Origin: Patescibacteria group bacterium | GTDB lineage: Bacteria > Patescibacteriota > Patescibacteriia > UBA9934 > GWF2-40-263 | DNA length: 49,635 bases | Assembly: GCA_018814025.1 (NCBI GenBank) | Contig: JAHJAM010000014.1 | Location: 1 to 49,635, forward strand | Direction of reading: 5' to 3' | Shown: positions 1 to 49,635 of the stretch, piece after piece | How the letters are laid out: each line of letters begins with the position of its first letter | Numbering within the stretch: the first letter of the stretch is position 1 | Program-made: the position numbers and the translations under genes | Notes under the pieces: model-generated | What the model saw: only the letters and a program-made list of their open reading frames with translations | What the model was told of the DNA's origin: nothing | Database searches by the model: none

Positions 1-28
1 CAACGGCTCGAATCATTAATTCAGAACT

Positions 29-56
29 AAAAAACACCCCGCCGGGGGGGTTTTTT
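29..56. terminator. Intrinsic terminator (bidirectional-type) downstream of rpmB
   Basis: AAAAAACACCCC-GCC-GGGGGGGTTTTTT hairpin with A/T tracts on both sides. Confidence 0.7.
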
Positions 57-60
57 GATT

Positions 61-303
61 TTACTGCAGGGCTTCTTTGGACATTTTGGCTAAGTCGGAT
101 TTCTTGCCTTCTTGATCCCATTTCTTCAGGGTCCGCATGCCGCGGGTGCTAATCCAAACCGTAACCTTGCGTCCAGTGGCCGGATTCAAAAGCTTGCGCT
201 TTTGCAAATTCGGCTTTAATTGGCGCTTGGTTTTGACGTTTGAGTGGCTCACGTTGTTGCCAACGATGACTTTTTTTCCTGTAACTACGCAACTTTTTCC
301 CAT
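61..303 (-). CDS. rpmB: 50S ribosomal protein L28
   Basis: MGKSCVVTGKK..GNNVSHSNVKTKR..KPNLQ, typical L28 motifs. Confidence 0.95.
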   Translation of the reverse strand: MGKSCVVTGKKVIVGNNVSHSNVKTKRQLKPNLQKRKLLNPATGRKVTVWISTRGMRTLKKWDQEGKKSDLAKMSKEALQ

Positions 304-457
304 ACCCAGTAGTACAACTTCGATCTTTTTACTCTAGTTAAATAGATGAAGTTGCATCCTTGTTAGACTAAATAAACGTATGTTTGGTTTAAAACCCTTT
401 ACTCCAGCCCAGTGTTTGTAAAAAGGCCAACTTCATCGAAGTTGTACTACTGGGCAT
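302..457 (-). promoter_or_regulatory. Structured rpmB 5' leader: long inverted repeat whose 3' arm includes the rpmB start codon; contains a 22-codon uORF (457..389)
   Basis: 305-324 CCCAGTAGTACAACTTCGAT is the exact reverse complement of 435-454; minus-strand promoter lies just upstream. Confidence 0.55.
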
Positions 458-480
458 ATAGATATTTTTCAAGTACTGGA

Positions 481-509
481 ATTATAGGGCAAACCCGGAT
501 TTTTGGCAA
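481..509 (-). promoter_or_regulatory. Sigma70-type promoter for rpmB
   Basis: Minus strand TTGCCA-17 nt-TATAAT. Confidence 0.65.
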
Positions 510-581
510 TAGATCCGGATAATTTGAGAATTATGGTAGAATAATCGCAAATCATTAAATTGTCAGCAGACAAACAAATCT

Positions 582-743
582 ATGTCCGACCGCAAAAAAA
601 GTTCGTTTTTTCGAAAGGTGCCTGTTTCTTGGTATGTTATCTTGCTGATTTTGATTATTGGCGCGGTCGGATTGATGGTCACCGCACCTGAGTCTTTTCC
701 GGCTCAGCCGACCCCCGCTGAGGCCCCGAGCCTGACCTTTTAA
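582..743 (+). CDS. Small single-pass membrane protein (53 aa; not in ORF track)
   Basis: MSDRKKSSFFRKVPVSWYVILLILIIGAVGLMVTAPESFPAQPTPAEAPSLTF*: basic N-terminus plus hydrophobic helix; ends 14 nt before the next gene. Confidence 0.6.
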   Translation: MSDRKKSSFFRKVPVSWYVILLILIIGAVGLMVTAPESFPAQPTPAEAPSLTF

Positions 744-757
744 TCTCGGCCAAACTA

Positions 758-1315
758 ATGCCCATTCTCACCACTGCCACCGCCGCTGTCGCCTATCGAA
801 TCCGCTATTCTAATCGGGCCAGGAATTTGAGCATCACGGTTAATTGGAACGGCGATTGCGAGGTGATTGTGCCCAGCCGCCGCTGGATCAGCGCCCAAGC
901 CGTTGACCGCTTTTTGCAAACGCAAGCTCCTTGGATTGTCCGCCAAGTGACGCGTTTGAAAAAGAACGTTCATAAAATTCCCTTGTCTCACCAAGGAATT
1001 TCCACGCAAAAAGTCGCGGATCAAACTCGCGACTTGTTAAACCGCGTCCTGGATAATTTCGGTCCGGAGTTTTCTTACGCCGGACTCAAAGTTCGCGCTT
1101 ATAAATCCCGCTGGGGCAGCTGCGACGTCAAGCACCGGCTTTGTTTTAACTACAAGCTCTCGCTGCTGCCGGCTGAGTTGTCTGAATATATCGTGATTCA
1201 CGAGCTTTGCCACACCCGGCATCTGAATCATTCAAAAAACTTTTGGTCCGCGGTCGAAGTTTATTGTCCGGATTACCGGTCTCGTCGCAAAGAATTGAAA
1301 AAGTATCTAATATAA
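758..1315 (+). CDS. YgjP/DUF45-like zinc metallohydrolase (M48/SprT-like)
   Basis: KSRWGSC and YIVIHELCHTRHLNHSKNFW (HExxH) motifs. Confidence 0.9.
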   Translation: MPILTTATAAVAYRIRYSNRARNLSITVNWNGDCEVIVPSRRWISAQAVDRFLQTQAPWIVRQVTRLKKNVHKIPLSHQGISTQKVADQTRDLLNRVLDNFGPEFSYAGLKVRAYKSRWGSCDVKHRLCFNYKLSLLPAELSEYIVIHELCHTRHLNHSKNFWSAVEVYCPDYRSRRKELKKYLI

Positions 1316-1353
1316 GTGCTTCCGCCCGCAACTTGTGTTATAATTTAGTCACT

Positions 1354-2091
1354 ATGACTTCAGGAGGAAGTTTTGAATTTGGGGGCAGCGGCGATGATCT
1401 TTGCCGCATTCCCATGCCTCACGAGGAGGATCACAAAACCGAAAAGCAGCCGCCGCGCATGTATGAATTGACTTGGCGGATTTTTCGAATTATGTCCGAA
1501 TTCGTGGAAGGCTTTCAGTTCCTTTCTCAATCCGAAAAGGAAGTCACGATTTTCGGTTCCGCTCGCTTCAAACAGTTTAACAAGTGGTATCGCGAAGCTC
1601 GCAAGCTCGGCCAGCTTTTGGCCCAGGGCGGCTTTACCGTGGTGACGGGCGGCGGTCCCGGCATCATGGAAGCGGCCAATCGCGGCGCCGGCGAAAAAGG
1701 CGGGGTTTCCATCGGTTTGAATATTCAGCTGCCGGCTGAACAGCGCATCAACAAATATGTCAATCGCGGCCGCGGCTTTCATTATTTCTTCACTCGCAAA
1801 GTCATGCTGGCCGCTTCGGCTCAGGCTTACGTATTTTTTCCCGGCGGCTTCGGCACTTTGGATGAGCTTTTTGAAATGATCGTTTTGATCCAAACCAAAA
1901 AAGCTCAGCGCGTGCCCATTGTTTTGGTCGGGCATGAATTTTGGGATCCGCTCACCGACTGGATTGATCAGATGCTGGTCAAGACGCAAAAAACCGTGAG
2001 CCGGCAAGATTGCCAAATCTACACTGTGGTCAATACGGCCAAGCAGGCTTATGACCTGATCAAAGATTCTCAAGAAAGGACTTTCTTTTAA
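1354..2091 (+). CDS. LOG-family (TIGR00730-like) nucleotide phosphoribohydrolase
   Basis: VTIFGSAR, TGGGPGIMEAANRG, FFTRKVM, PGGFGTLDE; start placed at ATG 1354 just after a TATAAT. Confidence 0.9.
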   Translation: MTSGGSFEFGGSGDDLCRIPMPHEEDHKTEKQPPRMYELTWRIFRIMSEFVEGFQFLSQSEKEVTIFGSARFKQFNKWYREARKLGQLLAQGGFTVVTGGGPGIMEAANRGAGEKGGVSIGLNIQLPAEQRINKYVNRGRGFHYFFTRKVMLAASAQAYVFFPGGFGTLDELFEMIVLIQTKKAQRVPIVLVGHEFWDPLTDWIDQMLVKTQKTVSRQDCQIYTVVNTAKQAYDLIKDSQERTFF

Positions 2092-2092
2092 T

Positions 2093-3448
2093 ATGCCAGC
2101 CAATCATACTCACGAACGAAAAATTACCAAAGATGCCTATGTCATTGACGTGAACATGGGCTATGGCCATTCCCGGCCCGCTCATTGTTTGACTGACATT
2201 TCCGGCGGGAAAGTCATTTCCGCCAATGATTATCCGGGCATTCCGGAGAAAGATAAGAAAATGTGGCGTGATTCCCGGCAAGCTTACGAAACCATTTCGC
2301 GCTTAAAGCCGATTCCGATCATTGGTGATCTGGCTTTTGGCGCCATGGACCGCATTCAAAAAATTCACTCCTTTTATCCGCGTCGTGATTTGTCTCGACC
2401 CAATCTCCAGTTGTTGCAGATCTATCATTGGTTGAAACAAGGCCTGGGCCGGCATTTGATTGCCCAATTGAGCCGTGATCCTAAGCCGATAGTCACCACT
2501 TTTTTCGTGCCGGCTTTCTTTGCCGAAGATAACGATTACCCGGGCGACATTTACTGCATCACCACGGACGCGGACATTAGCCGCACCTGGGCGCCTCTGC
2601 ATCCGAAAAAAAGCCGCATCAAATATATCGCCAGCAACGGCCGGGTCAAAGAGCGTCTGCAGCTCTATGGCGTTAAGGAAAATCAAATTTATTTGACCGG
2701 TTTTCCTTTACCCAAAGAATTAGTCGGCGGTTATCCGGATAATCAATTGCGCGCGCTGCTCAATGATCGCATGTGCAACCTGGATCCGCGCGGAATTTTT
2801 CATGAGCGGTATGATGATTTGCTCAAAGCCAAGTTCGGGTCTGATACTTGCCACCGGCGCTCAATCAAGCGGCCTTTAACTTTGCTTTATATGCTCGGCG
2901 GCGCCGGCGCCCAAAAACAATTGGCCTTGAACATCATGCAGAGTTTGAAAGCGAAAATTAAGCGCCACGAAATTCGCTTAATCATCGTGCCGGGCACGCG
3001 CCATGACATTGCCGAAATATTCACCCAAGAAGCCAAAGCCCTGGGGCTCAAGAAAGAGTTGGGGGAGTGGCTCGTGATTCCCACTTTTTCTTCCCGGGCC
3101 GCTTATTTCAAGGGCTTTAACAAGCTTTTGATGCAGACCGACATTATCTGGACCAAACCCAGCGAAATGTCTTTTTACACGGCTTTGGGTTTTCCGATTA
3201 TTATGTCCGAGCCCATCGGCTCGCAAGAAAAGTTCAATCGCGTTTGGCTGCGCTACCTGGGCGGGGGCATGTCCATGGAAAATCCCAAGTACACCAATGA
3301 ATGGCTGTTTGATTGGGTAAATTCCGGCGGCTTGGCCCGCATGGCCTGGAGCGGCTATATTGAAGCGCCCACCCACGGCACCTATCGCATTGAAGATCTG
3401 GTGCTCGGCCGCGAAAGCGAAATCCATCCTCTGCCGCTCATTGTTTAG
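2093..3448 (+). CDS. Conserved hypothetical protein, GT-B/glycosyltransferase-like
   Basis: MGYGH N-terminal motif, TGFPLP, GGAGAQ, WTKPSE, PIGSQE resemble the GT-B (MGDG synthase-like) fold. Confidence 0.6.
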   Translation: MPANHTHERKITKDAYVIDVNMGYGHSRPAHCLTDISGGKVISANDYPGIPEKDKKMWRDSRQAYETISRLKPIPIIGDLAFGAMDRIQKIHSFYPRRDLSRPNLQLLQIYHWLKQGLGRHLIAQLSRDPKPIVTTFFVPAFFAEDNDYPGDIYCITTDADISRTWAPLHPKKSRIKYIASNGRVKERLQLYGVKENQIYLTGFPLPKELVGGYPDNQLRALLNDRMCNLDPRGIFHERYDDLLKAKFGSDTCHRRSIKRPLTLLYMLGGAGAQKQLALNIMQSLKAKIKRHEIRLIIVPGTRHDIAEIFTQEAKALGLKKELGEWLVIPTFSSRAAYFKGFNKLLMQTDIIWTKPSEMSFYTALGFPIIMSEPIGSQEKFNRVWLRYLGGGMSMENPKYTNEWLFDWVNSGGLARMAWSGYIEAPTHGTYRIEDLVLGRESEIHPLPLIV

Positions 3449-3477
3449 CTTGTTTTCTTGCCCCAAGCCAGCACCGG

Positions 3478-5610
3478 ATGGTTGGCTTGGTTTTTACAGT
3501 TTTAACCTGCAAACATATCTCGTCCGCGAATTCTTTTGAAAGAAATTCTATAATCTCAATCTGGTGTCTGGGCGCCGTCCTGGTCACCTGGTTTGTTTTC
3601 TTGCTGTTTCCGGGGGAGTTTTTCCACAGATACACTTTTGTTTTATCCGTGGTTCCTCCCCTGACCGCCTTCTGGGTGGTGGCGGTCATTATCCGGCGCT
3701 TAATTACGCGGCAGATTCAATTGAAAACCGAAATCAATTGGCTCTTCAGCCTGGCCCTGGCCTTCCTGTTTTTTGGTTTCTATTCTTTGACCTGGATTCT
3801 TTTCACCCGCCAATTCGGTTTCACCTCAGCCCTCAATTCTTTGCTTCATCTTTTCAGTATTGGGATGCTGGCTGGCGTCTTGTTCGCTATTCATTTCAAA
3901 CTGAAAGTCCAATTGGTTCAGCATGGTTTTTCCATCAAAAAAAGCCAGCGCTGGATATTCACTTATTACACCTGGCCATTCATTGTTCTGGGCGCGTTAG
4001 TCGGCTTCTTTTTGATGATTGGGAACGTCTTTGAAGCCGCGGAAATCTTCTATTCCGGCACTACTCTGTTATGGTTGTGGGGCGCCATTCTTTTGCTTAA
4101 GCAGGCAGCAAACCCAACCGCCCGCCAAGCTCTGTTTTCTTTTCTCGCCAGCAGCCTTGTCTTTTCTGTTGCCTCGATTCTCTATGGTTGGCAATTAAGA
4201 TTTGGTGCTTATCGCTTCGGCGGGTTGGTTGATTGGCTGCACGGCCTGGGCGCCTTTCTACTCCTTTACTTTGTCTATTTGTATTTTCGCCTGCATCCAG
4301 TCAAGGCCGATAACACTCGGTATTTCTATCGCTTGCGCTATTGGATTCCCATCTTATTCGGGATCATTGCCTTGATCATTTCTTATGCCATTTACAGTTA
4401 TATTATTCACGAGTCCGTGGCTCTGTTTCCGCAAATCACCCTGGCTGACATTTGGCCGAGATTAATCTTTGAACTTACTCTGGTCTGGGTTGTGGCGGCG
4501 ATGATGTCGGTTTTGATCTACGTTCTGGTTTCCAAACAAGCCAGTCTTCATCGTCTTTTGCAGTCTCGAACTCTGAATTTGCGCCGTCGGGTAAATGATT
4601 TAGCCGACTCGAAATATTTTCTGGATAACGTCAACGACGGAATCGTGGTGGCTTCGCTTGCGGGGGAAATCAAATACGCCAACCAGACCAGCTCTCGCCT
4701 GTGTAATCGTTCTCTGAAAAAACTAAAGAATCAAAATCTCCATCGCCTGTTTCTCGCTTGCCAATCCGTCACTTTCGCTCAAGCCCGGCAAGTTTGCCAA
4801 AGCCAAGGGGTTTGGCATGGTGAATTTGAGCTTGCTCAACCTTCCGGTCGCCGCGTTTTGTCCGCATCTTTGCATTCTTTTGGACAAGATCCGCCTCGGC
4901 TCATGCTGGTGTCCAGCGATATCACCCAGCGCAAGCAGATTGAAGAAGATAAAACTCAGTTCGTGGCCTTTGTCGCTCACCAATTGCGCGAGCCTTTGGT
5001 GGAGATGCGCTGGCTGACCGAACAGCTGCTCACGGAAAAAATCAATCAATCAACCAAAGCCCACCTCAACATGCTTCATGAATCCGTGCTGCACGAAAAC
5101 GATTTTGTGCGGCAGCTGTTGGATATTTCGCGCTTGGAAAGAGGCATCTTGAAAATCGAAGCTCAACCGGTTGCCTGTGTTAAAATCGTGAAGCAAGCGG
5201 TTCAGCCGCTCCTGGCCAAAGCCGATCAATTCCAAGTTAAGATCATCTTTGATTCGATTCCTCAAGACCTTCAAGTTTTGACCGACCCAAATAAATTAGT
5301 GGAAGTACTGCGCAATCTGATTGATAACGCCATCAAATACACGCGGAAAAATTCAGAGATTCGCCTCCAAGCCGTTAAACGCGGGTCAGCGGTTGATTTT
5401 ATGGTTTGCGATCAAGGCCCGGGAATCCCGGCCGAACTGGCCGGCAAGATTTTTGAGATCAAAGGGCGGGGTGATAAACGGCACAAAAATTCCGGCGCCG
5501 GACTCGGTCTGCATTTCAGCCATCGCCTGGTTGAAGCCATGCACGGCCAAATCACTTTTGTTTCTTCCAACCAAGGTACGACTTTTACCGTGTCTTTACC
5601 CGCGCCTTGA
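3478..5610 (+). CDS. Membrane PAS-domain sensor histidine kinase
   Basis: Many N-terminal TM helices, PAS region, H-box AHQLREPL, N-box NLIDNAIKY, G-boxes DQGPG and GAGLGL; start uncertain. Confidence 0.88.
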   Translation: MVGLVFTVLTCKHISSANSFERNSIISIWCLGAVLVTWFVFLLFPGEFFHRYTFVLSVVPPLTAFWVVAVIIRRLITRQIQLKTEINWLFSLALAFLFFGFYSLTWILFTRQFGFTSALNSLLHLFSIGMLAGVLFAIHFKLKVQLVQHGFSIKKSQRWIFTYYTWPFIVLGALVGFFLMIGNVFEAAEIFYSGTTLLWLWGAILLLKQAANPTARQALFSFLASSLVFSVASILYGWQLRFGAYRFGGLVDWLHGLGAFLLLYFVYLYFRLHPVKADNTRYFYRLRYWIPILFGIIALIISYAIYSYIIHESVALFPQITLADIWPRLIFELTLVWVVAAMMSVLIYVLVSKQASLHRLLQSRTLNLRRRVNDLADSKYFLDNVNDGIVVASLAGEIKYANQTSSRLCNRSLKKLKNQNLHRLFLACQSVTFAQARQVCQSQGVWHGEFELAQPSGRRVLSASLHSFGQDPPRLMLVSSDITQRKQIEEDKTQFVAFVAHQLREPLVEMRWLTEQLLTEKINQSTKAHLNMLHESVLHENDFVRQLLDISRLERGILKIEAQPVACVKIVKQAVQPLLAKADQFQVKIIFDSIPQDLQVLTDPNKLVEVLRNLIDNAIKYTRKNSEIRLQAVKRGSAVDFMVCDQGPGIPAELAGKIFEIKGRGDKRHKNSGAGLGLHFSHRLVEAMHGQITFVSSNQGTTFTVSLPAP

Positions 5611-5658
5611 AATGATTTATGATTCGCCTGTTCCCATTGTTTGTAATTGAATCCGCTT

Positions 5659-5823
5659 ATGTCCGCCAAACTTGAAGCCTATTGCGTTAAGTGTCAAAAG
5701 AATCGGGAAATGATGGATAGTGAAAAAGTGAAAATTCCGATCAAAGGCGGCCAGACCCGGCCGGCTTGGAAAGGGGTCTGCGCTGTTTGCGGCACCGGCA
5801 TACATCTATTTATCACCAAATAA
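5659..5823 (+). CDS. Small zinc-ribbon protein, DUF5679-like (54 aa; not in ORF track)
   Basis: MSAKLEAYCVKCQKNREM...KGVCAVCGTGIHLFITK*: two CxxC motifs, followed by terminator-like hairpin ACCACCGC-CTA-GCGGTGGT. Confidence 0.8.
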   Translation: MSAKLEAYCVKCQKNREMMDSEKVKIPIKGGQTRPAWKGVCAVCGTGIHLFITK

Positions 5824-5894
5824 ATTACCCACCCACCACCGCCTAGCGGTGGTTTGTTTTTCGCTGGTCAAAATCCGCATTTCTTAGTATCATT

Positions 5895-7481
5895 ATGAGT
5901 AATATGAGCAAAAATCTCGATCAGTTCTTAGCCGCGCTCGCGCGTGCCCAAGCACCCCAATTCGACGAAAAGGAGGAAAGAATCGCGGTCAGCGACACGG
6001 TTTCCGTGGCCGCTTCCGTTTACGAAAATATCCGCAACACCCTCGAGTATGATGAAGAGCATCTGTTGCGGCGCAACGCCATTCGCCGCATTTTAAAGCG
6101 CCGTCTGGCCGAAGAAGACCGCGAAGCTTTAGCCGGCGATCTATTGCGCGAACTGATTTGGGCTCGCTATTTGCCTAACAAAAAAATCCCCGAAAGTTTA
6201 ATCGGCACCCTGGCTCAAGTCTTTGCCAAATATCATCCCTTGTTCGAAAATCTGGAATCGGATTCCCAGTCCGGCGGCCAGCATTATCAATGGCTGCTTG
6301 ATGTCTTATCCACGGAAATCGAATATCTGGTTTCCCCGCCCTTAGCCGATGAGGCTTTGGCCAGTTTTGCTTATCAAGAATTAAAATCTCGTTTGGAATG
6401 GCATGGCGGCTTGGTTAAGGATGAAGATCGCGATTTGCAGCTTTACGCGGCCGTGCATCGCACCGTGCTCAAATCCAACAACGCCACTTTGCGCTTCCGC
6501 TTGCTGACTTTGTATTATCCGGAATGGCTCAAGGCCGGCCCCAACGATTCCGTGGTGGCTGAAATTGCCAACCATCTCGACACGGTCATCGACTCGGTGG
6601 AAAAACAAATCAGCCATCCGGCCGCGGATTCCATGTTCCGGTTAGTTCGGGGCTACGCCGTGGTTTTCCATCTATTGCGCGATATTGCCGAAGATGATCC
6701 GTCCGCTTTCGCCCAAGCCGTGGTGCAAAAAGACACTGCGTCTTTGGAACGAGCCATCGGCAAAGCCGCCAAAGTCCGCTACGAGCGTTTTTACGCGCGC
6801 CAGCGCCGCGGCGTTTTCCGCGCCGTCACTTTCTTGTTCTTGAGCAAATTCGTCCTGGCCTTGCTGATTGAAATGCCTTACGAACGCTTAATTTTGCAAA
6901 CCACCAACTGGCTGCCCTTAACCGTCAACGTGATTTTCCATCCTTTGTTGCTCGGCCTCATCGGCTTAACCGTGAATATCCCCCAAAAGAAAAATACGGC
7001 CAGAATCACGGAACTGGCTTTGGGTGTGTTGCGGGTGGGTGATGACTTCAATGTCAATTTCCGGGTTCGCCGGCCCTGGGCCAAAGGCGCGCTGGCTCAG
7101 GTTTTTCGCCTGCTCTACACGGCTTTCTTCCTCTTGACCATCGGCGTGATCTCTTACATTCTGCATGGCTTTGACTTCAATTACGTTTCCATTGCCTTCT
7201 TCTTGTTCTTCTTGAGCTTGGTGACCTATTTCGGGCTCAAGGTCCGCAATCGCCGCCGCGAGCTCGTGATTATCGACACCGAGAGCGGTTTTTTTGCAAC
7301 CTTGATCGATATTCTTTTTTTGCCCATCATCCGCGCCGGCCGCTGGATGGCGCTCAAAGCCCCGCGCATTAACATCTTTCTTTTCTTTTTTGATTTCATT
7401 GTCGAGGCTCCTTTTAAAGCCGCCATTCGCTTAATCGAAGGCTGGCTGGCCTTCCTCAAAGAAAAGCGCGAAGAGATCTAA
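5895..7481 (+). CDS. Conserved hypothetical protein with C-terminal TM helices
   Basis: 528-aa ORF, EEHLLRRNAIRRIL motif, hydrophobic C-terminal third. Confidence 0.75.
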   Translation: MSNMSKNLDQFLAALARAQAPQFDEKEERIAVSDTVSVAASVYENIRNTLEYDEEHLLRRNAIRRILKRRLAEEDREALAGDLLRELIWARYLPNKKIPESLIGTLAQVFAKYHPLFENLESDSQSGGQHYQWLLDVLSTEIEYLVSPPLADEALASFAYQELKSRLEWHGGLVKDEDRDLQLYAAVHRTVLKSNNATLRFRLLTLYYPEWLKAGPNDSVVAEIANHLDTVIDSVEKQISHPAADSMFRLVRGYAVVFHLLRDIAEDDPSAFAQAVVQKDTASLERAIGKAAKVRYERFYARQRRGVFRAVTFLFLSKFVLALLIEMPYERLILQTTNWLPLTVNVIFHPLLLGLIGLTVNIPQKKNTARITELALGVLRVGDDFNVNFRVRRPWAKGALAQVFRLLYTAFFLLTIGVISYILHGFDFNYVSIAFFLFFLSLVTYFGLKVRNRRRELVIIDTESGFFATLIDILFLPIIRAGRWMALKAPRINIFLFFFDFIVEAPFKAAIRLIEGWLAFLKEKREEI

Positions 7482-7483
7482 TT

Positions 7484-8488
7484 ATGAACATCGTTTTGCA
7501 TCGCCACCAGAGAAAATGGCCCCTAACCGTTGTTGGGGTTATTTTTATTGTGCTGATCTTGGTGGGCATTTATTTTCTCTTCAATCGGCCGGTCAAAGGC
7601 GATCAGCTGTTCGGCCTGACTTACTCCGTTCAATATGCGGAAGATTTGGGCCTCGATTCCCACGCCGCTTTTTTGGCTTTGTTGGAAGATCTTGAAGTCA
7701 AGCGCGTTCGTCTGCCTTTTTATTGGTCGCGCATCGAAGCGCAGAACGACCATTACGATTGGCGGGAAATGGATTGGTATATCAAGCAAGCCGAAGATCA
7801 CGGCGTAGAAATTACCGCGGCCATCGGCCGCAAAGTGCCGCGCTGGCCCGAGTGTTTTATTCCGGATTGGGCCGAAACCCTGGAGGGAGATTATTTGCAC
7901 GCGGAATTAATGGCATATTTGGAAGCTCTGGTCACGCGCTACCAAGGCTCCTCAGCCATCGTGCGCTGGCAAGTGGAAAATGAAGCTTTTTTCCCTTTTG
8001 GTGTTTGCCCGCGGCCGGATGTGGATCAGCATTTGGCTGAGCTTACGTTAGTTCGTTCTTTAGACGATCGGCCGATACAAGCCACGGTCAGCGGGGAATT
8101 GGAACCTTGGTTTGATGCCGCGGCCTTGGCCGATGTGCTGGGCATTTCCATGTATCGCGTGACCTGGAATGATTTTTTCGGCTATTTCTTCTATCCCATT
8201 TCCCCAAGCTTTTATGCCGCGCGCGCCAACAGTGTGCGTCCTTTAGTGGATCGGGTGATCATCTCCGAACTCCAAGCCGAGCCTTGGTTCCCCGAACCCA
8301 TGGACCGGCGCACGCCGGCGCAGTGGTATCAAGTCTTTGATGCGGACATGATGCGCAAAAATATTTATTTCGCCGAGCAGACCGGCTTGGACGAAGTGTA
8401 TCTCTGGGGCGCGGAATGGTGGTATTTTCTAAAAATCAACGGTGAAGACGGCTTGTGGAATGTGGCCCGCGAAGCGTTCGCAAAATAA
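7484..8488 (+). CDS. Membrane-anchored clan GH-A glycoside hydrolase (GH5/GH42-like)
   Basis: N-terminal TM helix, RLPFYWSRIE, WQVENE (acid/base), ISELQAEPW (nucleophile). Confidence 0.75.
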   Translation: MNIVLHRHQRKWPLTVVGVIFIVLILVGIYFLFNRPVKGDQLFGLTYSVQYAEDLGLDSHAAFLALLEDLEVKRVRLPFYWSRIEAQNDHYDWREMDWYIKQAEDHGVEITAAIGRKVPRWPECFIPDWAETLEGDYLHAELMAYLEALVTRYQGSSAIVRWQVENEAFFPFGVCPRPDVDQHLAELTLVRSLDDRPIQATVSGELEPWFDAAALADVLGISMYRVTWNDFFGYFFYPISPSFYAARANSVRPLVDRVIISELQAEPWFPEPMDRRTPAQWYQVFDADMMRKNIYFAEQTGLDEVYLWGAEWWYFLKINGEDGLWNVAREAFAK

Positions 8489-8494
8489 TATCTT

Positions 8495-9907
8495 ATGACT
8501 AAAACTCAAAACTTTGATGTCGTGATCATCGGTTCCGGTTCCGCGGGTTTTTCCGCGGCCGAAGCCGCGCGCGCCCTAGGCGCCAGCGTTTGTTTAATCG
8601 AAAAAGATAAATTCGGCGGCGAATGTCCCAATTATGCCTGTATTCCCAGCAAGGCTTGGCTCAAAGCCGCCAAAGTCTATCGCTCGGCCAAGCAGTCGCG
8701 CGAATACGGCGTCTCCTGCCAGGGGATTGGAGTGGATTTTGAAGCCATGGTCAAGTATCGGGAAAAGGTGGTCAGCTCCATTACTGGCGGCGCGCACGGC
8801 GAGCGTTATCAAAAAATTGCCCAGCAATTGAACATTACCTTAATCATCGGATCAGCCGCCTTGATTGATGAGCACACGCTCGAAGTCGGCCATACCCTCA
8901 TCAAAGGCAAAAGCCTGATAATCGCCACTGGTACGGTGGATTATCTGCCGCCCATTTCCGGTTTGGATCAGGCCCATTTTCTGGGTTGGAAACAAGCTCT
9001 GCTACAAAAGCGCCAGCCCAAATCCATGGCCATTATCGGCGGCGGCGCCGTGGGCAGCGAACTGGCCACTTTTTTCGGCACCTTAGGCACCCGAGTTTTG
9101 CTTTTTGAATTCACGCCCACGATTTTGCCCAAGGAAGATGAAGAGTTAGCTCGGCTGGCGCATCAAGCCCTCAAAACCCATAACGTTGAAGTTTTTGGCA
9201 GTGCGCGGATTCTGGAAGTGATTGACGGCCGTGGCGGCGTTTATGGCTTAAAAGTCGAACAAGGCGGGGCCGTGCAAACCCACGCGGTCGAACAAGTGGT
9301 GGTGGCCGCGGGCCGGCGCTCAAATGTCGCTGATTTGAATCTGGAATCGACCGGTGTGGCTTTGGATGATCGCCAGACCATCAAAACCGATGATGAACAG
9401 CGCACCAATGTCCGTCACATTTTCGCGGCCGGGGACGTGGATGGGGGACTGCAATTGACCCATACCGCCCACCGCGAAGGCGCGGTGGCCGGCCACAACG
9501 CCGCTCTGCAGGCCCTGGGCAAGCGCGCGGAAAAAATGAAATCCGATTTGCGGGTTGTGCCGCGCGTCACCTTCGTTGATCCAGAGGTCGCTTCCGTGGG
9601 CCAAACCAGTCAAGAATTAAAAGCCAAAATGGGCCAGCTGCTCGTCGGCCGTTACGCCATTGCCAATTTGGGCCGGGCCGTGACTGATAATCAAAAACAA
9701 GGACTGGTCAAAATCATCGCTCATCCCAAAACCAGAAAAATCCTAGGCTGCCACATCATGAGTCCGCACGCCGGGGAAATGATCCACGAAGCCGCTTTGG
9801 CCATGCATTTGAATACGACCGTTGATAAACTCGGTTCCCTGATTCACGCATTCCCAACCTACTCCGAAGCCCTCATGGCCGCAGCTAACAGTGTTGAACT
9901 TGAGTAG
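8495..9907 (+). CDS. Class I pyridine nucleotide-disulfide oxidoreductase (dihydrolipoamide dehydrogenase/MerA-like)
   Basis: GSGSAG FAD motif, GGECPNYACIPSK redox disulfide, GGGAVG, AAGD, HAFPTYSE. Confidence 0.9.
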   Translation: MTKTQNFDVVIIGSGSAGFSAAEAARALGASVCLIEKDKFGGECPNYACIPSKAWLKAAKVYRSAKQSREYGVSCQGIGVDFEAMVKYREKVVSSITGGAHGERYQKIAQQLNITLIIGSAALIDEHTLEVGHTLIKGKSLIIATGTVDYLPPISGLDQAHFLGWKQALLQKRQPKSMAIIGGGAVGSELATFFGTLGTRVLLFEFTPTILPKEDEELARLAHQALKTHNVEVFGSARILEVIDGRGGVYGLKVEQGGAVQTHAVEQVVVAAGRRSNVADLNLESTGVALDDRQTIKTDDEQRTNVRHIFAAGDVDGGLQLTHTAHREGAVAGHNAALQALGKRAEKMKSDLRVVPRVTFVDPEVASVGQTSQELKAKMGQLLVGRYAIANLGRAVTDNQKQGLVKIIAHPKTRKILGCHIMSPHAGEMIHEAALAMHLNTTVDKLGSLIHAFPTYSEALMAAANSVELE

Positions 9908-9930
9908 GAATTTGTTATAATCACCGCGTT

Positions 9931-10512
9931 ATGTCAGGCAAAGAAGTGGTTCTCGACATTGAAACCTCAAATACTTTTCAAGACGTGGGCGAGTATGCCC
10001 CGCAAAAACTCGATGTTTCCGTCATCGGCGTTTATTTTTATGAAACTGATGAATATCGCGCCTATGAACTGGACGAACTGCCTGAACTTTGGCCGCGCCT
10101 GGAGCGTGCCGACCGCATCATCGGCTACAACACTAAGAATTTTGACTATCCGGTCATGAACCGTTATTACTCCGGCGACTTCTTAACTTTTCCTTCGCTC
10201 GACATCTTAGAGGAGATCCACAAGGCCCTGGGCTTTCGTTTAAAGCTTGATGACGTGGCCGCGGCTTCCGTGGGCCATCGCAAGTCCGGCCATGGCCTGC
10301 AGGCCGTGGAATGGTGGCGGCAGGGCGAGAAAGATAAAGTCAAAAATTATTGTTTGGATGATGTCCGAGTCACCAAGGAAGTATACGAGTACGGACTCAA
10401 GTATAATGCCTTGGCTTACGAAGATCACTTCGGCAACCGCAAGGGGATTCCCGTGGATTTTGTTTTACGGGCCGGAGAAAGCAAACCTATCAATCTGACC
10501 ATGCCTCTGTAG
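9931..10512 (+). CDS. RNase H-like (YprB-type) 3'-5' exonuclease domain protein
   Basis: LDIET, GYNTKNFD, YCLDDV DEDD-type motifs. Confidence 0.85.
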   Translation: MSGKEVVLDIETSNTFQDVGEYAPQKLDVSVIGVYFYETDEYRAYELDELPELWPRLERADRIIGYNTKNFDYPVMNRYYSGDFLTFPSLDILEEIHKALGFRLKLDDVAAASVGHRKSGHGLQAVEWWRQGEKDKVKNYCLDDVRVTKEVYEYGLKYNALAYEDHFGNRKGIPVDFVLRAGESKPINLTMPL

Positions 10513-10558
10513 TTGGGCTTAAATCAGCGGATAATCAGCCTTGCGTCGCCAAATATTC

Positions 10559-10567
10559 TGTGGATAA
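10559..10567 (-). promoter_or_regulatory. DnaA box upstream of the nrdJ promoter
   Basis: TGTGGATAA is the reverse complement of consensus TTATCCACA. Confidence 0.55.
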
Positions 10568-10575
10568 CCTTTTCT

Positions 10576-10629
10576 TTGACGCACAATATGTAGTGGTATA
10601 AAATACTAAGGCACCACAACATATAGTGG
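10576..10629 (+). promoter_or_regulatory. nrdJ promoter overlapped by two NrdR boxes
   Basis: TTGACG-17-TAAAAT; boxes GCACAATATGTAGTGG (10581-10596) and CCACAACATATAGTGG (10614-10629) match the NrdR-box palindrome. Confidence 0.85.
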
Positions 10630-10823
10630 TGGTGCAAAGAACCTTGCTGAAGTGGGGGACGGAGGACAAATCTGTTCTTGCTTGTCAGAAGTCAATCCCA
10701 GACAATTCGGGAAAAATAGATGATCCTAAACGGATAATCTTTTTTTTGCCCAGTTTTCTTGCCAAATCATCCTTTTATTTATAAATTACTCGTGGCCAAT
10801 CACTTCATAAACTCGCCTATCTT

Positions 10824-13991
<3,168 letters not shown>

Positions 13992-14009
13992 ATCTGAATT
14001 AAGTTCATG

Positions 14010-14038
14010 AAAAGACGGGAGACATTCTTCCGTCTTTT
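14010..14038 (+). terminator. nrdJ terminator
   Basis: AAAAGACGG...CCGTCTTTT hairpin. Confidence 0.7.
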
Positions 14039-14059
14039 ATGTCAAAGAGTATTAGCCCC

Positions 14060-14095
14060 GACACGCCTAATAGACGGCCGTGCAATATATGTGTC
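14060..14095. repeat. 36-bp imperfect palindrome A1 (left flank of Cas2/PaaX-like gene 1)
   Basis: GACACGCCTAATAGACGGCCGTGCAATATATGTGTC; 27/36 identical to 14630-14665. Confidence 0.8.
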
Positions 14096-14631
14096 AAAAA
14101 AACAACATAAAACAAAGGCATTTGGCTAAGGGGTCAGTGGCCGCTTCATTACTGACTGATCTTGTTGATCAATTAGATCTCACGTTGACAGTGGGGTATA
14201 AGCCTGTTGCTGTAGCTCGGTATGGTCTCGACGGCGTTCTAAGGATGAGAAAGGCCAATGAATATAAACAAAGAAGACAAGCCCTTACCAGACTTCATCA
14301 AGGTAAGCTCATCAAAATAAGCAAAAATGCCGAAAATTATACAGTCGCTTTAACGGAATCTGGTCTAATCGAGAATTACCGACTTCAAGTACTCAATGCC
14401 GAAGAATTCGAGGATAACAGGTTTTGTATCGTGATCTTTGATGTCCCCGAAAGACACCGACGACTCCGAAGCCAGCTCAGATCTTTTTTAAAAGAAGCAG
14501 GTTTCCATCGTTTTCAACAAAGCGTCTGGATCTCACCATTTAATGCCACCAAACCGTTACTGGAGCTCTTCCGGGCATCTAATGCGAAAGGTTGGGTTAG
14601 AGTCTACACCGCCACCGAGGAGATCATCTGA
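14089..14631 (+). CDS. PaaX-like/Cas2-like protein (wHTH plus Cas2/VapD-type ferredoxin fold), copy 1
   Basis: LTESG wing motif, then IVIFDVPE..R..LR..L...GF..FQQSVW; AT-richer than neighbours; alternative start GTG 14080. Confidence 0.85.
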   Translation: MCQKNNIKQRHLAKGSVAASLLTDLVDQLDLTLTVGYKPVAVARYGLDGVLRMRKANEYKQRRQALTRLHQGKLIKISKNAENYTVALTESGLIENYRLQVLNAEEFEDNRFCIVIFDVPERHRRLRSQLRSFLKEAGFHRFQQSVWISPFNATKPLLELFRASNAKGWVRVYTATEEII

Positions 14632-14665
14632 CACAACTAATGAACGGTCGTCTAATATGTGTGAC
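14630..14665. repeat. 36-bp imperfect palindrome A2 (right flank of gene 1)
   Basis: GACACAACTAATGAACGGTCGTCTAATATGTGTGAC, overlapping the stop TGA. Confidence 0.8.
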
Positions 14666-14679
14666 ACTTTATTAAATGT

Positions 14680-15243
14680 ATGAAACCTCAAGCTGACGAA
14701 TCAATCAAAGGCCGCTCAGGCCATGGTCTAATCCAAATCTTCACCGGCGATGGCAAAGGCAAGACCACGGCCGCCTTGGGTGAAGCTCTTCGGGCTCATG
14801 GCGCGGGCCAAAAAGTCGGGATTGTCTTTTTTGATAAAGGCGGCGCGCATTACTCCGAGCGCGCCGCCTTAGATAAACTTGGCGTAGCGGTCGCGGCCTG
14901 CGGCCGCGACCGCCTTGATCCGTCCGGGCGTTTTGATTTCTCAATCACGGATGAAGATAAACAGGAAGGGGAGAAAGGCCTCGAATTTGCAAAACAAATG
15001 TTCGCTCAAGGCTTCGATTTGGTGATTCTGGACGAAATCAATTCATCCGTTGATTTAAAAATTGTCGCTCTCGGCCAAGTCCTGGCGCTCCTGGACCAAA
15101 AGCCGGATAACACCGAACTGATCCTGACCGGCCGCCACGCCCCCCAAGAATTCCTAGACCGCGCGCATCTGGTCACGGAAATGACCCTGCAAAAACACTA
15201 CTTCTATTCCGGCGTGAAAGCCCGAGCGGGATTAGATTATTGA
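14680..15243 (+). CDS. cobO: Cob(I)alamin adenosyltransferase (CobO/BtuR family)
   Basis: FTGDGKGKTTAALG, ILDEIN, LILTGR, KHY, GLDY. Confidence 0.92.
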   Translation: MKPQADESIKGRSGHGLIQIFTGDGKGKTTAALGEALRAHGAGQKVGIVFFDKGGAHYSERAALDKLGVAVAACGRDRLDPSGRFDFSITDEDKQEGEKGLEFAKQMFAQGFDLVILDEINSSVDLKIVALGQVLALLDQKPDNTELILTGRHAPQEFLDRAHLVTEMTLQKHYFYSGVKARAGLDY

Positions 15244-15278
15244 TTTTTTTCTCAATATTTCGTATCATCACCTCACAT

Positions 15279-15355
15279 CGGGCTGTAGCTCAGTAGGCTA
15301 GAGCGCTACGTTCGGGACGTAGAGGTCGCTGGTTCAAGTCCAGTCAGCCCGACCA
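15279..15355 (+). tRNA. tRNA-Pro(CGG)
   Basis: CGGGCTG acceptor stem, anticodon arm CTACG-TTCGGGA-CGTAG, GTTCAAGTC T-loop, encoded CCA. Confidence 0.97.
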
Positions 15356-15387
15356 AAAAAGCACGACTTTTAATGTCGTGCTTTTTT
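15356..15387 (+). terminator. Terminator after tRNA-Pro
   Basis: AAAAAGCACGAC-TTTTAAT-GTCGTGCTTTTTT. Confidence 0.75.
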
Positions 15388-15419
15388 ATTGATTCAATCT
15401 CTTGTACACTAATTCTATT

Positions 15420-15935
15420 ATGTTCGGGAACATTCTTCTTCTCATTGGCTTCATTCTCCTATTTTCTTTTGGCTACGCGGCCATTTCCGGCGCGCCCTGG
15501 GTGCCCACTTGGCGGCATGATACTGCTCGCGCGCTCAAGCTCCTGGATCTTCAGCCTGAAGAAAAGTTTTATGAATTAGGCAGCGGAATCGGCACGCTTT
15601 GCGTGGCCGCCGGTCATAACCCGCAAGTTCAAGTGATCGGCGTTGAATTATCTCTTGGCCAATGGTTAATCTCTCAAATCCGGAAAATGATTGGTCGGAC
15701 ATATAACATTCAATATCGCTTGGGAAACTTATTCCAGACAAATCTGTCTGACGCGGATGCAGTTTATTTTTTTCTCATGCCAGAGGTGTATGAGAAACTC
15801 CGTCCCAAACTGGAAAAAGAATTGCGTCCCGGCGCTAAAGTCGTTTCTTATGTCTGGCCCGTGCCCGGCTGGGAGCCGGTCAAGGTTGATAAGTCCGAAC
15901 GCTTTCCCAACCTCTATTTCTACATCATGAGATAA
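15420..15935 (+). CDS. Class I SAM-dependent methyltransferase with N-terminal membrane anchor
   Basis: GAPWVPT, YELGSGIG motif I, GVELS, LRPGAKVVS. Confidence 0.88.
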   Translation: MFGNILLLIGFILLFSFGYAAISGAPWVPTWRHDTARALKLLDLQPEEKFYELGSGIGTLCVAAGHNPQVQVIGVELSLGQWLISQIRKMIGRTYNIQYRLGNLFQTNLSDADAVYFFLMPEVYEKLRPKLEKELRPGAKVVSYVWPVPGWEPVKVDKSERFPNLYFYIMR

Positions 15936-15968
15936 AAAAGCCCCCGAGTTTCCTCGAGGGCTTTGAGT

Positions 15969-17027
15969 TTAGATGCACTCGTTCATGAGTGCGAAGATGG
16001 TCTGCGGGTCCGCCGCGATCAGGGAGCCGCGCTCGCGGAAGCGGTTGCGTCCGCCGTTGAGCAGAGTCCCGGTCGGTCCGGGAATGGCTCGTTGGCTATA
16101 GTGCCAGCAATCCGGTTCGCGTTCGCACAAGATCAAGGACAAGCGTTCCATCATGGTTCGCAAGTCCGTGCCGTGGCGCACCTGAATCACAGCCTGGGGC
16201 AGGCGGCCGCGCTGGTCATAGGCCACCAGCACCTGAACATCTCGGAACAACGAGAAGAACGCCCGGGTATCGAAGTTGTGGTTGACCATGAGGTAGCCGG
16301 CCCAAAGACCATGGATCCGGAAGATATTCTGATCCTGAGCCTGCAAGCGTTCGATCGTCTGCCCGAATTCGACATGGACTCGATCAAACAGCGCCTGCCA
16401 CTTCCGCAAACCCAAGTTGATTTCCTCTACCTTCTCCTCGCGCAGGAAGCGCATGCACGCGTAGCCGGACAAAGTCAGGGGCGAGGGATAGGCGTCGGCC
16501 AAGCTTGGCCAGTTCTTCACGAAGTTCTGGCGCTGAGGCCATTGCTTCAGCTGGCCGGGCCGGGCTTGGGTCAAGGTCTTCAGGTAAGGCGTCAGCCGCT
16601 GATTGTCATAGGCCCAGAAAGCCAACTCCGCCAGTTCACCCGCCTCGGCGATGATGAATCGCCGATAGTTGAGCTTGCCTTTGGTGTCAGCCGGCGTCAG
16701 ATCAAACAGGCGGGGGATCAGGCTGATGAAAGATTGCCGAAACGGCCGTCGGTTCAAGTAGCCGCTTTGATTGTCGTCGTTGAATACTCGGATCAAGTCC
16801 GCGAACTCGTCCGCGCAGTTGAGCTTCAGAGCCATTTGCTCGAACGCGGAACTGCCGCTTGGATAAGGCTCGCGCACGTCAATGTCCGGCACAGCCGGTC
16901 CCGGATCGCCATCCGTATCTCGAAAAAGGATTTCCGCGGTTTGCCCGGTTTTTAGCTGGTACAGATGCAAAGCGCAGATCTCTTCAAAACGGGGGCCGGG
17001 GTTCATCAAAATTTTCTGTCGGGTCAT
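15969..17027 (-). CDS. Hypothetical protein, possibly a degenerate DHH/MYG1-like fold
   Basis: Long ORF; GGGAGG SD upstream of ATG 17027; convergent terminator at 15934-15964. Confidence 0.65.
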   Translation of the reverse strand: MTRQKILMNPGPRFEEICALHLYQLKTGQTAEILFRDTDGDPGPAVPDIDVREPYPSGSSAFEQMALKLNCADEFADLIRVFNDDNQSGYLNRRPFRQSFISLIPRLFDLTPADTKGKLNYRRFIIAEAGELAELAFWAYDNQRLTPYLKTLTQARPGQLKQWPQRQNFVKNWPSLADAYPSPLTLSGYACMRFLREEKVEEINLGLRKWQALFDRVHVEFGQTIERLQAQDQNIFRIHGLWAGYLMVNHNFDTRAFFSLFRDVQVLVAYDQRGRLPQAVIQVRHGTDLRTMMERLSLILCEREPDCWHYSQRAIPGPTGTLLNGGRNRFRERGSLIAADPQTIFALMNECI

Positions 17028-17244
17028 CACGCCTCCCAGGGTTGATAAAGGACGACTTGTTTCCGAATTCAAGATTCGGCAAACAGCGTTTGATAATAAC
17101 ATCGAATCTGACTTTCGTCAATGGTCGGTTTCGATTCCGCGGCTCTTGACTTACCCACACTCGACCGATTAAACAGTTCTCTATATAATCGGTTATAGTT
17201 CTTTGGCGATCCGCCATTTTAGAAACTAACATCTTCATCACTCT

Positions 17245-17694
17245 ATGAAGATCAACGATCTACTTCATAATCTCGAACCAGATTCGGAGATGACCATCCT
17301 CAACGAGCCGTTTTCTTTTGCCGGTCAAATTGAAATCACGCTCGAAGGCGGCGAGGTCCTCCACTGGTTGTTTTCCAACGAGGGAGACATTTTAAGCGTG
17401 GCCCCGCACAACGAAGAATTATTTTTTTTCCAGCCCCTGGATGAAGAAATCGAGCCGCAAGGCGAGGTCTTTTTTTTCCGCAACAAAGAGTACGAACTCG
17501 ACTATGAGGGTGCCGGCACGGTCACGGCCGCTTCCGAAGACAGCGGCGTGGAAGAAGAAGACCAATATTCGTTTATGGATTATGAAGCTGACAATGGCGA
17601 ACTGATTCGCCAGCTTCATAATTTGAACACTGGCGAAGAACAGGGCTACCTGGGCAAGATTGTGGTCGAGGAAGATATTTTGAACATCGAGTAA
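17245..17694 (+). CDS. Highly acidic hypothetical protein
   Basis: 149-aa ORF, very rich in E/D; TATAAT upstream. Confidence 0.75.
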   Translation: MKINDLLHNLEPDSEMTILNEPFSFAGQIEITLEGGEVLHWLFSNEGDILSVAPHNEELFFFQPLDEEIEPQGEVFFFRNKEYELDYEGAGTVTAASEDSGVEEEDQYSFMDYEADNGELIRQLHNLNTGEEQGYLGKIVVEEDILNIE

Positions 17695-17699
17695 AAGGT

Positions 17700-17773
17700 G
17701 CTGGTAACTGGGTACTGGTAACTGGGTTTTAAAGACGCCTTGACCCAGTTACTAGTTACTAGGCCCTAGCCCC
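17700..17773. repeat. Short-unit repeat/palindrome (GTAACTG/CAGTTAC family)
   Basis: CTGGTAACTGGGT twice, then ACCCAGTTACTAGTTACTAG; related to 30550-30625. Confidence 0.6.
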
Positions 17774-17782
17774 TGATTCCCT

Positions 17783-18979
17783 ATGACCAAACTTCTTTTT
17801 GTAATTGCGGTCGGCGCCAGCACCATGGTGGTTTTGGCTTTGGCCGTCTATTTTGAACTCGGCCGATTTCAGCCGGCCAATGAAGTTCGCCGCATGCAGG
17901 CCGTCATGTCTCAACTCGAAACCGTCAAATACAAAGCTGGTTTGAGCCGGTCCTATGATCAAGCCGACCGCACTACCTCCGTTTTAGCTACCGGCCAGTT
18001 AAATTTTACTCACCCATATTCAATCGAGCACGGAACCAGTTTCCGGGTTGTTGATTTCAGCCGGTCCGGGGAGTCGAGCGATGTCGCGGGCGAGGTCATG
18101 GCCATTAATGAAGACACTTTTATCAAATTCGAACAGCCCGGCGCCGTCATCGATGGCCAGGCCGTGCCCGAAGCTGATACTTGGATTCGTTTTGATAATC
18201 CCTTCGGCTCATCCGTCAAACGCGCTTTTTTGCCCAGCGCCCGGGAAGACCGGCAAGTGATTCATGCTTGGTCGCCGGAATCTTTGCCGCGGCTGCGCGC
18301 CCTGGTGGCCCAGACCGATGTTCTGCAGGTCGCTTTTGACGGTGAAACCGAAATTGTGAATGGCGTGAACACGCGCGTACTAGACGCTCGGGTCGATCCC
18401 GATGCCGGGCGCGCCTTTCTTCTAGCCGTCGTGCGCACCCGCCAAGGGCGGGAGCCGAACACGGATGAGCGCTTGTTCGTGGAATCTTTGGCTCGGACTT
18501 TTGATCCCATGTATGTGCGCTTGTGGATCGGAATCAAAGATCATCGTCTGTATCGTTTGCAGGCCACTGGCGTCATCACTCAAGAACGCGATCGCCAGGC
18601 CGTGGATTTGAAAATTGAGTTGACTGATTTTAATGCCGCGTTCTTAGTTCAGGCGCCCGATCAATTCCAGGATTTTTCCAGTTTATCCGTTCAAGCCAAT
18701 GATTTGCCCGAGGCTTTAACTTTATCGCCCCAAACCTCAGGCTGGTTAACCGCGGCCACCGCCGACACCGGTCATCTGCCTTTGGCCGGCCGAACTTCTG
18801 CGATTCCGGCTTCGGATCCGGATCACGACGGCTTGGATAACATGCTCGAATTTTTTTACGGCACGGATCCCAATCATCCCGATACCGACCGCGACGGGGT
18901 TTCCGACGGCGATGAAGTGCTGGACGGCCGCAATCCCAGAGGCCAAGGCTCGCTTTTCGGTTTTGGCTTGGGCGGCTAA
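17783..18979 (+). CDS. Membrane-anchored surface protein with C-terminal DxDxDG Ca-binding (TSP3-like) repeats
   Basis: N-terminal TM helix; DPDHDGLDN..GTDP..PDTDRDGVSDGDEV..GRNP. Confidence 0.75.
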   Translation: MTKLLFVIAVGASTMVVLALAVYFELGRFQPANEVRRMQAVMSQLETVKYKAGLSRSYDQADRTTSVLATGQLNFTHPYSIEHGTSFRVVDFSRSGESSDVAGEVMAINEDTFIKFEQPGAVIDGQAVPEADTWIRFDNPFGSSVKRAFLPSAREDRQVIHAWSPESLPRLRALVAQTDVLQVAFDGETEIVNGVNTRVLDARVDPDAGRAFLLAVVRTRQGREPNTDERLFVESLARTFDPMYVRLWIGIKDHRLYRLQATGVITQERDRQAVDLKIELTDFNAAFLVQAPDQFQDFSSLSVQANDLPEALTLSPQTSGWLTAATADTGHLPLAGRTSAIPASDPDHDGLDNMLEFFYGTDPNHPDTDRDGVSDGDEVLDGRNPRGQGSLFGFGLGG

Positions 18980-18990
18980 TCATCATCCCC

Positions 18991-20751
18991 ATGACTGACA
19001 AAAAATCATCAAAACCCTGGCAGAAAACCAACCAAGGCCGCGATTGGCGAATTGAGGCTTTTCGGATGGTCGTGGTTTTGTTAGCTTTTGTGATTGTCCT
19101 GCGCTTGGTTTCCTTGCAAGTCTTGAGCCACGGTTTTTATCAGGCTCTGGCCAATGGCCAGCATGAAATTTTCCAAGAGCTTTATCCGGAGCGCGGCGAC
19201 ATATACTTTCATGATCTCAAAGACGGCACGCTAGTGCCCGTGGCCACTAATCAGCAATTGGCGTTTGTTTACGCTGATCCGCGCCACATCACCGATGCCG
19301 AAGGCGCGGCCAAAACTCTGGGAGAAATTTTTGCTTATGAAGCAGAAGCCGTTGAGGCTTTGCAAAAGCGGCTGGATCAGCCCGAAGATCCTTATGAGCC
19401 CATTGCTCATCGCGTCGGCGACCAGCAGCTGGATCAAATTATCCAAGCCCAATTGCCCGGCATCTATTTTGCTCGCGAACAAGCGCGCCTGTATCCGGAA
19501 GCCAAAGTCGGCGGGCACGTGATCGGTTTTTTGGGTATGAACAAGGACGGTTCCTTAGCCGGCAAATATGGCGTTGAAGGTTATTTCAATCAGGAACTGG
19601 CCGGCCAAGCCGGGTATTTGCGCAGCGAGCGCGATATTGCCGGGCGCTTGATTGCCGTGGCGGATCGTTCCATCGAAAGAGCGGTGGATGGGGCTGATAT
19701 CGTGCTCACGCTGGATCGCACCATTCAATACACCGTTTGTTCGGCTTTGGATCAGGCCGTGGCTCGTTATCAGGCCGACGGCGGCAGCGCGATCGTGATT
19801 GATCCTCACACCGGTCGAGTCCTGGCTATGTGCGGCGCCCCGGATTTTGATCCCAATAATTATGGCGCCGTGGACAGTATTAACGATTTTAATAATCCGG
19901 CAATTTTTGAAGATTATGAGCCCGGATCAATCTTTAAAGCCATCACTTTGGCCGCGGCCTTGGATACGGGCGCGGTCACTCCGACCTCAACCTATCTCGA
20001 CACCGGCGAAGTGAAGATCGACGAACACACCATTAAAAATTCCGACGAATTGGCGCATGGCCGGCAAACCATGACCCAAGTTTTAGAACTTTCCCTGAAC
20101 ACCGGCGCCATTTACGCCATGCGCGAAACCGGCATCCCGGTTTTTCTCGATTATGTGAAGCGCTTCGGCTTTGGCGAACCCGTGGGGATTAATTTGGATA
20201 CTGAAGTGGCCGGCGACTTGGGCGAATTGGAAACCGGTTATGAAATTTATTCCGCCACCGCTTCCTACGGCCAGGGGATCACCGTGACGCCTTTGCAAAT
20301 GGCCGCCGCCTATGTCCCCATTGCCAACGGCGGCATTTACAAGAAAATCCATATCGTGGACGAACTGCGTTATCCCGACGGCCGGGTGGTCAAAATTGAA
20401 GACCAGGATTTGCGCCGAGTGATCGAATCCAAGACCTCGCGCTTGTTGGGCGCCATGTTAATTTCCGTGGTCGACAACGGCCACGCGGCCAAAGCCGCCG
20501 TGTCCGGCTATTACTTGGCCGGCAAAACCGGTACGGCCCAAGTCGCCAATCGCTCCACCGGCGGCTATCAAGAAAACAACACCATCGCTTCATTCGTGGG
20601 CTTCGGGCCGGTTGAGGACCCGCGCTTTGTCATTTTGACTCGCCTGGATCACCCGCGCACTAACCCTTACGCGGCTCAAACCGCGGCCCCGCTCTTTGGC
20701 GAAATTGCCGCCTTCCTGCTACAGTATTTTGAAATACCGCCCACTCGATAG
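18991..20751 (+). CDS. ftsI: Class B penicillin-binding protein (FtsI-like transpeptidase)
   Basis: RGDIY dimerization domain, EPGSIFK (SxxK), SLN, KTGTAQ; directly upstream of murF. Confidence 0.85.
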   Translation: MTDKKSSKPWQKTNQGRDWRIEAFRMVVVLLAFVIVLRLVSLQVLSHGFYQALANGQHEIFQELYPERGDIYFHDLKDGTLVPVATNQQLAFVYADPRHITDAEGAAKTLGEIFAYEAEAVEALQKRLDQPEDPYEPIAHRVGDQQLDQIIQAQLPGIYFAREQARLYPEAKVGGHVIGFLGMNKDGSLAGKYGVEGYFNQELAGQAGYLRSERDIAGRLIAVADRSIERAVDGADIVLTLDRTIQYTVCSALDQAVARYQADGGSAIVIDPHTGRVLAMCGAPDFDPNNYGAVDSINDFNNPAIFEDYEPGSIFKAITLAAALDTGAVTPTSTYLDTGEVKIDEHTIKNSDELAHGRQTMTQVLELSLNTGAIYAMRETGIPVFLDYVKRFGFGEPVGINLDTEVAGDLGELETGYEIYSATASYGQGITVTPLQMAAAYVPIANGGIYKKIHIVDELRYPDGRVVKIEDQDLRRVIESKTSRLLGAMLISVVDNGHAAKAAVSGYYLAGKTGTAQVANRSTGGYQENNTIASFVGFGPVEDPRFVILTRLDHPRTNPYAAQTAAPLFGEIAAFLLQYFEIPPTR

Positions 20752-20789
20752 CTCCTCTAGCTCTCATATAGTCAGTTTAGCTCCTCTTT

Positions 20790-22094
20790 ATGAAACTCCT
20801 AATCCAAAAACTTCTCATTTGGCTCTCCAAGCGCATTATCCGCCGGCATCAGCCCATTATCGTAGCCGTCACCGGTTCCGTGGGTAAAACCTCCACCCGC
20901 AACGCTATCGCTGCGGTTTTGGAGTCGAGCTTCCGTTTGCGAACCAACTTTGCCAATTACAACAATGAATTTGGCGTTCCCTTGACGATCATTGGCGCGG
21001 TTTCGCCGGAAAAGTCATTGATCGGTTGGCTCAAGGTAATTTTTCATGGCGCCAAGCAAACTCTTTTCAAAGATCAGACTTATCCGCAGCTTTTAGTCCT
21101 GGAATTTGGCGCTGATCGGCCCGGCGATATTGGCGCTTTATGTGATATCGCCCAGCCGGATGTGGCCGTGCTCACCGTGGTTTCTCCGGTTCACGCGGCC
21201 AATTACGCATCCTTTGAACAATTAATCGATGAAAAAACCACCATTATTCGCCGAGTTAAGCCCGGCGGTCTGGCGGTTTTAAATGCTGATGATGCGCGTG
21301 TGCTTGATCATCGACTGGAGGCGCCGGCGCGCGTTCTGACCTACGGTTTCAGTCAAGCCGCGGATCTGCGTGGTTTCAATTATCATTTGGAAACTCGGCA
21401 GGATTTTACCTTTGATCCGGGCGAACAGTTTGCGGAAACTCACTTTGAAGTCGAATTTGAAGAAGAAACCATGCCTGCCAACCTGCCCAATCTCATTGGC
21501 CGGGCTCAAGTCAGCGCCGCTTTGGGCGCTTTGGCCGTGGGCCGCCATTTTGATTTGTCTTTGGAAGACATGATTCCGCGCTTGGCCAAAATTTTGCCCC
21601 AAGCCGGGCGCATGAACCCGCTGCCCGGCATCAAGAAATGTTTAGTGCTCGATGACACGTATAATGCCGCGCCCGCGTCCGTGCGAGCCGCATTGGAGGT
21701 TTTGGGTCAGTTCACGCCTCAAGGCGATGGCCAGCGGATTGCCGCCTTGGGCCAGATGGCCGAGCTGGGCCGCTACAGCCGCGATGAACATCGTTTGATT
21801 GGCCACCAGGTCGCGGAAATCGGCGTCTCATTATTGGTCACGGTGGGGGAGGAAGCTCTGGGTATTCGCGCAGGCGCCATCGAAGCCGGTTTAACCGATG
21901 GCCAGTGCGCTCATTTTGATAACTCGGAAGAAGCCGGCCGTCATTTAGATAAAGAAGTCCGCACCGGCGACATTGTCTTGGTTAAGGGCTCCCAATCCGC
22001 GCGCATGGAAAAAGTGGTCAAAGATTTAATGGCCGAGCCATTGCGTGCCGAACAGCTCCTCGTCCGGCAATCCGAAAAGTGGCTGAAGACATAG
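20790..22094 (+). CDS. murF: UDP-N-acetylmuramoyl-tripeptide--D-Ala-D-Ala ligase
   Basis: VTGSVGKTST, NNEFGVP, DDTYNA, MAELG, VKGS. Confidence 0.93.
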   Translation: MKLLIQKLLIWLSKRIIRRHQPIIVAVTGSVGKTSTRNAIAAVLESSFRLRTNFANYNNEFGVPLTIIGAVSPEKSLIGWLKVIFHGAKQTLFKDQTYPQLLVLEFGADRPGDIGALCDIAQPDVAVLTVVSPVHAANYASFEQLIDEKTTIIRRVKPGGLAVLNADDARVLDHRLEAPARVLTYGFSQAADLRGFNYHLETRQDFTFDPGEQFAETHFEVEFEEETMPANLPNLIGRAQVSAALGALAVGRHFDLSLEDMIPRLAKILPQAGRMNPLPGIKKCLVLDDTYNAAPASVRAALEVLGQFTPQGDGQRIAALGQMAELGRYSRDEHRLIGHQVAEIGVSLLVTVGEEALGIRAGAIEAGLTDGQCAHFDNSEEAGRHLDKEVRTGDIVLVKGSQSARMEKVVKDLMAEPLRAEQLLVRQSEKWLKT

Positions 22095-22112
22095 TTTTCC
22101 ACAAAACACTCA

Positions 22113-22188
22113 TTGACAAACACCAAAAATTCTGATGTAATTACCAAACAATAAGACAACTCCACCCATTACAAACGGGTGGAGTTTT
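22113..22188 (+). promoter_or_regulatory. Promoter followed by a terminator-like hairpin upstream of Cas2/PaaX-like gene 2
   Basis: TTGACA-17-TGTAAT, then AACTCCACCC-ATTACAAAC-GGGTGGAGTTTT. Confidence 0.55.
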
Positions 22189-22237
22189 GTATCTCCAAAG
22201 CAATAGCACTAAAGCAATAACACCAAATGTTTATCAA

Positions 22238-22269
22238 ACGGCATTCTTTACGATCGTAAAGAATGCCGT
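22238..22269. repeat. Perfect 32-bp palindrome B1 (left flank of gene 2)
   Basis: ACGGCATTCTTTACGA|TCGTAAAGAATGCCGT; contains ATG 22263. Confidence 0.92.
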
Positions 22270-22823
22270 CAGATCATATGAAGAGATTATTGGAAAAAAT
22301 AAAACGAGTTGCAAGAGTATCTGAAAGTGTGGCCTCTGATTTGTTGGTGGAGTTAGATTATTACCTTGATGGAATCGGAAAGATGAAATCCGTTATTTTC
22401 GCATGTAATCCTCAAGGGCTTGAGATGTTCAATGAAATAAAGGCAGTACAGGAACGGAGAAGGATCAGGGAGGCTGTACGTCTATTAGAGCAAAAGAAAC
22501 TGATCAAGATAAAAAAGAAAGCGAAAAGAATTGAACTTTCCTTAACAAAAAAGGGGAAATTAGAATCTGTCCGACATCAAATTATTTCAGAAGATCGACA
22601 GCTACCCAAAGACGAAGTGTGTATTGTGGTCTTTGATATTCCAGAACATGTCCGCAAGATTCGCGATGAGCTACGTTGGTTTCTAAAAAGTGCGGGTTTC
22701 GTACAATTACAGCGCAGCGTATGGATTACCACTGCCGATACGATAAGACCACTAAATATTCTATTGAAAGAGATGAAAGTTAACAATTGGATTTATATTT
22801 TCCAGGGTAGATCAGTAATTTGA
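22263..22823 (+). CDS. PaaX-like/Cas2-like protein, copy 2
   Basis: LTKKG wing motif, IVVFDIPE..RKIRDELR..L...GFVQLQRSVW; AT-rich. Confidence 0.85.
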   Translation: MPSDHMKRLLEKIKRVARVSESVASDLLVELDYYLDGIGKMKSVIFACNPQGLEMFNEIKAVQERRRIREAVRLLEQKKLIKIKKKAKRIELSLTKKGKLESVRHQIISEDRQLPKDEVCIVVFDIPEHVRKIRDELRWFLKSAGFVQLQRSVWITTADTIRPLNILLKEMKVNNWIYIFQGRSVI

Positions 22824-22826
22824 GCA

Positions 22827-22860
22827 TACGGTAAACTTCACGATCGTAAAGTTTACCGTA
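22827..22860. repeat. 34-bp palindrome B2 with one mismatch (right flank of gene 2)
   Basis: TACGGTAAACTTCACGA|TCGTAAAGTTTACCGTA, 3 nt after the stop codon. Confidence 0.92.
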
Positions 22861-22953
22861 CGATGATTTTGTAGGGTTTGAATCCCCATGGGTGGTGCAT
22901 TGAGAATAGATTGTACACACGGGTTTAAATTCTTGACCGAAAGCGACAGCTAG

Positions 22954-22982
22954 AAAAAACTCGGGCCAATGGCCCGAGTTTT
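22954..22982. terminator. Bidirectional terminator
   Basis: AAAAAACTCGGGCC-AAT-GGCCCGAGTTTT. Confidence 0.8.
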
Positions 22983-22994
22983 ACTGTTGATCAT

Positions 22995-23483
22995 TTACGC
23001 CAGCCACGGATACTTTTTCACCAGTGTTTGCTTTTGCCATTTCTTTCCCAATCCCAGATACATGCCCGCATCCACATAAACCAGCATGAGCAAGATCAAA
23101 GCATTCAATACATGCTCGTCGAAGAATGGATTATGTTCAGGTGGAATAAATCCAGCCAAATACATCAGTGCGAACATTAAGACTCCAGCATAACCAGCAA
23201 CTTTAACTCCTATACCCAGAATCAAAGCCACACCGATTCCTAAAAGCCCCAGCATAAACAACCAATCCACAATCGGATTGCCAGCCAGGCTTTGGAAAAT
23301 ATCCGCAAACGGGCCTTTAGTGCCATAAGTTAAGAAGCCAGTAGTAGGGGAGCCACCCGCAATCCAAGCCTGATCTGCTGGTGTTGCAAAACCCCAACCG
23401 AACATCTTGTCTAAAAATGACCACAGAAACACCCAACCCATTCCCAGGCGGATAATTCCAAATAATAATTTATCTTTTTTCAT
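22995..23483 (-). CDS. DoxX/DoxD-family membrane protein
   Basis: RLGMGWVFLWSFLDK..GGSPTTGFL..DWLFMLGLLGIG..NPFFDEH. Confidence 0.85.
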   Translation of the reverse strand: MKKDKLLFGIIRLGMGWVFLWSFLDKMFGWGFATPADQAWIAGGSPTTGFLTYGTKGPFADIFQSLAGNPIVDWLFMLGLLGIGVALILGIGVKVAGYAGVLMFALMYLAGFIPPEHNPFFDEHVLNALILLMLVYVDAGMYLGLGKKWQKQTLVKKYPWLA

Positions 23484-23682
23484 AAAATAGCTATTGAATA
23501 ATAATTTCATTATACAGTGAAACCAATATATTCCCTACAGGGGAATAACTGATTTTAAGTGGTTGACAAAGCCAAAAAAAATCTGTAAACTCAATTTATA
23601 AATTGCGTGCAAAGAACGCGGCCATGGGCCGTTTTTTTATTTGCCTCCAACTGTATCCATTTTTGATGCCAGGCTTTCAATT

Positions 23683-25821
23683 ATGCTCAAACTTTTAAAA
23701 ACTCACTTCGGTTATGATTCCTTCCGGCCGTTGCAAAAGGAAATTATTGACACAGTTCTCTCCGGCCAGGACACTCTTGTCCTAATGCCAACCGGGGGAG
23801 GGAAGTCTTTGTGTTTCCAATTACCAGCCCTGGCTTTGCCCGGCCTCGCCCTCGTTATTTCCCCACTAATTGCCCTAATGAAGGACCAAGTAGATACATT
23901 GTGCGCCAACGGCATCTCAGCTGCATTAATTAACAGTTCAATCACCCCCAAAGAACAGGCGCAAGTCATGCAACGCGCCTCTGCCGGTGATCTCAAAATC
24001 CTCTACCTCGCCCCAGAACGTCTTGGGTCATACGGTTTTTCCGAATTCCTCGATTCGCTCAATGTCAGCCTCATCGCCATCGATGAAGCCCATTGTATTT
24101 CAGAATGGGGCCATGATTTTCGCCCGGAATACCGCAACCTTTGGCATCTGCGCAAAAAACTTTCAAAAGCCCCAGTCATCGCCCTCACTGCCACCGCCAC
24201 CCCGCGCGTGCGCCGAGATATTTTAAGCCAGCTGGGAATGGAACAAGCATCAGTTTTTGTCTCAAGTTTCAATCGGGCCAACCTTCATTACAGCGTCCGT
24301 CCCAAATACCAAGCTTTTGATCAACTGGTTGAGCTTTTACAATCACACAAAGACGAATCAATCATTGTGTACTGTTTCTCGCGTAAGAACACAGAGGAAA
24401 CAGCCAAAAAACTCACTCAAGCCGGTTTGCCAGCCTTGCCTTATCACGCCGGTCTTAACAAAGACGTCCGACAACAAACCCAAGAGCGGTTCATTCGCGA
24501 CGAAGTCCCGATCATTGTGGCCACCATTGCTTTTGGCATGGGAATCGATAAACCCGATGTGCGCTTGGTCGTTCACTTGGATCTGCCCAAAACCATCGAA
24601 AGCTACTATCAAGAAACCGGTCGTACCGGCCGCGATGGCTTGCCTGGTGAATGCATTCTATTTTATTCATATGCTGATCGACGAAAGCATGAGTTCTTCA
24701 TCAATCAAATCGAAGAACCCGACGAACGAGCCCAGGCCATGCGCAAGCTCGAAGACATGATTATCTATTGCCAAACACCAGCTTGTCGCCGTTTTTGTTT
24801 GTTAACCTATTTCGGTGAAGATCATCAAGCCACCACTTGCGATGCTTGTGATAATTGCCTTAACCCGCCGGTTGAATATGTTGATGCGACCGAAATTTCC
24901 CAGAAAATCCTCTCAGCCGTTCTGCGGACAGGGGAGCGATTCGGTATGGCTCATGTTTGTGATGTTCTGCGCGGTTCAAAGAAAAAGCGAGTTATCGAAT
25001 TAGGCCACCATCAACTCTCAGTCTTTGGCATCGCCAAAAACCTCCCCATACCCGCTTTGCGCGAATACATCGAGGGTTTAAAAAAACTCAGCTACTTACA
25101 ACAAAATTTAGGAGAATATCCAACTCTCCAAGTCACCATCAAAGGAAAACAAGCCCTAATCAAAAACGAATCAATCCTCTTACCACCACTGACAGTGATT
25201 AAAAAAGTTCTCACCCGCCCATCCGGAACAACTCTTGAATACAATCTCGAAACATTCGAAAAACTCCGCGCCCTGCGCAAACAAATCGCCGACCAACAAA
25301 ACGTCCCGCCCTTCGTCATCTTCGGCGATAAAACTCTTCACGAAATGGCCTATTACTTACCATCAACGCTCGAAGCCTTCTCGCATCTCTTTGGTGTAGG
25401 AAAACAAAAACTCGAAGCCTTCGGACAACAATTCATCGACTGCATCGCCATCCAAACAGCTGAACAAAATCTCAAAGAAAAACCAGTACCAAGAAAAGCC
25501 TCACTCTCAATCACCAACTCACCCCCACAAACCAGCTCAACTCTTAATGAAACAAAAGAACTCTTAGAACAAAAACTTTCCATCAAGGAGATCGCCAAAC
25601 AAAGAGGATTAAGCCCAGGCACCATCATCCAACACCTTGAAAAACTCCTCCAAGCAGACGAACTCCCAGACATCACTCACCTAAAGCCGAAAGACAAAGA
25701 TTTCCAAAAAATCCAAAAAGCCTTCAACAAATCAAAAAACAAAACCCTAACCGCCATCTTCAAACAACTAGACGAGGAGTATTCCTACGATGAATTACGC
25801 CTAGCTAGAATATTCCTATAG
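23683..25821 (+). CDS. recQ: ATP-dependent DNA helicase RecQ (RQC, HRDC and C-terminal HTH domains)
   Basis: FGYDSFRP, PTGGGKS, DEAHC, TATAT, QETGR, CDACDNC, VPPFVIFGD. Confidence 0.95.
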   Translation: MLKLLKTHFGYDSFRPLQKEIIDTVLSGQDTLVLMPTGGGKSLCFQLPALALPGLALVISPLIALMKDQVDTLCANGISAALINSSITPKEQAQVMQRASAGDLKILYLAPERLGSYGFSEFLDSLNVSLIAIDEAHCISEWGHDFRPEYRNLWHLRKKLSKAPVIALTATATPRVRRDILSQLGMEQASVFVSSFNRANLHYSVRPKYQAFDQLVELLQSHKDESIIVYCFSRKNTEETAKKLTQAGLPALPYHAGLNKDVRQQTQERFIRDEVPIIVATIAFGMGIDKPDVRLVVHLDLPKTIESYYQETGRTGRDGLPGECILFYSYADRRKHEFFINQIEEPDERAQAMRKLEDMIIYCQTPACRRFCLLTYFGEDHQATTCDACDNCLNPPVEYVDATEISQKILSAVLRTGERFGMAHVCDVLRGSKKKRVIELGHHQLSVFGIAKNLPIPALREYIEGLKKLSYLQQNLGEYPTLQVTIKGKQALIKNESILLPPLTVIKKVLTRPSGTTLEYNLETFEKLRALRKQIADQQNVPPFVIFGDKTLHEMAYYLPSTLEAFSHLFGVGKQKLEAFGQQFIDCIAIQTAEQNLKEKPVPRKASLSITNSPPQTSSTLNETKELLEQKLSIKEIAKQRGLSPGTIIQHLEKLLQADELPDITHLKPKDKDFQKIQKAFNKSKNKTLTAIFKQLDEEYSYDELRLARIFL

Positions 25822-25857
25822 AAATCAAAACACCTCCGCCAATTGGCGAAGGTGTTT

Positions 25858-25932
25858 TGGTGACCCCACGGGGAATCGAACCCCGATTTCCAGGATGAGA
25901 ACCTGGCGTCCTAACCGTTAGACGATGGGGCC
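25858..25932 (-). tRNA. tRNA-Glu(CTC)
   Basis: GGCCCCATCGTCTAACGGTTAGGACG, anticodon arm CCAGG-TTCTCAT-CCTGG, GGTTCGATTCC, CCA end. Confidence 0.97.
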
Positions 25933-26151
25933 AGAATTATAGCTATGTTCTGGCTTTGGTTGTATTTTTTTGGTTGCATCGCAAGCGTCTCCGGCCAAGC
26001 CGGACCCGGCTCCGCCGGGCTAACCGTTAGACGATGGGGCCAGAATTATAGCTATGTTCTGGCTTTGGTTGTATTTTTTCGGTTGCATCGCAAGCGTCTC
26101 CGGCCAAGCCGGACCCGGCTCCGCCGGGCTAACCGTTAGACGATGGGGCCA
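25911..26151. repeat. Tandem 109-bp repeat (about 2.2 units) carrying the tRNA-Glu 5' end and a REP-like hairpin
   Basis: CTAACCGTTAGACGATGGGGCC at 25911, 26020 and 26129; the two full units differ at one base. Confidence 0.92.
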
Positions 26152-26309
26152 AAGGCTTGTGGCGCAATAATAACAAATCTATTGGATAAATCAAGAATTT
26201 ATCTCGATAATTTATCTATCCTTAGCCAAAACTCTTGACAAAATCAAAAAAAACAGGTACGTTTAACCGTCGTACCTTCCAACCAAAACCACTTCGAGAG
26301 AGGTGATAA

Positions 26310-26840
26310 ATGTCCAACGAACCCGGGATCGAAGGTGAATTCTTCGGTCAAAATATTAAGTCCGGTCAAATCGAGAGTATCTACCACGTGGACGAATCAG
26401 AAATTCAGGGAACCTTCTTTCCAGTTGTGCGTTTCATCATCCTTGCACTGATGCTCTTTGCCGGCAGCTTCTACGGCGCCCTGCGTTTGACTATATATAT
26501 TTTGAGGGCAGAGCCCGGCAGCCAGATCGTCTCCTTGGCCGATCCTATCGCCCTTCAGGCTTTGGTGAAGAGTGATCAAGCCGGCGACGGATCACCGGCC
26601 GGCGCTTATCTTCTGCATCTGTCACTTCAACGAAAAGCTGGCGGGGCTGATCAACCCATGATCATCGCTTATCACAGCATCGTTGAAACCACCTTGATCA
26701 AAGATAACCATGGTCAGTGCTATCTGATGTTCTATGATCTGGCGTTCAAGGGCTATACTCTGGAAGAGCAGACGGATGACCCCGGCCTGCACAGTGATGT
26801 TTACGGCCTGGTCAAAGTGCCATGTTCAGGAGGAAAATAA
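26310..26840 (+). CDS. Hypothetical single-pass membrane protein
   Basis: GAGGTG SD, one TM helix, TTGACA upstream. Confidence 0.7.
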   Translation: MSNEPGIEGEFFGQNIKSGQIESIYHVDESEIQGTFFPVVRFIILALMLFAGSFYGALRLTIYILRAEPGSQIVSLADPIALQALVKSDQAGDGSPAGAYLLHLSLQRKAGGADQPMIIAYHSIVETTLIKDNHGQCYLMFYDLAFKGYTLEEQTDDPGLHSDVYGLVKVPCSGGK

Positions 26841-26842
26841 TC

Positions 26843-26935
26843 ATGTATATCACCAATCGAGTGATTGTGGCAGCGCTCTGGCAGCAATTCAAACTCTTCC
26901 TAACCGGGGTTGTCTGGCTGTTCGGGGTTTTCTGA
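26843..26935 (+). CDS. 30-aa hydrophobic peptide (not in ORF track)
   Basis: AGGAGG SD, MYITNRVIVAALWQQFKLFLTGVVWLFGVF*, then terminator at about 26980-27014. Confidence 0.5.
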   Translation: MYITNRVIVAALWQQFKLFLTGVVWLFGVF

Positions 26936-27074
26936 CTGGCCTATCATCTGATCATCCAGTTGGGATGAATTCGAGCTCAACCGCCTCGCGCACCTCGTGC
27001 CAGGCGGTTTTTTTCTTGACTTTTTTTGCATTCGGCATAGATTTGATAGTCGACAGCCACCCGAAGGAGGACGC

Positions 27075-27465
27075 ATGAGCTTTCCCACGGTCGAATGTGT
27101 GCACAATGGTTTGCAAATGACTTTTTTCACACGTTTGAAAATCGTGATGACTCATCTGGGTTTGCCGCTTCTGGCGCTGTGTTTGTTCCTTTGTCTTGGG
27201 TGTAGCTGGTCTGAAGCTGCTATCCTCCGCTAATCAATCACCCAATGCCGCCTTCCTCGACATCAACCACACTGATCGGACACTGCAACAGAGAGGCGCG
27301 ATTTACAAGTACTGCTTTCCGCAAAAGGCAGATTCGCTCAATCGGATGCCGCACCAGTGCTTCTTTCATGGGATCTTCGTTAGCCCAGATACCGGCGACT
27401 GTTTCTCCGTGATCATCCAGCCTGATGATTCTCGGTCAATTATTCCAACCTTCTGCGAGGACTGA
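27075..27465 (+). pseudogene. Probable frameshifted single-pass membrane protein
   Basis: AAGGAGG SD, ATG 27075; frame stops at 27233 while an overlapping +1 frame (27196-27465) stays open. Confidence 0.45.
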
Positions 27466-27557
27466 CTCCTTCTCTCAACCGCCCGCGCATCTGCGCCCGC
27501 GGTTTTTCTTTTCTCTAGCTCCTTTAGCTCCCATAATACTTCTGCTATAATATCCCT

Positions 27558-29240
27558 ATGCTTCTGGAGGAAATATTTTTTGAAATTGGCGCGATCATCA
27601 TTATTGCGGCCGTCATCTCCATGCTGGCTCATCGTTTCCGCCAGCCCTTGATCATCGCCTACATTTTAGCCGGGCTGCTGATCGGTCCGAGTGTTTTTGC
27701 GCTGACCCGTTCCAGCGAATTTTTTGATGTCATGGCCGAATTCGGCGTGGCTTTTTTGCTGTTCACCGTGGGTCTGGGATTGAATTGGCGCTCTTTGCGC
27801 GAAGTGGGCTGGATCGCCCTGGGCGCGGGCACGGTTCAAGTGCTCTTCTCCATGCTGTTGGGCTTTTTGCTTTCGCAATATTTCGATTTTGATTTCATCA
27901 CCAGTCTGTATTTATCCATTGCTTTCGCTTTTTCCAGCACCATCGTGGTCGTGAAATTGTTAATGGATAAGAATGATTTGGACACGCTCTACGGCCGCAT
28001 CAGCGTCGGCTTCCTGTTGATTCAAGATTTCATCGCCATGTTCGTCTTGCTCAGCCTCGGTTCCTTGTCCACGGGCGCGGGTGCCGTGGATATCATCACC
28101 CAATCGCTCTTCAAGGCCTTGATCGTCATCCCGGTTCTCTGGTTCACCTCCGTAAAAATCGTGCCGCCTTTGGTGCGCTACGCGGCCCGTTCCCAAGAAT
28201 TGTTGTTTATTTTTTCCCTGGCTTGGTGCTTTCTCATTACCGGCGGCTTTGTCTGGGCCGGCTTCGGTGTGGAACTGGGCGCCCTGATCGCGGGTGTAAC
28301 TTTATCCGGCACCTTGTATCAGCGCGAGATCAGCGCCCGCATTCGGCCGCTGCGCGATTTTTTCTTAGTCATTTTCTTTATCAAATTAGGCACAAACTTG
28401 GGCTTGGAAACCTTGGGTGTTTCAATTCTGCCGATTATCGCTTTTTCCTTGATTATTTTGCTGAGCAAGCCTTTGATCGTCTTGCTCATTATGCGCCTCA
28501 CCGGCTATCACCCGCGCACCGGCTTCCTGGCCGGTTCTGCCATTGCCCAAATCTCCGAGTTCTCCTTTATCGTCTTGGCCGCGGGCATGTCCCTGGGGCA
28601 TATTTCCAATGACACCATGGTGCTGGCTACTTCCGTGGCCTTGATTACCATCAGCGTCAGCTCTTACACTATCGTCCATAACGAAACCATTTATGAAAAA
28701 ATTCAAGCCTTTTTCCAATGGTTCGCGCCCCAGAAAACTCATCCCGCGGAACGAAAACGCCTGCCGGCCAGTGCCAAGATTATTTTGTTCGGTTATGAGG
28801 ACATCGGCCAGCAGATTCTGCCCAGCCTGAAAAAAATGAAACTAGCTTATGCCATTGTTGATTTTGATCCGCAAACCGTGCACGAGCTGGAGCGGAAAAA
28901 CGAGCCGGTGATCTACGGCGATGCCGGCGATGATAATTTCTTAACCGAAATCCAAGCCGATCAAGCGCGATTAATCATCTCCACCATTCCGGACGCCGTG
29001 ATCAGTCTTGAGTTGTTGGCTTTTCTGAAAGCCCATGATTATCGCGGCACGGCCATCGTGGCCACGCATAACGTGGCGGAAGCGCACAAATGCTATCAAG
29101 CCGGCGCCACTTACGTGATTGTCCCGCGCATCTTAACCGGCGAGCGGCTCAAGCAATTGTTCAAAGACAAGCGCGCGCTCAAGACTCAATGGAAACGCCT
29201 GGCCGCGGATGAGCAACAATTCCTCTCCCGGGTAAAATAA
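27558..29240 (+). CDS. CPA2-family cation/proton antiporter with TrkA-N (KTN) domain (KefB/KefC-like)
   Basis: QPLIIAYILAG, FSSTIVVVK, QD, AQISEFSF, YGDA. Confidence 0.9.
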   Translation: MLLEEIFFEIGAIIIIAAVISMLAHRFRQPLIIAYILAGLLIGPSVFALTRSSEFFDVMAEFGVAFLLFTVGLGLNWRSLREVGWIALGAGTVQVLFSMLLGFLLSQYFDFDFITSLYLSIAFAFSSTIVVVKLLMDKNDLDTLYGRISVGFLLIQDFIAMFVLLSLGSLSTGAGAVDIITQSLFKALIVIPVLWFTSVKIVPPLVRYAARSQELLFIFSLAWCFLITGGFVWAGFGVELGALIAGVTLSGTLYQREISARIRPLRDFFLVIFFIKLGTNLGLETLGVSILPIIAFSLIILLSKPLIVLLIMRLTGYHPRTGFLAGSAIAQISEFSFIVLAAGMSLGHISNDTMVLATSVALITISVSSYTIVHNETIYEKIQAFFQWFAPQKTHPAERKRLPASAKIILFGYEDIGQQILPSLKKMKLAYAIVDFDPQTVHELERKNEPVIYGDAGDDNFLTEIQADQARLIISTIPDAVISLELLAFLKAHDYRGTAIVATHNVAEAHKCYQAGATYVIVPRILTGERLKQLFKDKRALKTQWKRLAADEQQFLSRVK

Positions 29241-29313
29241 ACCGCTCCTCCGAGCGGTTTATTTTTTTACCCTACCTACTTTTACCCTACCTACTCTGCT
29301 ATAATATCAGCGT

Positions 29314-30492
29314 ATGATCCTGGGGAAAATCAATCAGCCAGACAGGGGATTATTTGCTTTGGTCTCGGCCCCGGCCGAACAGCCGGGCGTACCCGGTCAA
29401 ATCATCAAGATAATTTTGGATCAGCTTGGCCCGAATTTAGACCAAGCTCTGTTAAATTTGACCGCTCGGCCGGAAGTGGATGCCCAGCAGTATCTCAATG
29501 ACGCGTTTCAGGCGGCCGCAGAACAGGTAACTAGTTTGTTTCGGTCTTATCACCAGTCCCGCGATCTTTCCGTGGTCATGGCCAAGGCCAACCATCTGGG
29601 CGGTGAGAAGTTTCGCGTGCTCTTGACCAACTTGGGCGACCACCAGGTGTATTTTCAAGAACCAGACCGTTCGTTATTTCGCATCCCTGACCAGGCTCCG
29701 GACATTATCACGGCCACGCTCACGCCCGGCCATCGGCTGATCCTGACTACCCGAAGCATTCGTGAACACTTAACCGAGAGCGAATTGGCTAAGTTGATTT
29801 CCCGCATGCCCCATTCCGATGCTACGGCCGAACACTTGGTTTTGCGCCATCTTGAACCAAGGGAAGGGGACAAAGGAATCTTAATCTGGACCGCCAAATC
29901 TTTTACGCCTCAAGGTCTAGAACGGATTCCGGAAACTGAAAGAGGAATTCCCGTTTCCGTGCGCTTAGCCCGATTAAACGATCAACTTCAAGGGGTAGTC
30001 GAACAACTTTCTAAGCCGCATCCGGCTCTTGAGCGTCTGCGGTTGGAAATGGCCAAAGCCAATTTAGAATATTGGCTGGCTTTCACTTTGCGTGAAGCCA
30101 TTGCCGCCAAGCTGCCGCCGATTTTGTCCGCCGGCGATCTGGTGCACCTGCCCGAATCCGCCGCGGACGAAAACGTCATCTATGCTTTTAATCCGGCTGA
30201 CCATTCGTATCTGATCCGCCAAAGCCGCCGCCGCGGCCACCGGCATGATCATCATGTTCAAGATCTGGCCGTGGATCGTTTCACTTTGGAAAGCTGGCAA
30301 ACCCCGCGCCTGACCGACCAGCAAGCGGCTCTATTGGCTCGGGCCATGCAAGCTCTGAACCAAATGAAATCCAGCCATCAAGATTATCAGCAAAAAAAGC
30401 GCACACACGACCTGTTCTTGCGCCAATCCCAGGACTTGCAATGGGAAAACCGTCGCCGCGCCATGCGGCAAAAGGTGAGCGACATTTATTAG
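29314..30492 (+). CDS. Hypothetical protein with degenerate PP2C-like N-terminal domain
   Basis: LTNLGDHQVY resembles ANVGDSRAY; LILTTRSI replaces LLLCSDGL. Confidence 0.6.
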   Translation: MILGKINQPDRGLFALVSAPAEQPGVPGQIIKIILDQLGPNLDQALLNLTARPEVDAQQYLNDAFQAAAEQVTSLFRSYHQSRDLSVVMAKANHLGGEKFRVLLTNLGDHQVYFQEPDRSLFRIPDQAPDIITATLTPGHRLILTTRSIREHLTESELAKLISRMPHSDATAEHLVLRHLEPREGDKGILIWTAKSFTPQGLERIPETERGIPVSVRLARLNDQLQGVVEQLSKPHPALERLRLEMAKANLEYWLAFTLREAIAAKLPPILSAGDLVHLPESAADENVIYAFNPADHSYLIRQSRRRGHRHDHHVQDLAVDRFTLESWQTPRLTDQQAALLARAMQALNQMKSSHQDYQQKKRTHDLFLRQSQDLQWENRRRAMRQKVSDIY

Positions 30493-30504
30493 CAAAATCA
30501 ATAG

Positions 30505-30545
30505 TTGACATCAAATAATTAGCACTCTATAATTGAGAGTGCTAA
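30505..30545 (+). promoter_or_regulatory. Consensus sigma70 promoter with a perfect CIRCE operator
   Basis: TTGACA(30505)-17-TATAAT(30528); TTAGCACTC-N9-GAGTGCTAA at 30519-30545. Confidence 0.95.
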
Positions 30546-30632
30546 TTTTGTTAGTGGTAACTTGTTACTTAGTACTGGGAAAAAATTTTTCCCAAACCCA
30601 GTTCCCAGTTGCCAGTTACTAGTCTCCACCCT

Positions 30633-31337
30633 ATGAATCCTCGGCAAGAAACTGTTTTAAAATTGATTGTAGATGAGTATGTTCGCAGCGCCGAACCAGT
30701 CGGCTCGCGCTTCTTATCGCAAATGAGCGAGCTTCAAGTGTCGCCGGCTACTATCAGAAACGACATGGTGGCCCTGGAATGCGAAGGCTACATCGCCCAG
30801 CCTCACACTTCGGCCGGCCGCGTGCCCACGGAAAAAGCCTACATCTACTATTTGCAAAACTTTACTTCTGACCAAAGCCGTCCGACGCACGCCAAGCAAA
30901 TGTATCAAGCCCTTGAAGGCGCCGAGGCCGATCAAGATATCGTTAAAACTCTGGCGAAAACTTTAGTCGAACTTTCCGGGGAAATGGTCGTGGCCGCTTT
31001 TGATCCGCGCTCCAGCTATTTCACGGGCGTGTCCAATCTCTTTGCCAAGCCGGATTTTCACAATTTGGCCATGATTCAATCCTTGTCCGCTTTGGTTGAT
31101 CGTTTTGATGAGGTAATGGGCGAAATGTTTGATCAAATCCATTCCGACCCCCAAGTCATGATCGGCTCGGCCAATCCCTTTGGCTCGGACATGTCATCCA
31201 TCATGGTCAAATACACCCTGCCTTCCGGCCACACCGGCCTGCTCGGCCTGGTCGGCCCCATGCGCATGGACTATTCCAAAAACATTCATTTGCTCGAGAG
31301 GGCTAAAGAAATCCTAGACGAATATGAAGAAGGATAA
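30633..31337 (+). CDS. hrcA: Heat-inducible transcription repressor HrcA (short form)
   Basis: EPVGS, SPATIRNDM, QPHTSAGRVPT, GPMRMDY. Confidence 0.93.
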   Translation: MNPRQETVLKLIVDEYVRSAEPVGSRFLSQMSELQVSPATIRNDMVALECEGYIAQPHTSAGRVPTEKAYIYYLQNFTSDQSRPTHAKQMYQALEGAEADQDIVKTLAKTLVELSGEMVVAAFDPRSSYFTGVSNLFAKPDFHNLAMIQSLSALVDRFDEVMGEMFDQIHSDPQVMIGSANPFGSDMSSIMVKYTLPSGHTGLLGLVGPMRMDYSKNIHLLERAKEILDEYEEG

Positions 31338-31818
31338 TAAAAAAGAGCCGGCGGAGCTAAATGAGCTAGAAGAGCTAAGAAAAAAAGGCGAAGAGTATCT
31401 CGCGGGCTGGAAGCGTGCTTTAGCGGATTACGACAACGTGTTGAAGGATCTGGGCCGGATCAAATCCGAGCTGCGCCAAAACTCCAAACAAGACGTTGTC
31501 GAATCATTGCTGCCGGTGCTGGACAATTTCGATCAAGCCACCAGCCATGTTCCGGACCGCTTGGATGATCAAACCCAAAACTGGCTCAACGGCATTTTGC
31601 ACATCAAAGATCAGCTCACCGGCACGTTAAGCGATTTCGGCGCCGAGCCTTACGGATCGCCCGGCGATGAATTTGATCCCCATCTCCATGACGCGATCCA
31701 GGAAGTGAACGAGCCGGATCAAGCCGATCAAACCATCATTCAAGTCACTTTGCGCGGTTGGAAAATGGGGGAGAAAATCATCCGTCCGGCCAAAGTAGTA
31801 ATTAATAATTTAAAGTAG
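31324..31818 (+). CDS. grpE: Nucleotide exchange factor GrpE
   Basis: RALADYDN, LLPVLDNF, FDPHLHDA, IRPAKVV. Confidence 0.93.
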   Translation: MKKDNKKEPAELNELEELRKKGEEYLAGWKRALADYDNVLKDLGRIKSELRQNSKQDVVESLLPVLDNFDQATSHVPDRLDDQTQNWLNGILHIKDQLTGTLSDFGAEPYGSPGDEFDPHLHDAIQEVNEPDQADQTIIQVTLRGWKMGEKIIRPAKVVINNLK

Positions 31819-31904
31819 AAAGTAGAATCGGCCTTCGGCCTGGTAGAGAGTAGAAAGCGAATTCACTTTCTACAGCGAGCAACGCGAGCGACTCTCCTTT
31901 CTAC
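31815..31904. repeat. Composite AGTAGAA-heptamer palindromic element
   Basis: AGTAGAAAGTAGAA, GGCCTTCGGCC hairpin, GTAGAAAG...CTTTCTAC arms, GCGAGCAACGCGAGCG. Confidence 0.6.
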
Positions 31905-31917
31905 ATCATCCAATCAT

Positions 31918-33825
31918 ATGCCCAAAATTATCGGAATCGATTTAGGCACCACCAATTCCTGCCTGGCCGTCATCGAAGGCGGCCAGCCCAAAGTTTTAGA
32001 AAATAAAGAAGGCAATCGCACCACCCCTTCGGTGGTGGCCATTTCCAAAAGCGGTGAACGCCTGGTGGGCATGTCCGCTAAGCGCCAAGCCGTTACCAAC
32101 CCGGCCAACACTTTGTTTTCCATCAAGCGTTTGATTGGCCGCCGCTGGGCTGATCCGGAAGTTCAGCGCGACCTCGAACGCATGCCTTACCAAATCGTCC
32201 AGCGCGGCGACGGCATTGCCATCAAAATGGGCGATAAAGAACACACGCCCGAAGAAATCTCAGCCATGATTTTGCAGAAGCTGAAGCAAGACGCGGAAGC
32301 GCGCTTGGGCGAAAAAGTGACCGAAGCCGTGATCACCGTGCCGGCCTATTTCGACGATGCCCAGCGCCAAGCCACCAAAGTGGCTGGCGAAATCGCGGGT
32401 TTAACCGTCAAACGCATCATCAACGAACCCACGGCCGCGGCCTTGGCCTACGGCTTTGATAAAAAGAAAGGCCAGCAAATTTTGGTTTACGATCTGGGCG
32501 GCGGAACCTTCGATGTTTCCGTGCTGGACGTGTCTGAAGATACCGTGGAAGTCAAATCCACCAATGGCGACACTCACTTGGGCGGCGATGACTTTGACCG
32601 CGTGATTATTGACTGGATTCTCAATGAATTTCGAAAGCAAGAGGGGATTGATTTACAAACTGACAGTCTGGCTTTGCAGCGCATTAAAGACGCGGCCGAA
32701 AAAGCTAAAATTGAGTTATCCACGGCCGAACAAACCGAAATCAACCAGCCCTTCATTACCTCCGACGCCAATGGTCCCAAACACCTGGTCATCACCATGA
32801 CGCGCTCCAAGCTCGAAGAGCTGTGCGATGATTTGATCAAAAAAACCATGGAGCCGGTCAAGGCTGCTTTGGCTGATGCCAAATTAGGCAAAGGCGATAT
32901 CGAAGAAATCGTTTTGGTCGGCGGCATGACTCGCATGCCCATGGTCCAGCGAGTGGTTGAGGAATTCTTCGGCAAAAAACCCAATGTCAGCGTGAATCCG
33001 GATGAAGTGGTGGCTCTGGGCGCGGCCGTGCAAGCCGGCGTGCTCCAAGGCGAAGTGAAAGATGTTTTGCTGCTTGATGTCACTCCCTTATCGCTCGGTT
33101 TGGAAACTCTGGGCGGCGTGATGACCAAGCTGATTGAACGCAACACCACCATCCCCACCAGCAAGTCGCAAATTTTCTCCACGGCCGCCGATAGCCAGAC
33201 CTCGGTCGAAATCAATGTCCTGCAAGGCGAACGCGAGCTGGCGAGCGGCAACAAAACCCTCGGCCGCTTTATCCTCTCCGGCATTCCCATGGCGCCGCGC
33301 GGCGTGCCTCAAGTCGAAGTGAAGTTTGATATCGACGCCAACGGCATCTTAAACGTGTCCGCGACCGATAAAGCTTCGGGCCAAAAGCAGGAAATCCGCA
33401 TCGAGGCTTCCACCGGACTTTCCGACGAAGAAGTCGAACGCATGAAAAAGGACGCGGAGGAACACGCGGCCGAAGACCAAAAGAAAAAAGCCAAGATCGA
33501 ACAGCAAAACTTGGCGGAAACCATGATCTATACCACGGAAAAAATGCTCAAAGAAGCGGGCGACAAAGTCAGTGCCGAAGAAAAGAAAAATATTGAAGAT
33601 AAAATTGAAGCTTTGAAAAAGGTGAAAGACGGCGATGATGCGGAAGCTATTAAAAAAGCCGCTGATGAATTAACCGAAGTAGCCCAAAAAGTCGGGGCCA
33701 AAATGTACGAAGCGCAGAAAGCGGCGAGCGAAGCGAGCCGTCCTGAGACCGCGGGAGCCGACGAAGGATCTTCAGATAAGAAGGCTGACGAACCCATTGA
33801 TGCGGAGTTTGAGGAGAAAAAATAA
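31918..33825 (+). CDS. dnaK: Chaperone DnaK (Hsp70)
   Basis: [32 protein letters not shown]. Confidence 0.98.
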
Positions 33826-33834
33826 TTAACGATC

Positions 33835-33918
33835 ACCTCCCCCTAGCCCCCTCCTTGGTAAGGAGGGGGAATAAACACGTTCTCCTCCCCCTTGCCAAGG
33901 GGGAGGTTGGGAGGGGGT
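33835..33918. repeat. GC-rich multi-hairpin REP/MITE-like element
   Basis: CCCCCTCCTT-GGT-AAGGAGGGGG and CTCCCCCTTG-C-CAAGGGGGAG hairpins inside ACCTCCC...GGGAGGGGGT ends. Confidence 0.7.
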
Positions 33919-33928
33919 CTTGAATACT

Positions 33929-34156
33929 ATGACATCCCGCGCGCCCCAATCACTAGAAGAAAATTTCGTGGCCTACATGGCGCATGACGAGGGCTGTGTT
34001 ACGACCGAGGCGGTGATCCCGCCTCCTGATACCTGTTCAGAAAGTGTGCACCTCATGTACGGCCTGGCCCAATGGCACGTATTCACCGTGGTCATTGTTT
34101 TCATTTTTGCGCTCATCATCATGCAAATGATTCAAATGGCGATTAAGGACCATTAA
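33929..34156 (+). CDS. Small membrane protein between dnaK and dnaJ
   Basis: 75-aa ORF with C-terminal TM helix. Confidence 0.55.
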   Translation: MTSRAPQSLEENFVAYMAHDEGCVTTEAVIPPPDTCSESVHLMYGLAQWHVFTVVIVFIFALIIMQMIQMAIKDH

Positions 34157-34165
34157 AAGAACCTT

Positions 34166-34262
34166 TCGTCATTGCGAGGCTGGAGTCATAAGTCGACTGA
34201 CGAAGCAACCTCAAGTCACGTGAGATTGCTTCGCTCGATTAATATCTCGCTCGCAATGACGA
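34166..34262. repeat. RPE-like palindromic element (GTCATTGCGAG...CTCGCAATGAC)
   Basis: 13-bp terminal IR TCGTCATTGCGAG/CTCGCAATGACGA; inner IR CGAAGCAACCTC/GAGATTGCTTCG. Confidence 0.8.
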
Positions 34263-34270
34263 GAAAACAC

Positions 34271-35346
34271 ATGTCCAAAGATTATTATCAAACATTAGGA
34301 GTCGGGAAAGGCGCTTCTCAAGATGAGATCAAGCGCGCTTTTCGTAAACTCGCGCATCAATATCATCCGGACAAGCCCACTGGCAATGAAGCCAAGTTCA
34401 AAGAAGCCAATGAAGCTTATCAAGTCTTGGGTGATGAAAAAAAGCGCGCCCAATATGATCAATTCGGTTCCGCGGCCTTCGACGGCTCGGCCGGCGGCGG
34501 ATATGGCCAAGGGTTTGGCGGTTTTTCTGGTTTTTCTCAAAACATCAACATGGATGATTTAGGCGATATTTTTGGCGACATGTTCGGTTTCTCCGGCAGA
34601 GCCGGATCCGGCTTCGCCGGAGGTGGTCGTCAGACTCGCCGCGGCCACGATATCCGCGTGGACGCTGATCTTTCCTTTAAAGAATCCGTGTTTGGTAAAG
34701 AAATTGAATTTTCCCTGACCAAGCCTTCGGCTTGCGCCCGCTGCGGCGGCGTTGGCGCCGAGCCCGGCACCAAAATGAAAACCTGCGATGATTGCCAGGG
34801 CAGCGGCGTCAAAGTCACCACGCACCGCACCATGCTCGGCAATCTTCAGCAGAAAACCGCTTGTCCAACTTGTGCTGGCGAAGGAGAAATTCCCGAAACC
34901 CAATGCAGTGAATGCGCCGGCTCCGGCCTGACCAATAGCCAAAAGACTTTAAACGTCAACATTCCGGCCGGGGTTGATGACGGCGTGACTTTGCGCGTGC
35001 GCGGCCAAGGCGAAGCCGTCAAAGGCGGTCCGGACGGGGATTTGTTCGTCCGGATTCATGTGAAGCCGGATCCGGATTTTCAGCGCCAAGATCACACCAT
35101 CATTTCACAAGTTGATCTCGGTTTTACTCAAGCCGCGCTCGGCGACAAGATTGAAGTGAAAACCATCGACGGTTCTGGTGAATTAAAAATTCCCGCCGGC
35201 ACCCAATCCGGCACGCAATTCCGCCTCAAAGGCAAAGGTGTGCCCGGCCGCCACGGCCGCGGCGACCAAATCATCATCGCCAATGTCGTCACACCAAAGA
35301 AATTATCCCGCGAGCAAAAGAAGCTATTGGAACAGTTGGATTTAAG

Positions 35347-35350
<4 letters not shown>
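34271..35350 (+). CDS. dnaJ: Chaperone DnaJ
   Basis: KDYY..HPD J-domain, G/F region, four CxxCxGxG motifs. Confidence 0.97.
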
Positions 35351-35394
<44 letters not shown>

Positions 35395-35490
35395 TCCTTA
35401 GGGTATTCCCGGGGAGTTTTGAATTTCGTCCACTTTCTAGAAAAAAAGCACCTGATTCAGATGAATCAGGTGCCGCGATGCTGGTGTGTC

Positions 35491-35919
35491 TCACACCTTT
35501 CCCATGACCCGATAAGCGATGCCCGGAAACAGAGGCTTATCCATTCGTTTCAAGGAAAGGCCGGTCACGGCGGAAATAATGGCCATGGTGGCCGTGAAAA
35601 CCCGGCTGACCACCACCGAACTGAAGCTCAGGTACTCAAGGAAGCCTTTCTGTTCGCCGTCGATCAGGCTGATGATGATCAGGCGCTGGTTGTTCCGGAT
35701 CACGCTGATCCAGCGCTTTTCCATGTCGTAGTGGATCATATCGCCGGTCAGCAAGGTAGTCGGAGTTCCGTCCGGAGTCGCCATGGTGCCGGAAACTGAC
35801 CATGGTCGGCTGATCAAATTGTTGGACTTCAGGTTCGAAACCAGTTCGAAACCTTCGAATTCTCCGATCACCGGTGGTTGTTTTTCCGTTCCGGTTTCGA
35901 CTGCCATCTCGCTCATCAC
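35491..35919 (-). CDS. Hypothetical protein
   Basis: AGGAGGG SD before GTG/ATG; convergent hairpin GCACCTGATTCA-GA-TGAATCAGGTGC. Confidence 0.6.
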   Translation of the reverse strand: MMSEMAVETGTEKQPPVIGEFEGFELVSNLKSNNLISRPWSVSGTMATPDGTPTTLLTGDMIHYDMEKRWISVIRNNQRLIIISLIDGEQKGFLEYLSFSSVVVSRVFTATMAIISAVTGLSLKRMDKPLFPGIAYRVMGKV

Positions 35920-35990
35920 CCCTCCTCGGGTTTAGGTAAAAGATCGTTTTGCCAATTATACACCAAGGAACAGATCGGTTCTGTGTATAA

Positions 35991-37130
<1,140 letters not shown>

Positions 37131-37132
37131 CT

Positions 37133-37159
37133 CGGCAGAGCCGGGTCCGGCTTCGCCGG
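37133..37159. repeat. REP-like hairpin CGGCAGAGCCGGGTCCGGCTTCGCCGG
   Basis: Near-identical copies at 34591-34622 and, reversed, at 25991-26018 and 26100-26127. Confidence 0.75.
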
Positions 37160-37217
37160 ATGCCTAAAGCCTAATCAATCAAAAAAAGCGGGCCAGTTCG
37201 GTCCGCTTTGTGTTTGT

Positions 37218-37925
37218 TCAGCCCGAGTCATCGCCGGTTTCCGCCTCATCATCCGGATCAGCGATTCGGACTTTAAGCCGGTTAGCGAGATTGAGCAGTT
37301 CGTCGACCAGTTCCTTGGCCGCGATCAGGTTGGCGATGGCCCGCAAAGTCGGGCGCGCCGCCTGAATGTTTTGATCCAAGCCCGCGCTCAAGTCTTCCAG
37401 AGCCGACAGATCCGGATAAGCCGCGCGAATCTGGGACATAATGTCCTGAATTGCGGTCTGCGGGGCCGAGCTGAGTTCTGTGCGTTCGTTTTCGTTGCTT
37501 TGATTGGCCAAATGGATCAGTTCCTTGGATGCGTTCGTGCGCAATTCAAGAAATAGACGAACGAATTTGGCCACGGCCGAAGGCAAGTACTGAAAAAGGA
37601 ACTTAGGGCCCTGGCGCGCCGCCGCAATCCGGATCAAATCATCCAGCTCTCGGGAACACATTTCCCGGCCTTGAGCCGTGCCGCGCAAAGCCATCATCAG
37701 CTGGCCCACGGTTTGGCCCGCGGCCAGGGTGCGAATCAGATTGTCAAAGCCGAATTGAAAATGCTCCTTGACGAAAGCCTGGATCAGCTCTTGTCCTTGG
37801 AAATTCGCGGTCGCGTCTTGATCTTTCCAAAAGCGCCCCCAAACTTCTGCTTGTCCGTCCAGTCTTTGGTCTTGGGCCATCTGTTGTTTTGGCGTTAAAC
37901 CGGATGCTCGGCGCCTGACTCGCAT
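37218..37925 (-). CDS. Hypothetical alpha-helical protein
   Basis: GGGAGGT SD, 235-aa ORF, convergent terminator at about 37181-37210. Confidence 0.65.
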   Translation of the reverse strand: MRVRRRASGLTPKQQMAQDQRLDGQAEVWGRFWKDQDATANFQGQELIQAFVKEHFQFGFDNLIRTLAAGQTVGQLMMALRGTAQGREMCSRELDDLIRIAAARQGPKFLFQYLPSAVAKFVRLFLELRTNASKELIHLANQSNENERTELSSAPQTAIQDIMSQIRAAYPDLSALEDLSAGLDQNIQAARPTLRAIANLIAAKELVDELLNLANRLKVRIADPDDEAETGDDSG

Positions 37926-38035
37926 GGGTACCTCCCGCTGGTATGCCGGCCAAAATTTATGTTATTTCCGCCGATTTGTCAATTGTCCTCATAGCTCCGA
38001 GTCAAGTTTTCACAGATATGATATGATATTTCCAT

Positions 38036-38416
38036 ATGGCACAAAATGCCGGCATTTTAGCTATAAAATATTTTTTCGGGGATCTGCTGGGCGGCATCAT
38101 CGCTTTTCCCATCTGGTGGTACACCTTTGGTTTGCAGATCATGCTGAGTTGGTTGGGCCGAGCCCTTAAGACCGTGAATCAATATACCGCGGTTTCAGTT
38201 TGGATCAAGAATTTATTCGTGCCTATGTATGGGGAAACCGGCCTGGCCGGCCGGGTCATCAGTTTTTTTATCCGATTGTTTATGATTCTGGCCCGGGGTC
38301 TGGCTTTTGTCCTTCTTAGTATTTGTGTTTTTGCCTTTTTCGCCTTCTATTTAGCCATTTTACCCTTGGCCATCATCGGCATTATTTATCATTTAGGCGG
38401 TTTGGCCATTACCTAG
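38036..38416 (+). CDS. Conserved small membrane protein upstream of the Clp ATPase
   Basis: FPIWWY..WIKNLFVPMYG..GRVISFFIR; 1-nt gap to the next gene. Confidence 0.8.
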   Translation: MAQNAGILAIKYFFGDLLGGIIAFPIWWYTFGLQIMLSWLGRALKTVNQYTAVSVWIKNLFVPMYGETGLAGRVISFFIRLFMILARGLAFVLLSICVFAFFAFYLAILPLAIIGIIYHLGGLAIT

Positions 38417-38417
38417 C

Positions 38418-41093
38418 ATGCAAGAACAGCCACCCATCAAGTCTCAAGCTCCGGCCCCGGCCGACCTCAAGCCCACCCTCGGCGTCAGCCTGGGCAAGGA
38501 TGTTTTTGTTTGGTCCGAGCGGGTCGATGCCACGGCCATTGCTTTGCGCAACCTCCGCGACCGCTTGAACATGGCTGTGAATATTGTGGCCTTAGTCGCG
38601 GCCTTATTTTTCTTTTTGCTTTTCATCTATGTCTCTTTGTTTCAAACTGATCCGGCCACGGCTTTGTCTTTAGCCTACTGGCTTGTTCCGACTTCGGCCG
38701 GCTTATATTTCTCAATTGCCGTGCTCATCGGTTGTTTTGTTTTTTATCGTTTGGCCGAATCGGCTCGCCGCCGCTTGTTTATCCCTCCGCTGAAAAAAGC
38801 TGATCCGAAACCGCAAATTCAAACCTTGCCGCCGGGCAAGCAGAAAAACATCGCCCGGCTCTTTGATCCCACGGCTCTGAAAGCCGTGGAAGAAGCCTAT
38901 CAGCTGGCCGCCCGCTACCAGCACAAACAAGTTCGGCCCCTGCATTTGTTTATCGGTTCCTTGACCGCCCAAGACGTGGGCGTGGTTTTCGGGCGTCTGG
39001 GTCTGAAATTCGATCAAATCAAAGATGCTTTGGGCCGCCGCTTGAATGAACAGCAAAAAGGCGCACCCACTCAGTTTGCGGTTGAATCTGAAGAAACACT
39101 TTTGGCCGCTTTTCTCAATGCTTATCAGCAAAGCCGCAAAACCGTGACCGGCTTGGAAATTTTTTACGAGGCTTACCGGCGCGACGCGTTTGTGCGCGAA
39201 TTGCTTTATGATCTGAAAGTTGATGAGACTCAGCTCTTAAACGTAGTGGAATGGATTCGGATTACCGGCAAGCTGCGCGAGCGTTTTCAGGATTTTCAGA
39301 AAGCGGCTTTTTTCAAGCCCACCGGCCCCATGAATCGCGCCATGACTTCCGTGGCCACGCCGGCTTTGGATGCCGTTTCCGATGATTTAACCGCGGCCGC
39401 GGTGGCCGGGGACGCGCCCCTGCTGATTGGCCGGCAAAAAGAAATGGCCGAAATTCTCCGCGTGATCGAAGGCGGCCGTCAAAGCGTCGTCTTAGTCGGC
39501 GCGGACGGCACCGGCAAATCCGCCGTGCTGCAAGGCTTGGCTCAGTTGATGGTGGAGGAAAGAGTGCCGGAAGTTTTGCAAGACAAGCGCCTGGTCAGTT
39601 TGAATATTCCGTATCTGGTTTCCGGCGCCAACCCGGCTCAGGCTCAGGAGCGGCTGCTGCAAGTGCTGGTTGACGTGGCTCGCTCGCGCAACATCATTCT
39701 GGCCATTCCCAATCTGGAACAATTAACCGGTTTATCTGCCGGTTCCGAGCAAACCGCTGATTTATCCGCCTTGTTGATTGATTTTCTGGCCCGCGGCTCC
39801 ACTTTCGCCATTGCCACCACCACGCCTCAGGCTTACGTGGCCGCGATCGAGCGCTCGATTTTAGGCCGGTCTTTTGAAAAAGTTGAATTGCTGGAACCGG
39901 ACATCAATGAATCCATCCAAATTTTAGAATCAAAAATCGGCGGCCTGGAGTATGAGCACCACGTGATTTTTTCATACGACGCCGTGGCCAAAGCCGTTCA
40001 GCTCTCGGATCGCTACATGCACGAAGAATACTTGCCGCAAAAGGCCATTAATGTTTGCCGCGAAGTCGCCTTGGAGGTGGCTCAGAAAAAAGGCCAGAAC
40101 GCCTTAGTGACCGGCGAGGACGTGGCCGGCATCATCGCGGATAAAACCAATATCCCGATTACGCAAGTCACGCAGGCCGAAAAAGAAAAATTACTGAATC
40201 TGGAAGAAAAAATGCGCGAACGCATGGTCGGCCAAGCCGAAGCCGTCAGCGCCGTGGCCGATGCTCTGCGCCGGGCCCGAGCCGAATTGCGCTCTGAAAA
40301 TCGTCCGATCGCCACTTTTCTGTTTTTGGGTCCCACGGGCGTGGGTAAAACCGAGCTGGCCAAAACCGTGGCCGAAGTTTATTTCGGCCGCGAGGAGGCC
40401 ATGCTTCGTTTTGACATGTCCGAATACCAGGAGTCCGGCAGCATTGATCGTTTGATCGGCGTGCCCGGCTCCAATGAAGGCGGATTATTAACCGAGGCCG
40501 TGCGCCGCCATCCGTTTTCCATCGTGCTCTTGGACGAATTGGAAAAAGCTCATCCGGATATTTTAAACGTCTTTTTGCAGGTCTTTGACGACGGCCGGCT
40601 CACGGACGCGGCCGGCCGCACCATTGATTTCACCAACGCCATCATCGTGGCCACTTCCAACGCCGGTTCTCAATACATCCAAGACGCGGTCCGCCAAAAT
40701 CTGCCCCTGGACCAAATTAAAAACCATCTGTTGGAAGAAGAATTGCGCAGCATTTATCGGCCAGAATTCCTCAATCGATTTGATGGCACTATCGTTTTCA
40801 AAACTTTATCGCCCAGCGAAGTCGAGCAGATTGCCTATTTAATGATCAATCAAGTGGCCGCTCGCCTCGAACCCAAAGGCATTCATTTCCGTGCCTCGGA
40901 CGAAGCCGTGGCCGAATTGGCCCGCCTGGGCTATGATCCGAAATTCGGCGCCCGCCCTTTGCGCCGGGTCGTGCAAGAAAAAGTCGATAACGCCATTGCC
41001 GAAGCCCTGCTTGAAGGCCGGGTTTCCCGCCGCGATACCATCATCCTCGAAGAGGGTGGAAAAATAAATATCGAAAAAGCCCCAGCTCTATGA
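38418..41093 (+). CDS. ClpA/B/C-family AAA+ ATPase with two N-terminal TM helices
   Basis: Clp-N domain, D1 GADGTGKS, D2 GPTGVGKTELAK, DMSEY, LLDELEKAH, RPEFLNR, GARPLRR. Confidence 0.9.
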   Translation: MQEQPPIKSQAPAPADLKPTLGVSLGKDVFVWSERVDATAIALRNLRDRLNMAVNIVALVAALFFFLLFIYVSLFQTDPATALSLAYWLVPTSAGLYFSIAVLIGCFVFYRLAESARRRLFIPPLKKADPKPQIQTLPPGKQKNIARLFDPTALKAVEEAYQLAARYQHKQVRPLHLFIGSLTAQDVGVVFGRLGLKFDQIKDALGRRLNEQQKGAPTQFAVESEETLLAAFLNAYQQSRKTVTGLEIFYEAYRRDAFVRELLYDLKVDETQLLNVVEWIRITGKLRERFQDFQKAAFFKPTGPMNRAMTSVATPALDAVSDDLTAAAVAGDAPLLIGRQKEMAEILRVIEGGRQSVVLVGADGTGKSAVLQGLAQLMVEERVPEVLQDKRLVSLNIPYLVSGANPAQAQERLLQVLVDVARSRNIILAIPNLEQLTGLSAGSEQTADLSALLIDFLARGSTFAIATTTPQAYVAAIERSILGRSFEKVELLEPDINESIQILESKIGGLEYEHHVIFSYDAVAKAVQLSDRYMHEEYLPQKAINVCREVALEVAQKKGQNALVTGEDVAGIIADKTNIPITQVTQAEKEKLLNLEEKMRERMVGQAEAVSAVADALRRARAELRSENRPIATFLFLGPTGVGKTELAKTVAEVYFGREEAMLRFDMSEYQESGSIDRLIGVPGSNEGGLLTEAVRRHPFSIVLLDELEKAHPDILNVFLQVFDDGRLTDAAGRTIDFTNAIIVATSNAGSQYIQDAVRQNLPLDQIKNHLLEEELRSIYRPEFLNRFDGTIVFKTLSPSEVEQIAYLMINQVAARLEPKGIHFRASDEAVAELARLGYDPKFGARPLRRVVQEKVDNAIAEALLEGRVSRRDTIILEEGGKINIEKAPAL

Positions 41094-42130
41094 GTACCAT
41101 CATGATTTCCTGGTTCCTGATCACTTTTCTCTTGTCCTTTGTCGGCACCAAATATATTGCCAAATTGGCTCTGCGCTGGCGGATCGTGGATCGGCCGGCT
41201 TCGGATCGAAAAATCCATAACCAAACCAAGCCCTTGCTCGGCGGTTTGGCCATTTATTTGTCTCTAGCTTTGGCCATTGGCATTATTTTGCTCACCAGCC
41301 GGTATTTAACCGGCGGCCAAATTTCCGGCTGGCATTATTTTGGCTTTTTGCTCGGCGGTTTAATTTTGATGGCCGGCGGCTACTTGGATGATCGTTACAG
41401 CCTGCCGCCTTGGTTTAGCATCATCGCGCCGGTCTTGGCCGCCTTGGCCGCGATCGTTTTTGGCATCGAAGTTGAGAAGCTGACCAACCCCCTGGGCGGC
41501 ATTATATATTTGGCGCCCTGGGTTTCCTCTCTTTTAGTTTTTGTCTGGCTCATGGCCGTGATGTACACCACCAAGTTTTTGGATGGTCTGGACGGCTTGG
41601 CCACGGGCGTGTCCGGCATGGGCGCTTTCATGATCATGCTTTTATCCTTGTCCATCGCTTATTTCCAACCGGATGTAGCTTTGCTTTCGGCTCTGGCCTT
41701 GGGCGCTTTTCTCGGCTTCTTTTTCTGGAATTTCCACCCGGCCGCGGTTTTCCTGGGCGAAGGCGGCAGCACTTTCGTGGGCTACACCCTGGGCATTCTG
41801 GCCGTCATTTCCGGCGGCAAGCTCGCCACTTTGCTGCTCGTGCTCGGCATCCCGATTCTCGATGTGGTTTGGGTGATTTTGCGCCGCTGGTCCCAAGGCG
41901 GCCTCAAGCAAGTGTTCAAAGCCGATCGCAAGCATTTGCATCATCGTCTTTTGGATCTGGGCTGGAGCCAGCGCCGCATTGTTTTGACTTATCTTTTGGT
42001 GGCCGGCGCTTTTGGCACGGCCGCGCTGTTTCTGCAAAGCCGGGAGAAATTCATGGCCCTGGTCATTTTAACCCTGCTTATGATTATCGCCGCTTATCTT
42101 TTGGTTTTACATGAAAAAAAGCAATCTTGA
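41090..42130 (+). CDS. Polyprenyl-phosphate GlcNAc-1-phosphate transferase (WecA/TagO, MraY superfamily)
   Basis: DRP..RKIH..P.LGG, YLDD, DGLDGLA, NFHPA.VFLG, HLHHRL. Confidence 0.9.
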   Translation: MSTIMISWFLITFLLSFVGTKYIAKLALRWRIVDRPASDRKIHNQTKPLLGGLAIYLSLALAIGIILLTSRYLTGGQISGWHYFGFLLGGLILMAGGYLDDRYSLPPWFSIIAPVLAALAAIVFGIEVEKLTNPLGGIIYLAPWVSSLLVFVWLMAVMYTTKFLDGLDGLATGVSGMGAFMIMLLSLSIAYFQPDVALLSALALGAFLGFFFWNFHPAAVFLGEGGSTFVGYTLGILAVISGGKLATLLLVLGIPILDVVWVILRRWSQGGLKQVFKADRKHLHHRLLDLGWSQRRIVLTYLLVAGAFGTAALFLQSREKFMALVILTLLMIIAAYLLVLHEKKQS

Positions 42131-42584
42131 TCGCGCTTCTCAAGAATTCAGCATCTTGCGGTGGTTTATCTTAGCGATCGTAATTTTAGTAGTCGTTTTT
42201 GTCTTGATCCCGAATTTCTCTCATCCGGACACGGCCGCCGTTACTTTCCCGGACCAAACCGTGATCACCGTTGATTTGGCACGCACGCCCGCGGAACAAG
42301 CTCTGGGTTTATCCGGCCGAGCCGGTTTGGTTGCCAATCATGGCCTGCTTTTTCCCTATGATGAACCCAAGCTGCCCACTTTTTGGATGCGCGGCATGAA
42401 TTTTTCCATCGATATCATCTGGTTATTGGACGGTCGGATTGTCGATCTGGATGAAAACCTGCCGCTGGATACTCAAACTTACACGCCGGCCGCGCCCGTC
42501 AATCAAGTTTTGGAAGTCGCCGCCGGTTTCGCCCGCGCCCATAATTTAACTATTGGAAATCAATTAACTATCCGTTTGCCTTAA
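42111..42584 (+). CDS. DUF192-family exported protein
   Basis: ARTP.EQALGL.GR, FWMRGMNFSIDIIW, VLEVAAG. Confidence 0.85.
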   Translation: MKKSNLDRASQEFSILRWFILAIVILVVVFVLIPNFSHPDTAAVTFPDQTVITVDLARTPAEQALGLSGRAGLVANHGLLFPYDEPKLPTFWMRGMNFSIDIIWLLDGRIVDLDENLPLDTQTYTPAAPVNQVLEVAAGFARAHNLTIGNQLTIRLP

Positions 42585-42585
42585 T

Positions 42586-43221
42586 ATGAAAAAGCGCGCC
42601 ATTCCATTTCGTGATTACCTGCTCTTGACCAACATTAGTCCGGTCATTAAATATCTGACCATCTCAGATGTCATTCTGTTCAGCGGCAGCGGTTTGTTCA
42701 GTCCAATTTTTGCGATTTTCGTGGTTGATAATATCAGCGGCGCCAACGTGGCCGTGGTCGGCGTGGCCACCACGATTTTTTGGGTGACCAAAAGCGTGGT
42801 CCAAGTGCCGGTCGCTAATTTGGTTGATCGGATTCGGGGCGATCGCGACGACTTCTGGTTCATGTTTATCGGCACGATTTGTTCGGCTCTGGTCCCGTTG
42901 GCCTACCTGCTGGTGTCCACTGTGCCCCAGCTCTATTTTGTCCAATTTCTGCATGGCGCCATCACGGCCACCACTTTCCCGTCATTTATGGCCCTCTATA
43001 CTCGCCACATCGACAAAGACCGCGAAGGCACGGAGTGGGGCGTTTATCACACGCTGACCGATTTCAGTTGGGCTTTGACCGCGGCCATTGGCGGTTTCGT
43101 GGCTTTGGTCATTGGCTTTCCGGCCTTGATTTGGAGCGTGAGCGTCATTAGCCTGTTCGGCGCTTTGTTGCTTTACCCCTTGCGGCGCGTCCTGTGCCAG
43201 AAAACCAAAAAGCCTAACTAA
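42586..43221 (+). CDS. Half-size (about 6 TM) MFS-type transporter
   Basis: 211 aa, MFS-like loop motif ANLVDRIRG, six hydrophobic segments. Confidence 0.75.
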   Translation: MKKRAIPFRDYLLLTNISPVIKYLTISDVILFSGSGLFSPIFAIFVVDNISGANVAVVGVATTIFWVTKSVVQVPVANLVDRIRGDRDDFWFMFIGTICSALVPLAYLLVSTVPQLYFVQFLHGAITATTFPSFMALYTRHIDKDREGTEWGVYHTLTDFSWALTAAIGGFVALVIGFPALIWSVSVISLFGALLLYPLRRVLCQKTKKPN

Positions 43222-43281
43222 TTATTGATCAACCAAAAAACCCGGCTCCGTGCGAGTCGGGTTATTTTCTTTGGGCCGCTT

Positions 43282-43863
43282 TCAGGCGGCCAAGAGCAGC
43301 CAAGTGCCGTCTTCGTTCGGGGCTTGGCCCAAGGGAATGGATTCCTTCATCAGGCGCAGGGCGTGGCCCATGCGCTTCTGGCGCTCCCCATCGCCCGTGA
43401 CCGCCATGGCCAGGATCGAGAGCAGAGCCAGGCGCAGGTCGATCTGGAAGTTTTCGATCAGCTTCTGCCAGGCCGGCTGGTCGTAGCGTTGCCAGATCAT
43501 CTCCTCCAGCGGCAGCCACAGGTAGTGGTCGAAAGCCGCCTCGATCTGGTGCACCGCTTCGCCCAGATCTTGAATGTTCAGATGCTGTTCCACCATGGGG
43601 AAGTAGGCGCGATCTTTGGGCAGGACTTGCGGCTCATCCACGAAGCGGATGCGCTTGACCTCGGCTCCGGTCGTCAAGCTCAGGTACTGATGCACGCTGG
43701 CGCAGGAAAACTGATCGTATCTGGCCAGGCGGTGTTCCCCTTTCTCCGCCATGTGGTAAAACGGCTGGATCAAGTCCATGGCCGCGGGAATCAGCGTCTG
43801 GCTGGCTTCCCGAGTCAGAGCTTTCTCCAACAAGCATCGCTGTAAACAATCAGCATTCGACAT
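43282..43863 (-). CDS. Hypothetical protein
   Basis: GGGAGGT SD, about 193-aa ORF, convergent hairpin at 43236-43265. Confidence 0.6.
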   Translation of the reverse strand: MSNADCLQRCLLEKALTREASQTLIPAAMDLIQPFYHMAEKGEHRLARYDQFSCASVHQYLSLTTGAEVKRIRFVDEPQVLPKDRAYFPMVEQHLNIQDLGEAVHQIEAAFDHYLWLPLEEMIWQRYDQPAWQKLIENFQIDLRLALLSILAMAVTGDGERQKRMGHALRLMKESIPLGQAPNEDGTWLLLAA

Positions 43864-44068
43864 CGCCACCTCCCTTGTGAAAAAGAACTTTTCCGCGATA
43901 AGGCAAAATTATACGCTCATCCGGTCAAAGGTCAATCGTTTTCTCTGTGTCTTGACAAAAACCGTCTGAAATCTTAATATACCCGCACCTTAAATCTAAT
44001 CGCTGGCAGACCCGCTTGCCCTTCATGGCTTTAGTGAAGAAGGGGAGATGTGGCAGCCGCAGATAAAT

Positions 44069-44383
44069 ATGATTGCAGTAATTCAAACCGGCGGTAAGCA
44101 ATATACCGTCAAAGAGGGATTGAAACTTCAGATCGAAAAACTTGATCTTGAAGCCGATCAGTCCATCACCTTCAACCCTTTGTTGATTGCTGACGAACAG
44201 GGTCAAGAGGTCAAAGTCGGCACTCCCGAAGTCGCGGGCGCCAAAGTCACGGCCAAAGTTCTCGAACAGGGCCGCGATGAAAAAGTCTCAGTCATCAAAT
44301 ATAAGCGCAAGGTTCGCTACCGCCGCAACGTCGGCCACCGCCAACCTTTCACTCTCATCCAAATCGAAAAAATCACGGCTTAA
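44069..44383 (+). CDS. rplU: 50S ribosomal protein L21
   Basis: MIAVIQTGGKQY..GHRQPFT. Confidence 0.96.
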   Translation: MIAVIQTGGKQYTVKEGLKLQIEKLDLEADQSITFNPLLIADEQGQEVKVGTPEVAGAKVTAKVLEQGRDEKVSVIKYKRKVRYRRNVGHRQPFTLIQIEKITA

Positions 44384-44390
44384 CCGCTGC

Positions 44391-44422
44391 AAAACCGGAC
44401 TTCATCAAAGCAGTCCGGTTTT
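44391..44422 (+). terminator. rplU terminator
   Basis: AAAACCGGACT...AGTCCGGTTTT. Confidence 0.75.
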
Positions 44423-44432
44423 GAATTTTGAT

Positions 44433-44512
44433 AGAAAAAACCCGCAGCAAGCTACGGGTAAGGAGAAAAGACCGGGTGCCTCTGGGCCCGCGGCCCAGGG
44501 GTCTTTGGTCTG
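44433..44512 (-). ncRNA. Candidate small RNA 2 (about 80 nt)
   Basis: Extended -10 TGATATAAT (44518-44526), 5' hairpin, unpaired UUCUCCUU, terminator ACCCGUAGC-UU-GCUGCGGGU followed by a U run. Confidence 0.5.
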
Positions 44513-44615
44513 AAAAAATTATATCATTTTTCGATTTGCTTGCTAAGTGGTTTGGCGGCTTTGGATGTGGATAATCATCGACAACGAAGTCAGATCCAAT
44601 AAAAATATCCCTGCC

Positions 44616-44723
44616 AAAAGAAAAAGCCCACGGCTATGTGATTGCTCCAGGGGGGGTAGAGCAGAGCACACTTGCCGTGGGCAGGGGAAAGGCGGCTCAC
44701 GCGAATAAGCCACCTTCTGCCTC
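44616..44723 (-). ncRNA. Candidate small RNA 1 (about 108 nt)
   Basis: TTGACA-16-TATGAT promoter; two long hairpins with G-U pairs only on the minus strand; ends in UUUUUCUUUU. Confidence 0.6.
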
Positions 44724-44748
44724 AATCATATGCAATCGTGGATTCTTG

Positions 44749-45351
44749 TCAAGCCTCGCGCCGACCTTTCAGCGCGTCGCCCAGCGTCACTTCATCCGCA
44801 TACTCCAGGCTGGCGCCCGTGGGCAAACCCCTGGCTAAACGAGTGATTTTCAGGGGGAATTCCGCTAATTGTTGGGCTAAATACATCATGGTGGTTTCGC
44901 CGTGCACATCCGGCGAAAAAGCCAGGATAATTTCCTTGATTTGAGGATTCGCTCGTAAACGCGCGACTAGTTCTTGAATCTTTAAGACTTCCGGGGTCAT
45001 GCCCTCAATCGGATTCAAAGTGCCGCCCAAGACATGATACAAGCCCGGGTATATGTCCGTGGCTTCGATGGTCGCAATATCGCGCGACTCCTCGATCACG
45101 CACAACAGATTTTGGTCGCGCTTGGCATCCTGGCAAATCTCACACCGCTCATATTCCGTATAGGCGAAGCATTGGTTGCATACTTTTACCTTATCGCCCA
45201 AGTCCGTGATCATCTTAGCCATCATCTGCAAATCCGCTTTTGGCTGTTTGAGCAAAAAGAAAACATAGCGCAGGGCCGTCTTGGGTCCTACGCCAGGTAA
45301 TCGGGAAAGCGCCGCGGTCGCGTTTTGAATTGCCTCGGGAAATCTGCGCAT
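44749..45351 (-). CDS. recR: Recombination mediator RecR
   Basis: LPGVGPKTA, CNQC..CEIC, YHVLGG, LEYADEVTL. Confidence 0.96.
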   Translation of the reverse strand: MRRFPEAIQNATAALSRLPGVGPKTALRYVFFLLKQPKADLQMMAKMITDLGDKVKVCNQCFAYTEYERCEICQDAKRDQNLLCVIEESRDIATIEATDIYPGLYHVLGGTLNPIEGMTPEVLKIQELVARLRANPQIKEIILAFSPDVHGETTMMYLAQQLAEFPLKITRLARGLPTGASLEYADEVTLGDALKGRREA

Positions 45352-45352
45352 G

Positions 45353-45655
45353 TTACATGCCTAAATTTTTCATGAGATCCTGCAAGCCGCCCATCTCCTT
45401 CATTTTGCCAGCCATGTCTTTTTGAATCTTTTTTAAAGCATCGTTCGTCGCTTCTTTCACGGCTTCCTGTAATTTTTCCTTGTTGCCCACCAGCTCATCG
45501 TCGATTTCCACGCCCAAGATTTTTTGATTGCCGTTCACTCGCACTTTGACCTTGCCCCAAGCGCCCGTGCCCTCAGCCGTGATCAAGTCCAATTCATTTT
45601 GCATTTTTTTAGCCTGAGTTCTCAGATCTTTAACCGCTTTGATCTTGTTAAACAT
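45353..45655 (-). CDS. ybaB: YbaB/EbfC nucleoid-associated protein
   Basis: AKKMQ..L...EG..G.VKV.VNG; adjacent to recR. Confidence 0.9.
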   Translation of the reverse strand: MFNKIKAVKDLRTQAKKMQNELDLITAEGTGAWGKVKVRVNGNQKILGVEIDDELVGNKEKLQEAVKEATNDALKKIQKDMAGKMKEMGGLQDLMKNLGM

Positions 45656-45691
45656 AGTATTTGATTGAAGATTTATCGTGCCTCGAGTTTA

Positions 45692-47200
45692 TCATTGATT
45701 ATCCGAATCGTTAACAGCCGGGTAACCGCCCGGGTTTTCATCCAGAGGCGGGGGCGGGATATCCATGGGCGGAGCCGGACGCCCGCCGCCCATGGGCGGC
45801 GGCACGGTCGGCGGCGCGTCAATCGTGTGCGCGGTTGGTCCGGTATCCCGGCGTCTTTCCAAATTCTTGAAAGAAGTTCGTTTTTCATCGAAAAACAATC
45901 GCACCATGCCGGTCGGGCCGTTGCGATGCTTGGCCACGTGGATTTCCGCCATGCTTCGCTCTTCCGGCGCCAAATCCTCGGGCCGATAGTTGCGATCCGC
46001 GGCTTTGCGGTAAATGAACATCACCACGTCCGCGTCCTGTTCGATGGATCCGGAATCGCGCAAGTGCGCCAGGCGCGGGATTGCGGGTTTGTTCATTTCC
46101 ACGGCCCGGGACAACTGAGCCAGGGCTAAAACCGGTACGTTTAATTCGCGCGCGATTGATTTTAAGCCGCGGGAGATTTCCGAAACTTCTTGCACGCGAT
46201 TGTCCGAACCGCTTTTGCTTCGGCCTTCCATCAGCTGCAAGTAATCGATGATAATCAAGTCTAATCCGTGTTCGGATTTCATGCGCCGGGCTTTGGTGCG
46301 CAATTCCATCACGTTTAAAGTCGGGCTGTCATCGATAAAAATCGGCGCTTCGCTCAACACACCCAAAGCATTGCCGATGCGCGGAAAATCATCATCCCGA
46401 TCGCTCAGCCGGCCCGTGCGCAGCTTCCACAAATCAACGTTGGCTTCCGCGCAGATCATCCTATCCACCAATTGTTCTTTGCTCATTTCCAATGAAAACA
46501 AGCCCACCGTGGCTTTGCCTTTCAGCGCCACGTAGCGCGCCATATCCAAAGCCAAAGAGGTTTTTCCCAAAGACGGCCGCGCCGCCAAAATCAGCAAATC
46601 AGATTTCTGCAAGCCGGCCAGCAAATCATCCAGCTCGTGCAAGCCCGTGGGAATGCCGCGCATCTTGCCCTTTTCTCGGTGCAGTTCGTCAATCCGGTCA
46701 AACGCATCGGACAAAACCGTGCGAATGTCCGTGAAAGAATTTTTTAAAAACTTTTGCGAAACATTGAAGAGCGTCCGTTCCGCTTCATCCAAAGTATTTT
46801 CAATATCGTCTTCTTCGTTATAACCCAAACGGATAATGCTGCTGGCCGCGTCCAACAGCCGGCGCAAAGTGGCTTTTTTCTGAATGATATTTGCGTAATT
46901 GACGATGTGGGCCGAAGTCGGGACCGCGTTGGACAGCTCGGCCAAATAAGCCCGGCCGCCCACCCGCTGCAGCAATTCTTTTTCTTCCAAGCGGTTGCCC
47001 AAAGTCAGCAAGTCAATCGGGTCATGCCGGTCGTACAATTCCTGCATGCACTCGTAAATCAAGCGGTTCGAGTCTTTATAAAAATCATCCGGCCTGACTT
47101 TATCCGCAATTTTCATCATCGAGTCCTGATCAATCATAATGCTGCCCAGCAATGATTGCTCGGTCTCGAGGCTTTGCGGCGGGATGCGTTGTTTCTCCAT
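45692..47200 (-). CDS. dnaB: Replicative DNA helicase DnaB with proline-rich C-terminal tail
   Basis: PPQS.E.EQS.LG, AARPSLGKT, IDYLQL, LRDSGSIEQDAD, KHRNGPTG. Confidence 0.97.
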   Translation of the reverse strand: MEKQRIPPQSLETEQSLLGSIMIDQDSMMKIADKVRPDDFYKDSNRLIYECMQELYDRHDPIDLLTLGNRLEEKELLQRVGGRAYLAELSNAVPTSAHIVNYANIIQKKATLRRLLDAASSIIRLGYNEEDDIENTLDEAERTLFNVSQKFLKNSFTDIRTVLSDAFDRIDELHREKGKMRGIPTGLHELDDLLAGLQKSDLLILAARPSLGKTSLALDMARYVALKGKATVGLFSLEMSKEQLVDRMICAEANVDLWKLRTGRLSDRDDDFPRIGNALGVLSEAPIFIDDSPTLNVMELRTKARRMKSEHGLDLIIIDYLQLMEGRSKSGSDNRVQEVSEISRGLKSIARELNVPVLALAQLSRAVEMNKPAIPRLAHLRDSGSIEQDADVVMFIYRKAADRNYRPEDLAPEERSMAEIHVAKHRNGPTGMVRLFFDEKRTSFKNLERRRDTGPTAHTIDAPPTVPPPMGGGRPAPPMDIPPPPLDENPGGYPAVNDSDNQ

Positions 47201-47289
47201 AGCTCCTGCATCTTACAAGGGGCGGGCCACTCGATCAAGGAAAATTGTGCTATAATTGTGGGGAATTAGTGGATAACTTCAGGAGGAAC

Positions 47290-48432
47290 ATGGTTCATCC
47301 CAATGTAAAATTTTTGCGAGCTATCGGCACCCTGATCGGCGGCATGGTCGGGGTCGGTGTTTTTGGCTTGCCTTACGCCTTTGCCCAGAGCGGCTACATT
47401 ATCGGCGCTCTGGTTTTTGTAGTTTTAGCCGCCTTAATCAGCATTTTGATGATGATGTACGGTGAGCTGGTCTCCCGGGCTCATGATCACCACCGTTTGG
47501 TCGGCCATGTGAAAAACTATTTGGGCCCGCGCTGGGGCTGGGTTACGGCCGTCACGCACACGGTCGGGCTTTGGGGCGCCATGCTGGCTTACATTATCGT
47601 GGGCGGCCATTTCTTATATTTACTCTTCGGTTCAGTCTTCGGCGGCCCCGAGGTCGTTTATTCATTGATCATGGCCGTGGCCGCATCGGCCTTAATTTAC
47701 CGCGGCTTGAAGTTCGTGGCCAGCCTCGAAGTCTTCGTAATTTCCGCTTTGATCTTTCTGTTTTTAGTGGTCATTATTTTAGGCTTGGGTCATTTGCGCG
47801 TCGATCATTTGCTTTCGATTCATCCCGGCAATATTTTTGTGCCGTACGGCGTGATTCTCTTTGCTTTCGGCGGTTTGGGCGTGATTCCGGAGATGAAAGA
47901 ACTGTTAAGCCGCCAGCCCAAGCGCCTGCCTCAAGCTTTGATCATCGGCTTGATCGTCACCGGCGTCTTGTATTTGTTATTTTCTTTCGCTGTGGTCGGC
48001 ACCACTGGCCCGGCCACCACCTCCATGGCCCTGACCGGCCTAATTCCGATTTTCGGTTCCGGTTTTGGCTTAGTGGCGGCTTTGCTGGGCTCCTTAACCA
48101 TTCTTTCTATCTTCACGATTTTAGGTATCGAATTGCTGAACATGCTCAAGTATGATTTTCGTCTTGAACATCGGCGAGCCTGGGCCATGGCGGTGGTCGT
48201 GCCTTTGCTCCTGTTTATCATGGGCCTTCGGGAATTTATCGATTTGATTAGCTTCATCGGATCAGTTTTTGGCGCTACCCTGGGGATTATCGTGGTGCTG
48301 GCCTATGAAAAGATGAAGCAGCAGGCCGGCCGGAGCTATCGAGGTTTGAACATTCCCACTCCCGTCAGTGTGGTGATTATTATCATCTTTGTGTTTGGCG
48401 CGTTCTTGGAAATCGGTTCTCGCTTAAATTAA
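47290..48432 (+). CDS. Aromatic/hydroxy amino acid permease (HAAAP, Mtr/TyrP-like)
   Basis: GTLIGGMVGVGVFGLPY, about 11 TM helices, AGGAGG SD. Confidence 0.85.
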   Translation: MVHPNVKFLRAIGTLIGGMVGVGVFGLPYAFAQSGYIIGALVFVVLAALISILMMMYGELVSRAHDHHRLVGHVKNYLGPRWGWVTAVTHTVGLWGAMLAYIIVGGHFLYLLFGSVFGGPEVVYSLIMAVAASALIYRGLKFVASLEVFVISALIFLFLVVIILGLGHLRVDHLLSIHPGNIFVPYGVILFAFGGLGVIPEMKELLSRQPKRLPQALIIGLIVTGVLYLLFSFAVVGTTGPATTSMALTGLIPIFGSGFGLVAALLGSLTILSIFTILGIELLNMLKYDFRLEHRRAWAMAVVVPLLLFIMGLREFIDLISFIGSVFGATLGIIVVLAYEKMKQQAGRSYRGLNIPTPVSVVIIIIFVFGAFLEIGSRLN

Positions 48433-48461
48433 AAAACACCCGGTTCAAACCGGGTGTTTTT
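48431..48461. terminator. Bidirectional terminator
   Basis: AAAAAACACCCGGTT-C-AAACCGGGTGTTTTT between convergent genes. Confidence 0.8.
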
Positions 48462-49287
48462 ATTTTTGCAAGTCCCAGGCCTTGGTGATGTTGACGAGCA
48501 GCATGGCGACCGTCATGGGACCCACGCCCCCGGGCACGGGCGTGATCCAGCTGGCCGCTTCGGCCGCGGATTCTTGATCCACATCGCCGATGGTTCGTTC
48601 CGCGATTTTATTCGTGCCCACATCCAGCACGATGGCTTTATTTTTGATCATCTCGCCGTTGATCAGGTGCGGCCGGCCCACGGCCACGATCAAGATGTCG
48701 CCCTGTTGAGTTTTTTCTTTCAAATGCGGATCGTCCGGGCTCACCACTTCGCTCGCCACGCCCTGCTCGGCTAACAAGATTTCCAAAGGTTCGGCAAATC
48801 GCTCGCCGCTGACCAAAACTGCTTGCTTGCCCCGCAGTTCTTCATTGGTTGCGGTGATTAGCTTCATAATTCCCAAAGCCGTGGCCGAAACCAGAGTTGG
48901 GTGGTCATTTTTGAGATTTTCCAGGTTGGCCGGATGAAAACCGTCCACGTCTTTCTTAGGATCGATGGCCAAAACCACCCGATCCGCGTTTTGCGAGGGT
49001 AAGGGCAGCTGAACTAAAATGCCCGTGACTTCGGTGCGCGCGTTCAGTTCCTGAATTTTGCTCACGATTTCCGGTTCGGACGCATCCGCCGGATAGAGAA
49101 ATAATTCGAAACCAATCCCGGCCTCTTCGCACGCGCGCTGCTTCAAGCCCACGTATAAATGAGAGGCTTCATCATCGCCCACTAAAATCACGGCCAGTTT
49201 GGGTTTAATTGGCATTTGCTCCACGCGCTCGCGGATTTTCTCTCTAATGTCTCTGGCGATTTCTCGCCCGTTGATGATCTGGACCAT
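48460..49287 (-). CDS. folD: Methylenetetrahydrofolate dehydrogenase/cyclohydrolase
   Basis: YV..K, GILVQLPLP, KDVDG.HP.N, TPVPGGVGPMT. Confidence 0.95.
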   Translation of the reverse strand: MVQIINGREIARDIREKIRERVEQMPIKPKLAVILVGDDEASHLYVGLKQRACEEAGIGFELFLYPADASEPEIVSKIQELNARTEVTGILVQLPLPSQNADRVVLAIDPKKDVDGFHPANLENLKNDHPTLVSATALGIMKLITATNEELRGKQAVLVSGERFAEPLEILLAEQGVASEVVSPDDPHLKEKTQQGDILIVAVGRPHLINGEMIKNKAIVLDVGTNKIAERTIGDVDQESAAEAASWITPVPGGVGPMTVAMLLVNITKAWDLQK

Positions 49288-49355
49288 AAAATTGAATACC
49301 GCCCACCATAACACAAATAATCTAAAAACGGAAGGGTTCACCTTCCGTTTCGCCG

Positions 49356-49635
49356 CTAATATTGCAAATCCGGATACAGAGGAAACTTCGAAGCCATTTC
49401 TTTTACTCGATTTTTAATCTCTGACAATTTCGCTTCATCTTCATGATTCGCAATTGCTTGATCGATCCAGGCCACAATCTGTTTCATTTCCGTTTCTTTC
49501 AAGCCGCGGGTGGTAATGGCCGGCGTCCCCAAGCGAATGCCTGACGGATCCATGGGTTTGCGCGGATCATCCGGAATCATATTTTTGTTCACGGTCATGC
49601 CGGCCTTATCCAAAGCCGCTTCCGCTTGCGCTCCG
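49356..49635 (-). CDS. glyA: Serine hydroxymethyltransferase, C-terminal part (truncated by window edge)
   Basis: NKNMIPDDPRKPMDPSGIRLGTPAITTRG..FPLY. Confidence 0.93.
   Translation of the reverse strand, partial: GAQAEAALDKAGMTVNKNMIPDDPRKPMDPSGIRLGTPAITTRGLKETEMKQIVAWIDQAIANHEDEAKLSEIKNRVKEMASKFPLYPDLQY

Follow-up and report, generated by a model that had tools for sequence, protein, structure and literature searches.

The lac, gal and deo repressors make use of an auxiliary operator through DNA looping, and in the arrangement known as a REPtron a RAYT gene lies between REP sequences of its own, palindromic repeats which are also found solo between genes. A further described system is PaaX of E. 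coli, which, according to passages of PMC9493321, is composed of a winged helix, a dimerisation motif and a C-terminal domain, and represses its own promoter by steric hindrance, the PaaX operator being an inverted repeat of 39 bp in all, TGATTC-N27-GAATCA (PMC9493321). Here we analyse a window of 49,635 nucleotides (the whole stretch of contig JAHJAM010000014.1 under study, from a Patescibacteria group bacterium) in which two genes related to both PaaX and Cas2 are each placed between two related palindromes (Table 1). This layout, a gene between its own palindromes, seems not to have been described so far.

Table 1. Coordinates of the cassette genes, their palindromes and neighboring elements in the window
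Feature	Position	Strand	Basis
Left quasi-palindrome, cassette 1, GACAC..ACGGCCGT..GTGTC	14060..14095	.	Inverted repeat, 70% self-complementary over 20-nt arms
Paralogue 1, 180 aa, predicted winged-helix part and Cas2-like PaaX_M domain	14089..14631	+	ORF list, profile searches
Right quasi-palindrome, cassette 1	14631..14666	.	77% complementary to left copy
cobO-type corrinoid adenosyltransferase	14680..15243	+	PF02572, 174.7 bits
Promoter-like TTGACA-N17-TGTAAT upstream of cassette 2	22113..22141	+	Read from sequence
Terminator-like hairpin AACTCCACCC..GGGTGGAGTT, then TTTGT	22158..22186	+	Inverted repeat between promoter-like element and left palindrome
Left palindrome, cassette 2, ACG-N9-ACGATCGT-N9-CGT	22238..22269	.	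Perfect, 32 bp
Paralogue 2, 181 aa from ATG 22278	22278..22823	+	ORF list, profile searches, model
Right palindrome, cassette 2	22827..22860	.	34 bp, 1 mismatch

The cassette proteins

Both genes that a sequence-only reading had reported as paralogues of about 180 aa are present in the ORF list (14080/14089-14631 and 22263-22823), and their products, which share 35% identity over 159 aa (E 4e-25), match the Pfam model PaaX_M (PF20803) with 59.3 and 55.0 bits, the cut-off being 24. The two independent copies of that reading are the complement of the window, but the genome holds a third paralogue on another contig (G000:C53:34889-35434), 60% identical to the second. As judged from the alignment, paralogue 2 is likelier to start at ATG 22278, which lines up with the start codon of the third copy, than at the alternative ATG 22263. 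The proteins have about 180 aa (range 180-186) and end right after the Cas2-like domain.

This domain is also recognized by the cas2 model TIGR01573 (33.9 and 27.3 bits, cut-off 24.5); with the full-length PaaX model TIGR02277, whose cut-off is 264.55 bits, the scores were only 16.6 and 20.1, and no match to the PaaX N-terminal domain was returned for either window protein in the Pfam search. The N-terminal part, about 105 aa fused ahead of the Cas2-like domain, matches profiles of ArsR- and AspA-type winged-helix repressors weakly (E 0.017-0.06), and in an AlphaFold model (pLDDT 84.5; residues 1-45 below 70) it is built of helices, a beta-hairpin wing and one more helix before the Cas2-like domain begins. 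The cassette protein has a PaaX-like fold: the best PDB match of the model in Foldseek was PaaX of E. coli W (8a39, E 4.4e-4, 125 aligned columns), and Cas2 and VapD chains were matched as well, in agreement with the Cas2/VapD-like fold, shared with PaaX, to which the domain had previously been assigned.

Like E. coli PaaX (PDB 8a39, 3l09; family models TIGR02277, PF07848, PF20803 and PF08223), the protein has the Cas2-like domain which in PaaX occupies the middle (PF20803), and the part ahead of it is a putative counterpart of the N-terminal winged helix of PaaX. Unlike PaaX, it has no C-terminal, acyl-CoA-responsive effector domain (about 180 against 316 aa) and it keeps the Cas2-type signature FDxPE..R..R..SVW, the FDxPE motif being absent from E. 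coli PaaX in an hhalign alignment (probability 66%). With Cas2 (TIGR01573, PF09827) and VapD the C-terminal domain shares the ferredoxin-like fold, and with Cas2 it also shares the Asp at the end of strand 1, found in 67 of 67 sequences, and the Q.SV(W/F) motif. In fact, D120, P122, R129 and S147, which align with the Cas2 active-site region, do not vary across the 67 aligned sequences (mean column identity 26%), and this hints that the domain may have a function beyond subunit pairing. In contrast to Cas2, a protein of about 90-110 aa that stands alone, this domain forms a fusion with an N-terminal one, its gene lies among housekeeping genes, away from cas1 and the array, and it is present in multiple copies in many genomes.

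The flanking palindromes and their surroundings

Pairs of palindromes of 32-36 bp had been described around both genes. The pairs are indeed related and cassette 2 is as described, whereas cassette 1 is weaker than claimed: its right site was not flagged as a palindrome on its own in a repeat search of the window, and its kinship with the left site is seen over 35 nt, a direct alignment of the two also being found. The ATG codons at 14089 and 22263 do lie inside the right arms of the left sites, as had been noted, but the likelier start of cassette 2 falls outside. At the other end the sites overlap or abut the stop codon, also as noted, sharing the last base of the TGA at 14629-14631 in cassette 1 and beginning 3 nt past the stop in cassette 2. 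In the complete 978-kb genome, 17 of 2128 CG[AG][TC]CG cores pass an arm test that demands at least 13 of 17 complementary arm positions around the core, and three of these 17 flank the three genes of the family; a fourth flank (14077) scores 11 of 17. Palindromes of 32-36 bp at the start of a gene match the scale of the PaaX operator, as the latter is given in the passages cited above.

The region across cassette 1 is AT-richer than its flanks, as proposed earlier (GC 0.42-0.43, against 0.51-0.53 beside it), but the low GC of cassette 2 (0.39-0.40) continues to about position 23750 and is not limited to the cassette. The genes around the two cassettes are nrdJ, cobO, recQ and those for a PBP and a Mur ligase. 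In agreement with the sequence-only reading, neither cassette gene adjoins a transposase or integrase gene, cas1 or a CRISPR array, and no paa genes are found near the cassettes. The order nrdJ-cassette 1-cobO is kept in another genome (G006), whose orthologue of paralogue 1 is 52% identical. The designation "solo" is appropriate for this neighborhood but not for the genome, which on a separate contig carries a small repeat array with cas1 (C56:270-1203), its only cas1 gene (C56:436-1203); no standalone cas2 was detected in this genome. These units do not conform to an insertion sequence, transposon or integron cassette, there being no transposase or integrase beside them, no near-identical copies and no fixed orientation of the ends.

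Recurrence and inheritance

A search of the flanks of homologues, suggested along with the earlier reading, covered 110 homologous loci of this phylum outside the present genome; 75 of them have related left and right flanks as direct repeats, or 78 when either orientation is allowed. Of 82 loci from relatives, 53 reached a flank pair score of at least 13, and so did 22 of 28 in a second sample, drawn independently across the phylum. Among 596 control ORFs, namely those of at least 200 aa in this genome, seven showed a related flank pair, and at least three of the seven are ordinary terminator hairpins. Cassettes occur in 23 of 41 relatives, with one to nine copies per genome, and in 74 of 301 genomes across the phylum, where, unlike PaaX, they reach up to 11 divergent copies in a genome of about 1 Mb; the highest identity between two copies of one genome is 70.5%. 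The presence of a putative operator copy at both ends of the gene is another difference from PaaX. The left and right centres are 523-719 bp apart, the stop codon mostly precedes the right centre by 10-31 nt, and the right site abuts or overlaps the stop in most loci. A good palindrome (score of at least 10) is found more often at the right site (40 of 82 loci) than at the left (24 of 82), and some loci have palindromes as long as 44-50 bp. In three loci (L094, L031 and L058) the left and right flanks are 100% identical over 34-38 nt, a stretch that takes in parts outside the palindrome.

The flank palindromes are private to each cassette and differ from one cassette to another. When the type of the central 6-mer was placed on the protein tree (50 rows), 17 changes were needed, against a mean of 25.0 and a minimum of 22 in shuffled data, none of 300 shuffles giving 17 or fewer; on this tree-based evidence, protein and palindrome core type are inherited together. 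Considering the frequency of bracketed loci, the private flanks, the inherited core type, the PaaX-like fold and the 39-bp inverted-repeat operator reported for PaaX, the comparison supports the earlier idea of a one-gene module, whose protein would recognize its own palindromes. These observations also bear on a highly unlikely alternative, in which the palindromes would belong to some other system (for example, that of a host recombinase, nucleoid protein or restriction-related factor), with the gene present as cargo or as a bystander. A similar form, with arms around a core of 6-8 bp, is seen in the core sites of tyrosine recombinases, and family-B palindromes are found in this genome without an adjoining cognate gene; nevertheless, a shared host factor would demand one common site, whereas the palindromes are private, track the protein tree and are associated with a single gene family across the phylum.

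A proposed minimal repressor and other explanations

We hypothesize, with a confidence slightly above even, that the cassette is a minimal PaaX-type dimeric repressor which binds its own long operator at the start of its gene and again at the stop. Reduced to a winged helix and a Cas2-like domain, without the PaaX effector domain, two subunits would pair through the Cas2-like domain and hold their winged helices far apart, and the dimer would read a two-fold symmetric operator of 32-50 bp; placed on or just upstream of the start of its own gene, this operator would block RNA polymerase and bring about autorepression. The copy at the stop codon might be an auxiliary operator looping to the first, a roadblock that insulates the neighboring genes, or the operator of the next gene, as in cassette 1, where the centre of the right site lies 32 nt upstream of the start of cobO, a possible target. 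Of 53 cassettes, 18 are followed by a convergent gene, so that in general the right site cannot be taken for a promoter operator; six more have no ORF called downstream. Of the two options put forward in the sequence-only reading, a self-looping autoregulated regulator is the best-fitting one. The arrangement recalls the lac, gal and deo systems in having two copies of one putative operator 523-719 bp apart, one of them at the promoter, but the second copy is located exactly at the 3' end of the regulator gene, a placement conserved across the phylum. An ordinary autorepressor, for its part, would need no operator at its stop codon.

About 13 further places in this genome hold a solo palindrome, and such copies would constitute a small regulon of the repressor. 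Solo copies were found for families A and C, with at most about five per family; a glycosyltransferase gene and a small ORF each have a site of like geometry 11 nt upstream of the start, and of four solo family-C sites, three are flanked by the 3' ends of convergent genes. The resemblance to REP/RAYT systems, in which the gene is likewise found between members of its palindrome family, with solo intergenic copies and several families per genome, is limited by these low numbers, against tens to hundreds of REP copies, and by the protein, which has no HUH/Y1 transposase fold or motif, the Pfam and NCBIfam searches giving PaaX_M and Cas2 only.

Regarding orientation, the 78 scorable pairs of left and right sites comprise 28 direct, 13 inverted and 37 symmetric ones, which fits a symmetric dimer, since it would tolerate either arrangement. 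Mismatches in the arms, summed over left and right sites, are G-T in 17 cases and C-A in 18, so that G-U-compatible mismatches are not in excess on the sense strand. Both orientations, the lack of near-identical copies and the lack of a G-U excess together speak for a symmetric DNA binder rather than for a transposon or an RNA element. In family A, two-sided changes are seen in nine of 15 arm pairs and one-sided changes in none. Neither these nor palindromes of 44-50 bp would be required for protein contacts alone. Quasi-palindromes are corrected by template switching in E. coli, and this process could explain such features.

A different explanation, which we regard as unlikely, is a self-mobilizing or self-excising cassette, whose winged helix would guide an active Cas2-like nuclease or strand-transferase to the flanking palindromes; the palindrome-gene-palindrome unit would be cut out, copied or inserted, and solo palindromes would be scars or landing sites. 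In the search for empty sites, slots filled in relatives were found empty and free of palindromes in this genome, as expected if the cassette is gained and lost as a unit, and the same slot can hold non-orthologous cassettes in different genomes, such as L057 and L054 (35% identical) or L047 and L060 (29% identical), the latter two being both downstream of tRNA-Arg(gcg), at about 215 nt in L047 and with a 159-aa ORF in between in L060. The identical flanks of the three loci mentioned above suggest exchange between the two ends, and the patchy copy number and distribution, the solo palindromes of the same families in intergenic 3' regions and the invariant active-site-like residues, absent from E. 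coli PaaX, point in the same direction. In G038 a cassette (L076) is found downstream of mnmA, a position at which this genome carries a solo site, although by our estimate about two such coincidences are expected by chance among 13 solo sites. No pair of copies within a genome exceeds the 70.5% identity given above, however, so that nothing points to recent movement, and the mixture of direct and inverted end pairs misfits a single fixed cut-and-join chemistry. Furthermore, solo copies are few, the protein contains no known recombinase motif, and Cas2 is not known to have strand-transfer activity. No joint across any cassette was found in the contigs examined, which cannot show rare forms, and the flanks of paralogue pairs are alike only at the palindromes, an observation that says little at 60-70% protein identity. 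Given the identities, the orientations and the contigs, the "mobile cassette with hairpin ends" of the earlier reading is so far unsupported. It nonetheless keeps the modest probability given above, because the repressor leaves the stop-codon operator, the Cas2-like residues, the sharing of slots by non-orthologous cassettes and the identical flanks unexplained. A more specific version, a winged-helix-guided and catalytically active Cas2-like nuclease acting on its own bracketing palindromes of 32-50 bp as a new minimal mobile or self-excising unit, seems to us decidedly improbable. If true, it would represent a free-living Cas2 relative acting on palindromic repeats without Cas1, and would bear on the origin of Cas2 and of CRISPR-type repeats.

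Returning to the repressor, a simple promoter scan of the window counts against it, as no sigma-70-type promoter was detected on the + strand at the left site of either cassette. In its favour, among 53 cassettes the motif TGnTAnnnT (extended -10) occurs after the left centre in 11 and after the right centre in two, and where it lies past the left centre it would leave the left palindrome outside the transcript. This argues against a module acting at the RNA level, in which the palindromes would be 5' and 3' stem-loops of the mRNA, bound or cut by the Cas2-like domain, the left one hiding the start codon and the right one ending or stabilizing the transcript, with autoregulated mRNA stability or translation as the outcome. 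Some Cas2 and VapD proteins are RNases, according to the titles of the matched PDB entries, the arm pairs covary strongly, and the right palindrome is placed where a terminator or 3' stabilizer would be; but many right sites have no T-tract after them, solo sites occur between convergent genes, the left and right copies are found in either orientation, the arm mismatches show no G-U excess overall, and family A has no one-sided changes of the G-U type. We consider such a module most unlikely. In cassettes 2 and 3 the left palindrome is preceded, at a distance of about 100 nt, by a conserved promoter-like element with a hairpin, and these two palindromes may accordingly be transcribed. The element of cassette 2 is further conserved with three other loci of the genome, and was missed by the consensus promoter scan owing to the G at position 2 of its second hexamer.

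Paralogous genes and their flanking palindromes

The sequence-only reading had proposed that two genes of the window are paralogues carrying a domain of the Cas2/PaaX type, and this was borne out. Their products (copies 1 and 2) share 35% identity over 159 residues (E 4e-25), and both score above the cut-offs of PF20803, the "PaaX protein central Cas2-like domain" (59.3 and 55.0 bits, cut-off 24), and of the NCBIfam cas2 model TIGR01573 (33.9 and 27.3 bits, cut-off 24.5); the full-length PaaX model TIGR02277 gave 16.6 and 20.1 bits, far below its cut-off of 264.55. The source genome (G000; 978 kb in 62 contigs) contains exactly three genes of this family, the third (copy 3) being 60% identical to copy 2. 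Genes were taken as open reading frames with starts estimated via profile alignments, and for copy 2 the second of two ATG codons is likelier to be the start, since it aligns with that of copy 3.

The same reading had placed each gene between two palindromes. That description holds for cassette 2 (copy 2 and its flanks), with one perfect site and one carrying a single mismatch, but cassette 1 has only a pair of weaker quasi-palindromes, with 77% complementarity between the two over 35 nt. Copy 3 is followed, 3 nt past its stop codon, by a perfect 34-bp palindrome and preceded by a decayed copy.

Coordinates of the genes, palindromes and related features in the source genome (bare positions refer to the window; C-numbers are other contigs of the genome)
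Feature	Position	Strand	Remarks
Paralogue 1 ORF	14080/14089-14631	+	ORF call
Left quasi-palindrome, cassette 1	14060-14095		weaker than cassette 2 sites
Right quasi-palindrome, cassette 1	14631-14666		weaker than cassette 2 sites
Paralogue 2 ORF	22263-22823	+	ORF call; likelier start ATG 22278
Left palindrome, cassette 2	22238-22269		perfect, 32 bp
Right palindrome, cassette 2	22827-22860		34 bp, one mismatch; begins 3 nt past stop codon
Copy 3	C53:34889-35434
Promoter-like and hairpin module, four copies	22113-22190; C53:34740-34825; C25:25570-25770; C25:26520-26720 (locus L159)
Palindrome family A			ACG-N9-ACGATCGT-N9-CGT; both cassette 2 sites, right site of copy 3, four solo sites
In-frame family-A palindrome	C2:32437-32468		perfect; RsmI-like methyltransferase (PF00590 match, residues 5-205 of 225)
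Palindrome family B	C8:18468, C53:61933, C37:738, C4:14284, C25:9904		TTCACATATGATGCGATCGCATCATATGTGAA; five sites, none adjoining a family gene
Palindrome family C			GACAC..ACGGYCGT..GTGTC; four solo sites, scores 12-13

Recurrence among relatives and across the phylum

Homologues, 1 to 9 in each, were found in 23 of 41 genomes of the same family and order, the source genome included and the relatives not being mutually independent, and all matches were taken, giving 82 distinct genes. Brackets, that is, related left and right palindromes around one gene, were scored as the best ungapped match between a window at the start (-90 to +60 from the estimated start) and one at the stop (-30 to +110). 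The search around homologues that the sequence-only reading had suggested recovered a bracket (score of at least 13) in 53 of the 82 genes, against 7 of 596 control ORFs of at least 200 aa, with the source genome alone as background; at least three of these seven control pairs are canonical terminator hairpins at both ORF ends. Copies 2, 3 and 1 are borderline at this threshold (13, 11 and 10, respectively), so the count is conservative. In a second, independent sample of the phylum, the family was present in 74 of 301 genomes with up to 11 copies, and the bracket in 22 of 28 new loci.

An exhaustive search returned 1719 clusters (50% identity) at E <=1e-3 and 410 at E <=1e-10, mostly of 160-210 aa. 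Only two proteins were retrieved by a word-indexed search, because the family is too divergent, and only eight loci by a search of genome contigs for related loci. Among the papers listed by literature searches outside subscription journals, none described this layout, and no text in the collection searched named both Cas2 and PaaX, or PaaX and Patescibacteria.

Protein fold and conserved residues

An AlphaFold model built with 67 aligned family members (mean pLDDT 84.5, residues 1-45 weak) displays helices, a beta-hairpin wing and another helix, followed by a ferredoxin-like domain. A Foldseek search of the PDB ranked PaaX of E. coli W first (8a39, E 4.4e-4), ahead of Cas2 and VapD chains and the PaaX-like Rv0674 (3kfw). 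PaaX is described as having a dimerisation motif and a C-terminal domain in addition to its winged helix, as binding TGATTC-N27-GAATCA, and as repressing its own promoter via steric hindrance (PMC9493321). In contrast to PaaX, the family proteins end after the Cas2-like domain. Residues D120, P122, R129 and S147 are invariant in all 67 sequences, in which mean column identity is 26%, and match the FD.P..R..R..GF..Q.SV stretch in Cas2 proteins of known structure (E 2.5e-4). PaaX of E. coli K-12 has no FDxPE counterpart (hhalign, probability 66%), whereas the family proteins keep this Cas2 signature.

As to a link with CRISPR, the repeat beside the cas1 gene of contig C56 is, by eye, unlike the palindromes, and this candidate was set aside. 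At that locus (G000:C56:270-1203) cas1 (PF01867, 120 bits) directly adjoins a small array of 36-nt repeats at the contig start, leaving no space for cas2 between them, and a search of the whole source genome with PF09827 found no standalone cas2.

Symmetry and inheritance of the sites

The flanks are private to each cassette, with cores that include CGATCG, CGGCCG, CGGTCG, CCATGG, CATATG, CGTACG and CACGTG. They consist of AT-rich arms around a CG-rich core and are loop-free, and ordinary terminators were accordingly discarded. Rfam detected no family at the palindromes of the three cassette loci and contig C25, the only matches being a single tRNA that precedes cassette 3 and some weak tRNA-like ones in C25.

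Mapped on the protein tree, core type requires 17 changes, whereas shuffled labels needed 25.0 on average and never fewer than 22, and none of 300 shuffles reached 17 (50 rows, after dropping palindrome scores below 9 and lengths outside 150-215 aa). Since relatives share labels, joint inheritance of protein and site is all that this comparison establishes. We consider it probable that the protein recognises its own palindromes, a step common to the readings discussed here; a reading of the palindromes as sites of another host factor seems quite improbable.

The palindromes might also act at the level of RNA. Among arm mismatches, G-T and C-A pairs number 11 and 7, respectively, in right sites and 6 and 11 in left sites, so that overall there is no excess of sense-strand G-U pairs, which speaks against an RNA-level module. 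In seven family-A sites, 9 of 15 arm pairs have changed on both sides and none on one side only, with 95% of cells paired. The two observations together indicate that the symmetry is a property of DNA, and we regard a module working through RNA as very improbable. Left and right sites compared with each other displayed 127 one-sided differences and 22 compensated and 22 uncompensated double changes. A good palindrome (score of at least 10) is found at the right site in 40 of 82 genes, against 24 of 82 at the left. Template switching during replication corrects quasi-palindromes, as found in E. coli work, and could be the source of some of this symmetry.

Promoters, neighbouring genes and solo sites

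In 11 of 53 cassettes the left centre is followed by an extended -10 motif, as against 2 of 53 for the right centre. By eye, the left site of several loci lies between -35-like and -10-like elements, or just ahead of TGnTAnnnT; a simple promoter and terminator scan of the + strand at left sites gave nothing useful. In cassettes 2 and 3, a conserved promoter-like TTGACA-N17-TGTAAT and a hairpin (AACTCCACC..GGTGGAGTTTTGT) lie roughly 100 nt ahead of the left site. The two copies of this module on C25 each precede a tRNA-like element (Rfam matches below gathering scores, one mascRNA-like at 37.2 bits and a weak one to the tRNA-like end of tmRNA), and together bracket a 194-aa ORF. Cassettes 2 and 3 share the module with these C25 units in their left flanks, and their right flanks match only in a 17-nt T-arm-like stretch, which is too little to infer that a tRNA-like element was the insertion target.

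The stop codon mostly lies 10-31 nt before the centre of the right site, which in many cases overlaps the final codons. The gene that comes next is codirectional in 29 of 53 cassettes, convergent in 18 and uncalled in 6, and the right site therefore does not serve in general as operator for a promoter downstream. Cassette 1, though, has its right site 32 nt ahead of cobO, and the relative G006 retains the gene order nrdJ, copy 1, cobO. In both genomes (in the source genome at window 10824-15243) cassette 1 alone separates nrdJ, a B12-dependent ribonucleotide reductase, from cobO, a corrinoid adenosyltransferase, and its putative regulator may tie cofactor supply to the reductase.

The source genome has 2128 CG[AG][TC]CG cores, only 17 of which have at least 13 of 17 arm positions complementary, and its high-scoring palindromes sort into three families. 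Both cassette 1 sites have the family C form, the left one scoring 11/17, and family B resembles the palindromes on either side of L034, which is copy 1's orthologue in G006; two family B sites are centred 11 nt upstream of a start codon. Solo sites, which have no family gene beside them, are intergenic with the sole exception of the palindrome within the RsmI-like frame, and their neighbours are housekeeping genes, e.g. aminoacyl-tRNA synthetase genes, secA, mnmA, fpg, pyrG and a glycosyltransferase gene. Likewise, the single-contig relative G030, with four family copies, has a few solo palindromes similar to the flanks of two of its own cassettes (e.g. 86082 and 745392). The same contig harbors recurrent GC-rich palindromes (e.g. 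GTAGGGGCGAACGGCCGTTCGCCCCTAC; G030:C1:136220, 872300, 765603 and nearby), none adjoining a family gene.

Gain, loss and possible movement of cassettes

For several cassettes of relatives, the flanking gene pair is adjacent in the source genome and palindrome-free between. Two slots are occupied by clearly distinct family members depending on the genome, L057 and L054 in one (35% identity), and L047 and L060 in the other (29% identity), both downstream of tRNA-Arg(gcg), at about 215 nt for L047 and with a 159-aa ORF between for L060. A further locus, L076, is found downstream of mnmA, where the source genome has a solo site, although about two such coincidences are expected by chance, as estimated. 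Flank pairs identical over 34-38 nt also occur. The closest pair within any genome has 70.5% identity, and in seven testable pairs of closest paralogues flank similarity beyond the palindromes stayed within the range of shuffles, a result that says little at such divergence. Logan contigs, which cannot show rare forms, contained no joint spanning either cassette of the window.

The turnover at fixed slots, together with an otherwise unexplained putative operator at the stop codon, would suit a self-mobilising cassette whose Cas2-like domain cuts at the palindromes. Nevertheless, among the 78 of 110 loci that score at least 13 in at least one orientation, the ends are clearly direct in 28 and clearly inverted in 13, the other 37 being too symmetric to tell. 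A symmetric dimer, as we infer here, would be indifferent to the orientation of the ends, whereas a fixed chemistry of transposition or excision would not, and we consider such mobility unlikely.

A proposed repressor on its own symmetric operators

The best account, which the sequence comparisons make somewhat probable, is a minimal PaaX-type repressor that would bind a long operator of two-fold symmetry, once where its own gene starts and again where it stops, and a few further sites elsewhere in the genome. In favour of such a repressor are the fold, how long the operator is, where the left site lies, the tolerance of either orientation, the joint inheritance of protein and site, and symmetry at the level of DNA. 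It does not account for the stop-codon site, whose placement and quality are conserved, nor for palindromy reaching 44-50 bp, the invariant Cas2-type residues, or the slot turnover taken together with flank pairs identical over 34-38 nt.

The hosts have genomes of about 1 Mb with few recognisable regulators, and the family, present in about a quarter of the sampled phylum genomes, may be a main set of their sequence-specific DNA binders. Since a likely binding site stands on both sides of each gene, the family is a natural collection of protein-site pairs, with possible uses in a recognition code, in regulon prediction for unculturable organisms and as orthogonal repressor/operator parts. The retained Cas2 signature could shed light on how a nuclease fold was turned into a regulator's pairing domain, or on the opposite course.

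In the Logan contigs of sequencing run X1, assembly is interrupted precisely at cassette 2's perfect left palindrome (window 22240-22267), where two contigs overlap by 28 nt. In the source assembly, contig C9 ends 15 nt past a solo family-A palindrome, and the distance from further solo sites to a contig end is a few hundred nt (C37, C48). A cassette with a perfect palindrome on each side may thus be assembled as a short contig, and such cassettes may be under-represented in metagenome-binned genomes. A second, unrelated case of repeat-bracketed genes is found at G000:C10:2060-3100, where GC-rich hairpin repeats (CCCCCTCCTTGGTAAGGAGGGGG) with GAGACGC flank two small ORFs and also form a fourfold tandem array that repeats about every 52 nt.

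Follow-up and report, generated by a model that had tools for sequence, protein, structure and literature searches.

Repression through two operators is familiar from the lac (O1/O2), gal (OE/OI) and deo systems, in which a promoter operator is combined with a second one, hundreds of base pairs downstream, for the same repressor; these repressors are tetramers or higher oligomers, and their second operator is not known to be tied to a stop codon. The attC sites, IS200/IS605 ends and REP/RAYT elements depend on bulges and asymmetry to define their strand and orientation, and on an enzyme, either an integrase or an HUH protein; the cargo of integron cassettes is varied. Cas2 forms dimers and is associated with DNA, and many CRISPR repeats are palindromic. 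For PaaX of Escherichia coli, the available part of one review describes binding to TGATTC(N27)GAATCA, a 39-bp inverted repeat, and repression of its own promoter; it also describes the middle domain of the PaaX structure 3L09 as a dimerisation motif and assigns PaaX_C to inducer binding (PMC9493321). The paper on TTHA0973 was set aside, as its available text concerns a TetR-type PaaR (PMC6651687).

The locus described here lies in a stretch of 49,635 nucleotides from a Patescibacteria group bacterium (contig JAHJAM010000014.1), referred to below as the window. It contains two modules, each with a gene for a predicted mini-PaaX protein between two dyad-symmetric sites (Table 1).

Table 1. Sites and genes of the two mini-PaaX modules in the window
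Feature	Positions	Strand	Description
A1, upstream site of module 1	14059-14096	.	Quasi-palindrome, dyad 14077/14078, centre ACGGCCGT; 12/19 pairs Watson-Crick
Gene 1, paralogous mini-PaaX	14080-14631	+	183 aa from GTG; PF20803 E 4.4e-16
A2, downstream site of module 1	14629-14666	.	Dyad 14647/14648, centre ACGGTCGT; 12/19 pairs Watson-Crick
B1, upstream site of module 2	22238-22269	.	Perfect 32-bp palindrome, dyad 22253/22254, centre ACGATCGT
Gene 2, mini-PaaX	22278-22823	+	181 aa; PF20803 E 9.2e-15; AF2 model; Foldseek match to 8A39
B2, downstream site of module 2	22828-22859	.	32-bp palindrome with one mismatched pair, dyad 22843/22844

B1 is identical to its reverse complement; its arms of 16 nt meet without a loop, and 8 nt separate its end from the ATG of gene 2 at 22278. 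Another in-frame ATG, at 22263, lies inside B1; comparison of the N-termini shows that the starts of homologues correspond to 22278. B2 begins 5 nt past the TGA stop codon of gene 2 (22821-22823), and its arms measure 17 nt once one flanking pair is added. Its mismatched pair consists of position 12 (C) and position 21 (A), which gives C/A on the plus strand and G·T on the minus strand. B1 is the longest perfect palindrome of the window; the runner-up has arms of 10 nt, and the longest arms in 20 mononucleotide shuffles ranged from 6 to 10 nt. At one mismatch or less, the 16-nt core occurs in the window just as the B1 and B2 copies, with a third match at three mismatches (chance expectation 0.14; three matches were reached in 0/100 shuffles). 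The window holds 92 CGATCG/CGGCCG hexamers, and only those of B1 and B2 have palindromic flanks, with 13/13 and 12/13 flank pairs, respectively, against at most 7 for all others.

The two copies differ at seven positions (5, 7, 8, 12, 25, 26 and 28). Six of these differences form three compensated pairs, 5/28 (C-G to T-A), 7/26 (T-A to A-T) and 8/25 (T-A to A-T), each of which is Watson-Crick in both copies, and position 12 is the sole one-sided change. This bears out the preliminary description, which had reported covariation of B1 and B2 at three pairs (CATT/AATG to TAAA/TTTA). Three symmetric pairs among seven random changes in 32 positions have a probability of 0.0043, or of ~1.6e-4 if the three doubly changed pairs must also be complementary; both values were computed post hoc, with the pattern already seen.

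According to its model, gene 2 encodes a truncated PaaX-type protein, composed of a winged helix and a Cas2-like dimerisation domain and lacking an effector domain. The central Cas2-like domain PF20803 is matched with 55 bits (cutoff 24) and the cas2 model TIGR01573 with 27.4 bits (cutoff 24.5), and the PaaX model TIGR02277 reaches 20.2 bits, far under its cutoff of 264.55. In the AF2 model (pLDDT 90.7, pTM 0.83), the N-terminal winged helix comprises helices 47-53 and 57-72 and the beta wing 76-89; a linker helix leads on to the Cas2-like domain (residues 113-178, order beta-alpha-beta-beta-alpha-beta), and the chain ends at residue 181, three residues past the last Cas2-like strand. A Foldseek search with this model returned E. 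coli PaaX as the top match (PDB code 8A39, E 1e-4, 184 columns); next came Cas2 chains, which fit the C-terminal domain with r.m.s.d. values of 2.6-4.1 Å over ~70 columns. The family profile matches ArsR-type winged-helix repressors on residues 12-102 (E 0.013-0.02), and a phmmer search of the PDB with the single gene 2 protein gave no match.

PaaX_M is matched in all 133 aligned relatives, PF09827 in 67 of them and PaaX_C (PF08223) in none, and the Pfam PaaX N-terminal model has no match in the mini-PaaX protein. The Cas2 signature FD.P...R...SV(W/Y) is present in the family alignment. Asp120, which aligns with the conserved beta-1 Asp of Cas2, presumably the catalytic residue of Cas2 nucleases, is invariant in the 133 relatives. 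Mini-PaaX proteins do not match the HUH family, and the family alignment contains no invariant His or Tyr. Searches of PHROGs yielded nothing meaningful, and PADLOC returned just Cas2 models and weak LmuC/CARF winged-helix matches. A word-indexed protein search found a single relative, at 58% identity, and its profile version found eight, which are called 'hypothetical protein' where they are named; the two closest relatives are at 58-61% identity. The family comprises 1719 representative clusters at E ≤1e-3, from several candidate phyla of Patescibacteria; where its members have been given a name, it is 'hypothetical protein' or Cas2.

The product of gene 1 is 35% identical to that of gene 2 (55/159 residues, BLASTP E 4e-25). 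Candidate start codons of gene 1, GTG 14080 and ATG 14089, lie in the right arm of A1, and A2 overlaps its stop codon. A1 and A2 have asymmetries in common, and the centre of A2 has one half of the A type and the other of the G type. Paralogues carry different sites, as seen for the A-type and B-type sites of the window and for loci L003 and L010, which belong to one genome.

The same layout recurs throughout the family. We confirmed at least 31 homologous loci from 599 pattern matches listed in genome contigs. A site of ~38-40 bp, centred on CGATCG or CGGCCG, is present at the stop codon in all 31 homologous loci listed and at the window paralogue (14080-14631), and a start-side partner in 30 of the 31; no upstream partner was detected in L024, and those of L017 and L021 are weak. 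In 17 of the 31 listed modules, the stop codon begins 17-24 nt 5' of the downstream dyad; start codons lie in or beside the right arm of the upstream site. Strict palindromes occur in 18 of the 31 listed loci, or in 19 with L025, a site classed as far by the distance rule. Perfectly symmetric arms reach 16-23 bp, with palindromes of 46 bp in L018 and of 40 bp in both L016 and L030, and upstream copies are usually less perfect than downstream ones. The identity between upstream and downstream copies is 0.67-0.75 at 3-20 nt from the dyad and 0.25-0.33 beyond 20 nt, which delimits a discrete site. In this window the next gene is convergent, yet the downstream site is present; a downstream site that is kept even beside a convergent neighbour is therefore not the neighbour's operator. 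We found nothing in support of chance resemblance or of the assembly fold-back artefact that the preliminary description had considered. The palindromes are short, lie in unique sequence and flank an intact ORF, and the layout occurs in at least 31 independent public assemblies and twice in the window, so that the likelihood of either is negligible.

To describe the symmetry across the family, we aligned 70 homologous sites. Over these, 80.4% of 1330 cells are paired, a percentage inflated because the sites were picked partly for palindromy; shuffles gave 51.6 ± 1.1%, and 0/500 reached the observed value. Offsetting the partners by 1-3 columns lowers pairing to 34-41%. Covariation is seen at 17 of the 19 pairs, with a score of 0.671, compared with 0.191 in shuffles, and this too was reached in 0/500 shuffles. 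In a comparison of related loci over 8 locus pairs, of which 3 are not independent, 41 changes are compensated and 15 one-sided, and 7 are of the double non-Watson-Crick kind. The claim in the preliminary description that the symmetry itself is selected or actively regenerated thus holds in so far as symmetry is maintained beyond chance. Asymmetric mutations at homologous sites, which it took to speak against this, have nevertheless accumulated: within loci, 204 changes are one-sided and 27 compensated, and seven of the 19 pairs are not Watson-Crick in each site of module 1. Where both sides have changed within a locus, the result is Watson-Crick in 27 of 48 cases, a modest excess over the 19.5 ± 3.1 expected (P 0.013). 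The self-complementarity of a locus's two sites, summed as 728, shows no family-wide excess over their cross-complementarity of 710 (12 loci higher, 12 lower, 8 equal), and the B pair of this window (+7) is therefore an extreme case and not the rule.

The family consensus of the half-site is CA-N-A-N7-CGA; positions 8-11, counted from the dyad, are rich in A/T, and the motif CA-N10-CGR is common to the family. Loci with proteins of 25-45% identity have kept the centre of the site and the CA at positions 13-14, and compensated changes fall at positions that vary freely across the family. This last observation would suit protein-independent structural DNA, in which cruciforms, replication hairpins or self-perfecting palindromes travel with the gene and have no specific partner. 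So would the perfectly symmetric arms of up to 23 nt, and a process that could perfect them is established: quasipalindrome template switching makes imperfect inverted repeats more perfect in E. coli, according to the available part of PMC7202029. Such structural DNA leaves unexplained, however, the conserved centre and CA, the restriction of the sites to the two ends of one gene family, and the fact that each paralogue has its own arm sequence at both ends. We therefore consider this explanation a poor prospect.

A second explanation is that the palindromes act in the transcript, as 5' and 3' hairpins for mRNA stability, for RNase III-type processing that would cut the mRNA out of read-through transcripts, for termination without a U tract, or as protein-bound RNA. 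Both sites form long hairpins on the plus strand, with RNA folding energies of -23.1 kcal/mol (z -6.2) for B1, which as single-stranded DNA folds with -15.3 kcal/mol, and of -16.0 kcal/mol (z -2.3) for B2. The sites lie exactly at the ORF ends, members of the Cas2 family have been deposited under the molecule name endoribonuclease, and, if a complete hairpin at the 5' end blocked translation, upstream copies should indeed be the less perfect ones. However, the genome has canonical terminators right beside both sites (22158-22186 and 22956-22982). Neither B1 nor B2 is terminator-like in a terminator scan, and neither has a loop or an adjacent U tract, just as the preliminary description had stated in denying that they are intrinsic terminators, which combine a G+C-rich stem, a loop of 3-8 nt and an adjacent U tract. 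A TTTT run starts 8 nt past the B2 stem. Rfam searches of 21900-23700 at a permissive E-value and of the whole window at the gathering threshold gave no match for the two sites; the matches in the window are two tRNAs elsewhere, and a sub-threshold mir-234 match on B1 is a chance one.

The family alignment also speaks against a role in RNA. The central two bases, which could not pair together in a hairpin, are AT in 58 and GC in 8 of the 70 sites, the remaining 4 being mixed or other; the dinucleotide of the would-be loop is thus self-complementary in 66 sites and has switched from AT to GC several times. Modules of the GC type are scattered on the protein tree, with three AT/GC sister pairs (support 0.80-0.905). 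Stem mismatches show no strand bias, as sense-strand G·T is not preferred to A·C (45 vs 40), and the specific bases of CA-N10-CGR are conserved within the would-be stem. A -10-like hexamer, so close to the upstream site that the RNA would start inside its left arm, is found on the gene's strand 21-31 nt 5' of the upstream dyad in 14 of 32 modules, compared with 2 of 33 for the downstream dyad (Fisher P 4.7e-4); 5' of B1 itself we found no -10/-35 match. On balance, we regard action in the transcript as unlikely. Together, the symmetric central bases, the lack of a G·T strand bias and the CA-N10-CGR motif indicate duplex DNA read by a dimer, and neither an RNA hairpin nor an attC-like site.

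Sites that bracket a gene might also be the recombination or cutting sites of a self-contained cassette, with crossover or cleavage at the CGRYCG dyad leading to excision, integration or inversion, and with the Cas2-like domain or a host enzyme as the catalyst. The tight bracketing of the ORF by its sites is consistent with this idea, as are the invariant Asp and the base composition of the module gene, which has less G+C than the flanking DNA in 31 of 32 cases, the mean difference being 7.5 points. Some sites also look like hybrids, in that the upstream copy, at asymmetric positions, matches the downstream one in reverse complement (37 inverted vs 32 direct in L026, 37 vs 34 in L028, 35 vs 31 in L015, and 33 vs 17 for copies 2 and 3 of L017). 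However, we found no integrase, transposase, resolvase or Cas1 among 59 neighbouring ORFs, 38 of which have a Pfam family and 21 of which have none, or among the 39 ORFs of the window, 13 of them without a Pfam family. The cargo always belongs to the same gene family (PF20803), near-identical copies are absent and within-genome paralogues are 35-62% identical, and a tblastn search of 72,556 plasmid records gave no mini-PaaX match. Modules also lie at syntenic places in different genomes, as do those of L007 and L015 and those of L027 and L030, the last two each flanked by a metallo-beta-lactamase-fold gene and ndk. The two sites of a locus have no consistent orientation (15 direct, 15 inverted, 10 ties), and perfect palindromes carry no orientation information.

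We thus consider recombination or cutting sites improbable. The attC-like or telomere-resolvase-like recombination put forward in the preliminary description finds no backing in these data; in particular, the sites lack the strand-defining asymmetries used by single-strand hairpin recombination sites. A bolder version, in which a Cas2-like dimer itself acts on DNA at the CGRYCG dyad and the module is an autonomous cassette that cuts or rearranges DNA, by excision, inversion or hairpin formation, appears to us a long shot. If it were true, the family would represent a free-living Cas2 relative with its own ~36-40-bp palindromic repeat pair, which would be relevant to the origin of the association between Cas2 and CRISPR repeats.

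We favour the view that B1 and B2 are two cognate, dyad-symmetric operators of the mini-PaaX protein encoded between them, to which we assign a probability of roughly 55%. Of the alternatives offered in the preliminary description, dimer operators fit best, given the PaaX-type winged helix and dimerisation domain predicted between the sites. The best reading of the module is autoregulation by paired operators, with looping or a roadblock as the putative mechanism. We infer that the protein binds both sites as a dimer, as its homology with PaaX suggests, and represses its gene, by looping or by blocking transcription. One dimer would occupy each ~38-40-bp site, with its dimerisation core over the conserved CGRYCG dyad and its two winged helices contacting the arms about one helical turn out, at CA-N10-CGR. 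The upstream site, preceded in many homologues by the -10-like box, would span the transcription start or the early transcribed region, and binding there would repress the protein's own gene. The downstream site at the stop codon may serve as an auxiliary operator, closing a ~590-bp loop like lac O1-O2 or deo, or alternatively as a roadblock, insulating the gene against adjacent ones. A downstream operator tight against a stop codon is unusual. The divergence of the arms tracks that of the winged-helix domain no better than that of the Cas2-like domain (r 0.10 and 0.09; partial Mantel P 0.10 and 0.15).

In this operator model, symmetry would be kept since both half-sites meet identical subunits. 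The symmetry of 16-23 bp per arm exceeds what a winged-helix dimer is expected to read, however, so that the model needs a second process, for which we propose quasipalindrome template switching. Through it, a one-sided change would either revert or become a compensated pair, which would account for the three pairs that differ between B1 and B2 at positions that the protein may not read. Template switching probably helps to maintain the symmetry of the sites.

Among the papers listed by full-text searches of the literature, we found no description of this site-gene-site layout. If the sites are indeed operators, many 'orphan Cas2' genes would be minimal PaaX-type DNA-binding proteins with their own readable operator pair, and CRISPR annotation would be corrected in these genomes. 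The family would then provide a table of protein-site pairs for the evolution of winged-helix specificity, as well as a natural case that separates selection on a dimer site from the self-correction of a palindrome.

The modules share features with several known systems and depart from each. As in looping by the lac, gal and deo repressors, a promoter-side site is accompanied by a second putative operator hundreds of base pairs downstream, but here this second site is tied to the stop codon. With Cas2 of CRISPR adaptation, mini-PaaX shares the ferredoxin-like fold and the signature motif, and its palindromic sites resemble in length the many CRISPR repeats of ~36 bp. Unlike Cas2, it is fused to a winged helix, no cas1 gene or repeat array was found among the annotated neighbours, scans of the homologous loci for palindromes and repeats detected no array-like direct repeats, and the 'spacer' between the two sites is the gene itself. 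Like attC sites, IS200/IS605 ends and REP/RAYT elements, the sites can be imperfect palindromes placed right after an ORF, in which sequence varies and symmetry is kept; the best mini-PaaX sites are perfect, however, no gene for the enzymes of those systems lies near them, and their cargo is one family. In contrast to IS200/IS605 and REP/RAYT, which occur in many dispersed copies, there are only two B-type copies in the 49.6-kb window. The targets of telomere resolvases, perfect palindromes on linear replicons, differ in that B1 and B2 are internal and paired around one gene, and no resolvase of the TelK/ResT type was detected among the annotated neighbour and window ORFs.

Quasipalindrome template-switch mutagenesis (the Ripley model, studied by the Lovett laboratory) would likewise produce compensated pairs without selection on each pair, as far as the available part of PMC7202029 describes it; it is a mutational process and not a function, and would account for the upkeep of the symmetry and not for the presence of the sites. 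The closest likeness is to E. coli PaaX (8A39, 3L09), in which a winged helix is also followed by a Cas2-like middle domain, and whose 39-bp operator, given in the available part of PMC9493321, is similar in length to the ~38-40-bp predicted operators described here. Mini-PaaX differs from it in ending after the Cas2-like domain, without PaaX_C and without a match to the Pfam PaaX N-terminal model, and in its surroundings, with no paa genes among the 59 neighbours or the 39 ORFs of the window. Finally, where PaaX has two 6-bp half-sites, the whole mini-PaaX site is symmetric around a CGRYCG centre, and one such site stands at each end of the protein's own ORF.

The protein encoded by gene 2, which is enclosed by the palindromes B1 and B2, matches PaaX_M (the Cas2-like domain at the centre of PaaX) and scores narrowly above the cutoff of the NCBIfam cas2 model (27.4 bits; cutoff 24.5). 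The AlphaFold2 model, built with 133 relatives as input, is confident (pLDDT 90.7, pTM 0.83): its N-terminal part is helical and includes a winged helix, and a linker helix and a β-α-β-β-α-β domain follow. Of the solved structures, E. coli PaaX (8A39; E = 1e-4, 184 columns) matches it best, followed by type II-A Cas2 chains on the C-terminal 70 residues and then by the PaaX-like 3L09, a structure reported to have a dimerisation motif in addition to a winged-helix and a C-terminal domain (PMC9493321). A weak match of the family profile to ArsR-type winged-helix repressors covers residues 12–102 (E = 0.013–0.02). PaaX_M is matched by all 133 relatives, CRISPR_Cas2 by 67, a winged-helix model by 43 and the PaaX C-terminal domain by none; hence the gene 2 protein, judged by homology, consists of those portions of PaaX that serve DNA binding and dimerisation, minus the effector part, and we term it mini-PaaX. 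The family comprises 1719 representative clusters at E ≤ 1e-3 and is distributed over several Patescibacteria phyla, its members being named hypothetical or Cas2 in the sources. In the protein atlas, the commonest phyla of these clusters are Patescibacteria phyla only. Among the record titles of the homologous loci, 12 of the 31 listed read ‘uncultured Gammaproteobacteria bacterium’, which may be mislabels; the rest are Uhrbacteria, Doudnabacteria, Patescibacteria group and ‘bacterium’.

Coordinates of the features in the window and in homologous loci (L numbers)
Feature	Position	Remarks
Module 1	14056-14669	whole extent
A1	dyad 14077|14078	flanks gene 1
Gene 1	14080-14631	PaaX_M, E 4.4e-16; 35% identical to gene 2
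A2	dyad 14647|14648	flanks gene 1
Terminator	22158-22186	adjoins B1
B1	22238-22269	32 nt; its own reverse complement
Gene 2	22278-22823	181 aa; Pfam PaaX_M, E 9.2e-15
B2	22828-22859	its own reverse complement except one pair
Terminator	22956-22982	adjoins B2
recQ	23641-25821	
Near-palindrome	25826-25859	
tRNA-Glu	25858-25932	opposite strand
Tandem downstream dyads	L021 3365/3412; L023 3357/3403; L024 3379/3427	
Paired sites of L017	3409-3529	
ATG before upstream dyad	L022 2962; L027 2812; L030 2779	

No perfect palindrome in the window is longer than B1, whose arms measure 16 nt compared to 10 nt for the runner-up and 6–10 nt in 20 shuffles. The 16-nt core, at up to one mismatch, occurs in the window only in B1 and B2, and these two alone have palindromic flanks among the 92 CGATCG or CGGCCG hexamers present. 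They differ at seven positions, six of which form the symmetric pairs 5/28, 7/26 and 8/25, Watson-Crick in both sites, leaving position 12 as the lone uncompensated change. The probability of three symmetric pairs in seven random changes is 0.0043, or about 1.6e-4 with complementarity required, both values being post hoc, as they were calculated once the pattern was known. The preliminary description of B1 and B2 is confirmed in its palindromes and three compensated pairs. The second site-gene-site module of the window contains gene 1 between A1 and A2, whose type is CGGCCG or CGGTCG. Both are quasi-palindromes with 12 of 19 pairs and have their asymmetries in common; the three double changes between them are all at symmetric positions, and none is Watson-Crick.

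One scan of species-representative genomes yielded at least 31 homologous loci, whose proteins share no more than 43% identity with the window's. A strict search of 183 kb of loci for loopless palindromes (arms of at least 9, at most one mismatch) returned 38, of which 22, spread over 18 loci, are located at gene ends. The centres of 21 of these 22 are CGATCG (15), CGGCCG (5) or CGGCCA (1); those of the 16 palindromes away from gene ends are mixed. When degenerate copies are included, all 31 loci have a site at the stop codon and 30 have a partner at the start; even so, no upstream site was found in L024, L017 and L021 have weak upstream partners, and four loci hold a third copy. In 17 of 31 modules the stop codon begins 17–24 nt before the downstream dyad (the symmetry centre of the site), and 30 of 31 have its first base between −34 and +4 relative to that dyad. 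Seven of 31 modules have an in-frame ATG 12 nt past the upstream dyad. This layout is a trait of the family, and it is extremely improbable that sites placed in this way are an artefact. In the related modules of L022, L027 and L030, the sole in-frame ATG near the upstream site precedes the dyad by 7 nt, so that the ORF would cross the palindrome centre and begin with M-N/S-D-R.

The genes neighbouring the modules are varied housekeeping genes. DNA repair or recombination genes account for 11 of the 59 immediate neighbours, a raw count without a baseline frequency (RecG, RadA-like, RecJ, RNase H, two PolB-exo-like exonucleases, ComM-like, two UvrC, UvrA and Fpg, in L007, L015, L018, L020, L022, L023, L024, L025 and L028), and recQ lies one gene from module 2 in the window. 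Three loci carry tandem sites after the stop codon, with dyads 46–48 bp apart, and uvrC is the next gene in L023 and L024. Two sites of L017, 77 bp apart, are not palindromes individually and are mutual reverse complements (33/44 positions); the pair resembles two different palindromes with arms swapped at the dyad. Between recQ and tRNA-Glu lies a loopless near-palindrome of 34 nt, with arms of 17 nt, one mismatch and the centre CCAATTGG; its ends carry runs of A and of T, and it looks like a bidirectional terminator.

A gapless alignment of 70 sites gives the consensus CA-N-A-N7-CGATCG-N4-A-N2-T-N-TG. Counted outward from the dyad, positions 1–3 are almost invariant (A or G, G, C), positions 4–7 are free to vary and positions 8–11 are A/T-rich, while about 65% of half-sites carry A at position 13 and C at position 14. 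Upstream-downstream identity within a locus is 0.67–0.75 at 3–20 nt from the dyad and 0.25–0.33 past 20 nt, and at least 23 of 32 best copies (one per locus) are paired at each position up to 19. From this drop in identity and the extent of pairing, the unit is a discrete site of about 38–40 bp.

The earlier proposal that the symmetry itself is maintained holds strongly across loci. Paired cells amount to 80.4% of 1330, versus 51.6 ± 1.1% in column shuffles (0/500 as high) and 34–41% with partners slid by 1–3 columns, percentages somewhat inflated by the choice of sites partly by palindromy. The covariation score is 0.671 versus 0.191, with both-sided changes at 17 of 19 pairs. Related loci, compared by the best copy per locus in eight locus pairs, three of them with shared members, show 41 compensated and 15 one-sided changes and seven double non-Watson-Crick changes. 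Within loci, the proposal is borne out only in part: the 40 copy pairs hold 27 compensated pairs versus 7.0 ± 2.5 in shuffles (0/5000; 24 versus 6.7 without the window), but also 67 double changes in which pairing is lost and 204 changes on one side only. Watson-Crick pairs make up 27 of 48 double-changed pairs, versus 19.5 ± 3.1 expected (P = 0.013). The compensated pairs are real and recur in L012 (five) and in L004, L009 and L026 (two each), but they form one end of a spectrum in which asymmetric decay is common, and the poorer palindrome is usually the upstream copy. No family-wide excess of self- over cross-complementarity was found between paired sites (totals 728 versus 710; 12 loci higher, 12 lower, 8 equal); the extremes are the B pair and L012, both at +7.

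The central two bases, which in a hairpin would be loop bases only, read AT in 58 of the 70 sites, GC in 8 and something else in 4. GC-type modules are dispersed on the protein tree beside AT-type sisters (supports 0.905, 0.895, 0.80 and 0.67), and one-sided central intermediates are seen in A2, in the downstream site of L010 and in the upstream site of L024. Arm mismatches on the sense strand comprise 45 G·T and 40 A·C, and wobble pairs are therefore favoured on neither strand. Roughly one helical turn away from the dyad, particular bases are conserved across loci with proteins 25–45% identical. Together with the ordinary terminators adjoining B1 and B2, these central bases, balanced mismatches and conserved outer bases point to a symmetry that would act at the level of duplex DNA with a symmetric partner, and not of a folded single strand. 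We consider it unlikely that the sites act as RNA hairpins, and less likely still that they are structural DNA without a partner.

Hexamers with at least 5/6 matches to TATAAT start 21–31 nt ahead of the upstream dyad, on the gene’s strand, in 14 of 32 modules, compared to 5/32 on the opposite strand, and 2/33 and 0/33 at the downstream dyad (Fisher P = 4.7e-4); no such −10-like box was found ahead of B1 itself. Given this spacing, transcription would start within the left arm of the upstream site, and a start inside an operator arm is the classic position for a repressor. With a probability of roughly 0.55, B1 and B2 would be cognate operators of a mini-PaaX dimer, which would repress its own gene from the upstream site and might use the downstream site as a looping partner or roadblock. 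E. coli PaaX is reported to repress its own promoter and to bind TGATTC(N27)GAATCA, a 39-bp inverted repeat (PMC9493321). Perfect symmetry extends over more bases than a winged helix is expected to read, and positions that vary in the family show compensated changes; we infer quasipalindrome template switching as the best explanation of both, a process reported to make imperfect inverted repeats more perfect (PMC7202029), which would restore the symmetry of the sites.

That the sites instead bound a recombination or cutting cassette would agree with their tight bracketing of the ORF, with a G+C content of the module gene below the rest of the locus in 31 of 32 modules (mean 7.5 points; 0.377 versus 0.512 in the window) and with hybrid-looking sites in L015, L017, L026 and L028, but the absence of any recombinase, transposase or Cas1 from the 59 neighbouring genes, the lack of near-identical copies and the syntenic retention in L027/L030 and L007/L015 make this about as improbable as RNA hairpins.

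Among the matches listed, our literature search found no description of PaaX- or Cas2-like proteins with palindromes, of CGATCG palindromes in Patescibacteria or of PaaX in the Candidate Phyla Radiation. The sites lack the defining features of attC and telomere-resolution sites, to which they had been likened, as well as those of intrinsic terminators and HUH-element ends. The Cas2 fold is present here, but its CRISPR context is absent. PaaX proper is defined by an effector domain and the paa context, both absent here, but mini-PaaX has two of the three PaaX domains and would putatively work like PaaX, and the span of its candidate operators fits the 39-bp geometry reported for the E. coli operator (PMC9493321).
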